A stretch of 64,000 nt of DNA from Vicinamibacterales bacterium (GCA_035293405.1 DATDOE010000138.1:46462-110461); one strand, 5' to 3'. Shown: positions 1 through 64,000, counted from the stretch's first letter. The notes: generated by a model from the letters alone, not told the origin. A program made the numbers and translations.

Positions 1-431
1 TCCGTTCGCTCGGCCTCGCGCCGGGCGACCGTGAGCTGGTTCTCCGCGGAGCGGACCGCCGACTGGGCCGACTGTTTCGCGTCTTCCAGCGTGCGCGTCT
101 CGATGCGTCCGAGCACAGCGCCCTGCTGAACGGCCTGCGCTTCGAGCACGTTCACTTCGAGCATCGACCCGCCCAGCTCCGCGCGGACGTTCGCTTCACG
201 CTCCGGCTTCAGCTCGCCGGATACGATCGGACCCACGATGACTGTGCCGTTCATCACCGTCACCACGTTCTCGGACCCGATCTGCACGACAGCAGCCGCC
301 GCGTCCGGACTCTTCTCCGCTTCTGCTCCACACGACGTCATGACCAGGGCGAGACCGATGATGCCGAGAGCAGACACAGAACGCTTTGCACTTTCAACTT
401 CACACTTCACACGTGCTCCCATGATCCTCAT
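1..431 (-). CDS. Efflux RND periplasmic adaptor (MFP/HlyD family) lipoprotein, N-terminal part; gene runs off the window
   Basis: My own minus-strand translation from ATG 431 reads MRIMGARVKCEVESAKRSVSALGIIGLALVMTSCGAEAEKSPD...VQIGSENVVTVMNGTVIVGPIVSGELKPEREANVRAELGGSMLEVNVLEAQAVQQGAVLGRIETRTLEDAKQSAQ. It has a lipobox (LVMTSC) and an MFP-like beta-barrel/lipoyl start. ATGA start/stop overlap with the TolC gene (428-431). Absent from the ORF track because it is truncated. Confidence 0.7.
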   Translation of the reverse strand, partial: MRIMGARVKCEVESAKRSVSALGIIGLALVMTSCGAEAEKSPDAAAAVVQIGSENVVTVMNGTVIVGPIVSGELKPEREANVRAELGGSMLEVNVLEAQAVQQGAVLGRIETRTLEDAKQSAQSAVRSAENQLTVARREAERT

Positions 432-2161
432 TGAATCCCCTGTGGCTGAATACCCTGCGCCGATGCGTTCCTGAACTGGCTGCCGGCCGCTGGTGACGGC
501 GCCGGCGCCTGAGGCGTCGGCTGCGCTGCGCGTGCGGCGGCGACGCCGGCCCCGCCGACCGGCAGATCCGGAAGCAGCGCCACGCGAGCGCGTGCCACCT
601 GTAAGTCGCGCGCCGCCTGGGTGCGATTGGCCTCGGCCTGCTGGAGCAGCAGGCGCGAATCCGACAACTCGAGCTGCGTGGACACACCGTTGGTGAAGCG
701 GACGTTGGCGATCTGATACGCGCGCTGCGCCTGCTCGATCGTGCCTGCACTCGCTTCCCAGGCCGCCCGCGCGGCAATCAACTCCGCCCACGCGGAACGC
801 GTATCGAGCGCCGCCAGCTCCTCGACCTGCTGTCTCTGGGCGCGCGCCTGCTCCAACTCCGCCTGCGCCACGGCTTCGTCGCCTCGCTGCCGGCCACCAG
901 TCAGGATCGGCACGCTCATGCTGGCGCCCACCGTCCAATTCGTCCGATTGAACGTGGGAAAAACACCTTCGGGATACGCGATGCGACTCAAGGTCGATGT
1001 CAACGAGAGGCTCGGCTTGCGCTGTGCCTCCACCAGCCGCATGGATGCTTCGCGCAGCTTCACGGTGGCCCCCGCTTCCGCCACCGCTGTCCGCTCGGGC
1101 AAGGTCGCGTTGACCTGCAGCGAGACCGTCGCGGTGTCTGCCGGGCGTAGCGTCCGCTCGACCGCCGCGACACGCTCGGCAAATACAGGTGGCGGCACGA
1201 GCGTCTCGTCACCGAGCGCGTCGGCGAGTTGCAGCGGATAGTCGGCGGGCAGTTCCAGCAGCTGTTTCAGGCGCAGCAAGGCGATGTCACGATTGGCCCG
1301 CTGGCGAATCAGGACAGGTGACTGGTTGTCCCGCGTGACGCGCGCGCGCAAGACCTCGAACTCTGGCTGCGTCCCGGCCTCGAATCCCGCTTGCGTCTGC
1401 TTCAACGTGGCGCCGGCCTGTTCGAGGGTCGCGTTGGCGATCGTCACCAGTCGCTCGCTGAGCACGGCGTCGTAATACGCCTGCGTCACATCGAACAGCA
1501 GTTGCCCGCGCGCGGTGGTCAGCGCCAGAGTCGCCGATTCATGCCCGACGGCAGCGACGTCTTCTTGCGCGCCGATTCGTCCTCCCGAGTACAGGTTCTG
1601 CGAGAACGACAGCGTCGCGCGCCAGGTGTTCTTGCGGCCAAACGGCAGATCCGAGAGCCCGCCGGAGTCCGAGCCGGTACTACCGAAGAAGCCGCCGCCG
1701 ACCGCACCGCAGTCGATCGCGCGTTCGATCTCGGTGACGCGCGCGTCGATCGACGCCAGCGGATTCGAGGAGAAGGGTGGACACGAGGGCCCCGACCCTC
1801 CACTGTCGAACACACCCGAGAACTCGGACGCCAGAGCGCGGTCGTAGCTCGCCGCCGCCGAGAGCTGAGGCAGGGCGTCGCTGTGCGCGCGCACCTGGTC
1901 GCCTTCGGCGCGCCGGACGCCGGCACGGGCAATCGCCACCGTTTCGCTCCGCGGTTCGGCCAGCGCAAGTACTTGCTCGAGTGTGAGCGGTCCCGCGGGC
2001 ACCGCAGGAGGTGTCTGAGCACCGAGAGGTGCAGTTGTCAGGACGAACAGCCACACAGCTGCCGCACCTCGCAGAGGCATCCGTCGTCGATCGCGCATTG
2101 CTTTGCTCAGTCCTTCCGGTGGTGAACCACGTGCAGAATGTTGAGACGCCTTGGCCCGCAC
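428..2161 (-). CDS. TolC/OprM-family outer-membrane efflux protein
   Basis: 577-aa ORF with a signal-like MPLRGAAAVWLFVLTTAPLGAQ. TolC-type repeats are present (LTLEQVLALAEPRSETVAIARAGVRRAEGD; FTNGVSTQLELSDSRLLLQQAEANRTQAARDLQVARARVALL). It lies between MarR and MFP genes. The true start is probably Met at 2098 or 2080. Confidence 0.85.
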   Translation of the reverse strand: MRAKASQHSARGSPPEGLSKAMRDRRRMPLRGAAAVWLFVLTTAPLGAQTPPAVPAGPLTLEQVLALAEPRSETVAIARAGVRRAEGDQVRAHSDALPQLSAAASYDRALASEFSGVFDSGGSGPSCPPFSSNPLASIDARVTEIERAIDCGAVGGGFFGSTGSDSGGLSDLPFGRKNTWRATLSFSQNLYSGGRIGAQEDVAAVGHESATLALTTARGQLLFDVTQAYYDAVLSERLVTIANATLEQAGATLKQTQAGFEAGTQPEFEVLRARVTRDNQSPVLIRQRANRDIALLRLKQLLELPADYPLQLADALGDETLVPPPVFAERVAAVERTLRPADTATVSLQVNATLPERTAVAEAGATVKLREASMRLVEAQRKPSLSLTSTLSRIAYPEGVFPTFNRTNWTVGASMSVPILTGGRQRGDEAVAQAELEQARAQRQQVEELAALDTRSAWAELIAARAAWEASAGTIEQAQRAYQIANVRFTNGVSTQLELSDSRLLLQQAEANRTQAARDLQVARARVALLPDLPVGGAGVAAARAAQPTPQAPAPSPAAGSQFRNASAQGIQPQGIQ

Positions 2162-2187
2162 AAACGACCCGGGCGCGTCGATGCGGC

Positions 2188-2748
2188 CTATTCCCGCCTC
2201 CCCTGTGATGACGGTGCCAACCTCGCTGTTGTTCGGCGACGGCGGCGCTTCGGGCGCGCATCCTCAGGGACCAGTGGTGACTGCGTTTGAAGCCAGACCA
2301 CGTGCTCAGCCGCCAGCGTCAGCGCGCGCGACAGATAGTCAACGACGACCGCCAACTGCCGGTCGCCATACTCTTCGTTGAGTCGTGTCACGGCAACGGC
2401 AAGGGGCCCATAGAGGAGCTCGATCTGGCGCAGGCGGTCTGGCAGTGCCTCCACCAGCACGCAGCGCCGGTCTTCGGTGGCGCGCAGCCGCTTGGCGAAG
2501 CCGGCCCCCTCGAGCCGATCAATCACCGCCGTCATCGCACCAGTGGTCAGGCCGGTGTGGACAGCCAGACGTCCCGCGGACGTCGGCCCCGCCAAGCCAA
2601 GCAGATCGAGACACTCGAGGTCGGTGGAGTTCAGCCCGACGAGCTTGGCGACCGTGTCGCTCATCAGGACCGACTGGGCTCCGACTTTGCGGAGCGTCTC
2701 ATCGAGCGCCTTCAGCAAGTCGGCGCGGGGCGGAATGGATTTCGGCAC
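2188..2748 (-). CDS. MarR-family transcriptional regulator
   Basis: 186 aa with a winged-HTH MarR pattern (LNSTDLECLDLLGLAGPTSAGRLAVHTGLTTGAMTAVIDRLEGAGFAKRLRATEDRRCVLVE). It is the first gene of the MarR-TolC-MFP string. Confidence 0.85.
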   Translation of the reverse strand: MPKSIPPRADLLKALDETLRKVGAQSVLMSDTVAKLVGLNSTDLECLDLLGLAGPTSAGRLAVHTGLTTGAMTAVIDRLEGAGFAKRLRATEDRRCVLVEALPDRLRQIELLYGPLAVAVTRLNEEYGDRQLAVVVDYLSRALTLAAEHVVWLQTQSPLVPEDARPKRRRRRTTARLAPSSQGRRE

Positions 2749-2769
2749 GATAGTAACAATCTCGCACTA

Positions 2770-2796
2770 CAAGTATCTTTCATGTCAAGATACTTG
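2770..2796. promoter_or_regulatory. Perfect 10-bp inverted repeat (caagtatctt-N7-aagatacttg), candidate MarR operator
   Basis: AT-rich palindrome 22 nt upstream of the MarR start codon (2748), inside an otherwise about 70% GC genome. Confidence 0.45.
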
Positions 2797-2808
2797 CCGC
2801 AAGAGCCA

Positions 2809-3555
2809 CTATTGATGTAAGCGCTTTTCGACTTCGGGCAGCACCACCTCGGACGGCCCCTGAATCGCGAGATCGACGATGCCCGAGGCAGGGGACGGGT
2901 CCAGATTGATCTCCGCCGTGAACGCGCCGAGACGTTTGGCTTCGTGAACGAGGCCGGCCGCGGGATAGACGACCGACGAAGTGCCGACGGTCAGAAATAC
3001 GTCGCACGCGCACGCGTCGAGCGCGGCGTTGACGTCGTCGGGATGCAGGGCTTCCCCGAACCAGACGACCCCAGGCCGCGCCAATCCTCCACAGCGAGGG
3101 CAGCGGGGCGGCAACTGGGCAAAGGGCGCCTGCTCGTCGTGCCAGGGCCCCTCGCCGCACTCGTCCCAGCACGCCAGGTCCCAGAGGGATCCGTGCAGCC
3201 GTATCAGGCCAGATGTCCCGGCGCGGAGGTGGAGATCGTCAACGTTCTGCGTGATGACCCGGCACGTCTCCATGCGCGCCGACCACCAGGCGATGACGTC
3301 GTGCCCGGCGTTGGGCTGGGACGCGGCGACGGTCTCGCGGCGCCAGGCGTACCACTCCCACACGAGCTGCGGATCGCGCCGGAATGCCCCGGGGGTTGCG
3401 AGGTCCTCCGCGCGAAACTGTCGCCACAATCCCGCGGCGCCGCGAAACGTCGGCACGCCGCTCGCCGCCGACACGCCGGCTCCGGTCAGGACCGTCACCC
3501 GCGATGCATGGCGCACGCGGTCGGCCAGCGCGTCGAGGGCCCCGTCAACACTCAC
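2809..3555 (-). CDS. cobB: NAD-dependent protein deacylase, Sir2 family
   Basis: 248 aa. Carries the GAGVSAASGVPTFRG, QNVDDLH and Zn-ribbon Cys pairs (CWDEC ... CPRC). Confidence 0.9.
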   Translation of the reverse strand: MSVDGALDALADRVRHASRVTVLTGAGVSAASGVPTFRGAAGLWRQFRAEDLATPGAFRRDPQLVWEWYAWRRETVAASQPNAGHDVIAWWSARMETCRVITQNVDDLHLRAGTSGLIRLHGSLWDLACWDECGEGPWHDEQAPFAQLPPRCPRCGGLARPGVVWFGEALHPDDVNAALDACACDVFLTVGTSSVVYPAAGLVHEAKRLGAFTAEINLDPSPASGIVDLAIQGPSEVVLPEVEKRLHQ

Positions 3556-3659
3556 TGGGGGGATCCTAACGCGAGCGGAGCCGCATGCGGTGCCGTCAAA
3601 TCTCGCTCAATGCCTGGACTTCACACAGATACCTGTCCTACCATCCGGGCCAGTCAGTA

Positions 3660-5939
3660 ATGGGAGATGTCAGCGTGAAAATCCGAACTCGTCTCATGAG
3701 CGCTGCGGTTGCGGCCTTTGTGGCTGCGGCGGCGGTATCGGTCGGTGTACAAGGGCAGGCCCCGGCGACGCCGGCGTCCGGCTACATCACCGGCGTCGTC
3801 CAGGGTGAGGCCGGGCCCGAGGCCGGCGTCTGGGTCATCGCCGAGACCAAAACCCTTCCGACCAACTTCATCAAGATCGTCGTCACGGACGATCGCGGAC
3901 GGTTCATGGTGCCGGAGCTGCCGAGCGCCACCTACAGCGTCTGGGTCCGCGGCTACGGGATCGTTGATTCGCAGCCGCAACAGTTGAAGCCCGGCACCGC
4001 CTCGGTCACGCTGCGCGCCACGACCGCGAAGACGCCGCAGGAAGCCGCGAAAGTCTACCCAGGCAACTACTGGCTCTCCCTGCTCGAACCGCCGGCCGCG
4101 AAGGAGTTTCCGGGAACGGGCGCTCAGGGCAACGGCCTCGGCGAGCGAATGGTGTCGCAGAACCACTGGATCAACTCGCTGAAGTCGGACTGCAACTTCT
4201 GCCATCAGCTCGGGAATCAGCTCACTCGCAACGTTGACCATGTGCTCAAGGCGAAGCCGGAGCTGAAGACCCACGCCGAGGCATGGGAGTGGCGGCTCGG
4301 CACAGGCGTGCGCGGCACGTCGATGTACGGTGTCCTCGGTTCTCAGGGTCAGACTCGATCTCTGAAGGTGTACGCGGATTGGACCGAGCGCGTCGCGAAG
4401 GGCGAGGTGCCGCCGGCGCCGGCGCGACCGAGTGGTGTCGAACGGAACCTCGTGCTGACGCTCTGGGATGTCGGCGACGACCACTCGTTCATGCACGACC
4501 TGGCCTCGACCGACAAGAATCGACCGACGGTGAACCCGAACGGGGCGATCTACGCCGTGTCCGCCGGGCACGGGTCGCTCGTCGTGCTCGATCCGCGCAC
4601 GAATTCGAGCGACGAGATCGAGATCCCGACCCGCACGCCGCGCGCCGAGGTGCCATCACGTTTCCCGAGGCCGAATCGCCCGTCGCTGTGGTGGGGCGAC
4701 ACGCACCTGTGGGCAAACCCGCCGTACAACCCGGCCGATCCGCACAACCCGATGCTCGACAGCAAGGGCCGCGTGTGGATGACGTCGAAGATACGCCCCA
4801 ACGCCGACCCGAGCTGGTGCTACGACCCGGCGAACAAGTTCGCCGCGTGGTTCCCGCTGCGCAACAGCGGCCGGCAGGCGTCGTACTTCGATCCGAGGAC
4901 GAAGCAGTTCGTGCTCATCGACACCTGCTACGCCACGCACCACCTGCAGTTCGATAACGATGCGAACGAAACGGTCTACTTCAACGAGCTGTCCGGACCG
5001 ATCGTTGGTTGGATCGACACCAAGGTCTACGACGAGACGAAGGACGAGCAGAAAGCCGTCGGCTGGTGCGGACAGGTCGTCGATACCAACGGCGATGGAC
5101 GCATCACCGCTCCGCCATGGAATCGCATCACGGCTCGCGGCGAATCGCTCCTCTACTCGGGTGACACGACGGGGACGCCGGCGGCAGGCGGCCGGCCAGC
5201 GGGCGCCGGTCCCGTTGCGGGTGCCGGCGGCGGACCCGACGGCAAACTCGACACGATGGTGAGCTACAGCCTCTACGGCGTGATCCCGAGCCCGGTGGAC
5301 AACTCGATCTGGGGCGTAGCGGAGCGCTATCCGGGTTATCTCGTTCGTGTCGATCGCGGGAACAACCCCCCGCAGTCGTGCATGACGGAGATCTATAAAG
5401 TGCCCGAGCCGGGCTTCGATCCGCGCGGCGTGGACATCGACACCAACGGCGTCGTGTGGACGGCGCTCGCGGCGAGCAGCCATCTGGCCAGCTTCGATCG
5501 CCGCAAGTGCAAGGCGATCACGGGCCCGCGCAAGGTTGACGGCAGCGAGTGCGCCGAAGGCTGGACGCTGTATCAGACGACCGGGCCGAAGCTGAAAGGC
5601 ACGAACGTTCCGGCCGACTTCCACTATTACAACTGGGTGGATCAACACAACATTCTTGGACTCGGCACCAACAAGCCGATAGCCACCGGGTCGAACTCCG
5701 ACTCGCTGCTCGTGCTCGATCCGCAGACGCGCCAGTGGACCACGCTGCGTGTTCCGTATCCGATGGGCTTCTACTCCCGCGGCCTCGACGGTCGCATCGA
5801 CAACCCGAATGGCGGCTGGAAAGGCCGTGCGCTCTACGCGAACTACGGCACGCACTTCGTCTGGCATATCGAGGGCGGGAAGGGTACGAAGGGCAAGGTG
5901 GTGAAATTCCAGCTGCGGCCCGATCCGCTGGCGAACTAA
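3660..5939 (+). CDS. Secreted CarboxypepD_reg-domain protein with a single CXXCH motif and a large beta-propeller-like C-terminal region
   Basis: Signal peptide LMSAAVAAFVAAAAVSVGVQGQ. CarboxypepD_reg-like segment GYITGVVQGE...DDRGRFMVPELPSATYSVWVRGYG. CNFCH at 4191-4205. Start chosen at ATG 3660; GTG 3675 and ATG 3696 are also possible. Confidence 0.6.
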   Translation: MGDVSVKIRTRLMSAAVAAFVAAAAVSVGVQGQAPATPASGYITGVVQGEAGPEAGVWVIAETKTLPTNFIKIVVTDDRGRFMVPELPSATYSVWVRGYGIVDSQPQQLKPGTASVTLRATTAKTPQEAAKVYPGNYWLSLLEPPAAKEFPGTGAQGNGLGERMVSQNHWINSLKSDCNFCHQLGNQLTRNVDHVLKAKPELKTHAEAWEWRLGTGVRGTSMYGVLGSQGQTRSLKVYADWTERVAKGEVPPAPARPSGVERNLVLTLWDVGDDHSFMHDLASTDKNRPTVNPNGAIYAVSAGHGSLVVLDPRTNSSDEIEIPTRTPRAEVPSRFPRPNRPSLWWGDTHLWANPPYNPADPHNPMLDSKGRVWMTSKIRPNADPSWCYDPANKFAAWFPLRNSGRQASYFDPRTKQFVLIDTCYATHHLQFDNDANETVYFNELSGPIVGWIDTKVYDETKDEQKAVGWCGQVVDTNGDGRITAPPWNRITARGESLLYSGDTTGTPAAGGRPAGAGPVAGAGGGPDGKLDTMVSYSLYGVIPSPVDNSIWGVAERYPGYLVRVDRGNNPPQSCMTEIYKVPEPGFDPRGVDIDTNGVVWTALAASSHLASFDRRKCKAITGPRKVDGSECAEGWTLYQTTGPKLKGTNVPADFHYYNWVDQHNILGLGTNKPIATGSNSDSLLVLDPQTRQWTTLRVPYPMGFYSRGLDGRIDNPNGGWKGRALYANYGTHFVWHIEGGKGTKGKVVKFQLRPDPLAN

Positions 5940-5958
5940 AGCGGGTCCTCCACGCCCG

Positions 5959-6885
5959 ATGATGATGAATGCGATTCTGGCATTGCTGTTGTTGCTTCAG
6001 GCGACAACAGCAGCGCGGCCGGGCGTCGTGACGGGACAGTTGCAGACGCGCGAAGGTGCGCCGGCTGCAGCCGTTCGTATCTCGGCTCTGCCGGCGCCGC
6101 CGGTGAGCATCCTGCCGTCCGACGGTCAGAACTACTTCGCGACAACGACCCCTGCGAGCACGGCGCTGACCGACGCGCAGGGGCGCTATCGCCTCACCAA
6201 CCTCGCGCCTGGCCGGTACTTGATCGTCGCCAGCGCGTTCGGCTATCCGACATTTCATCCTGGAACGACGAGCGCTGACCGCGCCACGGCCGTCGCCGTT
6301 GCCGCCGACTCGCCTGCTGACGGCGTCGACTTCACGGTCGTGATGCCGCCGGGCGGGCGTGTCAGCGGCCGGGTCAGCACGCCGCCAACGACCAGCGGAC
6401 AGGAGAAGGCGATCCTCTCGGGTCTCGCGTTGGGCGAGCTGCTCGAGACTCCGGTCGGATCGGACGGGTCGTTCAGCTTCGGCCATCTTCCGAAGGGCGT
6501 GTATCTCCTCAGTCTGTTCCCGACGCCCCCAGGCATGCCGTCGCACGTATTTCAGGTCGGCGAGACCGACACGCGCCTGGATCTCGTGCGGCCGACGCTG
6601 CGCCGCGTCTCGGGGCGCCTCGTCGCGCAGACAGGCTCACTGCCCCGAGTGCTGCTCGGCTTTTCCACGGAACGAAGTTATGTGACGGCGGACGTCAGAG
6701 CGGACGGGACGTTCAGCGCTCAGCTGCAACCGGCCCGTCACACCATCGAGCTCGGAGGGCTGACTGCCGGCTATTCGCTGGCGTCCGCTCGCCTCGATGC
6801 CCAGGACGTGTCGAAGGGTCTTGAGGTCGGCGCAGGAGACATCGCCGGGCTCGTAATCACCGTGGCTCCTCCTGCCCATCGCTGA
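5959..6885 (+). CDS. Secreted carboxypeptidase-regulatory-like domain protein
   Basis: 308 aa with signal MMMNAILALLLLLQATTAA. Repeated CarboxypepD_reg motifs (GVVTGQLQT..., DAQGRYRLTNLAPGRYLIVASAFGY, GRVSGRV...GSFSFGHLPKGVYLLSL). Confidence 0.6.
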   Translation: MMMNAILALLLLLQATTAARPGVVTGQLQTREGAPAAAVRISALPAPPVSILPSDGQNYFATTTPASTALTDAQGRYRLTNLAPGRYLIVASAFGYPTFHPGTTSADRATAVAVAADSPADGVDFTVVMPPGGRVSGRVSTPPTTSGQEKAILSGLALGELLETPVGSDGSFSFGHLPKGVYLLSLFPTPPGMPSHVFQVGETDTRLDLVRPTLRRVSGRLVAQTGSLPRVLLGFSTERSYVTADVRADGTFSAQLQPARHTIELGGLTAGYSLASARLDAQDVSKGLEVGAGDIAGLVITVAPPAHR

Positions 6886-6890
6886 CGGGA

Positions 6891-6963
6891 ACGTAGGCCG
6901 GGTCCTGTTCTTTGGACCCGGCCGGGCCCCAGGCGGGTCTACACAACAAGACCCGCCCTACGT
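6891..6963. repeat. REP/BIME-like element: two GTAG-headed hairpins in inverted orientation
   Basis: Sequence acGTAGGCCGGGTCC-n9-GGACCCGGCC ... GGCGGGTCtacacaacaaGACCCGCCCTACgt, with termini acgtagg/cctacgt. It lies immediately after the stop at 6885. A near-copy is at 35736-35813. Confidence 0.6.
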
Positions 6964-6981
6964 CCCGCGACGAGCCACCAG

Positions 6982-8643
6982 CTAATCGGGCATGAGCGCA
7001 AACGTCCACACGGAGCCCCCGGTCGGCACCTTGCCGGCCGCATAGCGATTCGCGAGACCGCCGCCAAGCCCCGACGCCACGGTCACATACTGCCGCCCCT
7101 TGTGTGTGTAGGTGATCGCCGTCGAATTGATGCTCGATCCTGTCTTGAACTGCCACAGTGTCTTGCCGGTCGCTTCGTCGAGCGCGAGGAGCTCACCGGT
7201 CAATCTGCCGGTGAACACCAGCCCGCCACCAGTGGCCAGCATGCCGGCCGAGCTCGGCAGATCGGTCAACGGGACCTCCCACTTCTTCTCGCCCGTCAGG
7301 GGATTGATCGCGGCGAAGTGACCGAGCACGTCGCCCGGCTTGACGTCCGGGAGCCGGCTGGTCACGCCGGTGGAAGGCGCGCCAACGACTTGTAGGGTCG
7401 TCGGCGGCGTGAGCTTCTGGATGCGCGGCAGGTTCCACGTCGACGCATAGACGAGGCCCGTGCTCGGATTGAACGCGATCGGCACGGCGTTCGTGCCACG
7501 CGACGGCCAGATCTCGACTTCCTCACCTGTCAGGAATCGCTTGTAGACATCGGTCAACACCGGCCGACCAGTCGCAAGGTCGATGCGGCTGGCCCAATTG
7601 ACTTTGACGTAGGGATGCGCGGCGACCAGCCGGCAATTGGTGCGGTCCACCACGTACAGGAAGCCATTCTTGTTTGGCTGGATCATCACCTTCCGCGGCT
7701 GGCCGCCAACCTGGATATCCGCGAGCACATGTTCGTCGGCGCCGTCCACGTCGTACACGTCGTTGGGCGTGTACTGGAAGTGACAGACCAACTCCCCCGT
7801 CTTCGGGCGGATCGCAAGCACGCTGGACGTGAACAAACTGTCCAGACCCTCACGAGGCCCGGGGTCGTACGGCTCGGCGTTACCCGTGCCCCAATACACA
7901 AGATCGAGCTGCGGATCGTACGAACCGGATCGCCATGTGGGGCCCCCGCCGGACTTCCAGGCGTCACTGTTCTTGGGCCATGTCTCGGAGCCCGGCTCGC
8001 CGGGTGCGGGGATGGTGTACCGGCGCCACAGTTTCTTCCCGGTGGCGGGGTCCCAACCATCGAGGAACCCGCGCGTGGTGGACTCTCCGCCGGCCATCCC
8101 TGAGATCAACACGCCACTCGCCACAATCGGGGCGCTCGTCGCGTAGTAGCCCTCTCGAGAGTCGGCGAACTTCTGGTTCCACACTTCCTTGCCGGTCTTC
8201 ATGTCGAGCGCGAGCACGTGGTTGTCGATCGTCACGCGAAAAACCTTGCCGTTGTAGATCGTCGCCGCGCCTCTCGTGATCGCGGCCCGCTGGGTGCCCG
8301 CCTCGAGCGTCACCGGCGTGCGCCAGATCTGCCGGCCGGTCTCCACGTCGATGGCAAAGGTCCACCGGCCGTTGATCACGTACATGACCCCGTCGTACAC
8401 AGTCGGCGCCGCCAGTTCACCCAAGTCGTTCATGAGACTCGAGCTCCAGATCGGCACCAATCGTTTGACGTTGGATTTGGTGATCTGCTTCAGCGGACTG
8501 TAGCTCTTTCGGTCGTACCCCATGCTCTGGGTGGTGACGTTTTCCGTGTTCTTCCCGTCGTTGACGAGCTCCTCCGTCGTCTGAGTCGATCCCACGCCGG
8601 GCCATGAGGCCAGAAGCGCCGCCAGCAACAAGACTTTCTTCAT
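6982..8643 (-). CDS. PQQ-dependent dehydrogenase, methanol/ethanol family (XoxF/PedH-like signature)
   Basis: Signal MKKVLLLAALLASWPGVGS with GGAGG 6 nt upstream of ATG 8643. Eight-bladed quinoprotein motifs are present (VYDGVMYV, GKVFRVT, GMAGGESTTRGFL, VYWGTGNAEPYDP, TPNDVYDVDGADE, KTLWQFKTGSSINSTAITY). Confidence 0.85.
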   Translation of the reverse strand: MKKVLLLAALLASWPGVGSTQTTEELVNDGKNTENVTTQSMGYDRKSYSPLKQITKSNVKRLVPIWSSSLMNDLGELAAPTVYDGVMYVINGRWTFAIDVETGRQIWRTPVTLEAGTQRAAITRGAATIYNGKVFRVTIDNHVLALDMKTGKEVWNQKFADSREGYYATSAPIVASGVLISGMAGGESTTRGFLDGWDPATGKKLWRRYTIPAPGEPGSETWPKNSDAWKSGGGPTWRSGSYDPQLDLVYWGTGNAEPYDPGPREGLDSLFTSSVLAIRPKTGELVCHFQYTPNDVYDVDGADEHVLADIQVGGQPRKVMIQPNKNGFLYVVDRTNCRLVAAHPYVKVNWASRIDLATGRPVLTDVYKRFLTGEEVEIWPSRGTNAVPIAFNPSTGLVYASTWNLPRIQKLTPPTTLQVVGAPSTGVTSRLPDVKPGDVLGHFAAINPLTGEKKWEVPLTDLPSSAGMLATGGGLVFTGRLTGELLALDEATGKTLWQFKTGSSINSTAITYTHKGRQYVTVASGLGGGLANRYAAGKVPTGGSVWTFALMPD

Positions 8644-8705
8644 GATCAGCCTCCCCAGGGAGCTCACAATCGGGTCACCTCGGTGGTCGGCGCCAGTATA
8701 GACAA

Positions 8706-8724
8706 GCTACCGGCTACCGGCTAC
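8706..8724. repeat. Heptamer array (CTACCGG) x2.5
   Basis: gctaccggctaccggctac, in the divergent intergenic region between the PQQ dehydrogenase and ORF 8768. Same unit as 34455-34486; the reverse-complement unit is at 11185-11217. Confidence 0.6.
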
Positions 8725-8767
8725 AAGCCGCCAGATATAGAATCCCCACGCCACCAGGAGGGTCTTC

Positions 8768-9775
8768 ATGCGCGCAACGCTCGGTGCTCTAACAGTCGCC
8801 GCCGCTCTGCTGACCGGATCATTTGTCGCTCACCCGAGGGCATCGACCGGACCCATCCCGCTCAACTGCGACCGGGCATGTCTCGAAGGCCTGATCGACC
8901 AGTATCTCGCCGCGGTCGTCGCCCACGATCCGAAGCGTCTGCCGCTCTCGGAAGACGTGGAGTACACCGAAAACTATCAGGTCCTTCCCGTCGGCGACGG
9001 GTTCTGGAAGACCGCACAAGGCGTCGGCAACTACAAGCACATCTTCGCCGACCCGGAATTCGGCCAGGTTGCCTTCATGGGGACGATGCGCGAAGCGAAC
9101 ACCACGCTCCTCATGAGCCTGCGCCTCCGGATCGAGCTCGGACGCATCACCGAGATCGAGTCGGTGTACTTCAAGCCCGGCGGAGGCGGACCGAACAACA
9201 TCGAGGGGATGGACAAGAGCGGCAAGGCGGAAGACATCTGGTTCAAGTCAATCCCGCCCGCTCAGCGACTGTCGCGGCAGCAGATGATCTCCATCGCCGA
9301 CGGCTACTTCACCGGCCTGCAGAAAAACGACGGCAAGGGCATCCAGGGTACGGGCACGTATCCGTTCACTCCTGATTGTCACCGCATCGAGAACGGATCC
9401 GCGACGACAAACGTTCCGCGGCCGCCGACTGAAAAGCCGGGCACCATCAATCTGTTCGCGATGGACTGCCTGTCGCAATTCAAGGCGGGCCTCTACTACG
9501 TCGTCCAGAACATCCACGGCCGGCGCTACCCGCTGGTGGATGCCGAGCGCGGGGTCGTCTGGGCGCACGTGGTCTTCGATCAAGGCACGGTGAACTCAGG
9601 AGTGCTCGCCGACGGCACCAAGCACAGCTACCCCGGCTTCAACCGGCCGGGCAGCATCCTCGTGACTGAAGCGTTCCTGATCGAGGGCGGCAAGATCCGC
9701 CGCGTCGAGATGATCGGACCCGCGGCGGTCTATCACATGAACTCGCCATGGCCGGGAGGTCTGAGCGGGAACTAG
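8768..9775 (+). CDS. Hypothetical secreted protein
   Basis: 335-aa ORF with signal MRATLGALTVAAALLTGSFVAHP. The amino-acid composition looks coding. No family recognised. Confidence 0.5.
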   Translation: MRATLGALTVAAALLTGSFVAHPRASTGPIPLNCDRACLEGLIDQYLAAVVAHDPKRLPLSEDVEYTENYQVLPVGDGFWKTAQGVGNYKHIFADPEFGQVAFMGTMREANTTLLMSLRLRIELGRITEIESVYFKPGGGGPNNIEGMDKSGKAEDIWFKSIPPAQRLSRQQMISIADGYFTGLQKNDGKGIQGTGTYPFTPDCHRIENGSATTNVPRPPTEKPGTINLFAMDCLSQFKAGLYYVVQNIHGRRYPLVDAERGVVWAHVVFDQGTVNSGVLADGTKHSYPGFNRPGSILVTEAFLIEGGKIRRVEMIGPAAVYHMNSPWPGGLSGN

Positions 9776-9783
9776 GAGAGGCT

Positions 9784-9815
9784 ACGTAGGCGCGTCCAAA
9801 AGGACGTGCCCTACG
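9784..9815. repeat. REP-like hairpin (acGTAGGCGCGTCCaaaaGGACGTGCCCTACg)
   Basis: Palindromic GTAG...CTAC element between convergent genes (stops at 9775 and 9824). Confidence 0.45.
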
Positions 9816-9823
9816 ACGTCGTT

Positions 9824-11161
9824 TCAACGAGCGACGTCGTTCTTCACCACGAATCCACCCTTCATCACGAACCGCACGTGCTGCAGCTCGCTGATGGTGG
9901 TCAGCGGGTTCCCGGCCACGGCGATGAGGTCGGCGAACTTCCCCTTCTCGACGCTCGCGATCTGATCGATCCAGTTGTAGTTCAGCATTGCCGCCGTCGG
10001 CAGGAAGGGCATCTTCAACGCTTCGACGGGCGTCATGCCCCATTTGAGAAAGTACGCGAACTGGTCCGCCTGCCTCCCGTGCGGAACGTCGGCTGACGTC
10101 GCGCCGCTTCCGAAGACAAACGGCACGCCCGCCGCGTGCGCTTTCCTAAACGCCTGCTCCGCCATCTTCACCCGGCTGTTTCTGCCGCCGGTCACCCGCA
10201 GGTCGCCGGCCTCGAGCGCAACCAGATCGTCGACGGTCAGCTCGAACGGCAGCTTCTTGGACAGGAGCAGCTTCAACGATGCATCGTCGAGATCGGTGAG
10301 ATGGTTCGGCGCGTCGACGCCGGCTTTCAGACAACTGAGCTGGCCCTCTCCGCCATAGGTGTGGCACGCGACCTTCAGCCCGAGCCGGTGGGCTTCGTCG
10401 ACGATGGCCATGACCTCCTCTTCGGTGAGTGACGGGCTGTTCACCAGCGTCCCGTCCGGCTTGAACACGCTGTACTCGTCGCCGACGAAGTCCTGGGTCG
10501 TGTAGATCTTGACCCAATCCACTCCATGCAGCTTCGCCTCGCGGACGGCCGCGCGCGCCAGCCACGGCGAGTTGGGATTCTTGCTCTCGGTGAAACGGTC
10601 CATGAACCGTTCGAAGAACGAGGGGTAGGGGCGGGCGGCGCGTTGATTGAGCGACTGCCCCACCACCTGCATGCGCGGCCCAAGCACCACGCCGCGGTTG
10701 ATCGCGTTCCGGAGGTCGACGGTGCCGAATCCTCCGCGCGAGTCCATGTCGAGCACGGTGGTGAAACCGGCATCGAGGTCCGCCTGCGCGTTGGCGACGG
10801 CGACGATCGTCCGCGTCGCCTCCGACAACTCGTCCGGCGGGTAGACGTGGACGTGCGCGTCGATCATGCCGGGCAGCACCGTCGCGCTGCTCAGATCGAT
10901 CACGCGAGCGTCCGCGGGAATCGCCACTGACGGTCCGACGTCGACGATCCGATCGCCGCGGATCAGCACGACCTGGTTCATGAGCATCGTGCCGGCGCGG
11001 CTGTCGAACAGACGGCCCGCACGAATGGCCACCACCTGCGCCGGCGGCGCGAGGAACTTCGCCGGGGCGCTCGCGATGCCGCCCTGGCTGCTCACGGCGC
11101 CCGAAAAACCTACCGCCACGAGGAGCCCTGTCAACGCCACCACCGACCATACGCGACGCAT
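9824..11161 (-). CDS. Amidohydrolase-family metal-dependent hydrolase, secreted
   Basis: 445 aa with a signal peptide. Motifs LPGMIDAHVHV, VACHTYG and a C-terminal GKFADLIAV, typical of imidazolonepropionase-like amidohydrolases. Confidence 0.8.
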   Translation of the reverse strand: MRRVWSVVALTGLLVAVGFSGAVSSQGGIASAPAKFLAPPAQVVAIRAGRLFDSRAGTMLMNQVVLIRGDRIVDVGPSVAIPADARVIDLSSATVLPGMIDAHVHVYPPDELSEATRTIVAVANAQADLDAGFTTVLDMDSRGGFGTVDLRNAINRGVVLGPRMQVVGQSLNQRAARPYPSFFERFMDRFTESKNPNSPWLARAAVREAKLHGVDWVKIYTTQDFVGDEYSVFKPDGTLVNSPSLTEEEVMAIVDEAHRLGLKVACHTYGGEGQLSCLKAGVDAPNHLTDLDDASLKLLLSKKLPFELTVDDLVALEAGDLRVTGGRNSRVKMAEQAFRKAHAAGVPFVFGSGATSADVPHGRQADQFAYFLKWGMTPVEALKMPFLPTAAMLNYNWIDQIASVEKGKFADLIAVAGNPLTTISELQHVRFVMKGGFVVKNDVAR

Positions 11162-11184
11162 CGGTCCTCCTTCTCGACACAGCT

Positions 11185-11217
11185 CGTAGCTGGTAGCCGG
11201 CAGCTCGTAGCGGTCGG
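11185..11217. repeat. Heptamer-type array (GTAGCYG units, reverse complement of CTACCGG) with an 11-nt direct repeat cagctcgtagc
   Basis: cgtagctggtagccggcagctcgtagcggtcgg, between the start of the amidohydrolase gene (11161) and the stop of the M14 gene (11222). Confidence 0.5.
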
Positions 11218-11221
11218 TTGT

Positions 11222-13948
11222 CTACTGAATTCTGGTCGCCACTGCCTTCCCGTAATAGATCCCGTTGAAGAGAAACTTGAACGTGCCGTGGGGCTGCGCG
11301 CGGAAGTTGATCTCAGGTCCAAAGAGCAGCACGCGGCCGCGCCCGAGCGGGGTGTCAACGACGGCAACTCCGCCGTCGAGATATCGCTGGCCCCAGGCCC
11401 ATCCGCTGCGCAACGGCGCTGCGCTGGCAAACCACGCCACCCGGCGAGTGTCCTTGCCCGCGTCGGCGGCAAGACGGAACACCGGACTGTTGTCGAAGAA
11501 CACGTCCACGTCAGGCTCGAACCCGTATCCGAGGGGCGTCGTATTGTCCACGCGCACACGCAGGAGCGAGCCGGGAATGTAGTACTGCTCGCGCGTCAGC
11601 GGCCGCGCCCCGTCGGAACCGGTCTCGACAAGCGCGCTCGACACCGGCAGACCGAGCGCCGCGGCAATCGACGTCGACCCTCCGATCGCAACGAGGGTCC
11701 CTCCGTCTTCGACAAACTGTTTCAGCTGTGGAAGTGTTCGCGCGCGCGAGATGACGCCGGTCGTCCCGCGATACTCGGGTGGCAGACGATCCGGCACTGG
11801 CGCCTCGTCCAACCCACGAGAGAGCACGGCCTCGCTCGTGAGGACGATCACGTCAAAGCGGCTCGCCAGGCTCCCGGAATCGAGCGTTTGCGCGTACACG
11901 ACCTCGAATGGAAACTCATAGCGCTCGAGCATCCACCGCGTCCACCCGCTCGGGCTCGATCCGCCGTAGCGATCCCAGAGGCCGATGCGGACCGGTCTCA
12001 GCTTGAGACCATCGCCTGGCGGTGGCGCACTCACCCCGATGAACGTGAGGCCCACATCGATAGCGGCCTTCTGCAGGACGGCGAGCGTCGATGGCCTCGC
12101 GGTCACGTACATCGCGCCCGTGCCGTTCGCTCCGCCGCCGGTGGCGCGATCGACGGGCCAATACACCTCCTCGCCGGCTTTCATCAGCCGGTTGACGGCG
12201 ATGAAGGCGTCGTTCTGGTGGTGGCTCAGGAGATACCCGGCGGGGCTGGCGGGGCCGATCACGCGCCCAGCGGGATGCGACACGGCCGTCAACTTTTCGA
12301 ACGGCCCATCGAAGCCCTCGAGCAGGCGATCGAACTTGACGCCCATCTGCAACGCCAGAGTCCATCCGGCGCTGTCGTAGGGCGGCGTCGGTGGACCGCC
12401 CGGATACGGGATGTCGTCGGGATGATCCTGAGGCTCGAACATGTCGAGCACGTGAGGACGGAATGCCTGCGCCGTCTTCACGACGTACGAGCCCGCGGGG
12501 TAGCTTCGGCCATTGACCGCGAATGCCGTCGTGGCGCGATGCACCGTGATGCCGGTCTTGATCAGCGCGTCAACGAATTTCGTCGCGGTCAGGAAGTCAG
12601 GCTGATCTGACGGCAGGACGTAGCCGCGCGGGTCGCGGAACTGTGGCGCACGCAGTTGCTGCTCGTACAGACGCTGCGCAGCCGCGCCGCGCCCGCCGGC
12701 CGGCACTTTCACCCCCTCAAGACGATGGGGAGAGATGGTCCACGAATCCTGGCTTCCGCGCCGAATGCTGTTCTGCCCCATGCGGTAGACGTTGAACAGC
12801 AGCGTTTCCCGAAAGCGCGAGGCCACGTCGATCACCGCGCGGTTCGCGGTGACCGAGTACTCGATCGACTGGCGGAAGCGCCACCGCTGCGGCGCGATCG
12901 GATACGGGAGGTCGGCGCTCGGCAACTGCCGGTCGGGCACGAACGGGATCTCGGTTGGCGTGGGGCTGCCAATGGTTTCCGTCAGCAGCCCAATCTGATT
13001 GTGAAAGTACGCCGTCGTCCGCAAGCCGCCGTTCCACCACGTCGAATACGTGGATCCGGTCCTCATCGTCACGCCCGGCTTGGCCTCGAGCGCGAACCGC
13101 GCGTGCATCGCGGCGCCGACGAGATCGATGCCGACCGGGATCAGCGGATCGAGCACGTAGTTGAACGGATCGCGGAAGGGCGGGGCGAACATCACCGTCC
13201 CGGCAGGACCGGTCTGGTGGTGGTCGTAGACGATCTGCGGGAACCACTCCCGGTACAGGATGCGGTTGATGTTGATCGTCTCGGCCTGGCTGGCCAGATA
13301 GAAGTCGCGGTTGTTGTCGTGGCCGATGTACTTCTGGTACGCGCGTGGAATGCCGGCCAGCGTGCGGAGTGACGGATCCTTCTCGCGCATATACCAGTTG
13401 GCCACCAGCTCGTGACCATCCGGGTTGGCGTCAACGGCCAGCACGATCACGTCGCGAAGGAACCTCAGGGTTTCTCCATCCGAGCGGCTGACCAGCTGAT
13501 AAATCGTTTCGATCAACTGTTGTGCGCCCAGCACCTCGTTCGCGTGCAGGCCGCCGTTGATCCACACCACCGCCTTGCCTTCGGCGGCCAATGCGCGCGC
13601 CTGGGCATCGGTCAGCCCCTCCGCGAGCGAGAGCCGCCTCGAGATCTCCTTGTATCGCTCGAGCTGCTTCAGATTCTCCGGCGACGAGACGATCGCCATC
13701 CACTGGCGGCGGCCTTCCTCCGTCCGGCCGATGTCCACGACCTGCATGCGATCGGATTCGCGATCGAGCGTCTTCCAGTAGTCCTCGAGCTGCGTATACG
13801 TGGCGAGGAAATAGTCGTCGCCAATCGCGGCGCCGAACTGCCGCTGCGGCGTGGTAATCGACGCGACCTGCTGTGTGCGCGCCTGAGGCGCGGGGAGCAG
13901 GGCGAGCATCAGGACGATGAAGGCGCGAGTCCTGGTCAACACCGGCAT
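11222..13948 (-). CDS. M14-family zinc carboxypeptidase-like protein (large, secreted)
   Basis: 908 aa with a signal peptide. HANEVLGAQ (HxxE zinc motif) lies in an M14-like N-terminal domain, followed by a long C-terminal extension. Confidence 0.75.
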   Translation of the reverse strand: MPVLTRTRAFIVLMLALLPAPQARTQQVASITTPQRQFGAAIGDDYFLATYTQLEDYWKTLDRESDRMQVVDIGRTEEGRRQWMAIVSSPENLKQLERYKEISRRLSLAEGLTDAQARALAAEGKAVVWINGGLHANEVLGAQQLIETIYQLVSRSDGETLRFLRDVIVLAVDANPDGHELVANWYMREKDPSLRTLAGIPRAYQKYIGHDNNRDFYLASQAETININRILYREWFPQIVYDHHQTGPAGTVMFAPPFRDPFNYVLDPLIPVGIDLVGAAMHARFALEAKPGVTMRTGSTYSTWWNGGLRTTAYFHNQIGLLTETIGSPTPTEIPFVPDRQLPSADLPYPIAPQRWRFRQSIEYSVTANRAVIDVASRFRETLLFNVYRMGQNSIRRGSQDSWTISPHRLEGVKVPAGGRGAAAQRLYEQQLRAPQFRDPRGYVLPSDQPDFLTATKFVDALIKTGITVHRATTAFAVNGRSYPAGSYVVKTAQAFRPHVLDMFEPQDHPDDIPYPGGPPTPPYDSAGWTLALQMGVKFDRLLEGFDGPFEKLTAVSHPAGRVIGPASPAGYLLSHHQNDAFIAVNRLMKAGEEVYWPVDRATGGGANGTGAMYVTARPSTLAVLQKAAIDVGLTFIGVSAPPPGDGLKLRPVRIGLWDRYGGSSPSGWTRWMLERYEFPFEVVYAQTLDSGSLASRFDVIVLTSEAVLSRGLDEAPVPDRLPPEYRGTTGVISRARTLPQLKQFVEDGGTLVAIGGSTSIAAALGLPVSSALVETGSDGARPLTREQYYIPGSLLRVRVDNTTPLGYGFEPDVDVFFDNSPVFRLAADAGKDTRRVAWFASAAPLRSGWAWGQRYLDGGVAVVDTPLGRGRVLLFGPEINFRAQPHGTFKFLFNGIYYGKAVATRIQ

Positions 13949-14781
13949 CAGCTCCTGACCATGATCGCCCTGGTATAGAGCACCTGGAATCTGAAGCGCT
14001 CGAACGTGCGCTGCGAGATGCTTCCAGGCTCGACGGTCGCGATGGCGAGGTCCGCCTGTCCGACGGCTTCCTGCAGCGCCCGCGCCACGATGGCGGCCTG
14101 CACGCCCCGGCGCCGGTATGCCGGTCGAGTGGCGGTGCCGAAAATGCCGAGCACTCCGCGAAGGATCACGCTGGCCGCGGCGCCGGCCGGCTCGCCGTTC
14201 ACGCGCACGAGGTAGCGAACGGTATCGGGATGGACGAACTGGCGCATGATCACGCCGAGCGACTCGACCACTTCGGCGTCCGGCGCCTCCGGCGCCAGCA
14301 CGGAGTCGGGCACGGCAAAGCCCTCGGACGTCGCCCGCAGCCAGACGTCTTCATCAGCATTCCCGGTGAGCACATCCACACGAAGTCCGTTGCCCGGAGA
14401 CACGTCCACCGGCAGGGCGCATGCCAGCTGGTTCTCGAAGCCTTTGAGCACGTAGTCCCGGGCCTGCAGCTTGGCCACCAGGTCGATGGAGACGAGTGGG
14501 CACAGTTCGATCTGTATGGGGCACTCACGCTCATCGTAGAAGAGCTCGATCGCATCGAGATCCGCGTCCGTCACGGTGACGCCCAGGCCCAGGCCGAGCA
14601 CCTTGTTCATCGGCGAGCCAAGCACACCGCAGACGGCCTTGCCACCCGCTACCTCAATCGACGCGGCCCCGCCTGGCTGGCCGACGCCCGCGCCGACCGC
14701 GCAGAAATCGATCTCGGTACGTTCTATGCGCTGCGCCAGCGCAACAGTCGCCTGTAACACGGGTGATATCTTACCGGCCAA
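13948..14781 (-). CDS. GNAT-family N-acetyltransferase
   Basis: 277 aa with acetyl-CoA motif RPAYRRRGVQAAIVARAL. The stop overlaps the M14 start (TGATG). Confidence 0.7.
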   Translation of the reverse strand: MAGKISPVLQATVALAQRIERTEIDFCAVGAGVGQPGGAASIEVAGGKAVCGVLGSPMNKVLGLGLGVTVTDADLDAIELFYDERECPIQIELCPLVSIDLVAKLQARDYVLKGFENQLACALPVDVSPGNGLRVDVLTGNADEDVWLRATSEGFAVPDSVLAPEAPDAEVVESLGVIMRQFVHPDTVRYLVRVNGEPAGAAASVILRGVLGIFGTATRPAYRRRGVQAAIVARALQEAVGQADLAIATVEPGSISQRTFERFRFQVLYTRAIMVRS

Positions 14782-14807
14782 CTCATTTTGGGAGTTGGGA
14801 GTTCCGA

Positions 14808-15557
14808 TTGAAGATAGCGACGTGGAACGTGAACGGCATCCGCGCCCGGCAGGCGCAGGTGCAGGAGTTCATGGAGCGCGAGCAGCCCGACGTCCTCTGC
14901 CTGCAGGAGATCAAGGCGTCGCTCGATCAGCTGCCGTTGTGGCTCTGCGACATCGAGGGGTACTGGTGCTACTGGCACGGCGATAAGGGCTACTCGGGCG
15001 TGGCCTTGCACGTGCGAAAGGCCGCCGTTCCCGAGCGGCCCGCGTTTCACCATCCCGATTTCGACTACGAGCGCCGCATCGTCACCGTGCGGCTGCCATC
15101 GGTAACGGTGGCCTCGATCTACGTTCCCAACGGCGGCAAGGACTTCGACGCGAAGATGCGATTCCTGGAAGCCATGGACGCCTACGCCGCCGAGTGTCAG
15201 GCCTCGAACACACCGCTCATCCTGTGTGGTGACTTGAACGTCGCCCGTAGCGAGATGGATCTGCATCCCAAGGAACGTAAGCCCGGCATCATCGGGCAGC
15301 GTCCTGACGAGCGAGCGCTGATCGAGCGGATTCTGAGCCGTGGCCTGGTTGACGTCCATCGCACGCTCGATCCCGACAACGCCGATCTCTTCACGTGGTG
15401 GGCGCCATGGCGCAACATGAAGGCGCGCAATATCGGCTGGCGGCTCGACTACGTGTTCGCCAGCGAGGCGATCGCGGCACGCGCCTCGTCGTGCATCGTG
15501 CAGCGCGAGTTCGGCACGAGCGACCACGGACCGGTCATCGCGGTCTTCGAACCCTGA
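14808..15557 (+). CDS. xth: Exodeoxyribonuclease III
   Basis: (L)KIATWNVNGIRAR...DVLCLQEIK...WRLDY...SDHGPV. TTG 14808 is preceded by gggag; the ORF-track start at 14763 adds 15 non-conserved residues. Confidence 0.9.
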   Translation: MKIATWNVNGIRARQAQVQEFMEREQPDVLCLQEIKASLDQLPLWLCDIEGYWCYWHGDKGYSGVALHVRKAAVPERPAFHHPDFDYERRIVTVRLPSVTVASIYVPNGGKDFDAKMRFLEAMDAYAAECQASNTPLILCGDLNVARSEMDLHPKERKPGIIGQRPDERALIERILSRGLVDVHRTLDPDNADLFTWWAPWRNMKARNIGWRLDYVFASEAIAARASSCIVQREFGTSDHGPVIAVFEP

Positions 15558-15567
15558 GTTCCGGCGT

Positions 15568-16689
15568 TCACGCCTCCACCGACGACCAGCCCCTGGCGAG
15601 ATCCTCGCCGACGGCGAGGTGATTCAGCGCGAAGTCGGCGCTGCGAAAGGCTTCGCGCAGCCGATCCGCATCGAGACGCCGCCCCGCGTTTCTGCACTGT
15701 CGCGCCGACTCCACGCGCACGAGCGCCAGGGCCACCTCCAGGCCTCGCACGATCGTCTTGACGCCGCGTCCCTGATACGCGGTCCACGACGCGAACGCCT
15801 TGGCGGCGAGATAGCGATTCACCGGCGCACGGAAGTCGTCCCACACCGGGCGCACATAGGCGACCATCGCATCCTCGAGGCCGTTTTCGTCGGCCACAGG
15901 CTTCAGATCGTCAGGCACCGCCGCCATGACCTCGGCGTGCAGATCGAGGCTGGTGCCGAGCGTGTCGATCGGCGGTGCCGCCACCTCCTCACTCGGCAGC
16001 TCCGCGACGGCGTGCGCGAGCGGCATCGCTCCCGGCCTCCACTTGCGTAACAGCGCCGCATCCCGCACCAGCGTGGCCAGCGTTGACTCCGGCCGTGCGT
16101 TGATCCTGGCGCACCGCGCGACCATGTGGCGTTCCCAGGCCGAGTACCCGTCGAGATCCATCAGCGTGCGCGGCGTCAGCAGCGGCGGCAGATCGTGAGC
16201 GGTGACGACGAGCCCCTCGTAGTCAGCCTCCGGAAACGCGGCTGGCTGCGAGACGATCTCGACCGGCCGATCGAGAAACAACATCGAGGCGGCCGTCGGA
16301 CAGAAATGCGAGAGCGTGATGAACGTGCCGCGCAAATCCCGGACGGCCACGCGCGGAAAATGGCGGCACGTCGCCGGCAGCAACGGCTCGCCGAGATCGC
16401 GATGCACGATGCACAGCTTCGATCCGCGCTCGAAGAAGACGCAGTGCCCATCCTGGTCGCGATCGAGCATCGCCGCCGCGCCGTCCGGAAGATCCGGCTC
16501 GACGACGAACGGGTCGACGGAGGCAGCGGAGGCCGCCACGCGCAGACGGCCCCCCGAGACCGCTTCGCTCAACGAGCGGTATACGGGAATCTCGACAGGA
16601 ACGTCCCAGTCCGCCGTGCAGCACGCGCCGGAGTGCCGGCACTGATAATCCGCGTGAAAACCAAGCGCGTACACACCCGTTGAACTCAT
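15568..16689 (-). CDS. Cys-rich YkgJ/FliB-like domain protein (function unknown)
   Basis: 373 aa. The N-terminus YQCRHSGACCTADWDVPVE resembles the CxxxxxCC motif of flagellin lysine-N-methylase (FliB)/UPF0153 proteins. Assignment is by motif only. Confidence 0.45.
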   Translation of the reverse strand: MSSTGVYALGFHADYQCRHSGACCTADWDVPVEIPVYRSLSEAVSGGRLRVAASAASVDPFVVEPDLPDGAAAMLDRDQDGHCVFFERGSKLCIVHRDLGEPLLPATCRHFPRVAVRDLRGTFITLSHFCPTAASMLFLDRPVEIVSQPAAFPEADYEGLVVTAHDLPPLLTPRTLMDLDGYSAWERHMVARCARINARPESTLATLVRDAALLRKWRPGAMPLAHAVAELPSEEVAAPPIDTLGTSLDLHAEVMAAVPDDLKPVADENGLEDAMVAYVRPVWDDFRAPVNRYLAAKAFASWTAYQGRGVKTIVRGLEVALALVRVESARQCRNAGRRLDADRLREAFRSADFALNHLAVGEDLARGWSSVEA

Positions 16690-16803
16690 TGACCCTCTTG
16701 ATGTTAGCGTCCCGTACAGAAGTATTACAGTCCAGCCTCTGTAGCCTTGCTATCGTTTGGGCGATTCATAAGACAGGAAGAAGCAGGAGGACACATTACG
16801 CCA

Positions 16804-17685
16804 ATGGCGACACCCACGCTCATGTACGGACGCAAACACCAGCAAGGCCTGAATTGGATTACCGCCATCGCGATGACGGGTTTTCACATCGGGGCCGTCG
16901 CCGCCCTCTTCTTCATCGACTACGGCGCGATGCTGGCCGCACTGATCCTGTACTACGCGGGAGGCATGCTCGGTATCGGGATGTCGTACCACCGCCTGCT
17001 GACGCATCGCAGTTACAGGACGCCCAAATGGGTGGAGTACTTCCTGACGATCTGCGGCACGCTCGCCCTCGAAGGCGGACCGATCTTCTGGGTCGCCACG
17101 CACCGCATCCACCATCAGAAGTCCGATCACGAAGGCGATCCGCACACGCCGCGTGAAGGCAGGTTCTGGGCGCACATGGGTTGGATTCTCATGGGCGAAG
17201 GGCTGCACCACGATGCGTCGGTGCTGGCCCGCTACGCTCCCGATTTGAGCCGCGACAGGTTCCACGTCTGGCTGTCCAATTGGCACTGGGTGACCAACGT
17301 CGTCGTCGGCCTCGCGCTGCTGGCCTTCGGCGGCATTCCCTACGTCCTCTGGGGCATCTTCTTCCGCACGACCTTCGGCCTCCACGCGACCTGGCTGGTG
17401 AACTCCGCGACGCACCTCTGGGGCTCGCGCCGGTTCAAGACCAAGGACGATTCCACGAACAACTGGTGGGTGGCACTCCTCACGTTTGGCGAGGGCTGGC
17501 ACAACAACCATCACGCGCACCCGACCAGCGCGCGTCACGGTCTCGCCTGGTACGAGCTCGATCAGAACTGGATCGGCATTCGCACGCTGCAGCTGCTCGG
17601 CCTCGCCTGGGACGTCAAGGTCGCGAAGATCAAGCAGGCACTGCCCGAGGAAGCGGTCTTGGATCCGGACGAAGCGGTCGCGTAG
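16804..17685 (+). CDS. Acyl-CoA (delta-9 type) fatty-acid desaturase
   Basis: Three His boxes: HRLLTHRSY, HRIHHQKSD, GEGWHNNHHAHP. Start taken at ATG 16804 (MATPTLMYG); the ORF-track TTG at 16747 is possible. Confidence 0.85.
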   Translation: MATPTLMYGRKHQQGLNWITAIAMTGFHIGAVAALFFIDYGAMLAALILYYAGGMLGIGMSYHRLLTHRSYRTPKWVEYFLTICGTLALEGGPIFWVATHRIHHQKSDHEGDPHTPREGRFWAHMGWILMGEGLHHDASVLARYAPDLSRDRFHVWLSNWHWVTNVVVGLALLAFGGIPYVLWGIFFRTTFGLHATWLVNSATHLWGSRRFKTKDDSTNNWWVALLTFGEGWHNNHHAHPTSARHGLAWYELDQNWIGIRTLQLLGLAWDVKVAKIKQALPEEAVLDPDEAVA

Positions 17686-17696
17686 CTGCGCGGCGT

Positions 17697-17845
17697 AATT
17701 CAAAATTCAAGATTCAAAATTCAAAGACGCAGACCGGCGGCGGTTTTCGGCCGAACGGGGTGAAAAGCGCACGCTTTTCGCCCCGTTGCTACGTCCGGGC
17801 TCCGTTTGCATTTTGAATTTTGCATCTTGAATTTTGCATTTTGAC
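17697..17845. repeat. Inverted heptamer arrays (AATTCAA)n / (TTTGMAT)n flanking a 16-bp-stem hairpin
   Basis: Left array 17697-17726 is aattcaaaattcaagattcaaaattcaaag. Right array 17805-17845 is tttgcattttgaattttgcatcttgaattttgcattttgac. The central hairpin at 17754-17787 is aacggggtgaaaagcg-ca-cgcttttcgccccgtt. Confidence 0.7.
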
Positions 17846-17857
17846 TAGAATCTCCCT

Positions 17858-18751
17858 GTGACCCGTCGGCAGAAGGCGATCGCCTTTTTTATCGCGTTGT
17901 GCGTCCTCCTCGTGGCGGCGGCGCTGCTGCTGAACATCAGCTGGATCATCGCCAACACCGGCCGCATCGCCCCGATCGTCATCGGCATCGTGCTCTTCGG
18001 GCTCATCATCGCCGGGCTCATCGTCTACACCGTGTTCCTGGTGCTCGAGATCAAGCGCAACGAGGAGCACGACAGCTTCATCAACGCCGTCACCCACGAA
18101 CTGAAGACGCCCATCGCGTCGATCCGGCTGTACCTCGAAACGCTGCAATCGCGCACCGTGACCGATGCGCAGCGCCAGGAGTTCTACGAGATCATGCTGG
18201 CCGACGCGGCGCGGCTGCATCACACGGTCGACCAGGTGCTCAAGGCCGGCGTGGTCCGTGAGAAGCACAAGACGGTGGCGCGCGGACCGGTGGACATGGC
18301 GGCCCTCACGACCGAGTGCGTGGAGCTGGCGCTCGTCCGGCACCACCTGCAGCCCGGGGCGATCGCACTCGACGCGCCGGAGCGGCCGCCGATGGTCATC
18401 GGCGACGCCGAGGAGCTGCGAACCGTGATCACCAACCTCCTCGACAACGCCGTGAAATACTCCGGCCAGGCGGTACGCGTCACGGTGGCCGTCGCCGCCC
18501 CGGCGCCCGACACGGTGTGGGTGCGCGTGCAGGATCGCGGCGTCGGGATCCCGAAGAAACAACTGAAGCGCATCTTCAACCGCTTCTATCGCGTCCAGGC
18601 GAGGGGCCGCAGGCAGATCACGGGCACCGGTCTCGGCCTGTACATCGTCCGCTCGATCGCGCGAGCGCATGGCGGCCGTGTGTTTGCGCAAAGCGAAGGC
18701 GAGGGTCACGGCTCCACGTTCACCCTCGAGCTGCCGCGTCTCACCTCATGA
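17858..18751 (+). CDS. Sensor histidine kinase (two TM helices, no obvious sensor or HAMP domain)
   Basis: 297 aa. H-box FINAVTHELKTPIASI lies directly after the second TM helix. N, G1 and G2 boxes are present (NLLDNAVKY, DRGVGI, GTGLGL). GTG start. Confidence 0.85.
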   Translation: MTRRQKAIAFFIALCVLLVAAALLLNISWIIANTGRIAPIVIGIVLFGLIIAGLIVYTVFLVLEIKRNEEHDSFINAVTHELKTPIASIRLYLETLQSRTVTDAQRQEFYEIMLADAARLHHTVDQVLKAGVVREKHKTVARGPVDMAALTTECVELALVRHHLQPGAIALDAPERPPMVIGDAEELRTVITNLLDNAVKYSGQAVRVTVAVAAPAPDTVWVRVQDRGVGIPKKQLKRIFNRFYRVQARGRRQITGTGLGLYIVRSIARAHGGRVFAQSEGEGHGSTFTLELPRLTS

Positions 18752-19473
18752 GCCGGATTCTGATCGTCGAGGACGACCAGCACATCTCGGAGGGGCTGCG
18801 CTTCAACCTCGAGGCGGAGGGCCACGAAGCCTTCGTAGCGCCGGACGGCGAGCAGGCGCTCGATGTGCTGTTGAAGGAACGCCGCGCCTTCGACGTCGTC
18901 GTGCTCGACGTGATGCTGCCCGGCAAGGACGGCTTCACCGTCGCCGCGGAATTACGGGCGGCGGAGGAGTACACGCCGATTCTGATGCTGACGGCCCGGG
19001 GCCGCCCCGAAGACGTGCTGCACGGGTTCGAGGCCGGGGCCGACGACTACTTGCCGAAGCCGTTCGAGCTGGCGATCCTCATCGCCCGCATCAACGGCCT
19101 GCTGCGACGCCGCCGTTGGAACGAACAGGATGCTCCGGAGCCCGATGGCGCCCAGGCCGACGTCTATGCCTTCGCGGGCCGCACACTCGATTTCGGCGCG
19201 ATGGAAGTGCGCGCGCACGGCAAGTCGCACCGGCTGACGCAAATGGAGTCCGACCTGCTGCGCTATCTGGTGAAGAACGCCGGGCAGGCGGTGTCGCGCG
19301 GCACGATTCTCGAACAGGTGTGGGGACTGCACGAGAGCACCGACACGCGCGCGATCGACAACTTCATCGTGCGCCTGCGGCGCTATCTCGAGGACCGTCC
19401 GGCCTCACCGAAGATCCTGCTGACCGTTCGCGGGGTCGGCTACAAGTTCGTGCCGCAGGAGGCTGCTGGATAG
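18748..19473 (+). CDS. OmpR-family response regulator
   Basis: MSRILIVEDD...VLDVMLPGKDG...TVRGVGYKF. ATGA overlap with the kinase stop. The ORF-track N-terminal extension (18316) is antisense or other-frame noise. Confidence 0.9.
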   Translation: MSRILIVEDDQHISEGLRFNLEAEGHEAFVAPDGEQALDVLLKERRAFDVVVLDVMLPGKDGFTVAAELRAAEEYTPILMLTARGRPEDVLHGFEAGADDYLPKPFELAILIARINGLLRRRRWNEQDAPEPDGAQADVYAFAGRTLDFGAMEVRAHGKSHRLTQMESDLLRYLVKNAGQAVSRGTILEQVWGLHESTDTRAIDNFIVRLRRYLEDRPASPKILLTVRGVGYKFVPQEAAG

Positions 19474-19559
19474 CTTTCAGCGCCCAACCCGAGCCTCGCG
19501 CCAACTCCACAGCCGTCCAGATAGAATTGCGTAACCTGGATTTCTTCGATACGGCCGCA

Positions 19560-19618
19560 CCAGTTTGAGAGGCTGGCGGTAGCAATACCGTGGGGTTCGA
19601 GTCCCCCCTTCCGCACCA
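19560..19618 (+). pseudogene. tRNA-Leu(GAG) 3' fragment (anticodon arm to ACCA); no matching 5' acceptor strand found
   Basis: Hand fold: anticodon stem 19560-64/19572-76; loop ttGAGag; variable arm cggta-gcaa-taccg (19577-90); T arm tgggg-TTCGAGT-ccccc; acceptor 3' strand cttccgc + A + CCA. The required 5' strand g[ct]gg[ag][ag]g is absent from 19474-19559. Confidence 0.5.
19598..19618 (+). repeat. 21-nt direct repeat, copy 1 (cgagtccccccttccgcacca), the 3' end of the tRNA-Leu fragment
   Basis: Exact match to 33322-33342. Confidence 0.9.
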
Positions 19619-19905
19619 CCTAAGTTGTGTCCACGCAATGTGTTGCAGGACGCGTTACGAAGAACTTTCGAGGAACTGCCGTTCCCCCTTCTGCATATAT
19701 CCAACTCAAGACCCCAAAAGTCGGTCAGTCTATTTTGGAGGTGTCTACAAAGGGGGGAAGCTTACGCGCCGGCCGCGCGGCGATGCTGACGCGCGAGTCG
19801 CGATTCGTGACCGCGACGAATCGCGCCAGCGGCGGACTGCTCGTCGCGACGGGGACGCTGCTCGCGCTGAGAGGCGACTGAGATTAGATCGCGGCGAATC
19901 GAAAT

Positions 19906-20472
19906 TCAATGGACGCGATCAGACTCTTCAGACTGGGACGTGTATCGAGATGATGCTAGCCGCATCACGAGATACAGGAGCGCACCAGCGCCAGTTGCTC
20001 CGACTAGCCCCGCCGAGACGCCGACCTGAAACCATAACCACCACGCAGGACCGACCCAGAGGAGCCAAAGCACGATCGCCAACGGACTTTTACGCGTCAG
20101 CGCGCGTTCAACCATCGGCAAGATCAGCAGTGTCAAGACCAAACATACGCCGGCGTAACCGAGTAGGTTCAGGATCCCGCGAATCGATAGCGACGGGGCG
20201 AGGCTTGCCGCGAAATAGTCGACTAGAATCCACGCGAGCGCCAACGAGGGCAGGAGTGCGATCCAGACGCGTGTCTGAATTTCAGCGGGAGTTCGATTGA
20301 ACCCCAGTGCCCGCCAGCATCTCCCTGGCCAACTCTCCTCCTGCACCCTCCAATACATTCCGCGGATACACTGCTCGCACACTGCTGCGCTTTGGCCCGT
20401 GAGGAATCCTCTGCCACTTGCGGCATCAGCCCCACAGAAGTCGCAGACAACGTCAGACTGCCTTACGGACAT
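19906..20472 (-). CDS. ClpX-type C4 zinc-ribbon / four-TM membrane protein (candidate Rhs immunity protein)
   Basis: 188 aa. VVCDFCGADAASGRGFLTGQSAAVCEQCIRGM matches the ClpX zinc-binding-domain pattern CxxC-x18-CxxC. Four hydrophobic segments follow (VWIALLPSLALAWILVDYFAASL; GILNLLGYAGVCLVLTLLILPMV; LAIVLWLLWVGPAWWLWFQVGV; LVGATGAGALLYLVMRLA). It starts 43 nt after the Rhs stop on the same strand. Confidence 0.6.
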   Translation of the reverse strand: MSVRQSDVVCDFCGADAASGRGFLTGQSAAVCEQCIRGMYWRVQEESWPGRCWRALGFNRTPAEIQTRVWIALLPSLALAWILVDYFAASLAPSLSIRGILNLLGYAGVCLVLTLLILPMVERALTRKSPLAIVLWLLWVGPAWWLWFQVGVSAGLVGATGAGALLYLVMRLASSRYTSQSEESDRVH

Positions 20473-20515
20473 TGATCACGAGTAAAGTGCGGGTCTGCGC
20501 CGACGTGACGATTGT

Positions 20516-23500
20516 TCAGCACTTGAAGCAATTGCCTTTCGGGTCGGCAGCTGACATGCACGCGTTGTATCCCTGATTACTTTGCGTCGCACAGTAGGTC
20601 TCCAAAACCGTGCACGACACGGACCATACCACGATAGATCCCAGGCCTACAATCGCGCCCATTCGCCCGGTGGTCGTGATGATAGTCTTGGGGTTCATTA
20701 CCGTTGGGTTATAGGGCTTTGCTTTAAATGGAGCGGTCCACCCTCTCGGGCCTCCCGGTGGCAACGGCGGTGTAGGCGGCGGAGGATTCGGAAACGGCAA
20801 GACGTCGAGGCCAAAGGGATCACGATATGCGATCGGATTGTTTAACGCGTACGTGGCTCGGTTGACGCCTGACAGCAGCCCGAGTGGGTCCTCCGACAGC
20901 CACCGTGCCAGTTCCTGATCGTACGTGCGATAGAGCGTCGAATACGTGTTCGATGCGGCGTGCACGCTATGTCCGGTGAAGCCGTGGCTCGTCACGTCGG
21001 TCCCTGCAGCGAGTGATCGTCGGCCCCATGGGTCGTAGGTGTACCGAGCCAGTAACGTCCCGGACGCGTCCGCCACCTCGGTTACGCTGCCAAGATGATC
21101 AGCAGCGAAGAAGCGAGCTGCAGCCGCAATCTGCTCCCCGTATGCAAACGATCGGCGCGTCACCGTCGTGCCATCGGGGGCTCTTTCCTCGCAGATCTGC
21201 AGACCGCACCAAATCACCTTCGTATCCGCCTGGACGATTCCGTTGTCCTTTTGAATCACGCGGACACGTTGTTGAGTGCCGTCATAAATGAACTCACTGC
21301 GCGTGGTCCCGACACTCACTGCGACGAGTTGATTCCGCGCATCCCATTCGAAAGTGCGGCTACCATCGGAGGTGAGATTGCCATTCAAGTCGTACGTGAA
21401 GGCTTTCGTGCCGCCAAGCACGTTGGCCTGATACTGACGCGTCGTTTCATTGCCGCTTGGGTCAGTGGCCTTGATCGACACCGTGCTCGTTCCAACGGGC
21501 AGCACAGGTGTTGCACGAAACGCATTGCTCGAATCGACGACGGCCGGCGCGCCCTGGACATTGACGATTGCCGGTTCGTTCACAGTACCGCGAAACTGAA
21601 GCGGACCGCCGGGAGAGTACGTCACGAGTCGGTTCAGGCTATTGTGCATTGCTGCTGTAACCTGGTCATCAATCTGCTCGAACGCACGGTTGCCTGCTGG
21701 ATCAAAACCGTAGGCATAGCGCTTTAGAATTGTGAGCACGCCGGCCGTGTTCTGCTTTATCGCACTGGTGAGCTGATCGGCACTGTCGTATCCGTACGTC
21801 CACGACACCGCAGGGTCGCTGTCTGCCTGTTGCTGCCAGGTGCTGACATTGCCAACGACGTCGTACGTATAGTCGAATTTGGACAGCGTCGCGCCACCGG
21901 GGTACTTGTGATGAATCGTCTGCAGCCGATGATCCTGGATCGCTGGGAGAAACGAATACGTGCTCGTCTGCCCATTCGGATACGCCACGGTAGCGAGGCG
22001 ACTCGTCGTTCCGTCGTATGTGTACGTGAATGTGCCTAGTACGTTAGCCTCGGTCGTCACCCGGCCGAGAGCGTCGAGCGTCCAGGTCATGGTGTTCAGC
22101 GAGCTGTTAATTGACCGCGATGTTACGCGTCCGAGTTCGTCGTAGCCGTACGCGACCACATCGTTGGGTAGCGGCCCGTCCACGGTGGCGAGATGGCCAG
22201 CCCCGAGCTGTCCCGGTGCATGGTAGGCATATGCAGTGGTTCCGACCGCGTCCTGCATCGTCGCAGCACGCGGATAAGCGGGATCGTATGTGTAGCTCAA
22301 ACCAGGTGTGGCAATAGCGGCGTTTGTGTAAGTTGTGCCGTTCAGGCTGTCGTCCGCGTAATACGTGTGCGTCGTGACCTGATCCTTCGGATCGGTGACC
22401 GTTTTCAGGCGCCCTGTGGCATCGTAGGTGTAGAGCGTGTCCGTCGTCCCGTCAGCACGCAGTTCGCTGGTGACGCGCCCCTGCACATCGCGCTCCCACG
22501 ACGTACGCTGCCCTTTGCCATCGATGAGTGCATCGAGTCCGCCACATGCACACCACTCCCATTGGATGACACGCCCGATTGGGTCACGACTGGCCGTGCG
22601 CCTAGCGGCGCTGTCGTAATAGTGCCGTGTGACCCGGTCCTTGCGATCACGCTCCTCCCCGACGTCCAGCCGGTGATACGTAAACTGCTCAAACGTACCG
22701 TCAAGGTATGTTCGCTTGGTCACTCGGCTGAGGCCGTCGTAGTCGGTCGTGATCGAATCCCCATTAGGATCGGTCACCGTTCTGGTGCGGCCGTAGGCGT
22801 CGTAAGTGAACGTCGTTGTTGATCCTGTGATCGGTCCGGTGATGCCCAAAAGGTATCCCGTTGGGCCAGTATCGTAGACAAATGTCGTCGTCTCGTTCTT
22901 TGCGTTGGTCACCGTTAAGGGCCGACTGTCGGCGTTATAGGTCGTAGTGGTGGTCCGGCCGGCGCCATCCGTCGCCGTGGCCGGCAGGTGCTGCGCGTTG
23001 TAACCTCCGTAGCTTGCGAGCAGATCCGTGCCGGTTCCGGTGACCTGCCGCACCTCCAGCAAGTCGATGCCGTTGACCGCGTAGGTGTACGTCGTCTGCC
23101 GCCCGAGCGGATCGGTGCTTGACGTTACCATCCCCTTCCCGTTGTACGTCATCTGTGTAAGCTGCGTAGCACCACCGTCGAGCACGCGCGCGATCATCGT
23201 CGGGTTCCGTCCCGTGCCAGCCACGTTCGAGACGGTCGGTGATTGGTCGGGATAGCGGTACCACACGCGCGTTTCAAGAGGCCGCTTGACACTATGGGGG
23301 ATGTTCCACGCGTGCCCAAGCTGGTACGCCATCTCCTGCTGCAGAAGCCACTTCGTAATGACCGCGCTTGACAGTGCGCCAGGCGCGACGGCCATCGCCT
23401 GCTTGCTCCAATACAGCGAGTTGTATTGATCCATGTCCTCGTTCCACGCCGCGAACCCTGCGGGCACGTCCGCCGGCAATTGCGCCGGGATCCCCGCCGT

Positions 23501-25594
23501 GGTGCCGAGGTGGTATTCGAGCCGCTCGGTGCCGCCTTCCGGATCGGTCGCCTCGACACGGCGGAAGCTGCCCGCCGCGAGCGAGTCCGGCCCGCGTCGG
23601 AACGTTGTCGTCCCATAGGGCGTGGTCATCGAGGTCATGAAGTCGGTGTCGTCGTACGCGAAGCTCGAGGTCATACCGACTGCGTCCGTGATCGACATCA
23701 GCCGCCCCGAGCTGTCATAGCTGAGAAGCGCGGTCCGCCCGAAGGGGTCCGTGATTTTTGTGATGAGCAGTGGGTCGCCGGAATTCGCGTACGACAGCGT
23801 CGTGACTTGTCCGACGGCGTCCGTCAACGCGACCAGGCGGAAGCTCGAATCGTAGGTAAAGGCGAGTGTATTGCCTTGCGGATCGATCAGCTCGGTCAGC
23901 AAGATCTTCCGGTTCGGCAGCGACGCTACGCGGTCCGGAAATGTGAACACCTCGACAGTGCCGTCGGGTAACCGTCGTTCGTAGCGAGGTGGGTCGTTGG
24001 CGACCTGCACGAGAGTTGCGCGGCTCTTGAAGTGTGTGGATCCGCCGAACGACGTGTACTTCTCGATGCCTTCACTGCGAAGCACGACGTCGGTCCACGC
24101 AAAGGGAGCGACCAGCATCGTATTGTTGTCGGTCACGTACGAGAGCCAGTCAAAGCTCCATAGAGGACCGACACTGCTCGATGTCGGCACCGCGTCGAGC
24201 CGCGTGCTGCGATGGTTGTAGCGCAGCGTCCACGACATAGCGGGGCCACGTGGAGGCGTGTACGTCAACGGTGTATCAATGACGACGATCGCCGCCATCG
24301 AAGGATGCAGCCTATAGCGTGGCATTCCGGGTCCGAATCCACCACCACCGCCGCCACCACCGCCACCACCGCCACCGCATCCGCAGTCGTCTTCTACAGG
24401 CAGTCCCGGGTGACACCGACCGACGATGCGATCGGCTTCGACGGACTCAACAGCGCGACCGACAACAGCACGCGACGATGTAGGAACAAGCACGTAACCG
24501 CTTCCTTCGTCCCGCAGCGCGTTGCGCGACATCACCATCTCGCCGCCGAGCGCCGGGTCACGTAGTACGAAGCCGTTCTCGCGAGTGGCAATGACCGCCG
24601 AGTAGTGCTCGCTCTTCAGATGCACAATTGACGGCACCGGAATCTCCATCATGTCGTCCACGAAGCGCATCTCGAGCGCGACGCCAGCCTCGTCCGCCAG
24701 ATCGCGGAGCGCCACGAGCGACGTGCCCATGTGTGCCGGCCGATACGCGTCGACCTGCTTGATCGCGCGAGGGTTGTTCTTGCCGGTCACTGACATGAGG
24801 GACTTCAGCGCTTCCGGGCCAGAGTAGACAGCCATCTCGTGGTGATTCGTGAGCTGCCACAGGCCCTCGCGCGCTTCGGTCACCTTGTTGCCGGCGGATC
24901 CACGAATCGGGCGACGTCCGATCTCGTCGAGCTTCTTCTGCAGCGCATCGACCTGGCCGAAGGTCATCGCATGCGTGAGCCACTCGGACACGGCGATATC
25001 CGCCAGGTCGCGCACGGCCCGTTCGGTACCGTCCTTCGTCAGGTGCCACGCCTCGTCCCAGAGTCCGGCGGCACGAGAGAAATAACCTTCCCGCCATTTC
25101 AGCTTGCCCAGGTTTACCAGCAGCGACGGCCGCCACGGCGACTGCGGATAGCGCGCGGCGAACTCTTCGAGCATCCGCGCCGACCGCGATGAGGCAAACG
25201 CTTCCAGCGCGCGACCGAGATCGCGGTTCTCTTGGAGCGACGGCAGGCCATCCACGGGGCGCAGCGGGATCGGCAGCACGTACGCGCGCGCCAGATCGAC
25301 CGAGGACGGCGTCTCGTCGAACCGGACGGTCAGGTCTGGCGCCGTCACCGCCGGGCGTCTGCGATTCACCGCAACCGGCGTCTCGGGTTCCGGGCTGGGC
25401 GGAACAGCGTCGGCCTTCTTCGACGGCTGCTCGGCCTGAGCGGCAGGCGCCGGTCCTGCTGATTGCGCGGCCGCAGCAGGTTCGGGCATCGTCGCCAGAC
25501 ACTGCAGCACGATGAGCACGCGCACGAGCGGGTCGGCGAGTCGTCGTCGGAGGATATGGTGTCGTCGCAGCATGACTACTCGCATCCTGGTCAC
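20516..25594 (-). CDS. Rhs/YD-repeat polymorphic toxin protein
   Basis: 1692 aa with many YD repeats (YDSSGRL, TYDAYGR, YTYDATGRL). The Rhs core is LGSVTEV...YTYDPWGRR...GFTGH...WLSEDPLGL...NPIAYRDPFGL, followed by a 96-aa tip. GTG 25594 or ATG 25585 is the start. Confidence 0.9.
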   Translation of the reverse strand: MTRMRVVMLRRHHILRRRLADPLVRVLIVLQCLATMPEPAAAAQSAGPAPAAQAEQPSKKADAVPPSPEPETPVAVNRRRPAVTAPDLTVRFDETPSSVDLARAYVLPIPLRPVDGLPSLQENRDLGRALEAFASSRSARMLEEFAARYPQSPWRPSLLVNLGKLKWREGYFSRAAGLWDEAWHLTKDGTERAVRDLADIAVSEWLTHAMTFGQVDALQKKLDEIGRRPIRGSAGNKVTEAREGLWQLTNHHEMAVYSGPEALKSLMSVTGKNNPRAIKQVDAYRPAHMGTSLVALRDLADEAGVALEMRFVDDMMEIPVPSIVHLKSEHYSAVIATRENGFVLRDPALGGEMVMSRNALRDEGSGYVLVPTSSRAVVGRAVESVEADRIVGRCHPGLPVEDDCGCGGGGGGGGGGGGGFGPGMPRYRLHPSMAAIVVIDTPLTYTPPRGPAMSWTLRYNHRSTRLDAVPTSSSVGPLWSFDWLSYVTDNNTMLVAPFAWTDVVLRSEGIEKYTSFGGSTHFKSRATLVQVANDPPRYERRLPDGTVEVFTFPDRVASLPNRKILLTELIDPQGNTLAFTYDSSFRLVALTDAVGQVTTLSYANSGDPLLITKITDPFGRTALLSYDSSGRLMSITDAVGMTSSFAYDDTDFMTSMTTPYGTTTFRRGPDSLAAGSFRRVEATDPEGGTERLEYHLGTTAGIPAQLPADVPAGFAAWNEDMDQYNSLYWSKQAMAVAPGALSSAVITKWLLQQEMAYQLGHAWNIPHSVKRPLETRVWYRYPDQSPTVSNVAGTGRNPTMIARVLDGGATQLTQMTYNGKGMVTSSTDPLGRQTTYTYAVNGIDLLEVRQVTGTGTDLLASYGGYNAQHLPATATDGAGRTTTTTYNADSRPLTVTNAKNETTTFVYDTGPTGYLLGITGPITGSTTTFTYDAYGRTRTVTDPNGDSITTDYDGLSRVTKRTYLDGTFEQFTYHRLDVGEERDRKDRVTRHYYDSAARRTASRDPIGRVIQWEWCACGGLDALIDGKGQRTSWERDVQGRVTSELRADGTTDTLYTYDATGRLKTVTDPKDQVTTHTYYADDSLNGTTYTNAAIATPGLSYTYDPAYPRAATMQDAVGTTAYAYHAPGQLGAGHLATVDGPLPNDVVAYGYDELGRVTSRSINSSLNTMTWTLDALGRVTTEANVLGTFTYTYDGTTSRLATVAYPNGQTSTYSFLPAIQDHRLQTIHHKYPGGATLSKFDYTYDVVGNVSTWQQQADSDPAVSWTYGYDSADQLTSAIKQNTAGVLTILKRYAYGFDPAGNRAFEQIDDQVTAAMHNSLNRLVTYSPGGPLQFRGTVNEPAIVNVQGAPAVVDSSNAFRATPVLPVGTSTVSIKATDPSGNETTRQYQANVLGGTKAFTYDLNGNLTSDGSRTFEWDARNQLVAVSVGTTRSEFIYDGTQQRVRVIQKDNGIVQADTKVIWCGLQICEERAPDGTTVTRRSFAYGEQIAAAARFFAADHLGSVTEVADASGTLLARYTYDPWGRRSLAAGTDVTSHGFTGHSVHAASNTYSTLYRTYDQELARWLSEDPLGLLSGVNRATYALNNPIAYRDPFGLDVLPFPNPPPPTPPLPPGGPRGWTAPFKAKPYNPTVMNPKTIITTTGRMGAIVGLGSIVVWSVSCTVLETYCATQSNQGYNACMSAADPKGNCFKC
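24338..24376 (-). repeat. (GGY)13 microsatellite encoding a 13-residue poly-Gly tract inside the Rhs gene
   Basis: Plus strand reads tccaccaccaccgccgccaccaccgccaccaccgccacc, giving residues 407-419 in the context DDCGCG13FGPG. Confidence 0.9.
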
Positions 25595-25595
25595 T

Positions 25596-25687
25596 GGGCC
25601 GCCTGAAGGCGGCCCCTACGTTTCGTCTTGCGCCGCCTGAAGGCGGACACTACGTGCTCGTTCTCGTCCGCTCAAGCCGGACACTAC
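25596..25687 (-). repeat. Three tandem GTAG-headed REP hairpins in the giant-gene/Rhs spacer
   Basis: Minus-strand reads: GTAGGGGCCGCCTTCAGGCGGCCC (25596-25619), GTAGTGTCCGCCTTCAGGCGGCGC (25630-25653), GTAGTGTCCGGCTTGAGCGGAC (25666-25687). Confidence 0.65.
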
Positions 25688-25691
25688 GTGC

Positions 25692-28600
25692 TCACGGAAT
25701 CGGCACCGCGTTCGTCGGTTCAATCAACGTGATGACCGGCGGTGTCGTGTCGCCCGGCGTCGGCGTCAACGGGTCGTGGCGTGTGGAATCGAGCGGAAAC
25801 GCATCCACGCCGTCGTTGAAGCCATCGCCGTCGGTGTCGGTAAGGAACGGGTCGGTGCCTACCGCGGCTTCGGCGGCGCTCGCGACTCCGTCGCCGTCCG
25901 GATCCGGATTGGCGCCGACGTCAGCGAGGTCGATCTCGACCAGATCGGTCAGGCCGTTGCCGTTGCTGTCGGCGTTCAACGGATCGGTGCCGCGTGCGAG
26001 CTCGCGCCAGGTGGGCACGCCGTCGTTGTCCTGGTCGGACGTGAGCACGGTCTGGTCGCCCGTACTGAGCCCCGCGACCTGGGTGCCATCTCCGGCGCCC
26101 CCAGGTACCGCGGCCGTGCCGCTGCCCATCGCCCACACCGACCCATCGGCGCGAAGGATCGTGGAATGCGAGAATCCGGTGTCGGCGGCGAGAGCGGTGG
26201 GCATCTGCGGCAGCAGATTCGGCGAGGCCAGCATGAACTGGCCCCACGTCCACAGTCGCCCGTCCACGTCAGTGGCGATGCCGTGGAATGGACCAGCGGC
26301 AATCGTGCGCACGCGCGCCAAGGGCTGCACGATGTGCATACCCGTGGCGGACGTCGTATGACCGATTCCGAGTTGTCCAAACTGGTTGTCACCCCACGCA
26401 CGCACGGTACCGTCCGCGAGTCGCGCCAGACCGAACGCGCGGCCGGCCGCGACATCAGCGACGCCGCTCAGATTCGCGATGCGCGTCGGGAGGCTCTTCG
26501 GCAGCGTGGTCCCGTCGGCGAGCTGGCCCGCGTTATTGACACCCCACGCCCATGCCCACCCGCCGGCAGCGCCCTCGTCCTCGACGGCGAGCGAGAAGTC
26601 CTCGCCTGCGGCCACGCGACGCACACCGCGCAGGCCGATGACCTGAACCGGCGTCGTTCTCGTCGTGGTGGTGCCGTCACCAAGCTGGCCGGCGCTGTTG
26701 TCACCCCACGCCCACACCGTGCCATCGGCTTTCACCGCCAGCTGATGGCCGTGTCCGGCGGCGACCGCCACGGCGTCGGTGAGCCCGCTGATTTGCGTGG
26801 GGGTCGGGCCGGTGCCTTCGCCCCAGCGCCACACCGTGCCGTCTTGTTTGATCGCGAGCGAGAAGTACCGGCCCGCAGCGATGACCTTCACGTCGGTCAG
26901 GACTTGCACCGGTGTCGTGTGATTCGTGCCCGTTCCATCGCCGATCTGGCCGAAATTGTTGTCGCCCCAGGCCCAGACGACTCCGCCGGCCGTGAGCACG
27001 AGACTGTGAAATTCGCCGGCCGCCACCGCACCGGTGACCGCAAAATCAGCCCGCGACACCGCACTCACGGTTTGCCCGCTGGCCCAGGCGCGCACCTTCA
27101 GCAAGCGCGAGCGATCGATCGTGAGTCCCGTGGGCGGTACTTCGGGATCGCTCGTCGTGGGATCGACGCCGGTCAGGGTGTAACGAACCGTCGCGCCGCC
27201 TGGTGCCGACACGGTCACCGCTTGCGCGGTATCGAACCATCCTCCGCGCGGCGTGATCGTCGGCCTTCCCGATTGCCCGCTCGGATCGATCGTGAACGTC
27301 GCGGTGGCCACCGCGCTCGAGGTGTAGCCGGCGAGAAGGGCGCGTGCCTTCACCGTGGTCGTGCTGGTGAGCAGCAGCGGGTGCTGATACTGCGGCGAGG
27401 TCGTCGTCGGGTCGCTGCCATCCAGCGTGTAGCGAAGCGTCGCCCCGGTCGTGGCGACCGCGAGTGTCGCCAGCGTCAAGGACGGATAACTGCCCGCCGC
27501 AGGGGTGATCGTCGGCGTTGGGACCGTCCCGGCAGAGATCCAGTAGCTGGCAAAGCCCGAATCGCTCGATGTCCAACCGGTCTTGAACGCGCGTGCCTTG
27601 ACGGTACGCGTGTCGGACACGGCGATGGCGCTCGAATACGCGGTTGAGCTCGATGTCGGCTCGGTCGAGTCCAGCGTGTAGGTGATGGACGCACCAGGCG
27701 TGGTCGTGCTGATCGACACGTTCTGCGTGGACGCGTACCAGTTGGTCCCTGGTGACAGCGCAGGCGTGACCACTTTCAGCTCGTACGTCGCGCTCGTGAT
27801 GTTGCTGATGACCGCGCCGGGCTTGAACGCTCGCGCGTTCAGGATTGTGGTCTGAGCGATACTGACTGAGCCGCCGGACGCGATCGACGTGCTGCTCTCG
27901 GTCGGGTCGTTGCCGTCGGTCGTGTACCGCACGACTGCCTCGGCGTCGGCCTCGGTAATCGTGACGTTGAACGTCGCATACGACAGACCCGAACCCACGC
28001 TGAAGACCGGTTGCGCGACCTTCCACGCCATGCCGGCGTCGGCAATCTGCACCGGTGTCCAGCGATTCGTCTGCGTGCCGTCGCCGAGCTGTCCTTCGTT
28101 GTTGCGCCCCCAGCTCCACACGGAGCCGTCGGTCCCGAGCGCGAGCGAGTGCTGCGCCCCCGCCCCGATCGCCGCGATCATCGGCAGCCCCGACACCGAG
28201 ACCGGCGTCGTGCGATTGATGCCGCTGCCGTCACCCAGCGACCCGTTGCCGTTGTTGCCCCACGCCCACACGACCCCGGAGGAATCGAGCGCGAGCGAAT
28301 GCGATTCACCAGCAGCCACCGCGACGATGTTGGTCAGGCCGGTGACGGTGATGGGTGAGGTTCGCTGCGTGAGTGTGCCGTCGCCCAGTTGGCCGCTCCC
28401 GTTGAAGCCCCACGCGCGCACGGTGCCATCGCTCAATCGTGCCAGGCCGTGCGCGCTGCCGCCCGACACGCCGGTTGCCGTCGTCATGCCGGACACCGAT
28501 CCCGGCGTGGTCCGGCTCGTCGTGTTCCCGGTGCCGAGCTGTCCGTTGCCGTTGTTGCCCCAGCTCCAGGCCGTCCCGTCCGATTTGACGGCCAGCGAGA

Positions 28601-31600
28601 ACCCGTTGGCGGCGGCGACGGCGGTCACATTCGTCAATGTCGAGACCGCGACCGCCGTCAGGCGCTGCGTCGTTGTCCCATCGCCGATCTGACCGTTGGA
28701 ATTCATGCCCCAGCCGACGAGCGTGCCGTCTGACTTGAGCGCCAATGCATAGGACACTCCGCCAGACATCGCGACCACATTCGCCAGACCGGTCGGCTGC
28801 ACGGGCACGAAGCGGGTGGTCGTGGAGTTGTCGCCGAGCTGTCCATTGCCGTTCGAGCCCCACGACCACGGCTGCTGACCGCCACCCGCGGCAAGGGAAA
28901 AGGATTGGCCACCTGCAGCGTGAGTGGCCCCTGTCACACCGCTGATGACGGTCGGCAGCACCTTACGGGTGTTGCCGCCGTTCCCGAGCTGCCCTGAGCT
29001 GCCACTGCCCCAGGCGAACATCACACCGTCGCTGCGAATCGCGAGCGAATGTTCGTAGCCCGCTGAGATGCGCGGGGTCATCGCGGCGCCCGTGACCTGA
29101 TAGGTGCCAGTGGCGACAGCGCTGGTGGTCGCGCCGGTCTTGAACGCGGCGACCTTCAGCGTGTAGTTGCCGACGTAGAGCGTGCCACCCGAGGGAACCG
29201 GCGGGTCGTTTGCGGTGGGATCGATGCCGTTGAGCGTGTACCGCAGCGTAGCGCCGGACGTCGCTGTTGACAGGGTGATGATCTGACCGGCAGCGTAGGT
29301 CCCCGACGTCGGCGACAGCGTGGGCGTCGCCACCACGATCGTGTACGCCTGCGTCGTCGTGCCGCTCGTGGTCCAGTCGATGTGGAACGCACGCGCCTTG
29401 AGCGTTTGCGTCGTGGACACCGTGACTGGTCCTGTATAGATGGGCGACGTGCCGCTGGGCGTGCTGTTATCGGTCGTGTAGCGGATGACCGCGCCGCTCA
29501 TTGCCGACATCGTCACCACGGCCTGCGAGGTGTAGGTGCCGCCAGCCGGATCGAGCGTCGGCGCCGCCAGCGTGCCGAAGTTGAACGAGTAGGTGCCCGT
29601 TCGCATCGTGCTCGGTTGCCAGTTGGCGCGGAAGCCGATCGCATTGAGCACCGTGAATGTGCCGATCGAAATTGGACCGGTGTATGCCGTTGACGCCTCG
29701 GTCGGCGTGCTCCCGTCCGTTGTATAGCGAATCGTCGCGCCCGGGCTGGTGGTCGAGATCGAGACCGACTGCGGTGTCGTGTAGGTCGATGCAATCGGAC
29801 TGAACGACGGCAGGGCCACCTGCAGCGTGTAGAGAGCGGATTGGACGTTGCTCTCTGGTTGTCCCGTCTTCCACGCCTTGGCCTTGAGTGTCCGTGTTTC
29901 GTCGATTGTGACCGTGCCACCCGACGCGATCGTCGGATCGCTTTCGGTCGGATCGGTGCCGGTGAGTGTGTAGTGAATCGTCGATCCGGACGTCAAGGCG
30001 GTGACCGTGACGACCTTCACGACGTTGTAGGTGCCGGGCGCGACGTTGAACTCCGGCGTGGCCACCTTCCAGGCGTAGGCGACCTCGCTAATCGCCACGG
30101 CGGCCGGCGGTCGCGTCGTCGTCCCGTCACCGATCTGGCCAAACAGGACCTGGCCGTGTGCCGCGGCGGACACAGTGCCTGTGCTCGTGACGAACAGCGT
30201 GTGAGCGAGGCCGCTCGCGATCTGCCATGACGGCGGATCGCCAGTGAGCGTCGCCGGGCTGGTTTGATTGCCGCTACCCGTATATCCCCATAGACGCGCA
30301 GTACCATCGAGCCGCGCGGCCAGCGAACGTTGCGTACCGGCATCGACACTGCGCACGTCAGTGATCCCGCTCACCACCGTCGGCGACGAGCGCGGCGTCA
30401 CGGTTGTGCCGTCGCCGATCTGCCCGGCACTGTTCGCGCCCCATGCCTTCAGCGTGAGGTCGGAGAGAATCACCATCGAATGCCGATCGCCGGCGGCGAT
30501 GCCGACGACGCCCGTGACGCCGGTGACGTGCACGGGGGAAGTTCGTGACGTCGTCGTGCCGTCACCGAGCTGCCCGTAAGTGTTGGTGCCCCAGGCCCAC
30601 ACGGTACCGTCACCTTTCAATACCAGGGTGTGATCGCTGCCGGCGGCAATGGCGATCACGTCGCTCAGTGACGTCACCTGGGTCGGCGTCAATTTCCGCA
30701 CGCTCGTGCCATCGCCAACCTGGCCTCCGGCACCCCATGCCCAGACGGTCCCGTCGCTCTCGAGGGCCACCGAGTGCAATCGCCCGCCAGCCACGGCGAT
30801 CACATCCGTCAACGAGCTGACGGCGACTGGCGTCGTCCGATTCGTTTGTGAGTTGTCGCCGATCTGACCTTCACTGTTATGGCCCCAGGCCATCAGGGTC
30901 CCGTTCGACGTGAGCGCGATCGTGTGGTTGTCGCCGGCCGCGACTGCGGTCACGCCGGTCGCCGTCGTGACCGCGCCCGGCACGCGTCCGTCCAGATCGG
31001 TGCCTCGCTCGCCGGAGCCGTCCGATCCCCACGTCCACACTTGCCCGCTGTCGTCTACGGCGACGGAGTGGTTGTTCCGAGCACCAATCCGCGTCGGCTC
31101 CACCGTGGTCATGAAGGACCACGAGTAGTTGGACGCGAGCGCATTGCCGGCCAAGTCCTCGACGCGCGACCCACTGCCTCCACCGGCCAGCGTCACGGTG
31201 TACGGCCGGGTCGGCAACAGCGGCGCACCGGGTGTGAACGTGGCCGTCATCGTCGGCGCGTCGTAGCTGATGCTGCCGCTGACAGCCAGATTGCGGGTGT
31301 CCTTGACGACGAATGTCGTCGAGGTCAGCGTGGCACTGTTGATCGCCTCGCTGAAGACGGCCTGAATCGACCCGGATAGAGACGCGTTGCGCACATTGGA
31401 TGTGGGCGTCGTGCCGGTGACGCTCGGGGGTGTGACATCGCTCGTCGTGAAGGTCCACGAGGCCGTCGAGGCGAGCGAGTTGCCGGCCACATCCTTGACG
31501 ACCGGCGCCGTGCCGCCGCCGCGGACGTTCACGGTGTAGGTCGCGAGCTGCGCGATCGCTGCGGCTGGAGTGAACGTCGCCGTCTTGCTCGGGTCGTCGT

Positions 31601-32495
31601 AGCTCACGACACCTGAGACCAGGGCATTGCTCGGATCGCGCAGCTCCACGGTGCTCGTGCTCACCGTGGTGGGGTTGAGAGATTCACTGAAGGTGATCGT
31701 GACGACCGACGAGGGGTGCACGTTGATGGTGCCGTTCGCCGGGACCGACTCGGTGATCGTCGGCGGCGTCAGGTCGTCGATCGACGCGCCCATGTCAACG
31801 TTGATCTGTGATTCGCTCAACGCGACGTTATAGAGGCGCACTTCGTCGAGTTTGCCGGGGAACCATTGGCTGCCCGTCGTGCTGCCGCCGATCGACAGAT
31901 CCTGCGTGGTCGCACTGATCGACCCAGACACCGATGCACTGCCGTCCTGGACACCATTGACCCAGACGAGCAGCTGCGAGCCCGTGTATGTCGCGGCGAG
32001 ATGCGTCCACGTCAGATCGGTGAGGACGGTCGCGCCGGTCACGGTGTAGGGAGTACCGCCGATCACGACCTCGATTCGGGCCTTCGAGTCGGTGGTCAGC
32101 GAGAGCGAGTACGCGACGCCGCCGGCCGCGTCCTTGCGGACCACGGGACGCGCCTGGCTGCTCACCTCCGGGCGCACCCACGCCTGGATCGTGAACGCCG
32201 ACGAGAGATCCAGCGGATTGGCGTCGGCGACCGTGACGATGTCGTCAACGCCGTCAAACGCAAGGCCTGAGCCGTATTGACCGGTGGTCCAGACTGCACC
32301 GCTCAGCGTGGCCGTGTGATCGTTCGCAGAGCGGTCGTCAGAAGTCGAGCCGGCGCCCTCGTTGAAGGACCACGCGGCCACCAGATTCGACTGGCTCGAG
32401 ACCCGTCCCGTTTGTAGAACCAGCGCAGACAGCGCTAGCCCGATACAGAGGACTTCACGCACGCCTGCGCGCGCGCCGAGCAAACGGCTCCGCAT
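25692..32495 (-). CDS. Giant secreted multidomain protein: LamG-like lectin, Ig-like domains, three RCC1-repeat propeller blocks alternating with chitobiase-C/Fn3-like arrays, C-terminal thrombospondin type-3 repeats
   Basis: 2267 aa with a signal peptide. LamG-like segment: LVAAWSFNEGAGS...LDEVRLYNVALS. At least 14 RCC1 signatures (WGxNxxGQ[LI]GDG). At least 8 repeats of the xIRYTxDGSxPT...KARAF type. TSP3-like DQDNDGVP, DPDGDGV, DTDGDGFNDGVD. Confidence 0.85.
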   Translation of the reverse strand: MRSRLLGARAGVREVLCIGLALSALVLQTGRVSSQSNLVAAWSFNEGAGSTSDDRSANDHTATLSGAVWTTGQYGSGLAFDGVDDIVTVADANPLDLSSAFTIQAWVRPEVSSQARPVVRKDAAGGVAYSLSLTTDSKARIEVVIGGTPYTVTGATVLTDLTWTHLAATYTGSQLLVWVNGVQDGSASVSGSISATTQDLSIGGSTTGSQWFPGKLDEVRLYNVALSESQINVDMGASIDDLTPPTITESVPANGTINVHPSSVVTITFSESLNPTTVSTSTVELRDPSNALVSGVVSYDDPSKTATFTPAAAIAQLATYTVNVRGGGTAPVVKDVAGNSLASTASWTFTTSDVTPPSVTGTTPTSNVRNASLSGSIQAVFSEAINSATLTSTTFVVKDTRNLAVSGSISYDAPTMTATFTPGAPLLPTRPYTVTLAGGGSGSRVEDLAGNALASNYSWSFMTTVEPTRIGARNNHSVAVDDSGQVWTWGSDGSGERGTDLDGRVPGAVTTATGVTAVAAGDNHTIALTSNGTLMAWGHNSEGQIGDNSQTNRTTPVAVSSLTDVIAVAGGRLHSVALESDGTVWAWGAGGQVGDGTSVRKLTPTQVTSLSDVIAIAAGSDHTLVLKGDGTVWAWGTNTYGQLGDGTTTSRTSPVHVTGVTGVVGIAAGDRHSMVILSDLTLKAWGANSAGQIGDGTTVTPRSSPTVVSGITDVRSVDAGTQRSLAARLDGTARLWGYTGSGNQTSPATLTGDPPSWQIASGLAHTLFVTSTGTVSAAAHGQVLFGQIGDGTTTRPPAAVAISEVAYAWKVATPEFNVAPGTYNVVKVVTVTALTSGSTIHYTLTGTDPTESDPTIASGGTVTIDETRTLKAKAWKTGQPESNVQSALYTLQVALPSFSPIASTYTTPQSVSISTTSPGATIRYTTDGSTPTEASTAYTGPISIGTFTVLNAIGFRANWQPSTMRTGTYSFNFGTLAAPTLDPAGGTYTSQAVVTMSAMSGAVIRYTTDNSTPSGTSPIYTGPVTVSTTQTLKARAFHIDWTTSGTTTQAYTIVVATPTLSPTSGTYAAGQIITLSTATSGATLRYTLNGIDPTANDPPVPSGGTLYVGNYTLKVAAFKTGATTSAVATGTYQVTGAAMTPRISAGYEHSLAIRSDGVMFAWGSGSSGQLGNGGNTRKVLPTVISGVTGATHAAGGQSFSLAAGGGQQPWSWGSNGNGQLGDNSTTTRFVPVQPTGLANVVAMSGGVSYALALKSDGTLVGWGMNSNGQIGDGTTTQRLTAVAVSTLTNVTAVAAANGFSLAVKSDGTAWSWGNNGNGQLGTGNTTSRTTPGSVSGMTTATGVSGGSAHGLARLSDGTVRAWGFNGSGQLGDGTLTQRTSPITVTGLTNIVAVAAGESHSLALDSSGVVWAWGNNGNGSLGDGSGINRTTPVSVSGLPMIAAIGAGAQHSLALGTDGSVWSWGRNNEGQLGDGTQTNRWTPVQIADAGMAWKVAQPVFSVGSGLSYATFNVTITEADAEAVVRYTTDGNDPTESSTSIASGGSVSIAQTTILNARAFKPGAVISNITSATYELKVVTPALSPGTNWYASTQNVSISTTTPGASITYTLDSTEPTSSSTAYSSAIAVSDTRTVKARAFKTGWTSSDSGFASYWISAGTVPTPTITPAAGSYPSLTLATLAVATTGATLRYTLDGSDPTTTSPQYQHPLLLTSTTTVKARALLAGYTSSAVATATFTIDPSGQSGRPTITPRGGWFDTAQAVTVSAPGGATVRYTLTGVDPTTSDPEVPPTGLTIDRSRLLKVRAWASGQTVSAVSRADFAVTGAVAAGEFHSLVLTAGGVVWAWGDNNFGQIGDGTGTNHTTPVQVLTDVKVIAAGRYFSLAIKQDGTVWRWGEGTGPTPTQISGLTDAVAVAAGHGHQLAVKADGTVWAWGDNSAGQLGDGTTTTRTTPVQVIGLRGVRRVAAGEDFSLAVEDEGAAGGWAWAWGVNNAGQLADGTTLPKSLPTRIANLSGVADVAAGRAFGLARLADGTVRAWGDNQFGQLGIGHTTSATGMHIVQPLARVRTIAAGPFHGIATDVDGRLWTWGQFMLASPNLLPQMPTALAADTGFSHSTILRADGSVWAMGSGTAAVPGGAGDGTQVAGLSTGDQTVLTSDQDNDGVPTWRELARGTDPLNADSNGNGLTDLVEIDLADVGANPDPDGDGVASAAEAAVGTDPFLTDTDGDGFNDGVDAFPLDSTRHDPLTPTPGDTTPPVITLIEPTNAVPIP

Positions 32496-32599
32496 GAATC
32501 CGCTCCAGACTGGGACGTGCGTGTGTGCGCTGGGAAGAGCGCGTTAACCTTGAACGCAAGGACGGCGGGAATCAAGGGAGTGTGTACCCAAAATCGCGC

Positions 32600-32818
32600 T
32601 CATTGCGTTTTTCTGTGCACGCGCGGCGTCGGTGACACGGCACGAACAACAGGGTGTGACGTCGAGTGCGTCGCACGCGCCTGATGCGTCGTGATCAGGC
32701 GTCTCACCACGTTCGACATCGTCTCGCCGCGCGCAGCCGCTTCCTGCCGGAGGCTGGCGTACTCGGATCGCGACAGCCACAGGTGCACCTGGTGCTGGCG
32801 CGATCGTCGGACATTCAT
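32600..32818 (-). CDS. Small ribbon-helix-helix (CopG/MobC-like) protein, tentative
   Basis: 72 aa. VHLWLSRSEYASLRQEAAARGETMSNVVRRLI fits a beta-strand/helix/helix RHH pattern. It lies upstream of the giant gene on the same strand. Weak call. Confidence 0.35.
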   Translation of the reverse strand: MNVRRSRQHQVHLWLSRSEYASLRQEAAARGETMSNVVRRLITTHQARATHSTSHPVVRAVSPTPRVHRKTQ

Positions 32819-33321
32819 CGCCCGCTCTGGTCGTTCATCTCGGATATTGGGACGTCGGAGGGACGTACGCCCTCAAAGGTGAGTTAACGTCTGCACCGGA
32901 CGCTTCGAACACGACACGGCTGAGTTGGACGATGAAGCCGTGAAAGATGATCCGCACGTCGGCACATGGTGCAACCGCCGTGCCCGCAGTGATTGCGACG
33001 GAAATATCAGAATCGGCTCCCGCCGACTACGGAGCCGTTGCGGTTCTTGCCTACCTGCGAAGCTCTCGACTGATCAGATTCTTCGATCCCAACCAACCAT
33101 GTCGCCTGGCCGGCTCGCGCAGTCTTGTCGCGCTGTCCGGCGGCCTGCTTCAGCGGCGGGGCTCTGTGATCACTCGGGGCTGGTCACATCAAACAGCGCC
33201 GCGGATTTCGTGGGGGCATTACGGGGGGCAACTCGGCTTTCGTGCGGATTTCTCGATTCTGGAGGATCGCGATCGTGAGAGAGCGTTAGATTTCGGCCTG
33301 ATCTGAAAACCCTGTCAAGAG

Positions 33322-33342
33322 CGAGTCCCCCCTTCCGCACCA
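33322..33342 (+). repeat. 21-nt direct repeat, copy 2 (cgagtccccccttccgcacca)
   Basis: Exact match to 19598-19618. The flanking bases differ on both sides (t/g upstream, c/g downstream). Confidence 0.9.
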
Positions 33343-33462
33343 GATTTAAGTAGTGCCCGGTCTCACGCGCTGGTCCGAGCAGACATTCGATTTGGACCGG
33401 CCATGCCCATGCCACAGGAAATTCGCTACAGGGTTTATCGGAAGGGTGCTGCCTGACGCGCG

Positions 33463-34419
33463 CTACTTCTTGACGAACTTCACCAGCGCGCCGTTGACCG
33501 AGTCGGCGACGTACAGCTCGTCCTTCGGGCTGACAGCGATGAAGTGGGCCTCGCCGAATTCCCCCGGTCCCGTTCCCGGCCTACCAAGCGCGCCGAGGAC
33601 CTTGCCAGTCAAATCCATCCTCACCACCTGGCCGGCAAAACCATTGACCATGTAGATGTACTCGCGACCGATATCGATGCTGCATGGCAGCCCGGCATAC
33701 TTCATCTCCCTCACGAATGTGCCGCTGGCATCGAACACCTGAATCCTCTGGTTCTCACGATCGGTCACCCAGAGCAACCCCTTGGCGTCGATGGCGATGC
33801 CGTGCGCGACCTGGAACTGCCCGGGGCCCGTGCCCTTCCCTCCCCATGACGTGATGAACCGGCCAGTCTTGTCGAACTTCAGCACGCGTGCGTCGCCGCC
33901 TGGGCCGGGCGTGTGCCCCTGCGCGACGAAGACGTCACCGTTGCGCGCGATGGCGACATCGTTCGGCTGGTTCAGTCTGCGGGACCCCGCGGTCTCGTTC
34001 CACTCCCCGGCTTCGCCCTTCGTACCGAGCGTCAGCAGTACCTGCCCCGCGGGGTTGAGCTTGACGACGATGTGTCCACCGACGTCAGTCGCCCACAGGT
34101 TCCCGTCGCCATCGATGCGCAGCCCGTGCGAGCGGGTGAACCGGTCACCGAAGGCGCGGACGAACGCGCCGCTCGGGTCGAACTCGAACAGCGCCTGAGC
34201 CCCGCGCGTGAGGACGAACAGATGCCCTTTAGCGTCGAATGCGACGCTCGCGGTGGCCCCCATCGTGGTACCGGCAGGCACCGTCACCGCGGGTACAGGG
34301 ACGTAGTCCAATGCGGGAGCGGTCTCCGGAATCAGCAGGGCGGGGTCTGATGGCCGCTGTGCGGCAACGACAGACGCACCAAACAGGAACAGGGCGAATC
34401 CGGCGGCGGTCTTCTGCAT
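33463..34419 (-). CDS. NHL-repeat six-bladed beta-propeller protein (peptidylglycine-lyase-like), secreted
   Basis: 318 aa with a signal peptide. Repeated NHL-type motifs (GHLFVLTRG, GNLWATDVGGHIVVKLNP, PNDVAIARNGDVFVAQG, AHGIAIDAKGLLWVTDRENQRIQVFD, ELYVADSVNGALVKF). Confidence 0.8.
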   Translation of the reverse strand: MQKTAAGFALFLFGASVVAAQRPSDPALLIPETAPALDYVPVPAVTVPAGTTMGATASVAFDAKGHLFVLTRGAQALFEFDPSGAFVRAFGDRFTRSHGLRIDGDGNLWATDVGGHIVVKLNPAGQVLLTLGTKGEAGEWNETAGSRRLNQPNDVAIARNGDVFVAQGHTPGPGGDARVLKFDKTGRFITSWGGKGTGPGQFQVAHGIAIDAKGLLWVTDRENQRIQVFDASGTFVREMKYAGLPCSIDIGREYIYMVNGFAGQVVRMDLTGKVLGALGRPGTGPGEFGEAHFIAVSPKDELYVADSVNGALVKFVKK

Positions 34420-34454
34420 GTGTGCGTCCTCTGCGTGAGCCAGTGCGAAGTCTA

Positions 34455-34486
34455 CTACCGGCTACCGGCTACCGGCTACCGGCTAC
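34455..34486. repeat. Heptamer array (CTACCGG) x4.5
   Basis: ctaccggctaccggctaccggctaccggctac, in the divergent intergenic region between the NHL gene start and ORF 34526. Confidence 0.85.
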
Positions 34487-34525
34487 ACGCTGGCGTCTCC
34501 AAGCTACCAGCTAGAATGAAGCCCC

Positions 34526-35734
34526 ATGTCTGCCAGCGACACGATCGAAGCGCAGGGCCACCTGATTGACTCGGGTCTGCTCTCCGCGATCTTCGACAAG
34601 ATCATCGAGTTCCGGGGGTCCTACGAGATCCTCACGTTCGACATCGGCCGCACCAACGACGACCCGTCGCGGATCCAGATGCGCATTACCGCGCCCGATC
34701 GGACGGCGCTCGCCGATCTGCTCCAGCAGATCACCACCTTCGGCGCGCACGCGGTCCGCGAGAGCGACGTGCTGGTCAAGCCGGCCGAACAGGACCGGTG
34801 CGTGCCCGACGACTTCTACTCGACGACCAACCATCGCACGCAGGTGCGCTTGAGCGGCCAGTGGGTCGATGTCGACAAGCAGCGGATGGACGCGGTGATC
34901 GTCGTGGACGGCACGCGCGCGGCGTGCCGCAAGCTGCGCGACGTGAAGACCGGTGAACAGGTCGTCTGCGGGCACGCGGGCATCCGCGTCACGCCGGAGT
35001 TTCGCGAGCGCGACCGGCTCGGCTTCGCCTTCATGAGCAACGACGTGTCCTCCGAGCGCCGCGTCGAGGGCAGCGTCGCCCGGATCGCGCAGATGATGCG
35101 CGACGTGAAGGCCGTCGGCGGCCGCATCGCGGTCGTCGCGGGGCCTGTGGTTGTCCACACCGGAGGCGTCGAGCATTTTGCGTCGCTGATCCGGCAGGGA
35201 TACGTCAACCTCGTGCTCGCCGGGAATGCGCTGGCGGTCCACGACATCGAGTTCGCACTGTCCGGCACGTCCCTGGGCATCGACCTGGTCGCCGGTGCGC
35301 CGGTCGAGCAGGGGCACCGCAATCACATGGCCGCCATCAACACCGTCAATCGCGCCGGCAGCATTCGTCAGGCCGTCGAGAGCGGCGTGCTGAAGTCGGG
35401 CGTGATGTACGAGTGCGTCGCCCACGGCGTGGAGTACGTGCTCGCCGGCAGCATTCGGGACGATGGCCCGCTACCCGATACGATCATGGACCTCGTCGAG
35501 GCGCAGGAGCGGTACGCGGCAGCGCTCTCGAACGTCCAGCTGGTACTGATGCTCTCGTCGATGCTGCACAGCATCGGCGTCGGCAACATGCTGCCGTCGT
35601 GGGTGCGCGTCGTGTGCGTGGACATCAACCCGGCCGTCGTCACCAAGCTGAGCGATCGAGGGTCTCAGCAGACCGTCGGGATCGTCACCGACGTCGGACT
35701 CTTCCTGCACCGGCTGGCCGAAGCACTGACATGA
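34526..35734 (+). CDS. TIGR00300 / LOR-SDH conserved-region family protein (archaeal-type ornithine cyclodeaminase-like)
   Basis: 402 aa. The N-terminus EAQGHLIDSGLLSAIFDKIIEFRGSYEILTFDIGRTNDDPSRIQMRI matches my memory of the LOR/SDH N-terminal domain. Family-level call only. Confidence 0.6.
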   Translation: MSASDTIEAQGHLIDSGLLSAIFDKIIEFRGSYEILTFDIGRTNDDPSRIQMRITAPDRTALADLLQQITTFGAHAVRESDVLVKPAEQDRCVPDDFYSTTNHRTQVRLSGQWVDVDKQRMDAVIVVDGTRAACRKLRDVKTGEQVVCGHAGIRVTPEFRERDRLGFAFMSNDVSSERRVEGSVARIAQMMRDVKAVGGRIAVVAGPVVVHTGGVEHFASLIRQGYVNLVLAGNALAVHDIEFALSGTSLGIDLVAGAPVEQGHRNHMAAINTVNRAGSIRQAVESGVLKSGVMYECVAHGVEYVLAGSIRDDGPLPDTIMDLVEAQERYAAALSNVQLVLMLSSMLHSIGVGNMLPSWVRVVCVDINPAVVTKLSDRGSQQTVGIVTDVGLFLHRLAEALT

Positions 35735-35735
35735 G

Positions 35736-35813
35736 CGTAGGCCGGGTCCGCGCTGTGGACCCGGCTGGCCAGGAGCTGGCCAGGCGGGTTTACAACTCAA
35801 GACCCGCCCTACG
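35736..35813. repeat. REP/BIME-like element, paralogue of 6891-6963
   Basis: cGTAGGCCGGGTCC-n8-GGACCCGGC...GGCGGGTttacaactcaaGACCCGCCCTACg. It starts 2 nt after the stop at 35734. Confidence 0.6.
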
Positions 35814-36002
35814 TTCCCGTGACGTCAGTCCCTCTTCTTGTCCCCGGTGACACGAACAGCGACAGCAAGATCATTTGAGCCACGGAGATCACGGAGAGAT
35901 GTTCGACCAGGCGTGGCTCCGCATCGAGGCATGCACGCCGCATTCAGATCGAGCGCGGCATGCATGCGCGATGCGCGGCCGCGCTTTCACCCGTTGACTC
36001 GA

Positions 36003-36020
36003 CTTGAGCGATCGCTTAAG
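36003..36020. promoter_or_regulatory. Near-palindrome cttgagcgatcgcttaag upstream of the TetR gene (candidate operator)
   Basis: 9-bp arms with one mismatch, 9 nt upstream of GTG 36029. The half-site complement cgctcaag recurs at 36034-36041. Confidence 0.3.
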
Positions 36021-36028
36021 TTATTTGG

Positions 36029-36685
36029 GTGAACGCTCAAGAGAGTCGCCATGGAACAGAGACGCGAGAGCGTATTCTCCGAACCGCGTTTCAGTTATTT
36101 CACGAGCAGGGCTTCAACGCGACCGGTGTGGCCACGATAGCCCGAGAAGCCGGGGTCAATCCGGGTAGCCTGTACCACTTCTTCGAGAGCAAGGACGACT
36201 TGCTGCTGGGTGTCCTCGAGTTTTGCCTCGGCTACCTCGGGCCGGCGGTGATGGAACCCGCAGAAGCCAGCGCCGCAGATCCCCTCGATCGGGTGTTCGC
36301 GCTGCTTCAGGGTTACCGCGATCACATGGAGCGCGAACATTGCTGCATGGGGTGCCCGATCGGCAACCTGGCCCTCGAGATTGGCGACCATAACGCCAAG
36401 GCGCGTGCGCTCGTGCATGAAAACTTCGAGAACTGGGCCGCGCGCGTTGCGTCGTGGTTCGAGCGCGACACGAGCCTGCCGACGACCGTGGATCGACGCC
36501 GCCTGGCACGATTCATTCTCACTGTGATGGAAGGCGGGTTGATGCAGGCGCGGGCGGCCGGTCATCTCGGACCATTCGACGAAGCTGTGGACGTGCTGCG
36601 CGATTACTTTACGCGGCTCGGCACTCCTGCCGCCGCGAGGACCCGTCAAAAGACATCAACTTCGAAGAAGCGGAGGAGACGATGA
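36029..36685 (+). CDS. TetR/AcrR-family transcriptional regulator
   Basis: TRERILRTAFQLFHEQGFNATGVATIAREAGVNPGSLYHFFESKDDLL. GTG start; a stop codon lies 4 codons upstream in frame. Confidence 0.85.
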   Translation: MNAQESRHGTETRERILRTAFQLFHEQGFNATGVATIAREAGVNPGSLYHFFESKDDLLLGVLEFCLGYLGPAVMEPAEASAADPLDRVFALLQGYRDHMEREHCCMGCPIGNLALEIGDHNAKARALVHENFENWAARVASWFERDTSLPTTVDRRRLARFILTVMEGGLMQARAAGHLGPFDEAVDVLRDYFTRLGTPAAARTRQKTSTSKKRRRR

Positions 36686-37197
36686 AATCCTTATGCGTCG
36701 TTATGTTGGCGGCAATGGTCGGCGTCGCCGCGCGCGGGCAGGCCCCGGTCAACGAGCCGTCTTTTGTCAACGAAGGCATCGTGAACGCGCCGATCGCCGA
36801 GGTGTGGCGCGTCTGGTCGACATCCAACGGTTACAAGGCCCTGGGGGTCGCGCTAGCCGACGTCGATCTCCGCATTGGCGGCCTGATCCGTTCACGCTAC
36901 CGCGCCGACGGGGTGCTCGGCGATGACCAGACCATCGAAAACGAGATTCTCGCCTACGAGCCGCCGCGGATGATCGCCTTCCGCATTCACAAGACGCCCG
37001 CGACTTTCCCTTTCAAGGAAGCGTGGAAGCACACGTGGACGGTCGTGACGCTGACCTCGCTCGACGACGGCCGGACGCACGTGCGCGGGACCAGCCTGGG
37101 CTATGGCGCCGATCCAGAATCGCTGGCGATGCGACAGTTCTTCGAGCGCGGCAACGACCAGACGATCAAGACGCTCGTGGCAAGCTTCGCGAAGTAG
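36682..37197 (+). CDS. SRPBCC (AHSA1/START-like) family protein with signal peptide
   Basis: MKSLCVVMLAAMVGVAARGQ...IVNAPIAEVWRVWSTSNGYKALG...ILAYEPPRMIAFRI. ATGA overlap with the TetR stop. Confidence 0.65.
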   Translation: MKSLCVVMLAAMVGVAARGQAPVNEPSFVNEGIVNAPIAEVWRVWSTSNGYKALGVALADVDLRIGGLIRSRYRADGVLGDDQTIENEILAYEPPRMIAFRIHKTPATFPFKEAWKHTWTVVTLTSLDDGRTHVRGTSLGYGADPESLAMRQFFERGNDQTIKTLVASFAK

Positions 37198-37316
37198 CTC
37201 AGACGATCTGAGCTGTCGAACGAACCATTTCCAGCAACGCGTGCGGTATGGTCGGACCCGCCCCGCAACTCACCGGCTCGGAGCGCGCCTATACATGTTT
37301 GATTGGCTACCGCGGG

Positions 37317-38681
37317 CTAGACGACGGCGCGTGCCGAGGGCGCGCGGTCAGCCAGGCACTCGGCCACGCGTGTCAGTGCCTGTTCGAGACCGGCGCGCGT
37401 TCGCGGTGTGCCGATGCATACGCGCACGGCGCGCGGTTGATGATCGCCGACCGCGAACTCAGACGAGGCGTTCAGAATCACGCCCCTCGTGCGGGCCTGC
37501 GCGACGAAACCGTCCGATGACCAGCGGGGCGGCAGCGACAGCCACAGGTGATGGCTCATCGGATGCGTCTGGTAGCGCTCACCCGCGAGCAGGCGCTTCA
37601 CCATCGTCTGGCGAGCCGCGCCTTCATGCCGTTTCCAGTCGGCGATGCGCCACGCGGTGCCGTCCTCGATCCAGCCGCTCAACAGGTCGGCGCCGATCGG
37701 CGACGCGCAGAGCATCGTCGTCCACACTGCCGTGGCGATCTTTTCGAGCACGGCCGGAGGAGCCACGGCACAGCCCAAACGCAGTCCCGGGAAGAGGCTC
37801 TTGGACAGGCTCGTCACGAACACCGTCCGGTGCGGAATCAGCGGTGCGAGCGGCGTGCGTTCGGGTGACAGGAAGCCGTAGGTGTCGTCTTCGACGACGG
37901 TGAGACGATATTTCTCCGCGACGGCGGCGATCTGGCGGCGTCGTCTCTCGGACATGACGGCCGACGTCGGGTTCTGCATGCGGGGCATGCAGTAGAGGAC
38001 ACGGGCGCGCGAGGAGCGGCAGGCCACTTCGAGGGCGTCGGGCCTCAGTCCTTCACCGTCCATGGCGATGCCGCGCATCTTCAGCCGCATCTGCTGAGCG
38101 AGCATCCGGGCACCTGAGTAGGTCAGATCCTCGGTCAGGATCGTGTCGCCCGGTGCGAGGAGCGCCGCGAACGTTGTCGTGAGACCGTGCTGGGCCCCGG
38201 CGGTCAGCACGATGTGCTCCGGGTCGACGGGCATGCCCAATTGCTTCAACCACACCGCCATCGCCTGACGGTGGCGTACGTGGCCCCGCCGCGGGGCGTA
38301 GCCGAAGAGCTGAGTCCACGGCAGCACGCGCCGCTGGAGCAGATGCGCGGCAAGGTTGGCGACCTCTTTGTCCGGCATCAGGATGTTGATGCTGAGATCG
38401 AGCAGGGCGTTCTCGCCAGGCGCCTCGTCGTATGGCTCTTGTCCGCGGATGAACGTGCCCCGGCCCACGTGGCCCGTGGTGAGCCCGCGTCGCGCGGCTT
38501 CGGCGTAGGCCCGCGTGATCGTGGTGACCGTGAGGCCCAGATGGTCGGCCAGGTCGCGGTGCGGAGGCAGCCGTGTTCCCGCCCTCAGCGAGCCGCTCTG
38601 GACGTCCTCATCGATGGCGTCCGCTATCGACCGGTAGACGGGCCCCTTGCGGGTTTCGAGATTCGGCAGCCACATTGTCAT
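37317..38681 (-). CDS. MocR/PdxR-type GntR-family regulator with PLP-aminotransferase-like domain
   Basis: 454 aa. The N-terminal wHTH is PVYRSIADAIDEDVQSGSLRAGTRLPPHRDLADHLGLTVTTITRAYAEAARRGL. The C-terminal region is aminotransferase-fold, including SLSKSLFPGLRLG. Confidence 0.85.
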   Translation of the reverse strand: MTMWLPNLETRKGPVYRSIADAIDEDVQSGSLRAGTRLPPHRDLADHLGLTVTTITRAYAEAARRGLTTGHVGRGTFIRGQEPYDEAPGENALLDLSINILMPDKEVANLAAHLLQRRVLPWTQLFGYAPRRGHVRHRQAMAVWLKQLGMPVDPEHIVLTAGAQHGLTTTFAALLAPGDTILTEDLTYSGARMLAQQMRLKMRGIAMDGEGLRPDALEVACRSSRARVLYCMPRMQNPTSAVMSERRRRQIAAVAEKYRLTVVEDDTYGFLSPERTPLAPLIPHRTVFVTSLSKSLFPGLRLGCAVAPPAVLEKIATAVWTTMLCASPIGADLLSGWIEDGTAWRIADWKRHEGAARQTMVKRLLAGERYQTHPMSHHLWLSLPPRWSSDGFVAQARTRGVILNASSEFAVGDHQPRAVRVCIGTPRTRAGLEQALTRVAECLADRAPSARAVV

Positions 38682-38863
38682 TGACGCAATATACGCATTG
38701 CGCCGCTGTCAATCCACATGTCATACAGGCAATGTGCTACAAGAAGGCCTCGAGGAATCAGGAACCGGGCCTCAGGAGGCCGCCGGCGCTCGACGTCAGA
38801 GGATTCGGGAACGTACGTCGGATGTTCGGCGTCTTAACCGGCAAGTGCTATCCTCAAACCATC

Positions 38864-39742
38864 ATGGGTAAACGAATTTTTCTCTTCCTCGCCACCAACC
38901 TGGCGATCATCCTCACGCTGTCCGTCATCGTCAGTCTGCTCGGCGTCGGGAATGTGGCCGGCACGGGCGGGCTCGACCTCGGTGGCCTGGCGGTGCTGTG
39001 CCTGATCTGGGGCATGGGCGGCGCCTTCATCTCGCTGCTGATCTCTCGGTGGATCGCGAAACGATCGTTGGGTGTAAAGCTCGTGGACGGCCGCACCGGC
39101 AACAGCCAGTTTGACTGGTTGCACCAGACGGTTGGCCGTCTGACCCGTCAAGCGAACCTGCCGATGCCCGAGGTCGGCATCTACGAGTCGCCCGAGGTGA
39201 ACGCGTTTGCGACAGGACCGAGCAAGTCGCGGAGTCTCGTGGCTGTCTCGTCCGGCCTGATGCGCGGGATGCGGCCGGAAGAGATCGAGGGCGTGCTCGC
39301 GCACGAGGTCACGCACATCGCCAACGGCGACATGGTGACGATGACGCTGCTGCAGGGCGTGATGAACGCGTTCGTGATGTTCTTCGCCCGCGTGATCGCG
39401 TTCGCCTTGACGCGGTCCGGCGACGAGCGGCGAGGCGGTGGCTCGTATTTCCTCGTGGTGATGGTCCTGCAGATCGTGCTCGGCATCCTCGGCTCGATGG
39501 TCACGGCGTGGTTCTCGCGGCAGCGTGAGTTCAGGGCCGATGCGGGCGGCGCGCACCTGGCCGGCCGCGAGCGAATGGTGGGCGCGCTGCGCCGGCTGGC
39601 GGCGAATCACGAGCTCGTGGACACACAGCACCAGGCGCTCGCGACCATGAAGATCAATGGCGTGCGCGGGTGGGCGGTGCTCTTCTCCACGCACCCGCCG
39701 CTCGAGCAGCGCATCGCGGCGCTGGAGAACGCCGGACGGTAA
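38864..39742 (+). CDS. htpX: Zinc metalloprotease HtpX (M48)
   Basis: MGKRIFLFLATNLAIILTLSV..., HEVTHIANGD, and C-terminal STHPPLEQRIAAL. Confidence 0.9.
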   Translation: MGKRIFLFLATNLAIILTLSVIVSLLGVGNVAGTGGLDLGGLAVLCLIWGMGGAFISLLISRWIAKRSLGVKLVDGRTGNSQFDWLHQTVGRLTRQANLPMPEVGIYESPEVNAFATGPSKSRSLVAVSSGLMRGMRPEEIEGVLAHEVTHIANGDMVTMTLLQGVMNAFVMFFARVIAFALTRSGDERRGGGSYFLVVMVLQIVLGILGSMVTAWFSRQREFRADAGGAHLAGRERMVGALRRLAANHELVDTQHQALATMKINGVRGWAVLFSTHPPLEQRIAALENAGR

Positions 39743-39749
39743 TCACATC

Positions 39750-39837
39750 GGTTCGTGGTTGGTGGTTCTTGGTGAGCCAGGACCGCCAACAAGCCCACGG
39801 CCGTCGACTACTAGTCCAACCGAGAACCAAGAACCAG
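39750..39837. repeat. Inverted heptamer arrays (GGTTCGT family), 11-bp perfect stem around a 52-nt spacer
   Basis: Left array ggttcgtggttggtggttcttggt (39750-39773). Right array ccaaccgagaaccaagaaccag (39816-39837). tggttcttggt (39763-73) is complementary to accaagaacca (39826-36). The right arm ends at the rhodanese ATG. Confidence 0.7.
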
Positions 39838-40692
39838 ATGTCGCACCGCACGATCGTTTCGACCGACACCCTGGCCTCACACCTGTCGGGCGCGTGGGTC
39901 ATCGTCGATTGCCGATTCGATCTGCAGGCGGCTGAGTGGGGCCGGGAGCAATACCTCGCCGCGCACATTCCGGGCGCCGTCTACGCCAGCCTCAACCACG
40001 ATCTCGCCGGACCCCGCACTGGCACCAACGGCCGGCATCCTCTTCCATCGATCGAGGCGCTCACCGCGACGCTGGGACGCCTGGGGATCGGGCGCAGTAC
40101 ACAGGTCGTCGCCTACGACCAGGATTCCGGCATGTACGCGAGCCGTCTCTGGTGGATGCTGCGTTACATGGGACACGACGCGGTGGCGGTTCTCGACGGC
40201 GGGTGGGCGAAGTGGACACGGGAAGAACGACCTGCGCGTAGCGGCGATGAGCCGCGGCCCGCGGTGGCGTTCGCCGCGTCGCCACGGCCCGAGCTGCGCT
40301 CGAGTGTGGACGATGTGACCGCGCGCCTGCACGACGGGAGCACTCTGCTCGTCGATGCCCGTGGGCCCGAGCGCTACGAGGGCCGCTCCGAACCGATCGA
40401 TCGCGTGGCGGGACATATTCCCGGTGCGGTCAATCGCTACTACAAATCAAACGCGACCGACGATGGCACGCTGCTCCCGCCGCAAGTCCTTCGTGCGACC
40501 TTCCTGAGACTGCTTGGCGATCGGGAACCGGCGCAGGCCGTGATGTATTGCGGCTCTGGCGTGACCGCCTGCCATAACCTGCTGGCCATGGAGCACGCGG
40601 GGCTCACCGGCGCTCGTCTCTTCGCCGGCTCGTGGTCCGAATGGTCCGCTGATCCCACCCGCCCCGTCGAAAAGGGCCCTTCGAAGCCGTAG
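39838..40692 (+). CDS. sseA: Rhodanese-domain sulfurtransferase (thiosulfate/3-mercaptopyruvate type)
   Basis: MSHRTIVSTDTLASHL..., two rhodanese domains, and active-site loop YCGSGVTACHNLLAM. Confidence 0.85.
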   Translation: MSHRTIVSTDTLASHLSGAWVIVDCRFDLQAAEWGREQYLAAHIPGAVYASLNHDLAGPRTGTNGRHPLPSIEALTATLGRLGIGRSTQVVAYDQDSGMYASRLWWMLRYMGHDAVAVLDGGWAKWTREERPARSGDEPRPAVAFAASPRPELRSSVDDVTARLHDGSTLLVDARGPERYEGRSEPIDRVAGHIPGAVNRYYKSNATDDGTLLPPQVLRATFLRLLGDREPAQAVMYCGSGVTACHNLLAMEHAGLTGARLFAGSWSEWSADPTRPVEKGPSKP

Positions 40693-40741
40693 GGCCAACC
40701 CATCGCGGAATTCTTCCGTCCAAGAAGGCCGGAGGAAGCAT

Positions 40742-41590
40742 ATGGTCCGCGCTCTTTGTGTGACAGCCCTGCTCGTGACGGCGGCAGCCGCCATTCTCCC
40801 GGCCCAGCGGAGTCGTGACCGGGACTTTGGCCTCTCTCAGGACGACTGGTGCCGCGAGGAGCGCCGTGCGGACTTCTGCGAGGTGCGTGAGGAAACCCTC
40901 CGCAACCTGAACGTCGTGGACCTCGATGCCCGAGGCAATGGCGGCGTCGCTGTCCGGGGATGGGATCGCCCGGACGTGCAGGTCCGCGCGCGAATCGTGG
41001 TCTATGAGAGAAGCCGCGACGATGCCCAGCAGCTCGCCAAGGAAATTCAACTGACCACCACCGGCGGACGCATCCGCGCGGACGGGCCGGAGCGGACACG
41101 CCGGCGTAGTAGTCGCAATGGGCGCAATTGGGACGACGATCGCTATTGGTCCGTCGCCTATGAGCTGCAAGTACCACGGAAAGCGGAGCTCCGATTGGAT
41201 GCGACGAATGGCGGCATCTCGGTCGAGGACGTGCGTGGCCGAGTGGACGCGCGCACAGTCAACGGCGGCATCCAGCTCGGTGACGTTGGCGGAGACATAC
41301 GAGGCGAGACGGTCAACGGTGGACTGCGGGTCGAGTTGGCCGGCGAAAAGTGGGACGGTGCGGGCCTGGATCTCAAGACCGTGAACGGCGGCGTCTCGCT
41401 CGCCGTGCCCTCCGGCTTCTCCGGAGAGCTCGACGCGCGGACGGCCAACGGCGGCATCTCCGTGGACTTCCCGATTACGGTCACGGGACTCCTCAACAAC
41501 CGCCGCCAAATCACGGCCACGCTCGGTTCGGGCGGCCCCAGGATTCGGCTCGCGGCTGTGAACGGAGGGATTTCTATCTCAAGGAGATAG
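40742..41590 (+). CDS. DUF4097-family beta-strand-repeat protein (putative adhesin)
   Basis: 282 aa with a signal peptide. Repeated NGGISVEDVRGRVDARTVNGGIQLGDVGGDIRGETVNGGLRV pattern. Confidence 0.7.
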   Translation: MVRALCVTALLVTAAAAILPAQRSRDRDFGLSQDDWCREERRADFCEVREETLRNLNVVDLDARGNGGVAVRGWDRPDVQVRARIVVYERSRDDAQQLAKEIQLTTTGGRIRADGPERTRRRSSRNGRNWDDDRYWSVAYELQVPRKAELRLDATNGGISVEDVRGRVDARTVNGGIQLGDVGGDIRGETVNGGLRVELAGEKWDGAGLDLKTVNGGVSLAVPSGFSGELDARTANGGISVDFPITVTGLLNNRRQITATLGSGGPRIRLAAVNGGISISRR

Positions 41591-41603
41591 AACCACTGGG
41601 TCA

Positions 41604-41669
41604 GTAGGTCAAAGGGCAAAGGGCAAAGGGCAAAGGGCAAAGGTGAGGTAACTTTGACCCTTGACCTAC
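41604..41669. repeat. GTAG-headed heptamer array (CAAAGGG)x4-5 with inverted partner
   Basis: gtaggtcaaagggcaaagggcaaagggcaaagggcaaagg ... ctttgacccttgacctac. The right arm contains the TTG start (41661) of the M20 gene. Confidence 0.75.
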
Positions 41670-43091
41670 AGAGTTCTTGTCTTCGTCCTCCTCGCGAGTA
41701 ATGTCGCCGCACAGGGACTGAACGTCTCCGCCCCAGCACCGCGCGGCTTCGACCGCGCCGTCGCACAGGCCGACACGCTTGCGCTGCTCAAGCAGCTCGT
41801 GGCGCTCGATACGCAGAATCCCCCCGGCAATGAGATCCTCGTCGCGCGACACCTCGACGCGATGCTCCGTGGGGTCCCGGGTATCGAAACGCACATCCTT
41901 GACCCCGGGGATGGGCGGGCGAACTTCATCGCGCGGCTTCGCGCGGTCAAACCCACCAGGCGTGCGGTGCTCGTCATGGGCCACATGGATGTCGTCGGCG
42001 CTGAAGCGTCGAAGTGGACGTCGCCGCCGTTTCAGGCTGTCGAACGGGACGGATACCTGTACGGACGCGGCACCATCGACGACAAAGGGGCGCTGGCGGC
42101 CACCGCCGTCGCGATGCGGATGCTCGCGTCGCTGCGCGACTCGCTCGACCGGGACATCATCCTGCTCGGCACGGCAGCCGAGGAGAGTGGGGGTGAACAG
42201 GGAATCACCCGTGTCCTCGCGCAGCACTTCGATCTGATCAAGGACGCCGAGTTCGCACTCAATGAAGGTGGGCGTATCCGCGTGCGCAACGGGCAGGTCA
42301 ACACGATTAACATCCAGGTGACCGAGAAACTCTCCTACGCCGTGATCGCCACCGCGCGCGGCACATCGGGACACGCCTCCGTTCAGTTGCAGGACAACGC
42401 GATTGCCGCCCTCTCGCGGGCGCTGGCACGCGTGCATGACACACCACAGCCGGTGGAGCTGAACGAGGTGACCCGCGCGTACTTCGGGGGACTGGCAAAG
42501 GTCGAAGCGGATCCCGTCATGCGACAGGCGATGGAATCCCTCACCACCGCGCGCGACAGAGCGTCGATCGACAAGGCGACTGCGGTTGTGAGCCGCGATC
42601 CGGTGCACAACACGCTGCTGAGGAACACGGCGTCGCTCACGATGCTCGCCGGCGGCATTCGCGTCAACATCATCCCGTCAGAGGTCACGGCCACACTCAA
42701 CCTGCGCGAGCTCCCGGACGGTGACGTCCGTGCGCACGTTGCGGACTTGAATCGGGTCGGCGCCGAAAAACAGGTCACCTTCACGCTCCGGGGAGAGCCC
42801 CGAAAGTCTCCGCCGGTGTCGTCCACCACGTCGGCGCTTTATCTGGCCATGGAGGCGACGGGCCGGGAGATGGCGCCTCAGGCCGCGGTGATCCCGATGA
42901 TGTCCTCGGGCGCCACCGACGGCGCCGCGCTGCGTGCCGCGGGCATTCCCACCTATGGCATCCTGCCGCTGCCGCTCGACATGGACGATGAACTGCGCAT
43001 GCACGGGGACAACGAGCGCACGCCGATCGCTTCCCTCGGATGGGCGACCGAGTATCTCTACCGCGTGCTGATGAAGGTGGCCGTGAGATAG
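41661..43091 (+). CDS. M20/M25/M40-family metallopeptidase, secreted
   Basis: 476 aa with signal VLVFVLLASNVAAQG. VLVMGHMDVV, GRGTIDDKG and AAEESGG are M20 metal and catalytic motifs. Confidence 0.8.
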   Translation: MTYRVLVFVLLASNVAAQGLNVSAPAPRGFDRAVAQADTLALLKQLVALDTQNPPGNEILVARHLDAMLRGVPGIETHILDPGDGRANFIARLRAVKPTRRAVLVMGHMDVVGAEASKWTSPPFQAVERDGYLYGRGTIDDKGALAATAVAMRMLASLRDSLDRDIILLGTAAEESGGEQGITRVLAQHFDLIKDAEFALNEGGRIRVRNGQVNTINIQVTEKLSYAVIATARGTSGHASVQLQDNAIAALSRALARVHDTPQPVELNEVTRAYFGGLAKVEADPVMRQAMESLTTARDRASIDKATAVVSRDPVHNTLLRNTASLTMLAGGIRVNIIPSEVTATLNLRELPDGDVRAHVADLNRVGAEKQVTFTLRGEPRKSPPVSSTTSALYLAMEATGREMAPQAAVIPMMSSGATDGAALRAAGIPTYGILPLPLDMDDELRMHGDNERTPIASLGWATEYLYRVLMKVAVR

Positions 43092-43095
43092 TCTA

Positions 43096-43134
43096 GGTCT
43101 GCGCTCTTCGGTCTGCGGTTCGGTCTGCGGTCTC
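43096..43134. repeat. Direct heptamer-type array (GGTCTGC units)
   Basis: ggtctgcgctcttcggtctgcggttcggtctgcggtctc, between the M20 stop and the MATE start. Confidence 0.55.
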
Positions 43135-43145
43135 AGGAACTCACA

Positions 43146-44555
43146 TTGAGCTCACTCGTCAACGAACGGTCGCCCTCCGCCTGGGCAACCCTCAAGGAAG
43201 CCGTCCGGGGCTCGCGCCAGGACTACACGACGGCCCCTATCGGGCGTGCCGTCATCCTCCTCGCGGTCCCGATGGTCCTCGAGATGATGATGGAGTCGGT
43301 GTTCGTCGTCGCCGACGTCTTCTTCGTCGGACGTCTGGGCGCCGACGCCGTCGCCACGGTGGGCATCACCGAGTCGTTGATGACCATCATGTACGCGCTC
43401 GCCATCGGGCTCTCGATCGGCGGGTCGGCGACGGTCGCCCGGCGCATCGGCGAAAAGAACTCGGAGGGCGCCGCCCGCGCTGCGGTGCAATCGATCATCC
43501 TGGGCGTCGCTGCCGGGGTCGCATTCGGCGTCATCGGCGCGCTCTTCGGGCCCAATCTGCTGGCGATGATGGGAGCGAGCCCGGACGTCCTGCGCACTGG
43601 CGCAGGCTTCTCCCGCGTGATGCTGGGCGGAAGCGGCACGGTCGTCCTTCTGTTTCTGATCAACGCGGCGTTCCGTGGCGCGGGCGACGCGGCGATCGCG
43701 ATGCGCGTGCTCTGGTTCGCCAACGCGATCAACATCATCCTCGGGCCCTGCCTCATCTTCGGGCTCGGACCGTTTCCGGAGCTGGGCGTCATGGGCGCGG
43801 CGATCGGCACCACGATCGGCCGTGGCAGCGGCGTGCTGTTTCAGCTCTATCACCTGACGCGGCCGGGTGGCCGCCTCGAGGTCCATGCGCGGCACATGAA
43901 GTTCGACCTGTCGGTCATGCGCACGATCCTGCGCATCTCGGGGAGCGCGACCTTCCAGAATTTCGTGTCCACGGCGTCGTGGATGGGTCTGGTTCGTATC
44001 CTCACCGGATTCGGCAGCGCCGCGGTGGCCGGCAACACGATCGGCATCCGCATCCTGCTGTTTGCGATTCTTCCGTCGCTCGGCGTGAGCAACGCCGCGG
44101 CCACCCTCGTGGGCCAGAACCTCGGCGCCGGCAAGCCGGATCGCGCGGAAGCGGCGGCGTGGAAGGCGGGGCTCTACAACACGCTCTGCCTCGGCGCCGT
44201 CGGCGTCGTGTTTTTCCTCTTCGCGCCGTTCATCATCAGCTTCTTCACCACCGACCCTGAGGTCGCGAGCTACGGCGTCAGCTGCCTCCGCATCGTCTCG
44301 GCCGGCTTTCTGTTCTTCGGGTACGCGATGGTGTTGACGGCGGCGTTCAACGGCGCCGGCGACACCCGCACGCCGACGCTGATTGCGCTGGCGTGTTTAT
44401 GGGCGTGGGAAATTCCACTGGCGTGGGTGCTGGCCCACCCCTTGGGCTTCGGGCCAAAGGGCGTCTTCATCGCCGCCAGCGTGGCATTCTCGACGATGTC
44501 GTTGAGCAGCGCGTGGCTGTTTTCGCGCGGAACGTGGAAGACGCGGCGGGTATGA
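43146..44555 (+). CDS. MATE-family efflux transporter
   Basis: 469 aa, about 12 TM segments, with NorM/DinF-like motifs (LAVPMVLEMMMESVFVVADVFFVGRLG; NAAFRGAGD). TTG start. Confidence 0.85.
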   Translation: MSSLVNERSPSAWATLKEAVRGSRQDYTTAPIGRAVILLAVPMVLEMMMESVFVVADVFFVGRLGADAVATVGITESLMTIMYALAIGLSIGGSATVARRIGEKNSEGAARAAVQSIILGVAAGVAFGVIGALFGPNLLAMMGASPDVLRTGAGFSRVMLGGSGTVVLLFLINAAFRGAGDAAIAMRVLWFANAINIILGPCLIFGLGPFPELGVMGAAIGTTIGRGSGVLFQLYHLTRPGGRLEVHARHMKFDLSVMRTILRISGSATFQNFVSTASWMGLVRILTGFGSAAVAGNTIGIRILLFAILPSLGVSNAAATLVGQNLGAGKPDRAEAAAWKAGLYNTLCLGAVGVVFFLFAPFIISFFTTDPEVASYGVSCLRIVSAGFLFFGYAMVLTAAFNGAGDTRTPTLIALACLWAWEIPLAWVLAHPLGFGPKGVFIAASVAFSTMSLSSAWLFSRGTWKTRRV

Positions 44556-44561
44556 CTGGCT

Positions 44562-44656
44562 GGTTCGTGGTTCGTGGTTCTTGGAGGATGTCTGGGGCTG
44601 ATTCGTGGCTTGTCGACCGTTAATGGGCTGACCAAGAACCAAGAACCACGAACCAC
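44562..44656. repeat. Inverted heptamer arrays (GGTTCGT family), 18-bp perfect stem around a 54-nt spacer
   Basis: gtggttcgtggttcttgg (44567-84) is the exact reverse complement of ccaagaaccacgaaccac (44639-56). The left arm starts 7 nt after the MATE stop. The right arm ends in the stop codon of ORF 44656-45081. Confidence 0.85.
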
Positions 44657-45081
44657 TATCCAGGCGCGACCGTCACCGTGAAGCCGTCCTGATTCGGCGC
44701 CGCGTACTGACGATGGTGGCGGATCCGTGAATACGGGATGGTCAGCAGCGTGTCGAAACCGGCTTCCGGCTGCGGGTGAATCTGCAGCGTCATCTCCTGG
44801 GTGGCGGTCGAGAGCGCGCGCACGACATCCGGCTTCGCGAAGCCAATCACGAACACCTCGCCGCTCGGCAGCTTGTGCGTTTCGTAGCTGCGGTAGCGGC
44901 GCACCGCAAACAGCGGCGCGTTCGGCAAGCCCGGCGAGTAGGTGAATCCGTAAACGCCTCCGGGCAGGCCGTTCACGCCCGTCCCCTCCTCGCTGTCGAC
45001 CACAAGGCGAACTTGATGGGCGAGCCGAAGGGATTCCTGGTCGGCCGTCGCGGTGTTGTCGGAATAGACGACTCGGCTCAT
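44656..45081 (-). CDS. Hypothetical protein
   Basis: 141-aa ORF downstream of msrA on the same strand. No family recognised. Confidence 0.4.
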   Translation of the reverse strand: MSRVVYSDNTATADQESLRLAHQVRLVVDSEEGTGVNGLPGGVYGFTYSPGLPNAPLFAVRRYRSYETHKLPSGEVFVIGFAKPDVVRALSTATQEMTLQIHPQPEAGFDTLLTIPYSRIRHHRQYAAPNQDGFTVTVAPG

Positions 45082-45113
45082 AGGATGCCTAGTCTATATC
45101 GTTCACACTCTGC

Positions 45114-45767
45114 TCATGCGTTCACACCAATCGGACAGGTGACTCCCGTTCCTCCAATCCCGCAATAGCCGTGCGGGTTCTTCTCGAGGTACTGCTGGTG
45201 ATAGTCCTCGGCGTAGAAGAATGGCGGCGCGTCGAGGATCTCGGTGCTGATGCGCCCGTAGCCGCCGGCGGTCAGACGATCCTGATAGGACGCGCGCGAC
45301 GCTTCGGCGGCGCGCTTCTGCTCCGGTGAGTAACAGTAGATCGCCGACCGATACTGCGTTCCCACATCGTTGCCCTGCCGCATCCCCTGCGTCGGGTCAT
45401 GGTTTTCCCAGAACAGCTTCAGCATCGCGTCGTAACTCGTGACCGCGGGATCGAACACGACGAGGACCACTTCGGTGTGTCCGGTCGTGCCCGAGCACAC
45501 TTCCTTGTATGTCGGGTTCGGGGTGTAGCCGCCGGCATACCCGACCGCGGTCGTGTACACGCCTGGCGCCTGCCAGAACTTCCGCTCCGCGCCCCAGAAA
45601 CAGCCCAGGCCGAAGACGGCCTGCTCGAGTCCTGCCGGAAACGGTGGCGTGAGTCGCCCGCCGGTCACGACGTGCGTGCCGGCGACAGGCATCGGATCCT
45701 GGCGACCGGGTAAGGCTTGATCGGGACGCGGGAGGCGCAGATTCATCGGGCTACCGAATATGGCCAT
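45114..45767 (-). CDS. msrA: Peptide-methionine (S)-S-oxide reductase
   Basis: [35 protein letters not shown]. Confidence 0.9.
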
Positions 45768-45811
45768 GAATTCCTCAATCGGGCAACGGTGTCCGTCGCC
45801 CTACGACTAAG

Positions 45812-46546
45812 ATGCCCGAAGTGAGTACCGAGTTTCAATCGACGGACGGACGGCGACGACCTCAGCCGGAAGAGGGACCGCTCAGCATCATCTACGAAGA
45901 CGAATGGATGATCGTCCTGGATAAACCGCCCGGCATGGTCGTCCATCCCACCTACAAGAACTGGTCGAGCACGCTGCTCAATGCCGTCATGTGGCGTGTG
46001 CGTGATCGTCCCGGGGCGCAACCGGGCATCCTCACCCGGCTCGACAAGGATACGTCGGGCCTGGTCGTCATGGCGTTGAGCCCTCAGGTGCATGCCACGA
46101 TGCAGCGGGACGGCACGGCGGGCCGGATCCGCAAGGAATACCTCGCCGTCGTGCGCGGTATTCCCGATCCGATCCGCGGCCGCATCGTCCTCCCCCTCGG
46201 ACGCGACATCGCCGACAGGCGTCGCGTGGTGGTGACGCCTGACGGTGCGTACGGAGAAACCCGCTACGAAGTGATCTCCACCTTGGAGAACGGCCTGACA
46301 CTGCTGCGATGCGAGCTGGTCACCGGACGGACGCACCAGATTCGCGTGCACCTCGCGTCGCAGGGCTGGCCGGTCTTTGGCGACCGGCTCTATGGAGAGC
46401 CGGATGACACGTTGACGCGCCAGGCGCTCCACGCCTCTCACCTGTCGATGCCCCATCCTGTTACGCGGCAGCCCCTCGAGCTCGACGCTCCGCTTCCTGA
46501 CGATCTCTCTCGCGTGATCGGTGTGGTTCAGAATTTCACGTTGTAG
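45812..46546 (+). CDS. RluA-family pseudouridine synthase (no S4 domain)
   Basis: VLDKPPGMVVHP, TRLDKDTSGLVVMA (catalytic Asp), GRTHQIRVHLA. Confidence 0.85.
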   Translation: MPEVSTEFQSTDGRRRPQPEEGPLSIIYEDEWMIVLDKPPGMVVHPTYKNWSSTLLNAVMWRVRDRPGAQPGILTRLDKDTSGLVVMALSPQVHATMQRDGTAGRIRKEYLAVVRGIPDPIRGRIVLPLGRDIADRRRVVVTPDGAYGETRYEVISTLENGLTLLRCELVTGRTHQIRVHLASQGWPVFGDRLYGEPDDTLTRQALHASHLSMPHPVTRQPLELDAPLPDDLSRVIGVVQNFTL

Positions 46547-48771
46547 AGCAATTTGAAATTCCTCCCCATCTCGGCCGCGAGGTCCTTGATGAGGGACAGG
46601 TGATTGCGATAGAGCTCGTTCGTCGCGTTGTCCAGACGCGCCGTGATCGTGTTGGTCACCTTGCCGCTTCCAAACGAGTACGCGCCATAGAGCCGAAGGA
46701 GCTGATAGCCATCGGTCTCCGTCTCGTTCTCGAAGAGCCGATCCTGCGTGGCCGCAACCGTCACCTGGCCACCCGCCTGGAAGGCATTCCGCTGATACCG
46801 CAAGCCACCCCGAAAGCGCAGCGGTGGCATCCGCGGCAAAGGTTGGTCGGTTGCCTTGAGCGTGCCACGCACGTAGTCGAGCCCCACCTCCACCGCCAGA
46901 TCGGAAGTCAGCTGGAAATCGGAGTGCGCTTCGATGCCCTGGAGGATGGTGTCGGCCGCGACGTTCTCGAGGATCGGAAACTCTTCGGCCGTCGGCGGCT
47001 CTTCGTCAATGCCGCGGTCAGGGAACCGCGCCACGAACTCGTCGAGGCGCACCGCTGCGTCCCCCTCCGTCAGGGGCGCCCTGAAAACGAAACGGTCGAT
47101 ATCGTTGCGGAAGTACGTCACGTCGCCTGATGCACGCGACGATCGCCAACGCAGCGCCACGTCGAAGCCCAGGGCGTTTTCGGGGCCAAGGTTCGGATCG
47201 CCAATCTCGAAGGCGAAATTGCCCGGGTGAGGCCCGAAGTAGAAGAGCTCCTCGAGCGAAGGAATACGGGACGCCTTCGCCAGGCTGAGCGCGATCGTGA
47301 CTCGGTCGGCCGCCGCTTCGGGCCGCAGCAGCAGTCCGAGTGAGCCAGAGCCGGCCGTGAAGTCACGCACCACTTCACCACGTGGTTCGTACTTGGCGTG
47401 GTCGACGCGGCCTCCGAACTGGAACGTCACGTGCGGCCAGGCGACCTCTTCGTAGAGAAACGCGGCGAGCCCACGCTGGTCAACCGCCGGCGACAGCGCC
47501 TCCGCACCGACGGCGTCGAACGCGCGATTCAAGAACCATCCGCCGATACTGCCCTTCATGCGGCCCACGGCGCGGTGCGAGCCCATCACCTCGACTTCGG
47601 CTGTGTCGTTCTTGAATGCCGTGCCGACTTCCGTGCCCTCGAGCTCCTCGTGCTTGTATCGGCGGACGGCGAGGGTGGCGCGGTAGGAATCGAACGCGCC
47701 GCCCAATCCCTGCGCGCCGCCGCGCAGCGAGAACGCGTGCCGCCTCGGCGTCAGTTGAATCTGACCTTCCTCGACGATCGGGATCCCGTATTTCGTGTCG
47801 TCGTAGCCGTAGTTGCCGCCGACGTATCCCTTCGCGCCCGTCCACGAGAGGCCGATGTTGCCGAAGCCGTTGCGCGACTGCGAGTTGGTGAGGTCACCCG
47901 CGGGAGTATCGACGTCACTGGAACGCCGGCCGCCGCCACCAAGGTGCAGCGCAACCTTGCCGTTACCGATGTTCACCGCGCCGGCCGCGCCGCCTTCCTG
48001 GGCGGCCGATCCGAAATCGAACATGAAGTTCCCGCTCGCGCCGGTCAACGGTTTGGTAGGAATCTCGTCAGTGATGATGTTGACGAGGCCGCCAATCGCG
48101 TTCGAACCGTACAGCAACGTTGCCGGACCCCGCACCACTTCGATCGTCTGCGCCGACGCCGGGTTGATGGCGACGCCGTGGTCTCCAGACTGCGTCGACA
48201 AGTCACCAAGGCGCTGGCCGTCCTGAAGGATCAGCACGCGATCCCCATCGAGGCCGCGAATCACCGGCCGCGACGGCGCAGGCCCGAAACTCCGCGCCGC
48301 AACACCGGGCTCATTCTCGAGCGTCGCCCCGAGAGACGACTCGAGCTGCTTGGACAGCTCTTGCCCAGACAGCACGGAGGTCGCCTGGAACGTCTCGAAC
48401 TGGCTCCGCGCGTCGGGACCTACCGACACGACTTCTTCGAAATGCAGTTCGGGATCGACCTGCACGTCGAGGGACGCGGTGCCGGCTTTCACCGATACCT
48501 CGGTCCTGCGCGACGAATACCCCTGGGCGCGCACCGACAGGTGGTAGGCACCCGGTGGCAGGTTCTGGAACGTGAACGTCCCATCGGCGCCCGATGTCTC
48601 TTCTCGCCGGATCTCTTCGATGATGACCGTGGCGCCCGCAATCGGCGCGCCGCTCAGGGAATTGAGCAATCGACCGGACAGCGAGACACCGCCCTGCGCG
48701 GCCGCATGAGACGAACAGATCAGGACAAGCACAATCTCGGCGCACGCGAACAGAAGCGTACGTACATGCAT
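46528..48771 (-). CDS. TonB-dependent receptor with N-terminal CarboxypepD_reg domain
   Basis: 747 aa with a signal peptide. GRLLNSLSGAPIAGATVII...GTFTFQNLPPGAYHLSVRAQGY, a plug domain (IEVVRGPATLLYGSNAIGGLVNI), and a C-terminal beta-barrel ending in F. Confidence 0.85.
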   Translation of the reverse strand: MHVRTLLFACAEIVLVLICSSHAAAQGGVSLSGRLLNSLSGAPIAGATVIIEEIRREETSGADGTFTFQNLPPGAYHLSVRAQGYSSRRTEVSVKAGTASLDVQVDPELHFEEVVSVGPDARSQFETFQATSVLSGQELSKQLESSLGATLENEPGVAARSFGPAPSRPVIRGLDGDRVLILQDGQRLGDLSTQSGDHGVAINPASAQTIEVVRGPATLLYGSNAIGGLVNIITDEIPTKPLTGASGNFMFDFGSAAQEGGAAGAVNIGNGKVALHLGGGGRRSSDVDTPAGDLTNSQSRNGFGNIGLSWTGAKGYVGGNYGYDDTKYGIPIVEEGQIQLTPRRHAFSLRGGAQGLGGAFDSYRATLAVRRYKHEELEGTEVGTAFKNDTAEVEVMGSHRAVGRMKGSIGGWFLNRAFDAVGAEALSPAVDQRGLAAFLYEEVAWPHVTFQFGGRVDHAKYEPRGEVVRDFTAGSGSLGLLLRPEAAADRVTIALSLAKASRIPSLEELFYFGPHPGNFAFEIGDPNLGPENALGFDVALRWRSSRASGDVTYFRNDIDRFVFRAPLTEGDAAVRLDEFVARFPDRGIDEEPPTAEEFPILENVAADTILQGIEAHSDFQLTSDLAVEVGLDYVRGTLKATDQPLPRMPPLRFRGGLRYQRNAFQAGGQVTVAATQDRLFENETETDGYQLLRLYGAYSFGSGKVTNTITARLDNATNELYRNHLSLIKDLAAEMGRNFKLLYNVKF

Positions 48772-48825
48772 GAGTACATCTCCAACGAAACGAGTTCCGA
48801 GTTCGCGCTCCTCAGGGAACGCGTG

Positions 48826-49203
48826 TTACGCGTTGATCGTTGAAGGGGTAGGCGGTGCGCGGAGCGGGGGCTGCACCGCGCCGACGAACTGCGGTGCGCC
48901 GGCGAAGTCGATGGGAGTCCGAACGTCGCGTTCGACAGCAGGGGCGATGTGCTGGGCTGTCAGGGTTGACGGTCGGACGATGCGCGTCCAGTGACACAGG
49001 ACGCAGTGAAGCGGGCGTTCCTCGGCGGTGGAGCCGCGGCTGATGCTGTGCGCTGACGGGTCGTGCGGGACCTCGATGGACACGCACGCCGCATCGTGGC
49101 AGTCGTCTTCGTGCGGCGCCGCGGACCAGACGGTGAGCGTCGCCAGCGAGACGAGCGCCGCCGCGGCAATCGAACGTGCCCGCGAGCGGAACCACTGGAG
49201 CAT
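48826..49203 (-). CDS. Small secreted Cys/His-rich protein (DUF2946-like?), upstream of the TonB receptor
   Basis: MLQWFRSRARSIAAAALVSLATLTVWSAAPHEDDCHDAACVS...HCVLCHW. Start chosen at ATG 49203. The family call is tentative. Confidence 0.4.
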   Translation of the reverse strand: MLQWFRSRARSIAAAALVSLATLTVWSAAPHEDDCHDAACVSIEVPHDPSAHSISRGSTAEERPLHCVLCHWTRIVRPSTLTAQHIAPAVERDVRTPIDFAGAPQFVGAVQPPLRAPPTPSTINA

Positions 49204-49438
49204 GAGGCTAGCAGCCTGACACCGGGAGCCGGGAGTGTCAAGGACGCACGGCGGCACGAAGTTCGCTATCGTATATGCGTGCGAACGCGCAGCGGAACAA
49301 CAGTGCGTCAATTCACGCCTGCATTCACGCCGGCTGCCGGCGTGGCTTACTGGTGGCGAAAGGTCCTTTCCTCGGGTACCGGCGAGGTAATGACGGTCGC
49401 GCGGATGTCACCCACGTGCATTAGGATTACAACAATCC

Positions 49439-50983
49439 ATGCGCGTCTCTCGCCGGCAGTTCATCCAGAGCGCCACTGTCTCCGCCGCGGTCATACCCCT
49501 CGCCGTGCGCGCGCAGCAGTCGGCCCTCGATCCGTCTATCCGTCTGTTCAGGCACGGCGTCGCCAGCGGCGACCCACTGATCGACCGTGTGATCCTCTGG
49601 ACACGTGTCTCCGCGCCGCCCACACGCAGCGCGACCGGCCCGATCGACGTCCAGTGGCAGATCGCCTCGGACGAGAAGCTGACTCAGGTGGTGACTCGCG
49701 GCACGGCGCAGGCCGCCGCGGAAAAGGACTTCACGGTCAAGGTGGACGCCGGCAACCTGCGTCCGGGCCGCACCTACTACTACGCGTTCAACGCCGGCGG
49801 TGAACAGTCGCCCATCGGCCGCACCAGGACGCTGCCCGACCGCGCCGATCGCCTGCGGTTCGCCTCGGTGTCCTGCTCGAACTACCCCGCCGGCTACTTC
49901 AACGTCTATCGCTGCCTTGCCAACCGGCCGGACCTCGACGCGGTGATCCACCTCGGCGACTACATCTACGAGTTCGCCAACGGCCGCTACGGCGACGGGA
50001 CCGAATCGGGCCGGCTGCCCTTGCCACGCGGCGAGGCCGTCACGTTGGAGGACTACCGCAACCGCTACGCCACCTACCGCAGCGACATCGATCTTCAAGA
50101 CGCCCACCGCCAGCATCCGTTCATCGTCGTCTGGGACGATCACGAGCTCGCAAACGACGCGTGGTCGGGCGGCGCCGGCAATCATGATCCCAGCGAAGGC
50201 GACTGGGCGACACGGCGGGCAGGCGCGTACCGTGCGTATCTCGAGTGGATGCCGATTCGCGAGGCGACTCAGTCTGGGATTCGCCTCTATCGCTCGTTCC
50301 GCTTCGGAGACACCGCTGATCTGATGATGCTCGATACGCGCGGGCTCAGGGATCAACAACTGGCAGGCAACGACGCCGCCGGGCTCGCCGATCCAAAACG
50401 ATCGCTTCTCGGCGCCGAGCAGGAGACCTGGTTCTTCGATCGGCTTCGCGAGTCGCAGAAGGCGGGCACGCGGTGGCGGATCCTCGGGCAGCAGATTCTG
50501 TTTGCGCCGTTGTCCCTTCCCGGTCTCCCGGTGCAGCGGCCTGACGTGTGGGACGGATATCCGGCGGCGCGCGAGCGTGTCTTCGACGTCCTCACCCGCG
50601 ACAAGATCACCGACGTCGCGTTCCTGACCGGCGACATCCACAGCTCGTGGGCGATCGATGTGCCGCGCAACCCGTGGAACGGATACAACACGACCAGCGG
50701 CAGCGGTTCGCTGGCCGTCGAGCTCGTCGCACCGGCCATCAGCTCGCCGCCGTTGTTCGGCAGCACGCAACAGCGGGATCTCGTCATGTCGTTGCAGCCG
50801 CTGGTGCGTCACGTGAAATACCTCGAGGGAGAGCACCGGGGGTACGTGCTGCTCGACGTCACGCGCGATCGCCTGCAGGCCGACTGGTTTCACGTCGCCA
50901 CCGTCACCGAGCGGAGCGTTCAGGAGTCGAAGGCGGCGAGCTTCGTGTGCGAGCGCGGGTCTTCGCGCCTCGCGCCGGCGTAG
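49439..50983 (+). CDS. phoD: Alkaline phosphatase D family (PhoD), Tat-exported
   Basis: Twin-arginine signal MRVSRRQFIQSATVSAAVIPLAVRA. GVASGDPLIDRVILWTR, HLGDYIYE, VVWDDHE. Confidence 0.85.
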   Translation: MRVSRRQFIQSATVSAAVIPLAVRAQQSALDPSIRLFRHGVASGDPLIDRVILWTRVSAPPTRSATGPIDVQWQIASDEKLTQVVTRGTAQAAAEKDFTVKVDAGNLRPGRTYYYAFNAGGEQSPIGRTRTLPDRADRLRFASVSCSNYPAGYFNVYRCLANRPDLDAVIHLGDYIYEFANGRYGDGTESGRLPLPRGEAVTLEDYRNRYATYRSDIDLQDAHRQHPFIVVWDDHELANDAWSGGAGNHDPSEGDWATRRAGAYRAYLEWMPIREATQSGIRLYRSFRFGDTADLMMLDTRGLRDQQLAGNDAAGLADPKRSLLGAEQETWFFDRLRESQKAGTRWRILGQQILFAPLSLPGLPVQRPDVWDGYPAARERVFDVLTRDKITDVAFLTGDIHSSWAIDVPRNPWNGYNTTSGSGSLAVELVAPAISSPPLFGSTQQRDLVMSLQPLVRHVKYLEGEHRGYVLLDVTRDRLQADWFHVATVTERSVQESKAASFVCERGSSRLAPA

Positions 50984-51052
50984 CCACGAAGGCCACATAG
51001 ACGGGTTAGCCACAAAGAACGCGAAGACCACAAAGGTTGAGTACGGTCGTAT

Positions 51053-51075
51053 GTAGTGTCCGGCTTTAGCCGGAC
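51053..51075 (+). repeat. REP hairpin GTAGTGTCCGGCTTTAGCCGGAC
   Basis: Same head and loop as the REPs at 25630-25687 and 61403-61460. Confidence 0.55.
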
Positions 51076-51086
51076 CTTGACACCAG

Positions 51087-51103
51087 TCTTACAATCAGTA
51101 AGA
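51087..51103. promoter_or_regulatory. Palindrome tcttac-N5-gtaaga upstream of the PadR gene (candidate operator)
   Basis: Lies 9 nt upstream of ATG 51112. The outer agtct/agact extend the dyad imperfectly. Confidence 0.3.
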
Positions 51104-51111
51104 TCAGACTC

Positions 51112-51426
51112 ATGGCGCGTCGTCCTCCGCATCCTCCTACGCTGTCACCCAAGGAACTACTGATCCTCGAGCTGCTGGCCCAGGACCCCGCCAGGTATGG
51201 CCTTCAGCTGGTCGCGGCATCAAAACGGCGGCTGAAGCGCGGGACTGTGTACGTGACGCTCGGGCGCATGGAGGACAAGGGCTTCATCACGTCGCGCCTC
51301 GAAGCGGCGCCGCCCGACGTCGGCGGCATGCCCCGCCGGATCTACGAGCCCACGGCGCTCGGGCGTCGCGTCCTCGCCGCGTGGACCGCTGCTGCGCAGC
51401 ATCTCGTTCCAGGATTCGCGCGATGA
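51112..51426 (+). CDS. PadR-family transcriptional regulator
   Basis: 104 aa. ELLILELLAQDPARYGLQLVAASKRRLKRGTVYVTLGRMEDKGFITSRLE. Confidence 0.8.
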   Translation: MARRPPHPPTLSPKELLILELLAQDPARYGLQLVAASKRRLKRGTVYVTLGRMEDKGFITSRLEAAPPDVGGMPRRIYEPTALGRRVLAAWTAAAQHLVPGFAR

Positions 51427-52448
51427 GCCGCCCCGGCACCCGGCTTCGCGCGCTGTCGGCGCGTGTGTGTAGCGAGCGACTGATGCGGCGTCTCATCGAT
51501 CCCGCGCTTGCGGACCTTCAGGCCGAGCACGAAGAAGCAGTGCGATCTCGCCGCTTGTGGAAGAGTCGGTGGGTCTTGCTGTCTGGCTACGTGGCATGGA
51601 TAAGGGTGATGGCGCTGTGCGGTCCGCTGGCGCTGAGACAGGATCTGAGTGGCTGGACCGTTGACGATGGGCGCGCACTCAGCCGGACGGCGTGGCTGTC
51701 TCTTGCAGTAACGGTCGCGGCGACCGTCCTTCTTCTCAGGATGCAATGGACCTCGTGGGTGCCTACGCACGCGAACACAATGACGCTGGTGAGGTACCTG
51801 ATACCCGCAATGCTTCCCCTGAGCGTACCGGTGGGGCTGACGCTGGGTACAACGCTGAGCCTGAGCGGACGCGCGGTTTCACGGCGATTGGTCATCGCGC
51901 TCCTCATGATCGGCCTCGGCTTGTCGGTTCCGTCGTTCGTGATGGTGGACCGGATCGTTCCGGTCACCAATCAGGCGTACCGCGAGGCTTGGTTTGGGAG
52001 TAGCGGCGTCCAGAGAGGGTCCCGCGAACTCACACTCGCAGAGTTGAGAGCCCGCATCGACTCATACCCTCGGATGGTTCTCGACACAGCCGAGGCCGCG
52101 CGGCGCATGCGCGTGGAGCGAAGGGACTACTACGGGCGATACGCCGCGATCGGAATACCGTTCGTCTTTACGCTGTTCGCGTTGGCGATCGTCGGGTGCC
52201 GACGCTTCGGCAGATTCGGAAGCGGATGTGCGGGGTTCCTCGGGCTTGTTGTCTGGTACCTATTGGAGGGGACCTTGCCGCACGTTCCACGGGACGGATT
52301 CATGCCTCCGCTGCTGACGGCCTGGCTGCCTCACCTCGCCATCATCGCGACCTCGGTCGCGCTATTGCGATCCCGCACAGTCCGGCTGCCGCCTTCGCCC
52401 ATAACGCGGCTTCGGCGCCCAAGAAAGCCGGACACTATATACATTTAG
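51423..52448 (+). CDS. PadR-coupled integral membrane protein (possibly LptF/LptG-like permease fold)
   Basis: ATGA overlap with the PadR stop. About 6 hydrophobic segments. Function not established. Confidence 0.5.
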   Translation: MSRPGTRLRALSARVCSERLMRRLIDPALADLQAEHEEAVRSRRLWKSRWVLLSGYVAWIRVMALCGPLALRQDLSGWTVDDGRALSRTAWLSLAVTVAATVLLLRMQWTSWVPTHANTMTLVRYLIPAMLPLSVPVGLTLGTTLSLSGRAVSRRLVIALLMIGLGLSVPSFVMVDRIVPVTNQAYREAWFGSSGVQRGSRELTLAELRARIDSYPRMVLDTAEAARRMRVERRDYYGRYAAIGIPFVFTLFALAIVGCRRFGRFGSGCAGFLGLVVWYLLEGTLPHVPRDGFMPPLLTAWLPHLAIIATSVALLRSRTVRLPPSPITRLRRPRKPDTIYI

Positions 52449-52513
52449 AAACCTCGGTGCCTCAGCCTGTCCCGCCGAAGCTGAGCGTAGGCGGATGCCT
52501 CGGTGTGTCGTGA

Positions 52514-52933
52514 TCACATCAAGAGTTGGGTGAGCTGTTCGACGCCATCGATCGCCATCCGCAGCACCGAGGCGAGCAGCAGGACCGCGCTCGCGATCAC
52601 GACGGCATCGACGGCGGCGCGCACGCGCGGCAGGTGCAGCCACCGCCGCAACAGCGTGATCAGTGGAATGACCAGCACCGCCGGCGTGATCATCGCGAGC
52701 CACGCGGCGGACGCGCCGACCCACCCTCGGGCGAAATAGCCGACAGCCACGATGTACGCGCCGACCGGTCCAGGCGCGGAGCGTCCAATCACCACCGCCT
52801 GACCGAGCTGCTCGTCGGTGACCAGTCGATGGGTCACGACGAAGTCCTGCCGGATCTGCGGCAGCGACCCCATGCCCGCGAACGACGTCACGGTGGCCTT
52901 CAACAGCAGCAGGTACAGCGCCGCGACGCTCAC
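52514..52933 (-). CDS. chrA: Chromate-transporter (ChrA) half-size protein, second of pair
   Basis: VSVAALYLLLLKATVTSFAGMGSLPQIRQDFV...GPVGAYIVAVGY. GTGA overlap with the upstream half. Confidence 0.7.
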   Translation of the reverse strand: MSVAALYLLLLKATVTSFAGMGSLPQIRQDFVVTHRLVTDEQLGQAVVIGRSAPGPVGAYIVAVGYFARGWVGASAAWLAMITPAVLVIPLITLLRRWLHLPRVRAAVDAVVIASAVLLLASVLRMAIDGVEQLTQLLM

Positions 52934-53493
52934 CGATCGGCCTCGGACGCCACCACTGGAGCAGGCGCTCCCATCACCATGCCGACGAGGGCTGCAGCGA
53001 GCAGGATGCGGACGGGCGTGACGCCGGCGGCAAGCAGACCGACGACGACTGTGGCAATGACCGCGGTTCGCACGGCAGTGGATCGTGTCGTGTACGGGCG
53101 GAGCAGGTGCCACGCGGTTGACAACACGAGCGCAGTCGCGACGAGCACACCCACCGCGATCAGCACTCGAACGATGGGATGCTGGTCGATGCGCACGATC
53201 GTCGCACTCAGCGCGACGATCAGCAGCGACGCTGGAATGGACGCCGCAGCCAACGAAGCGACGGCACCGCTCGATCCGCGCAGCAGCCAGCCGAGGCCAA
53301 CGCAGTACGCCAGGATGTTGGTGCCGGGCGTCAGACGCGAAACGGCGACCAGCAGCGCGTGCCCGTCCCCGGTCAGCCAGCCTTTGGCTGTGAGCTCACG
53401 CCGCAGCAGCTCCATCGCGGCGATGCCGCCCAGGGTACGATTGACGTCGCGGCAGACCACCCACGCCAGTTCCCGCCGTGACGGCGTCGTCAC
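52930..53493 (-). CDS. chrA: Chromate-transporter (ChrA) half-size protein, first of pair
   Basis: VNRTLGGIAAMELLRRELTAKGWLTGDGHALLVAVSRLTPGTNILAYCVGLGW. GTG 53493 overlaps the stop of the upstream hydrolase gene (GTGA). Confidence 0.7.
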   Translation of the reverse strand: MTTPSRRELAWVVCRDVNRTLGGIAAMELLRRELTAKGWLTGDGHALLVAVSRLTPGTNILAYCVGLGWLLRGSSGAVASLAAASIPASLLIVALSATIVRIDQHPIVRVLIAVGVLVATALVLSTAWHLLRPYTTRSTAVRTAVIATVVVGLLAAGVTPVRILLAAALVGMVMGAPAPVVASEADR

Positions 53494-54575
53494 GGCTGCG
53501 GCCCGTGGAGTGCCGTGCAGCGGGGATTGACCAGCTCGCGGTGCCGCATGGCGAACTGATGCAGGGGAGCTTCTGGGAGCGTGCCGTAGTCGTCCGTCCC
53601 GCTGAAGCTCCAGGGCCACGCGCCCGAGTAGCCACCCTCCACCGCGAACTCAAGATACTCGGCCAGCGTCGTCTCTGGCGGTGACGCGCCGATCGGGTGA
53701 TGTCCCGGACCATCACCAGGGAACTCACCAAGGATCACCGGGCGTGACACGCCCAGCGTCGAGGCCGGCATGCCAAACACATCGGTGTCCCGCTCCTGAT
53801 GCCTCGTGTCTGGATACGAGTGGAGCTGCACCATATCAAGACCCAGAGCCGGATCGTCCCACGCCCACAGGTTGTGAAGGCGCGCGCATCCAATCGTGGT
53901 GAACGCCCTCGTCCGCCGGTGCACGAGGTCGCTCAACGCCGTGACCAGCTCCGCCAGCACGCCGAACGTCAGCGGCCGAACCGCTCGAGGGCTGAGATCG
54001 CGTTCCCACTCCTCGACGATGAAGTCGGGCTCGTTCATGAGCTCGAAGGCCAGGATCTGTGGGCCAAGGTCGCGGCGCTCGCCGGCGTCCCCGTAGCGGG
54101 ATACCAGCGGCTCGAACACGCGCCGCACAAGCGCGTCGCGGCCCGCCGTCGCGTGAAGCACGCCCGAGCGGCCCTCGGGCAGACGGCCCTCGAGCAGCGC
54201 ACCGGTGGCGGGATCCACGATCGTCTCGCGCACGCCCTCGAACATCCACCGGTGATCGAGCAGGACGAGGTCGACCCGGATGCCAGTGTCCCGCGCGATC
54301 TCCAGGGCGGCATCCATGTCGTCAAACAGGTGCGGCGCGGGTCCGACCGGGATCCCGCGATCGTCGTACACAATCCCGCTCCTGCCGTCGCCGAAGACAA
54401 ACCACCGTGCGGCGGTGAAGCCCAGCGCCGCCATCCCGGAAAAGTCACGGGCGATGGCGTCTCGTCTGGTCGACACGCCGAGGTGCGATCCCCAGACGTT
54501 GGCGCCGAAGTCGAGGCCGTAGAAGACGGTCGTCCCGTCAGTGGACCAGGGGTAGTTGCAGCCGTGAAGGAACAT
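53490..54575 (-). CDS. TIM-barrel glycoside hydrolase (GH5-like), no signal peptide
   Basis: 361 aa. ILAFELMNEPDF has the NEP acid/base motif typical of clan GH-A. The family is not certain. Confidence 0.55.
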   Translation of the reverse strand: MFLHGCNYPWSTDGTTVFYGLDFGANVWGSHLGVSTRRDAIARDFSGMAALGFTAARWFVFGDGRSGIVYDDRGIPVGPAPHLFDDMDAALEIARDTGIRVDLVLLDHRWMFEGVRETIVDPATGALLEGRLPEGRSGVLHATAGRDALVRRVFEPLVSRYGDAGERRDLGPQILAFELMNEPDFIVEEWERDLSPRAVRPLTFGVLAELVTALSDLVHRRTRAFTTIGCARLHNLWAWDDPALGLDMVQLHSYPDTRHQERDTDVFGMPASTLGVSRPVILGEFPGDGPGHHPIGASPPETTLAEYLEFAVEGGYSGAWPWSFSGTDDYGTLPEAPLHQFAMRHRELVNPRCTALHGPQP

Positions 54576-54620
54576 TCAATTCAATGCCCAATGCCCAATG
54601 CCCAATGCTCAAGGCCCAAC
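54576..54620. repeat. Heptamer array (CAATGCC)n, left arm of an inverted pair around the four-helix-bundle gene
   Basis: ttcaattcaatgcccaatgcccaatgcccaatgctcaaggcccaac. It starts 1 nt beyond the hydrolase start codon. Confidence 0.8.
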
Positions 54621-54687
54621 GCAAGTCACTGCTGAGCGCCCAAGTCAAAAGCCTGCCCGCGCGCGATGGCTTGCGGGTTGCTACTGT

Positions 54688-55110
54688 ATGAATGACCAAC
54701 AGCGCACTCCGAGCGGCAAACCGTTCGACATCCACGAACGGCTTGAAGATTTCGCCTGTGACATAGTCCGAGCGGCGCAGTTTCTGCACACTCGTGGCCC
54801 CATCGGGCGCGCACTTTCTTATCAGCTGCTCGCAGCCGGAACATCAGCGGGCTCCAACGCAGAAGAGAGCGATGGCGCTTCCAGTCATGATGACTTCATC
54901 GCGAAGAACCGGATCGCGCTGAAGGAAGCCAAGGAGGCGAGGTTCAGGCTGCGAGTCTGCCGGCGTTGCGAGCTTCTCGACAACCGATTCGAGCCCCTGG
55001 TCATGGAGTCCGACGAGCTCGTTCGGATCCTCGGCAAGATCGTCCACAACGCCATTCGTCGGCGGAACACCGAGAAGGGAAACGGACAATCACGAATCAG
55101 GCGAACCTGA
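54688..55110 (+). CDS. Four-helix-bundle protein (23S rRNA intervening-sequence protein / Avd-like family)
   Basis: FDIHERLEDFACDIVRAAQFL...LSYQLLAAGTSAGSNAEESDGASSHDDFIAKNRIALKEAKEARFRLRV matches my memory of the TIGR02436/PF05635 pattern. Confidence 0.75.
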   Translation: MNDQQRTPSGKPFDIHERLEDFACDIVRAAQFLHTRGPIGRALSYQLLAAGTSAGSNAEESDGASSHDDFIAKNRIALKEAKEARFRLRVCRRCELLDNRFEPLVMESDELVRILGKIVHNAIRRRNTEKGNGQSRIRRT

Positions 55111-55130
55111 AGACTTCGGGCTTAGGCCTC

Positions 55131-55196
55131 GTTGGGCATTCGGCATTGAGCATTGGGCATTGTTGGGCATTGCGCATTCGGCATTGCGCATTGAGC
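55131..55196. repeat. Heptamer array (GGCATTG/GCGCATT)n, right arm of the inverted pair
   Basis: gttgggcattcggcattgagcattgggcattgttgggcattgcgcattcggcattgcgcattgagc. gcattgggcattg (55150-62) is the exact complement of the left-arm units. Confidence 0.8.
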
Positions 55197-55206
55197 TTTG
55201 TTGCAG

Positions 55207-58026
55207 TCACTTGACTTCCATCGTCGCGAGGTACTTCGTCATCAGCGCCTGCTGAGAACCTTTGTAGGCAGCCGAGTACTTGCGCAGTCTCGCGCGGTCC
55301 TCGTTCGAGAGCACGCGGCCGCCGGCGCGCACGACTTCGTACTGCGACATGATGGCCACGAGCAGCATGTCCTGATCGATGGGCTGGCGCGTGAGGAATG
55401 CCTCTGCGACCGGCAGGGCTTCGGCGTAGCGGCCGATCATGGCGTAGGCGACGGAGAGTCGCCGGGCGACCTCGTCGTTGGCGGGATCGCGATCGTAGGC
55501 GGGCTTGAGCACGTCAATCGCCGATGCCGGCTGCCCATCGCGCAGGCGCGCGTCGGCCACCATCGTGTAGACCGTGACCGGGCGCGGCTCGGTGCCGAGC
55601 GCCATCTGCCACACGCCAGCGGCATCCCGATCGCGTCCGACCGACGCGAAGCAGGCGCCCAGGTAAAACGCCGCCGGGAAGAACTCGCGGCGCGGTCCGG
55701 CCGACAGCTGGAGCTGTGTGGCGGCCTGATCGAGCTGGCCTTTCGCAAACAGATCGATGCCCCTCAGAAACGTCGCCACCGTCTGGTCACCCGCCGTCAA
55801 GGCTTCGAGCGCCGCCGCGCCATAGCGTCCGGCGCGCGCCTCGACGATCGCCGCCTTCAATCCCGGCGAACGCTTCTCGACGATGTCGAGCATCGGATTG
55901 AGGAGCTCGCCACGCAGCGCACCAGCCGCGTCGAACTTCGGCAGCGACGAGGCGAACGACACCGATGCCGCCGCCACCGCAGCCGGCGCGACGATCCTGG
56001 ATCCGGCCGCGCGCTCGAGAACAAACGGCCGCGTGAGCACACCGACGTTCTTTCCCTCGCGCGCGATCTGGGCACGGGCGACATACCGGCCAGGCGGAAG
56101 GGCCTGCGCGGCGACGATGCCGGTCGCCACACGCCATGTGGGTTGCCGGCCTTCGGCCAGTTGCGCCGGCAGCGACATCAATGCTGGTGAGTCCGGGTTG
56201 TCGGCGATCTCGAACGTCACCGTCGCCCGATCCCAGGTGGTGATCGACGTCGAGTACAGCTCCAGATACGCCGCCAGCCTGTCGTTCACGACGTGCGGCT
56301 CCACTTCGGCACGAACGCCCTGCCCCGGCGACGGCGCGTTGCCGACGATCAGATCGCCCATGGCCAGCGGCTCACCCGCCATCTTCCAGGCGTTCACGTC
56401 GCGGACCACGCTGCCTCGGCGTCCATCGGCATCGACCACGCCGAATCGCAGCGAATAGATCCCCGGCTGCAGCAGGACGCCGCTCACAAAATGCAGCGGT
56501 TCGTTCGGGCTCCCTGCCACCGGCGAAAGCGTCGCCTTGGTCACGAAGTTCGCGGCGACCTGATTGGCATCATCGATGACCAGGTATCCGACGGTGAATG
56601 GAGCGGCCGGCGCCCCCGGCTGCCCGACCTGCGCCGAGACCGTGAGGCGCACTTTCTCGCTGGCCGGATCCTGCTGCGCGAACGTCGTCACGCGCACGGG
56701 CAGGCCGGACACCCCGAACGGTGAGGTGAGTGCGTCGCGCAGGTGATCTTCTGGCGACTTCTTGGCGCTCAGCGTCGGGGACAGCACGAACGCCTGCCGG
56801 GATCTGATCGTGACATCGCGGCGCCGCACTTCGACGTCGATGCGATGGCGGTCGCCCTGGCTGTCGCTCGGCCGCTGCTCGACGCCGAGGATGTAGGACG
56901 CCGAGATCTCGGAGGCCAGCCGATCGAAGATCGGCTCGCCGGTGCCGGCGATGTAGAAGAGGCTGCCACGGGACATCGTGGCCAGCGCTTCGAGGCCTTG
57001 GACCTGCATCCGCCGATCCTGTACCTCGGTCGGGGGCTGCTCCGACACGGTGACGTCGCCACGCCTCAGATCGACCAGCATGACGTTGATCGATACGCGC
57101 GCCGCGCCGGCCAGCCGGACAATCGAGCGCAGCTCGCTCGAGTCATCGACGGCCAGGCCCTCGGAAATCAGGATCAGCGACTTGGGACCATCAACGAAGG
57201 TCAGGCGCTCGAGGACCTGACGCAGGCCGATCATCGACAGCGTGGCATCCTCTCTGACGCTACGTGCGATCTGCGAGGACTCGGCGACGATGTCGCGCTC
57301 GCATTGCGCCCGCTGTGCCGGCTCGGACGAGCGGCATTCGCGGGCCATCACCACAGCCATCGTGAGCTGATCGCGCTTCTGGTCGATGGCGATTGCTTCC
57401 GACGCGCCGAGGTTGTACTGTCCCGGCCCGGTTCGCGGCTGCTGACCGATCAGCCCCTGCATGGCGAGCCGCAGACGCAGTTTGTCGCTGGTGAAGTTGA
57501 CGCGCGGGCCTGGCTCCGGATACGTGATGAACGCGACCTGATCGAGAGGACTCAGCCGATCGAGGAAGCGCGAGGCGGCGGCCATGATCGGCCGGAGCGA
57601 TCCCGGCCTGATGTTCATCTGATCGACGGCCAGGATGATCTGCCGCCCGTTGGGCGGCGTGAGGTTGCTGGTGTAGAACGTCTCGCTCTTGTCGGCCACC
57701 TGCTTGCGCGCGGCCTCGACGTCAATCTTGACGAGCTCCGCCGACACGACACGGCGGACTTCGCCGTCCACTTTGACGGAGAACTCCGCGGCACGAAGAT
57801 CCTCGACCGGGCGGCCGTTGCGATCGACCACGGCCACATCGACCGCGACGAGATCGATCCCGGTACGGAACGTCGGCCCCTGCAGAGGATCAGACGTCGG
57901 CAGCGTCTGGGCGGGCGGTGGCGCCGGCGAGGTCTGCGGAGGCGGCGAGGGCGAGGTCTGCGGCGTCTGCGCGGCCGCGGTGTCCAGGACGGCAACCGAA
58001 AGCACAGCAGCAAGCAGGGATTTCAT
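55207..58026 (-). CDS. VWFA-related (TIGR03436-like) domain protein with C-terminal TPR region, secreted
   Basis: Signal MKSLLAAVLSVAVLDTAAAQ. FRTGIDLVAVDVAVVDRNGRPVEDLRAAEFSVKVDG is the hallmark N-terminal motif. A VWA core is present, and TPR-like helices lie at the C-terminus. Confidence 0.8.
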   Translation of the reverse strand: MKSLLAAVLSVAVLDTAAAQTPQTSPSPPPQTSPAPPPAQTLPTSDPLQGPTFRTGIDLVAVDVAVVDRNGRPVEDLRAAEFSVKVDGEVRRVVSAELVKIDVEAARKQVADKSETFYTSNLTPPNGRQIILAVDQMNIRPGSLRPIMAAASRFLDRLSPLDQVAFITYPEPGPRVNFTSDKLRLRLAMQGLIGQQPRTGPGQYNLGASEAIAIDQKRDQLTMAVVMARECRSSEPAQRAQCERDIVAESSQIARSVREDATLSMIGLRQVLERLTFVDGPKSLILISEGLAVDDSSELRSIVRLAGAARVSINVMLVDLRRGDVTVSEQPPTEVQDRRMQVQGLEALATMSRGSLFYIAGTGEPIFDRLASEISASYILGVEQRPSDSQGDRHRIDVEVRRRDVTIRSRQAFVLSPTLSAKKSPEDHLRDALTSPFGVSGLPVRVTTFAQQDPASEKVRLTVSAQVGQPGAPAAPFTVGYLVIDDANQVAANFVTKATLSPVAGSPNEPLHFVSGVLLQPGIYSLRFGVVDADGRRGSVVRDVNAWKMAGEPLAMGDLIVGNAPSPGQGVRAEVEPHVVNDRLAAYLELYSTSITTWDRATVTFEIADNPDSPALMSLPAQLAEGRQPTWRVATGIVAAQALPPGRYVARAQIAREGKNVGVLTRPFVLERAAGSRIVAPAAVAAASVSFASSLPKFDAAGALRGELLNPMLDIVEKRSPGLKAAIVEARAGRYGAAALEALTAGDQTVATFLRGIDLFAKGQLDQAATQLQLSAGPRREFFPAAFYLGACFASVGRDRDAAGVWQMALGTEPRPVTVYTMVADARLRDGQPASAIDVLKPAYDRDPANDEVARRLSVAYAMIGRYAEALPVAEAFLTRQPIDQDMLLVAIMSQYEVVRAGGRVLSNEDRARLRKYSAAYKGSQQALMTKYLATMEVK

Positions 58027-58164
58027 GCCGCGGATCTTACACGCGGATGCAGGCAGCGGGGCCCTCCTTCGCACCGTTCGAAATCGCTGCTCTCGTCGTT
58101 TTGTATCGCAGGAGAACCGACGGTTGGACGCCTCGCGCCAGCCCTCGGATGGAGGCGAATCACC

Positions 58165-58964
58165 ATGACCAACGTCGCCGTACCGTACCCAGGCAAAGCC
58201 CTCAAAACCGGGTCCACCCTCGCCGATGCCATCGTTCAGCTGCAGACGCGCCTGATTGAACGAGGGTGCGGTCCGATCAAAGTAAACGGGCGCTTCGACG
58301 CCCCGACCGAACGCGCGGTCAAACGCTTCCAGCTCAGGTTTCCTGACTCGACGGGCCAGCCGCTCGCGGTCGATGGCGTGGTCGGGCCGATCACGTGGGA
58401 CACACTCTTCGGTCCGACACCGCCCGCGGTCACCGCACCAGCGACGACGCCCTCGCTGGCCACAGCCGCTCTCGCTGTCGCAGAGTGCTCGAGATCGGGC
58501 AGATGGAGTTACCGCCTGGCTCCAACCGTGGGCCGAGGGTTGATGAATACATTCGCGCCGTGGGTCTCAATCCCGCCGGCGCATTCCCGTGGTGTGCGGC
58601 GTTTGTGTACTTTTGCTTCGGGCAGGCGGCGACAGGCGATGGCGTCGCAAACCCGGTCATCAAGACAGCCGGCGTGCTCGATCACTGGACGAAGGCGGGG
58701 AACCGAGGCGTGCGTCGCGTGCTCGGCGCCACGGCGAAGAGCTCACCCGAGCTCGTACGCCCGGGGTTCGTGTTCATCATGGACTTTGGCGGTGGCGTCG
58801 GCCACACGGGCTTCGTCGAGGGCGTGGCCGGAGGACGGCTGGTCACCATTGAGGGCAACACCAACGACGGCGGCTCGCGCGAAGGCATCGGCGTCTTCCG
58901 GCGCACCGAACGGAAGCTCGCCAGCATCAACAAGGGATTTCTCGACTACAGCGGAGGCGCCTAG
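58165..58964 (+). pseudogene. Peptidoglycan-binding (PG_binding_1) + CHAP-domain cell-wall hydrolase, reading frame broken near 58483-58487
   Basis: Frame 1 carries LQTRLIERGCGPIKVNGRFDAPTERAVKRFQL...GVVGPITWDTLF, then a P/T/A linker to ...ALAVAE. The frame shifted by -1 continues VLEIGQMELPPGSNRGPRVDEYIRAVGL...PWCAAFVYFCF...GHTGFV...IEGNTN. GGAGG lies 9 nt upstream of ATG 58165. It may instead be a sequencing error. Confidence 0.55.
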
Positions 58965-59602
58965 ATGTAGCCGAGCTCCAGCGCCTTGAGAACTGCACGC
59001 GTCCGATCGCGCACGCCCAGCTTGGAGAGGATGCTGGACGCGTGGTTCTTCACCGTCCCCTCGGCCGTGCCGAGTGCCTCGGCGATCTCACGATTGCTGT
59101 AGCCGCCGGCCATCAGCCGGAGGACTTCGACTTCGCGCTTCGTCAACGGGTCTGGCGGGCTGAGCGCTTCGAAATCGCGCAGCACGTGCTCGAGGCCGCG
59201 CAGCAGGCGCTCGGTGACGACGGGCCTGATGACGGTACCGCCGGCGACCACCGTTCGAATGGCCTCGGTCAGCCGCTCGAGCGAGACGTCTTTCAGCAGA
59301 TACCCCTTCGCGCCCGCCTTCACCCCTTCCAGCAGCGCTTCATCGTCGTCAAAGGTGGTCAGCAGGATCGTTGGTGGCAGCGTGCCCCTGCTCTGCAGCG
59401 CGCGAAGGACGTCGACGCCGCTCTTCTTCGGCATCCGCACGTCGAGGAGCACCACGTCGGGCTGTTCGCGGCCGATGACGGCGACGCCGTCTTCGCCGTC
59501 GCTGGCCTCAGCCACGATCGTGATGTCGCCGGCGAGCTCGAGCAGAGACCGGATACCCTGACGCACGAGCGTCTGGTCGTCCACCAGCACGACGCGAATC
59601 AT
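58961..59602 (-). CDS. NarL/FixJ (LuxR)-family response regulator
   Basis: MIRVVLVDDQTLVRQG...VVLLDVRMPKKSG...LTKREVEVLRLMAGGYSNREIAEAL. Confidence 0.9.
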   Translation of the reverse strand: MIRVVLVDDQTLVRQGIRSLLELAGDITIVAEASDGEDGVAVIGREQPDVVLLDVRMPKKSGVDVLRALQSRGTLPPTILLTTFDDDEALLEGVKAGAKGYLLKDVSLERLTEAIRTVVAGGTVIRPVVTERLLRGLEHVLRDFEALSPPDPLTKREVEVLRLMAGGYSNREIAEALGTAEGTVKNHASSILSKLGVRDRTRAVLKALELGYI

Positions 59603-60729
59603 GACGCGAGCCGCGGCTTCGGCATGAAGCCATGCACCTCGAAGCCCCGGCCGTCGCCCGCGCGAAACTCGACCCGCCCCGCGTATTCCTCGAACCGCTC
59701 ACGCATCCCGGTCAGACCGTTGCCCAGGGCCAGCTCTCCGGCACCGCGGCCATCGTCTCGCGCGTGAAGCGCGATGCCGTCGGCGCTCGGCTCGAGATGA
59801 ATCCAGAGGTTGCGCGCCGCCGCGTGCCGGGTGGTGTTGGTGATGATTTCCTGCACGCACTTCAGCAACGCGTCGGCCTGGGCCCCTTCCTCGATCTCCA
59901 GAACATCCGGCAGCTCGAGATGAATAGCGAGCGCGCCAGATTCGGCGACCAGCGCGCGAATGGCTGCGGCGAGATCGAAACGGCTGCTGCTGCGAAGCTG
60001 GCTGACGACGTCACGCACGTCGCTCAGGAGCAGGCGAGTGATCGCGTGTGCCTGCTGGACGTGCTCTGCGGCCTTTCCTTGAGCGAGGCGTGACGCGACA
60101 TCGAGCTGGAGACTGAGCGCCGTCAGATGATGGCCGAGCGTGTCGTGCAGGTCGCGGGAGATGCGCAATCGCTCGGCGATGCGGCTGCTCTCCGCCAGCA
60201 GTGCACGTGTGGCGTGCAGCTCTGTATTGGCCCGCGACAGCGCCTCGCGCGCGCGGCGCTCACGAACGGCGAGCGAGGCGGCCGCAAGCGCGAAGATCTG
60301 GAACCCGGCCAATGCTCCGGTCCCGGTTACCGCAGACATGGGCCCCGCCAGGCTGAGGAAGACGGCAAGCAACGCCGCGGTCTGTGCGGCCAGCCAGACG
60401 CTCGCGACGCGAGGAGAGAACTCGTCGAGTTGACCCGCGACGATGACCAGTGTCGCAGACGCGAAGATGTTTCCGCCGACGCCGATCATCACGAGTCCCG
60501 CGCACGCTTGAATCGCCATGCACACGGCGCGCGCCGAGCGCCGCTGCGAGGTGCCAAGCCAACCCAGCTCCACGAATCCGAACGCGGCGCCGAAGGCCAG
60601 AAAGGCGCTGGTCCACACGGCGATCGCGCCTGGGCTCATGCGGCCCTGGCTGATTGTCGACAGCGTCGGCAGCGCCGAGACCAGCCAAGTACCGAAGGCG
60701 GCCACAGTGAGCCATCGTTCCGTGCGCAT
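59599..60729 (-). CDS. HisKA_3-type sensor histidine kinase (membrane)
   Basis: About 5 N-terminal TM segments. RISRDLHDTLGHHLTAL H-box and a C-terminal HATPase_c. ATGA-type overlap with the regulator start. Confidence 0.85.
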   Translation of the reverse strand: MRTERWLTVAAFGTWLVSALPTLSTISQGRMSPGAIAVWTSAFLAFGAAFGFVELGWLGTSQRRSARAVCMAIQACAGLVMIGVGGNIFASATLVIVAGQLDEFSPRVASVWLAAQTAALLAVFLSLAGPMSAVTGTGALAGFQIFALAAASLAVRERRAREALSRANTELHATRALLAESSRIAERLRISRDLHDTLGHHLTALSLQLDVASRLAQGKAAEHVQQAHAITRLLLSDVRDVVSQLRSSSRFDLAAAIRALVAESGALAIHLELPDVLEIEEGAQADALLKCVQEIITNTTRHAAARNLWIHLEPSADGIALHARDDGRGAGELALGNGLTGMRERFEEYAGRVEFRAGDGRGFEVHGFMPKPRLAS

Positions 60730-60841
60730 CGACGGCCATTGTAGCGGCCGGCACGAGGCGAGGGACCGTGCCGGAAGTCATGGGTCTGTCGCGTGACCTC
60801 CGGCACATGCGGAGCCGCGCAAAGACAGCCACACTGCATGC

Positions 60842-61387
60842 ATGGTCAATCTGAAGGAGGCCGCAATGAACGGTAGGCGTCGAATGGCTCGTGAGCTCGT
60901 GATGGTGATCGCACTGGCGCTCGTCGTGTTCAGTCCGGGCGGACTGGTGCTGCTCGCGCAAGGTCCACCGGCGGGAATGCCGGACCTGGTCGGGATGCTG
61001 AAGGCCACGCCGGGCTGTCTCGGTGTGGAGGCCGCGCAAACGGCAAGCGGCAAGCAAGTGCTCTTCGCCTGGTTCGAGAACAAGAAGGCCGTGCTCAACT
61101 GGTTCTACAGTCCCGGGCACCAGCAGCTGATGAAGATGTACACGCCGACCGGCTCGAGTGGGCGAAAGCCGCTGGCGGATATCCCGGACGACAGTGGCCC
61201 GATCATGGCCATCGCATCGCTGACCGTCACGGATAAGCCGCAGGTCGGTGGCGTGCAGTTGCCGGTCTCGCAGATCGCGATCGAGCTGTATGCGCCGTTG
61301 CCTGGAGGGCTGGCCGCGGGCGGGCGCTTCGCACCGAGCACCGTGAAAGTACCGGGTCTGCTCGAAGCTCCGGCCTCGAGCCGATAG
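60842..61387 (+). CDS. Hypothetical secreted protein
   Basis: 181-aa ORF with a TM/signal segment ELVMVIALALVVFSPGGLVLLAQG. The start is uncertain (ATG 60842, 60866 or later). Confidence 0.45.
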   Translation: MVNLKEAAMNGRRRMARELVMVIALALVVFSPGGLVLLAQGPPAGMPDLVGMLKATPGCLGVEAAQTASGKQVLFAWFENKKAVLNWFYSPGHQQLMKMYTPTGSSGRKPLADIPDDSGPIMAIASLTVTDKPQVGGVQLPVSQIAIELYAPLPGGLAAGGRFAPSTVKVPGLLEAPASSR

Positions 61388-61402
61388 CCGCGCAGGCTGA
61401 AC

Positions 61403-61460
61403 GCGCAGGCTAAAGCCTGCGCTCTACGAGCTGTTGTAGAGCGGAGGCTTTAGCCTCCGC
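61403..61460. repeat. Head-to-head REP pair (BIME-like)
   Basis: The reverse complement of 61403-61427 is GTAGAGCGCAGGCTTTAGCCTGCGC. 61436-61460 is GTAGAGCGGAGGCTTTAGCCTCCGC. The pair lies between convergent genes. Confidence 0.7.
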
Positions 61461-61462
61461 GA

Positions 61463-63511
61463 TCACACCCCGAACAGCGCGGGATCCCACGTGAGGCCGA
61501 TCTCGCCTGGCGGCGCCATGTAACCGGCGAGCGCCGAGGCGGCCACGATGGCGGGGCTGGCGAGATATCCTTCGCCGCCCACGCCCATCCGATTCTGCCA
61601 GTTGCGATTGAAGGTCGTGATCGCGCGCTGGCCCGGATCGAGCGCATCGGGGCCCTGACCGAAGCAGGGCCCGCACCACGATTGCCGGATCTCACCACCG
61701 GCCGATCGGAAGACCGAGGCCACCGACTCGCCGCCAAGCCTCGGATCCGATCGCTCGATCTGCCGCCCGACACCGCCCGATCCCGGGAAGACCACCAACG
61801 GGCGCGCCGCCGTCGTGAGCCCCGCGCGCCGGGCATGGTAGAAGACCAGCGCCGCCTGCAGCAGGTCGTCATAGCTGCCGTTGGTGCACGATCCAATCAA
61901 CGCCTTGTCGAACGGGATGCGCTCGCGCGCCACGTCCTCCGCCGGGTAGGCATTGCCGGGACTGAACGGCTTGGCGATCATCGGCACGACGTCGCGCAGT
62001 GAGAAGTCCTCATCGATCTCGTATCGCGCGTTCGCACCAGGCGTCAGATCCGGGTACGGCAGCTCCGTGAGGCCCTTGGCCGCGTACCACGCGCGTGTGA
62101 TCTCGTCGGCGGCAAAGATACCGTTGAGCGCTTCCGCCTCCGCCATCATGTTGGCGATGGTGTTGCGGTAGGCGATGGGCAGCTGCCGGTCGCGATCGAC
62201 GAACTCCACCGACATTCCCTGCGACTGCGCCGCGCCCCAGCGGCGCAGCAGCTCGAGGACGATGTCCTTGCCGCTGACCCAGGGCTCCATCGCGCCCGAC
62301 AACACGACACGGCGGGCACGCACCAGCGTGAAGTAGACGTAGCCGGTCGCCCAACCGAAGCCGAGCGTTGTCGATCCCACGCCCATGCCGACGGCGCCAT
62401 AGGCGCCGTACGCGCGGCTGTGTGAGTCGGCCCCGGGAATGAACTGTCCTGGCGCCACGAGGCCCTGCTCGGGGAAGTAGAAGTGAAAGATGCCGTCGCC
62501 AGGCGTGGCGTAGTACGGCGGCTCGAGCCCCTGCTCGCGGGCGAACGCCCGGCCGATGCCCGTCTGCTTGTCATCGTCCTCCCGCCCGGTGAAGACGAAG
62601 TGATCGTTGGCGATCGCCGCCTGACGGGGATGAATCGCGCCCTGGGTGATCTGGTTGAACGTGTGGATCGCAAACGGCGCCGTGCCGTCCGACGCCGGAA
62701 GCAGATCGGCATAGACACGCAGCGTGTCGCCCGGCTTCAGCGCGCGTCGCTCCTTGTCCACCCGATGCGCCCAGACGATCTGCTCGGTCGTCGTCAGAGA
62801 CCGCGCCACCTGTTCGTCCGGAAACTCGATGAGCGGCTGGCGGGTCAGAGACGCGCGGAACTCGCGACGGCCAGCCGCGACAATGCCGCCGGTCTTGCGA
62901 AGTTCGTCTTCCTTCGGCGTCAGCGGCAGCGGATCGTAGGTCTTCCCCTGCGTGACGTTGGCGATGCGGCGCGTGTCGGGGTCGAACGTGAACTCATCGC
63001 CATCGCGCGCGTCGGCCACCGCCTCGGCACTCTGTACAACGTGCAATCCCAGGTTCAGGGCATTGCGGCGAAAGATATCCCCCATGTTGTCGCCGCAGAC
63101 GATCACCATCTCGAGGCCCGCCTCTTCGGCCACGCCCTTCAGACCGGCGGGACTCATCTCGCGTGACGAGCCGATCGCAAACCGGTCGCCGGCGATGAGA
63201 ACGGTCTCTCCGCGATGCACCCGCGCGCGGAAGTCGGGCATCAGATAGCGGAAGGATCCGGCCTTCCAACGCTCGTCCAGGGTCTCCAGCGTCTCGGACA
63301 CGCAGTCGGCGGCCGGCGTGATCTGGTCGGTGTCGATGGCGTCGAGCTTCTTGCCGTATTTGGTGCCGGCGAGCCTGGGGTCCCAGAAGATCAGGGCTTT
63401 ACCGCGGACCAGCCCGGGCGGCCGCTCAGCAGCCGTCTCCTCGTGGCACGCCTCTGGCATCTGACCTGGGGTGACGCCCGGCCGCAGCGTGGCGCCGAGA
63501 ATCTTGTGCAT
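61463..63511 (-). CDS. Aconitase-family hydro-lyase with the LeuD-like swivel domain at the N-terminus and the LeuC-like Fe-S domain at the C-terminus
   Basis: 682 aa. N-terminal GDRFAIGSSREMSPAGL (small-subunit motif), then GADSHS, IGSCTNGSYDDL and CGPCFGQG (cluster ligands). Confidence 0.8.
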   Translation of the reverse strand: MHKILGATLRPGVTPGQMPEACHEETAAERPPGLVRGKALIFWDPRLAGTKYGKKLDAIDTDQITPAADCVSETLETLDERWKAGSFRYLMPDFRARVHRGETVLIAGDRFAIGSSREMSPAGLKGVAEEAGLEMVIVCGDNMGDIFRRNALNLGLHVVQSAEAVADARDGDEFTFDPDTRRIANVTQGKTYDPLPLTPKEDELRKTGGIVAAGRREFRASLTRQPLIEFPDEQVARSLTTTEQIVWAHRVDKERRALKPGDTLRVYADLLPASDGTAPFAIHTFNQITQGAIHPRQAAIANDHFVFTGREDDDKQTGIGRAFAREQGLEPPYYATPGDGIFHFYFPEQGLVAPGQFIPGADSHSRAYGAYGAVGMGVGSTTLGFGWATGYVYFTLVRARRVVLSGAMEPWVSGKDIVLELLRRWGAAQSQGMSVEFVDRDRQLPIAYRNTIANMMAEAEALNGIFAADEITRAWYAAKGLTELPYPDLTPGANARYEIDEDFSLRDVVPMIAKPFSPGNAYPAEDVARERIPFDKALIGSCTNGSYDDLLQAALVFYHARRAGLTTAARPLVVFPGSGGVGRQIERSDPRLGGESVASVFRSAGGEIRQSWCGPCFGQGPDALDPGQRAITTFNRNWQNRMGVGGEGYLASPAIVAASALAGYMAPPGEIGLTWDPALFGV

Positions 63512-63546
63512 TTCAGCCTGATCTTAGCCCGTCACACTGGTCTGAT

Positions 63547-64000
63547 ATGATCCCGACCCCGCGCTCACGGCTGATTGAAACAGTTCCAATGGATGCGCCT
63601 CGGACCACGGTAATCGAACCTCGTCGTCGACAGGCAGAGCGCCGCACGCCCAGGCGCCGGGCCGCCGCCCGCCAGCCGCTTCGGACGACGCCTACGCACG
63701 AGCTGGAAACGTCGGATCTGAAGAACCCGGCGCTGTACATCAATCGCGAGTTGAGCTGGCTCGAGTTCAACGACCGTGTGCTCGCTCAGGCGCGCGACAA
63801 ATCGCATCCGTTGCTCGAGCGCGTGAAGTTCCTCGCCATCACCGGCACGAACCTGGACGAGTTCTTCATGATCCGCGTGTCCACCACGCTGAAGAAGCTC
63901 CGAGAAGGCATCGAGGACGTCGCGCCGGACGGATACAACACCGAGCAGCAGCTCGAAGCGATGCGGGCGCGGGCGCGTCAGATGCTGCAGCACCAGGCCG
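63547..64000 (+). CDS. ppk: Polyphosphate kinase 1, N-terminal part (runs off the window)
   Basis: My own translation reads ...LKNPALYINRELSWLEFNDRVLAQARDKSHPLLERVKFLAITGTNLDEFFMIRV.... The start is ATG 63547 or ATG 63589. Confidence 0.85.
   Translation, partial: MIPTPRSRLIETVPMDAPRTTVIEPRRRQAERRTPRRRAAARQPLRTTPTHELETSDLKNPALYINRELSWLEFNDRVLAQARDKSHPLLERVKFLAITGTNLDEFFMIRVSTTLKKLREGIEDVAPDGYNTEQQLEAMRARARQMLQHQA

Follow-up and report, generated by a model that had tools for sequence, protein, structure and literature searches.

Comparison across loci shows the 96 residues that follow the DPFGL motif of a soil Rhs protein to be an exchangeable payload, and the 188-aa ORF immediately downstream to be its dedicated partner. 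Judged from sequence, the two most likely form a new and rare cassette of the familiar toxin-immunity kind, and we regard it as quite probable that they act as a toxin and its immunity protein. The cassette lies in a 64,000-nt stretch of DNA (the window), and its source is an uncultured Vicinamibacterales-like acidobacterium from soil. A preliminary description of the window had proposed such a pair, and its coordinates, the 96-aa tip sequence, the five Cys in the last 32 residues, the 43-nt gap and the 188-aa ORF were all borne out by translation and by the sequence itself (Table 1).

The Rhs protein that carries the payload runs, from N- to C-terminus, through a Sec-like signal, a C39-like region, a poly-Gly run, an RHS shell, an Rhs-associated core and the 96-aa tip. 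The C39 assignment is weak (Peptidase_C39, 21.3 bits in Pfam), and the shell is recognized by 15 stretches matching RHS_repeat in Pfam (PF05593, E 2e-50) and by TIGR01643 (YD_repeat_2x) in NCBIfam at E 5.6e-36. The core ends in NPIAYRDPFGL, with its Leu codon at 20807-20809; the tip spans 20519-20806 on the minus strand, and the Rhs stop codon is 20516-20518. The conserved core gives way to the variable tip at DPFGL: related cores part in sequence directly past the motif, and cores that are 50-67% identical carry unrelated tips after it, as expected of a core with a variable tip. A Pfam scan found no PAAR domain in the Rhs protein and no T6SS families (VgrG, Hcp, Tss) in 29 other ORFs of the 64-kb window; four smaller ORFs were covered through precomputed Pfam matches of L005 only, and eight ORFs lie outside the scan.

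Table 1. Features of the Rhs gene and its downstream neighbor, in window coordinates.
Feature	Position	Strand	Basis
Rhs/YD-repeat protein, 1692 aa	20516..25594	-	ORF list and translation
Rhs-associated core domain, aa 1520-1596, with DPFGL autocleavage-type motif at its end	20807..21037	-	TIGR03696 (Rhs_assc_core), 64.7 bits
Pro-rich linker of tip (DVLPFPNPPPPTPPLPPGGPR)	20744..20806	-	translation
Basic N-terminal motif of tip (GWTAPFKAKPYNPTVMNPKTIITT)	20672..20743	-	alignment A5
Single hydrophobic segment of tip (RMGAIVGLGSIVVWSVSCTVL), candidate membrane helix	20603..20665	-	Kyte-Doolittle
Conserved Cys-rich tail of tip (ETYCATQSNQGYNACMSAADPKGNCFKC), polar, 28 aa	20519..20602	-	alignment A5
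Spacer from Rhs stop codon to the ATG of the next ORF at 20472, 43 nt	20473..20515	-	sequence
Candidate immunity protein, 188 aa, ClpX-type C4 zinc finger then four hydrophobic segments	19906..20472	-	translation
Zinc finger and following helix, aa 8-57, predicted cytoplasmic	20302..20451	-	alignment A4
Four-segment hydrophobic region, aa 66-174	19951..20277	-	hydropathy scan, four homologues

The strongest evidence for a dedicated pair is genetic linkage. All retrievable homologues of either gene adjoin a homologue or a remnant of the partner, in five further sequenced loci and in one contig without DNA. The preliminary description had named a complete lack of linkage between ORF homologues and rhs tips as a finding that would speak against it; the opposite was seen, the ORF homologues lying only directly 3' of a homologous tip or its remnant (L001, L002/L003, L004, L008, and L009), all of them on the same Rhs core type. 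The spacer between tip and ORF in these loci is 16-42 nt, and the tip homologue P0004 has a 189-aa gene 29 nt downstream. Among the ORF homologues, P0002 is 78% identical to the window protein, P0003 47%, and that of L004 41%; those of L008 and L009 have precomputed matches to PF06689. The identities of tip and ORF drop in step (80/78, 62/47, 49/40, and 45/22%), and nucleotide homology between the window and L001 stops at 19900, six bases beyond the ORF stop codon. The pair also persists in decayed or rearranged settings. In L004, the ORF sits 3' of a tip remnant that ends in AADPSGHCFTCK before its stop codon; the remnant is abutted by an IS3 transposase, and a T8 run in the ORF carries a frameshift. 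In L008, an orphan array, an Rhs fragment with the tip, the ORF, a second Rhs fragment and an HExxH tip succeed one another, and in L009 another Rhs segment comes after the cassette. Elsewhere, close Rhs cores are followed by unrelated tips and unrelated downstream genes. By comparison of these loci, tip and ORF are shown to move, diverge and decay as one, in agreement with the earlier suggestion that they swap as a cassette. Both genes are under purifying selection, with dN/dS at 0.15-0.18 (tip) and 0.22-0.23 (ORF); as they are conserved in independent metagenomes with such ratios (0.15-0.23), they are not chance ORFs.

The family is tiny, comprising about seven loci in billions of proteins, all from uncultured soil bacteria. 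When 1.84e9 representative proteins were searched exhaustively with HMMER, only P0004, P0124 and P0126 emerged as true relatives of the tip; the query was the tip, and the census of the ORF family is a lower bound. Of these, P0004 and P0126 represent C-terminal fragments of Rhs proteins, and P0124 is a bare 60-aa tip directly past an Rhs core in L009. Among 120 close Rhs cores, P0004 alone has the tip in common with the window. The tip had no match in Pfam, NCBIfam, PADLOC or PDB chain sequences, and thus none to an enzymatic toxin family, in line with the initial reading, which saw no catalytic motif; its profile (alignment A5) gave no match to any PDB chain up to E 10. The likeness to a microcin or class II bacteriocin that had been suggested does not hold, since the tip forms the end of a 1692-aa Rhs protein rather than a stand-alone precursor and has no Pfam match at E up to 10.

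The tip begins with a Pro-rich linker, which recurs at varying length in all tip homologues, and continues through one hydrophobic segment into a Cys-rich tail. In the basic N-terminal motif, M-x-P is invariant (alignment A5). Each of the six homologues (6/6) has one hydrophobic 19-mer, the Kyte-Doolittle 19-residue score being 1.93 in the window and 1.3-2.4 in the family (lowest 1.29, in L003). With +0.3 to +5 kcal/mol as summed free energy on the Hessa scale, the segment is only marginally hydrophobic. Its N-side flank is positive, at a net +2 to +4 in 6/6 homologues, and its C-side flank ranges from -2 to +1 in the family. The AlphaFold model predicts the segment to be helical with low confidence; the models of both proteins are of low confidence (pLDDT 53.5 and 55.6) and provide no fold evidence. 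A GxxxG-type segment had been noted, and a G-x3-G-x-G motif is indeed present in the window and L001, but only there: it is absent in L009 (AVVLVTAAWATAW) and L008 (GAVVFLAIANVL) in alignment A5 and is not a family feature. The hydrophobic segment is in fact the least conserved part of the tip, with 7-10 of 21 residues identical in four more distant relatives. Conservation is highest in the Cys tail (15-24 of 27-28 residues identical to five homologues), in which E, Y, C, A, Q, Y, C, M, A, A, P, C and C are invariant. As the polar part is the most conserved, specific recognition is indicated over generic pore formation.

The related tips of the same Rhs lineage place these properties in context. 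Their median length is 117 aa and their median Cys count 7 (n=81), so that the tip is not unusually small for this lineage, unlike what had been thought; short Cys-rich tips are normal there. At least four Cys occur in 77 of the 81, and Cys makes up 5.9% of tips versus 0.9% of cores, a richness that would fit folding in an oxidizing compartment after Sec export. Sister tips include a secreted-type phospholipase A2 (PF00068), an M15-type peptidase (PF08291) and Gly/Ala-rich zipper-like tails, suggesting that envelope targets are common there. Other hydrophobic tips in the lineage are followed by 127-139-aa multi-TM ORFs, 4-TM ones among them. The same layout of a hydrophobic helix and then a larger Cys-rich domain is found in P0021, P0043, P0052 and P0111. 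As the downstream ORF of P0043 encodes a soluble 151-aa protein, a hydrophobic helix in the tip is not sufficient to predict a membrane immunity protein.

The downstream protein combines two modules, as originally described. Its zinc-finger Cys pattern is C10-x2-C13-x18-C32-x2-C35, and all four residues are invariant in six ORF-family sequences (alignment A4). The window ORF alone is sub-threshold for zf-C4_ClpX (22 bits, E 1.5e-4, where the gathering score is 27), but PF06689 is matched by 6/6 family members (best E 5.8e-13), and the family profile matches the ClpX zinc-binding domain structures 2ds7, 2ds5 and 1ovx at E 5e-8 to 7e-7. On these profile matches, the ClpX-type zinc finger is real. 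The similarity is confined to residues 5-47, the remainder being four hydrophobic segments at about aa 68-90, 97-120, 129-148 and 150-172; a ClpX unfoldase identity is ruled out, as no AAA+ ATPase module follows the zinc-binding domain. The zinc-finger region is identical to that of the window at 48/50 positions in L001 and 43/50 in L003, and the TM region of L003 at 34/109. By the positive-inside rule, the basic VERALTRK loop that joins segments 2 and 3 would fit an N-in/C-in topology.

The overall explanation towards which we lean is a Sec-exported Rhs polymorphic-toxin cassette with a membrane peptide and an inner-membrane immunity protein. Autocleavage at DPFGL would release the tip, yielding a functional peptide of about 75 aa, which may then insert into the target inner membrane with its N-terminus inside and its C-terminus outside; this orientation is favored by the basic N-flank, the small-residue-rich helix and the neutral-to-acidic Cys tail. 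The conserved four-Cys tail would come to lie at the periplasmic face, where disulfide bonding is possible, and the inserted tip could harm the membrane barrier, the proton-motive force or a membrane-embedded target. Membrane damage by the tip is plausible from its layout; whether the membrane or envelope is the site of action is, in our estimate, evenly balanced, and a pore or ionophore as the specific mode is rather doubtful. The 188-aa partner is predicted to be an inner-membrane immunity protein with its N-terminus inside, four TM segments and its C-terminus inside, and would neutralize the peptide through helix-helix binding within the bilayer. Its cytoplasmic ClpX-like domain, probably a dimerization or peptide-binding module as in ClpX, may either hold the basic cytoplasmic N-segment of the toxin or dimerize the immunity protein. 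There is also a slim chance that the partner is an active device spanning two compartments, in which the membrane domain captures the helix while the zinc domain grips the N-segment or pairs with the cell's ClpX, delivering the peptide to ClpXP for destruction. If so, it would be the first immunity protein to act as a protease adaptor, and the ClpX N-domain would have been co-opted into inter-bacterial conflict.

The conservation pattern of the tip also suits a different division of labor, in which the helix only tethers or orients the peptide and the disulfide-bonded 28-aa tail is the active part, binding an envelope target at the periplasmic face, e.g., a lipid-linked cell-wall precursor or a membrane protein, with the immunity protein blocking it by helix capture. 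The tail is identical at 20-24 of 27-28 positions in four relatives, while the helix retains 7-10 of 21 in more distant ones; the helix-then-Cys-domain layout recurs in the four lineage tips named above, and the lineage tips are generally Cys-rich (77/81 with at least four). However, the tail lacks similarity to known binding peptides or domains among PDB sequences and Pfam, 28 residues are very few for a specific binder, and the orientation is deduced from flank charges alone. We consider this explanation rather unlikely.

The linkage itself could be read in another way, with the downstream protein as an accessory or handling factor in the producer, e.g., a chaperone or holder that attends the hydrophobic tip until or while it is exported, or a partner in the membrane by which the Rhs C-terminus is kept back. 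A dedicated chaperone would also co-occur strictly, and hydrophobic effector segments need chaperones (Eag-type); furthermore, a zinc domain identical at 43-48 of 50 positions across three loci suggests that its partner is cytoplasmic and conserved, rather than that it forms a toxin interface, which would evolve fast. Nonetheless, known effector chaperones target N-terminal segments, and their genes usually lie upstream, whereas a place directly 3' of the tip is typical of immunity genes, and the ORF persists in orphan or decayed modules without full-length Rhs (L004, L008), as immunity genes do. A handling role is thus improbable. That the tip is not a toxin at all, but has either degenerated to a remnant or anchors the Rhs C-terminus in the membrane, with a short tail docking on the zinc-finger protein, appears very improbable. 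The tip is admittedly small, has no catalytic motif and contains a single hydrophobic helix, which could be the stop-transfer anchor of a Sec-exported protein with the Cys tail lying in the cytoplasm beside the zinc finger. Against this, purifying selection acts across the tip (dN/dS 0.15-0.18), the acidic or neutral C-flank is poor for stop-transfer, and the cassette is present in orphan arrays. In addition, the tip occupies the post-DPxGL site where sister cores have phospholipase A2, peptidase and other toxin domains.

The closest functional parallel to the membrane peptide and immunity pair that we favor is Tse5-CT/Tsi5 of Pseudomonas aeruginosa, a pore-forming Rhs (RhsP1) tip with an integral-membrane immunity protein (PMC9637101), for which a Tse5 cryo-EM structure has been published (PMC10684867). 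Both systems have an Rhs shell with a terminal DPxGL-type autocleavage motif, a non-enzymatic, hydrophobic payload, with depolarization as the expected outcome here by analogy, and a next gene encoding an integral inner-membrane immunity protein, which is predicted in the present case. In contrast to Tse5-CT, which has 149 aa and several membrane regions, the tip has 96 aa and one hydrophobic segment. Tse5 is PAAR-like and is loaded on VgrG for T6SS delivery, whereas the Rhs protein described here has a Sec-like signal and no PAAR, with no T6SS families among the scanned ORFs of the 64 kb; two TM regions are predicted in Tsi5, which lacks a zinc finger, whereas the partner here has four hydrophobic segments and a zinc finger (PMC9637101, PMC10684867). 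No homology to Tse5-CT was detected in Pfam or NCBIfam, or with the tip profile A5 against PDB chains at E up to 10, where the deposited Tse5 chain may or may not include the C-terminal toxin.

Parallels also exist outside the Rhs proteins. The CDI ionophore CdiA-CTs, predicted five-helix bundles that follow entry domains on two-partner secretion proteins, share with the present system a polymorphic C-terminal payload (depolarizing in CDI) and a dedicated immunity gene (cdiI in CDI) directly downstream; the scaffold here is Rhs, no homology was detected, and the paper makes no mention of a zinc finger (PMC11630599). EsxX of Staphylococcus aureus, a glycine-zipper LXG toxin and Gram-positive T7SS substrate, is a small membrane-depolarizing C-terminal toxin against which protection needs a cytoplasmic binder (ExiAB) and polytopic membrane proteins (ExiCD) (PMC12744356). 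By analogy, the zinc-finger membrane protein could merge both protective functions in one chain, whereas EsxX immunity consists of separate polypeptides without zinc fingers. The zipper that is essential in EsxX is not conserved in the tip family, and assignment to the glycine-zipper membrane toxins (EsxX, TspA, CdzC/D type) is rejected because their repeated (G/A/S)xxxG motif is not conserved there. Tox-WTIP, a predicted pore-forming polymorphic-toxin domain with two membrane helices and RxxR and Wx[ST]IP signatures, is likewise a short, hydrophobic, non-catalytic tip on RHS proteins, as described by Zhang et al. 2012 (PMC3482391). By that description, the tip is not Tox-WTIP, as it has only one hydrophobic segment, lacks both motifs in alignment A5 and has no Pfam match.

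With the N-terminal zinc-binding domain of ClpX (PF06689; PDB 1ovx, 2ds5-2ds8), the partner shares a C4 ribbon of the form CxxC-x18-19-CxxC followed by a helix; unlike in ClpX, this domain is fused to four membrane segments, resides in a toxin cassette and has no AAA+ module. In size and body plan, the conserved part of the tip (about 55 aa) would resemble Hok/Gef-type toxins, in which a single membrane helix follows a basic N-flank and leads to a short Cys-bearing periplasmic tail. Those toxins belong to type I toxin-antitoxin systems of chromosomes or plasmids; they are made intracellularly, controlled by antisense RNA, and are not Rhs payloads. We know of no protein immunity against them, and the tip has no Pfam match to the Hok/Gef family.

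The combination had been put forward as new. A membrane-directed Rhs toxin with a membrane immunity protein is already known (Tse5-CT/Tsi5, PMC9637101), and similar pairs occur in this lineage, so that the novelty narrows to the zinc-finger-bearing immunity protein, which appears undescribed so far: our literature search found no described immunity protein with a ClpX-type zinc finger, and ClpX is unmentioned in the available portion of PMC3482391. The practical reach is limited to about seven loci in uncultured soil bacteria, and all that goes beyond genetic linkage is inferential. If the pair works as proposed, a very small payload, with about 55-75 functional residues or roughly half the size of Tse5-CT, would join the short list of non-enzymatic membrane-directed Rhs toxins, and its partner would be the first immunity protein with a ClpX-type zinc-binding domain. 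It would also mean that Sec-exported Rhs proteins of soil Acidobacteria hold a repertoire of disulfide-rich, envelope-directed tips, and would raise the question of whether immunity to membrane peptides is purely steric or also involves cytoplasmic capture or proteolysis.

The base composition of the cassette differs from that of its surroundings. The lower GC content that had been noted was recovered (57.3% in the tip and 59.1% in the ORF), but the neighboring response-regulator and kinase genes are at 66.8% and 66.4% rather than the approximately 73% given before. The contrast is clearer in GC3 than in overall GC, with 65% for tip and ORF against 87-90% for the flanking genes.

Comparison across loci showed that the tip, the C-terminal segment of the Rhs protein, and the open reading frame (ORF) directly behind it form a linked, selected and mobile cassette, located where sister proteins carry toxins. 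The preliminary description had proposed a membrane-acting toxin–immunity pair. Of this proposal, comparative genomics gives the toxin–immunity reading good support, whereas the membrane mode of action of the tip is plausible but unproven. Translation of the tip interval reproduced exactly the 96-aa sequence that had been read from the DNA.

Features of the Rhs gene, its tip and the downstream ORF
Feature	Position	Strand	Description
Rhs protein	20516..25594	-	1692 aa; 15 RHS-repeat stretches (PF05593, E 2e-50)
Rhs-associated core	residues 1520-1596	-	TIGR03696; C-terminal end ...NPIAYRDPFGL
Tip	20519-20806	-	96 residues directly after DPFGL
Tip, part 1			Pro-rich linker, 21 aa
Tip, part 2			basic segment, 24 aa
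Tip, part 3			single hydrophobic stretch RMGAIVGLGSIVVWSVSCTVL
Tip, part 4			28-aa tail with four further Cys
Zinc-finger membrane ORF	19906..20472	-	188 aa; 43-nt spacer after Rhs

Linkage was apparent from both partners. A word-index search with the ORF returned two relatives, P0002 (78% identical) and P0003 (47%), and the gene just upstream of each encodes an Rhs C-terminus that ends in DPxGL and continues into a clearly homologous tip. With the 96-aa tip the same search, which is insensitive to short domains within long proteins, returned nothing and missed even the parent protein; it was replaced by HMMER, run exhaustively with a 79-aa tip query against 1.84 billion representative proteins. 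Six matches were obtained, three of them true relatives (P0004, P0124 in locus L009, and P0126 in locus L008), while P0125, P0127 and P0128 were spurious, being repeat proteins on inspection. P0004 is an Rhs fragment followed after 29 nt by a 189-aa gene, on a contig lacking DNA sequence, and the gene after the tip encodes 187 aa in L008 and 178 aa in L009, each with a precomputed PF06689 match.

The arrangement of these loci is consistent with mobility. In L008, an Rhs fragment with its tip is followed by the zinc-finger membrane gene, a second Rhs fragment and a broken HExxH-type tip, an order that reads as a textbook orphan array. In L009 (300-800), a frameshift in the Pro linker splits the tip from the Rhs core, the tip being annotated as a gene of 60 aa (P0124), and an internal Rhs segment begins 22 nt after the stop codon of the zinc-finger membrane gene, which points to an array of modules. 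Pattern scans of GTDB species genomes, JGI metagenome contigs and IMG/VR with the ORF yielded a single locus, L004, with no relatives in the GTDB species genomes or IMG/VR; tip pattern scans of the same three collections gave no confirmed match, and tblastn against PLSDB plasmids found nothing for either gene. In L004 (6876-8760), the tip is reduced to a 12-residue C-terminal remnant, ...MKAADPSGHCFTCK and stop, directly next to an IS3-family transposase (rve, E 2e-26), and the ORF that follows is frameshifted in a T8 run. Judged from its sequence, L004 is a decayed copy of the cassette, its zinc-finger membrane gene being either a pseudogene or the product of a homopolymer sequencing error. 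Altogether, a homologue or remnant of the partner adjoins every retrievable homologue of either gene, at six independent loci with sequence, the window included, and on one contig without DNA. This contradicts the possibility, raised at the outset, that homologues of the ORF are never linked to rhs tips.

Both genes are maintained by selection. The dN/dS values of the tip (0.15-0.18) and the ORF (0.22-0.23) are comparable to that of the Rhs core (0.21), and identity to the window drops in parallel in the two proteins (tip/ORF: 80/78%, 62/47%, 49/40% and 45/22%). In the tip, conservation is highest in the polar Cys tail, with 15-24 of 27-28 residues identical, and lowest in the hydrophobic segment, of which the more distant relatives retain 7-10 of 21 residues. 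In the ORF, the zinc finger and following helix share 43 of 50 residues between L003 and the window, as compared to 34 of 109 in the membrane region.

The ClpX-type zinc finger and four hydrophobic helices described for the ORF were borne out by its relatives. The ORF has the pattern C10-x2-C13-x18-C32-x2-C35 and, by hydropathy, four hydrophobic segments. By itself, the N-terminus of the window ORF matches zf-C4_ClpX weakly (22 bits; gathering score 27); PF06689 is matched by all six family members (best E 5.8e-13), and the family profile matches structures of the E. coli ClpX zinc-binding domain (2ds7, 2ds5 and 1ovx) with E values of 5e-8 to 7e-7. At the family level, the sequence-based assignment is secure, although the ORF resembles ClpX only up to residue ~47. 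Comparison of the upstream regions across loci revealed no consistent Shine-Dalgarno motif, a result that does not bear on expression, and a promoter scan of 19400-26000 found no sigma-70-like site, a model that says little for an acidobacterium.

Neither alone nor as a six-sequence profile did the tip match any entry in Pfam (E up to 10), NCBIfam, PADLOC or the PDB chain sequences; the profile search that had been suggested thus linked it to no known toxin family with an enzymatic fold in these collections. In the mechanism that we propose, cleavage at DPFGL would free the peptide, which would then insert into the inner membrane and compromise either the membrane or a membrane-bound target. 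In all six homologues, the N-terminal flank of the hydrophobic segment carries a charge of +2 to +4 and the C-terminal flank one of -2 to +1, a distribution that favours N-in/C-out insertion and would place the Cys tail on the oxidising periplasmic side of the membrane. The partner, predicted to be N-in/C-in with four helices, would capture the toxin helix within the bilayer, its zinc finger and the basic loop VERALTRK lying on the cytoplasmic side. Candidate roles for the zinc-binding domain are dimerisation, binding of the basic N-segment of the toxin, or contact with ClpX.

The hydrophobic stretch noted earlier is real, but its GxxxG pattern is not conserved across the family. This, together with a tip helix that is marginally hydrophobic and poorly conserved, and a conserved part that is polar, counts against a generic pore, and gives real weight to an alternative in which the helix merely tethers the peptide as an anchor and the Cys tail is the warhead that binds an envelope target. 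A conserved polar stripe (W-C-E-C-Q) along one face of the helix was also considered and rejected, as the observed helical moment of conservation was reached by 2511 of 10000 shuffles for the whole helix and by 1118 of 10000 for its C-terminal half, neither of which is significant. AlphaFold2 models of the ORF and the tip (pLDDT 53.5 and 55.6, respectively) were too poor for a fold search; they were built from shallow alignments of three sequences each, from which those of L001, L003, L008 and L009 had been left out.

The Rhs lineage provides the background for these features. With the last 285 Rhs residues as query, we retrieved 164 relatives, the named ones from Vicinamibacteraceae and Acidimicrobiia MAGs. 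Elsewhere in the window, MsrA falls into a 90%-identity cluster that also includes a protein from a Vicinamibacterales MAG. Many are orphan fragments of ~300 aa that start just before DANGNLTxDGxRTFEWDARNQL, a common start that suggests a fixed recombination boundary. Among the 81 tips that could be parsed from these relatives, median length is 117 aa and median Cys count 7; at least four Cys occur in 77, a strongly hydrophobic 19-mer in 15, and Cys makes up 5.9% of tips vs 0.9% of cores. Tip types include secreted-type phospholipase A2 (PF00068), M15-type peptidase (PF08291), HExxH domains, and Gly/Ala-rich zipper-like tails. Two loci with the same Rhs core type, L007 (1775-3093) and L011 (1-1612 and 6001-7545), carry unrelated short hydrophobic Cys-rich tips, and the proteins encoded downstream (127-139 aa) lack a zinc finger and have about four TM segments each, so that candidates for membrane-type immunity recur in the lineage. 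Downstream of P0043, whose tip consists of a helix plus a Cys-rich domain, the ORF encodes a soluble protein of 151 aa. The short hydrophobic Cys-rich tip of P0083 and its 4-TM downstream ORF were tried as kin of the cassette and proved unrelated (hhalign probability 7% and 6%). It follows from the tip statistics and these neighbours that smallness, Cys richness and hydrophobicity are normal here, and the view that the tip is unusually small for Rhs does not hold within this lineage. The window family is set apart by its sequence and by the zinc finger that the partner carries. The short Cys-rich tips and orphan fragments suggest disulfide-stabilised toxins on a Sec-exported scaffold.

The Rhs protein itself is probably exported by Sec, as its N-terminus has a Sec-like signal followed by a weakly C39-peptidase-like region. 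Pfam searches found no PAAR domain in it and no T6SS families among 29 other large ORFs of the window. The latter comprise ordinary metabolic genes along with those for a TonB-dependent receptor and an outer-membrane efflux protein, two proteins that indicate a diderm organism. The Peptidase_C39 match (24476-24733, minus strand; Rhs aa 288-373 plus upstream residues) scores 21.3 bits vs a gathering score of 22. By eye, the catalytic Cys position reads Ser (..AVYSGPEAL..), with the His (HYSAV) and Asp (LRDP) retained, so the region may be either a degenerate C39-like domain or a Ser variant; downstream of it, at aa ~405-420, lies a run of 13 Gly. On the same strand, 97 nt upstream of the Rhs gene, a 2267-aa ORF (25692-32495) encodes a protein in which Laminin_G_3 and Big_5 occur together with several RCC1-like propellers (WD40_RLD E 4e-228) and with CHB_HEX_C/Fn3_assoc modules in repeated copies. 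This ORF may share a transcript with the Rhs gene, and its product may bear on surface display or delivery.

Membrane attack countered by membrane immunity has precedents. The membrane-attacking Rhs tip Tse5 is countered by the integral-membrane immunity protein Tsi5 (PMC9637101), and the same principle applies to CDI ionophores (PMC11630599) and to EsxX, which has separate cytoplasmic and membrane immunity proteins (PMC12744356). Zhang et al. 2012 list Tox-WTIP as the sole pore-forming polymorphic-toxin domain, and ClpX is not mentioned in the text examined (PMC3482391). In contrast to these systems, the window tip has no detected homology to Tse5-CT, lacks the Tox-WTIP motifs, and has no conserved glycine zipper of the kind found in glycine-zipper toxins. 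Our literature search found no published link of a ClpX-type zinc finger to immunity proteins. By sequence, toxin and immunity protein each represent a new family, and the immunity protein has a new architecture, all within familiar Rhs cassette logic, though the reach of this finding is limited, as this is a tiny family of uncultured soil bacteria that is known from sequence alone.

The cassette, present in the window as a single copy with no second copy or orphan modules, also stands out in base composition. The lower GC reported for the tip and ORF was reproduced (57.3% and 59.1%), but the adjacent response-regulator and kinase genes are at 66.8% and 66.4% rather than ~73%. The contrast is clearer in GC3, which is 65% in the tip and ORF vs 87-90% in the flanking genes. 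GC3 is 0.77-0.82 over the first 800 codons of the Rhs gene and declines to 0.63-0.67 over the last 500, which suggests that the acquired segment reaches well into the core, beyond the tip and ORF. At the other edge, nucleotide homology to locus L001, which has a homologous cassette, ends at 19900, six bases past the ORF stop codon. About 285 nt past that codon, in the interval that separates the cassette from the response-regulator gene, the stretch 19556-19622 (plus strand) resembles, by eye, the 3' two-thirds of a tRNA-Leu(GAG), with the anticodon arm, long variable arm, T arm (GGGG-TTCGAGT-CCCC), and acceptor 3' strand plus CCA. Neither ARAGORN nor Rfam calls this stretch, and the window contains no complete tRNA; this tRNA-Leu-like sequence may be an integration-site remnant at the edge of the acquired DNA.
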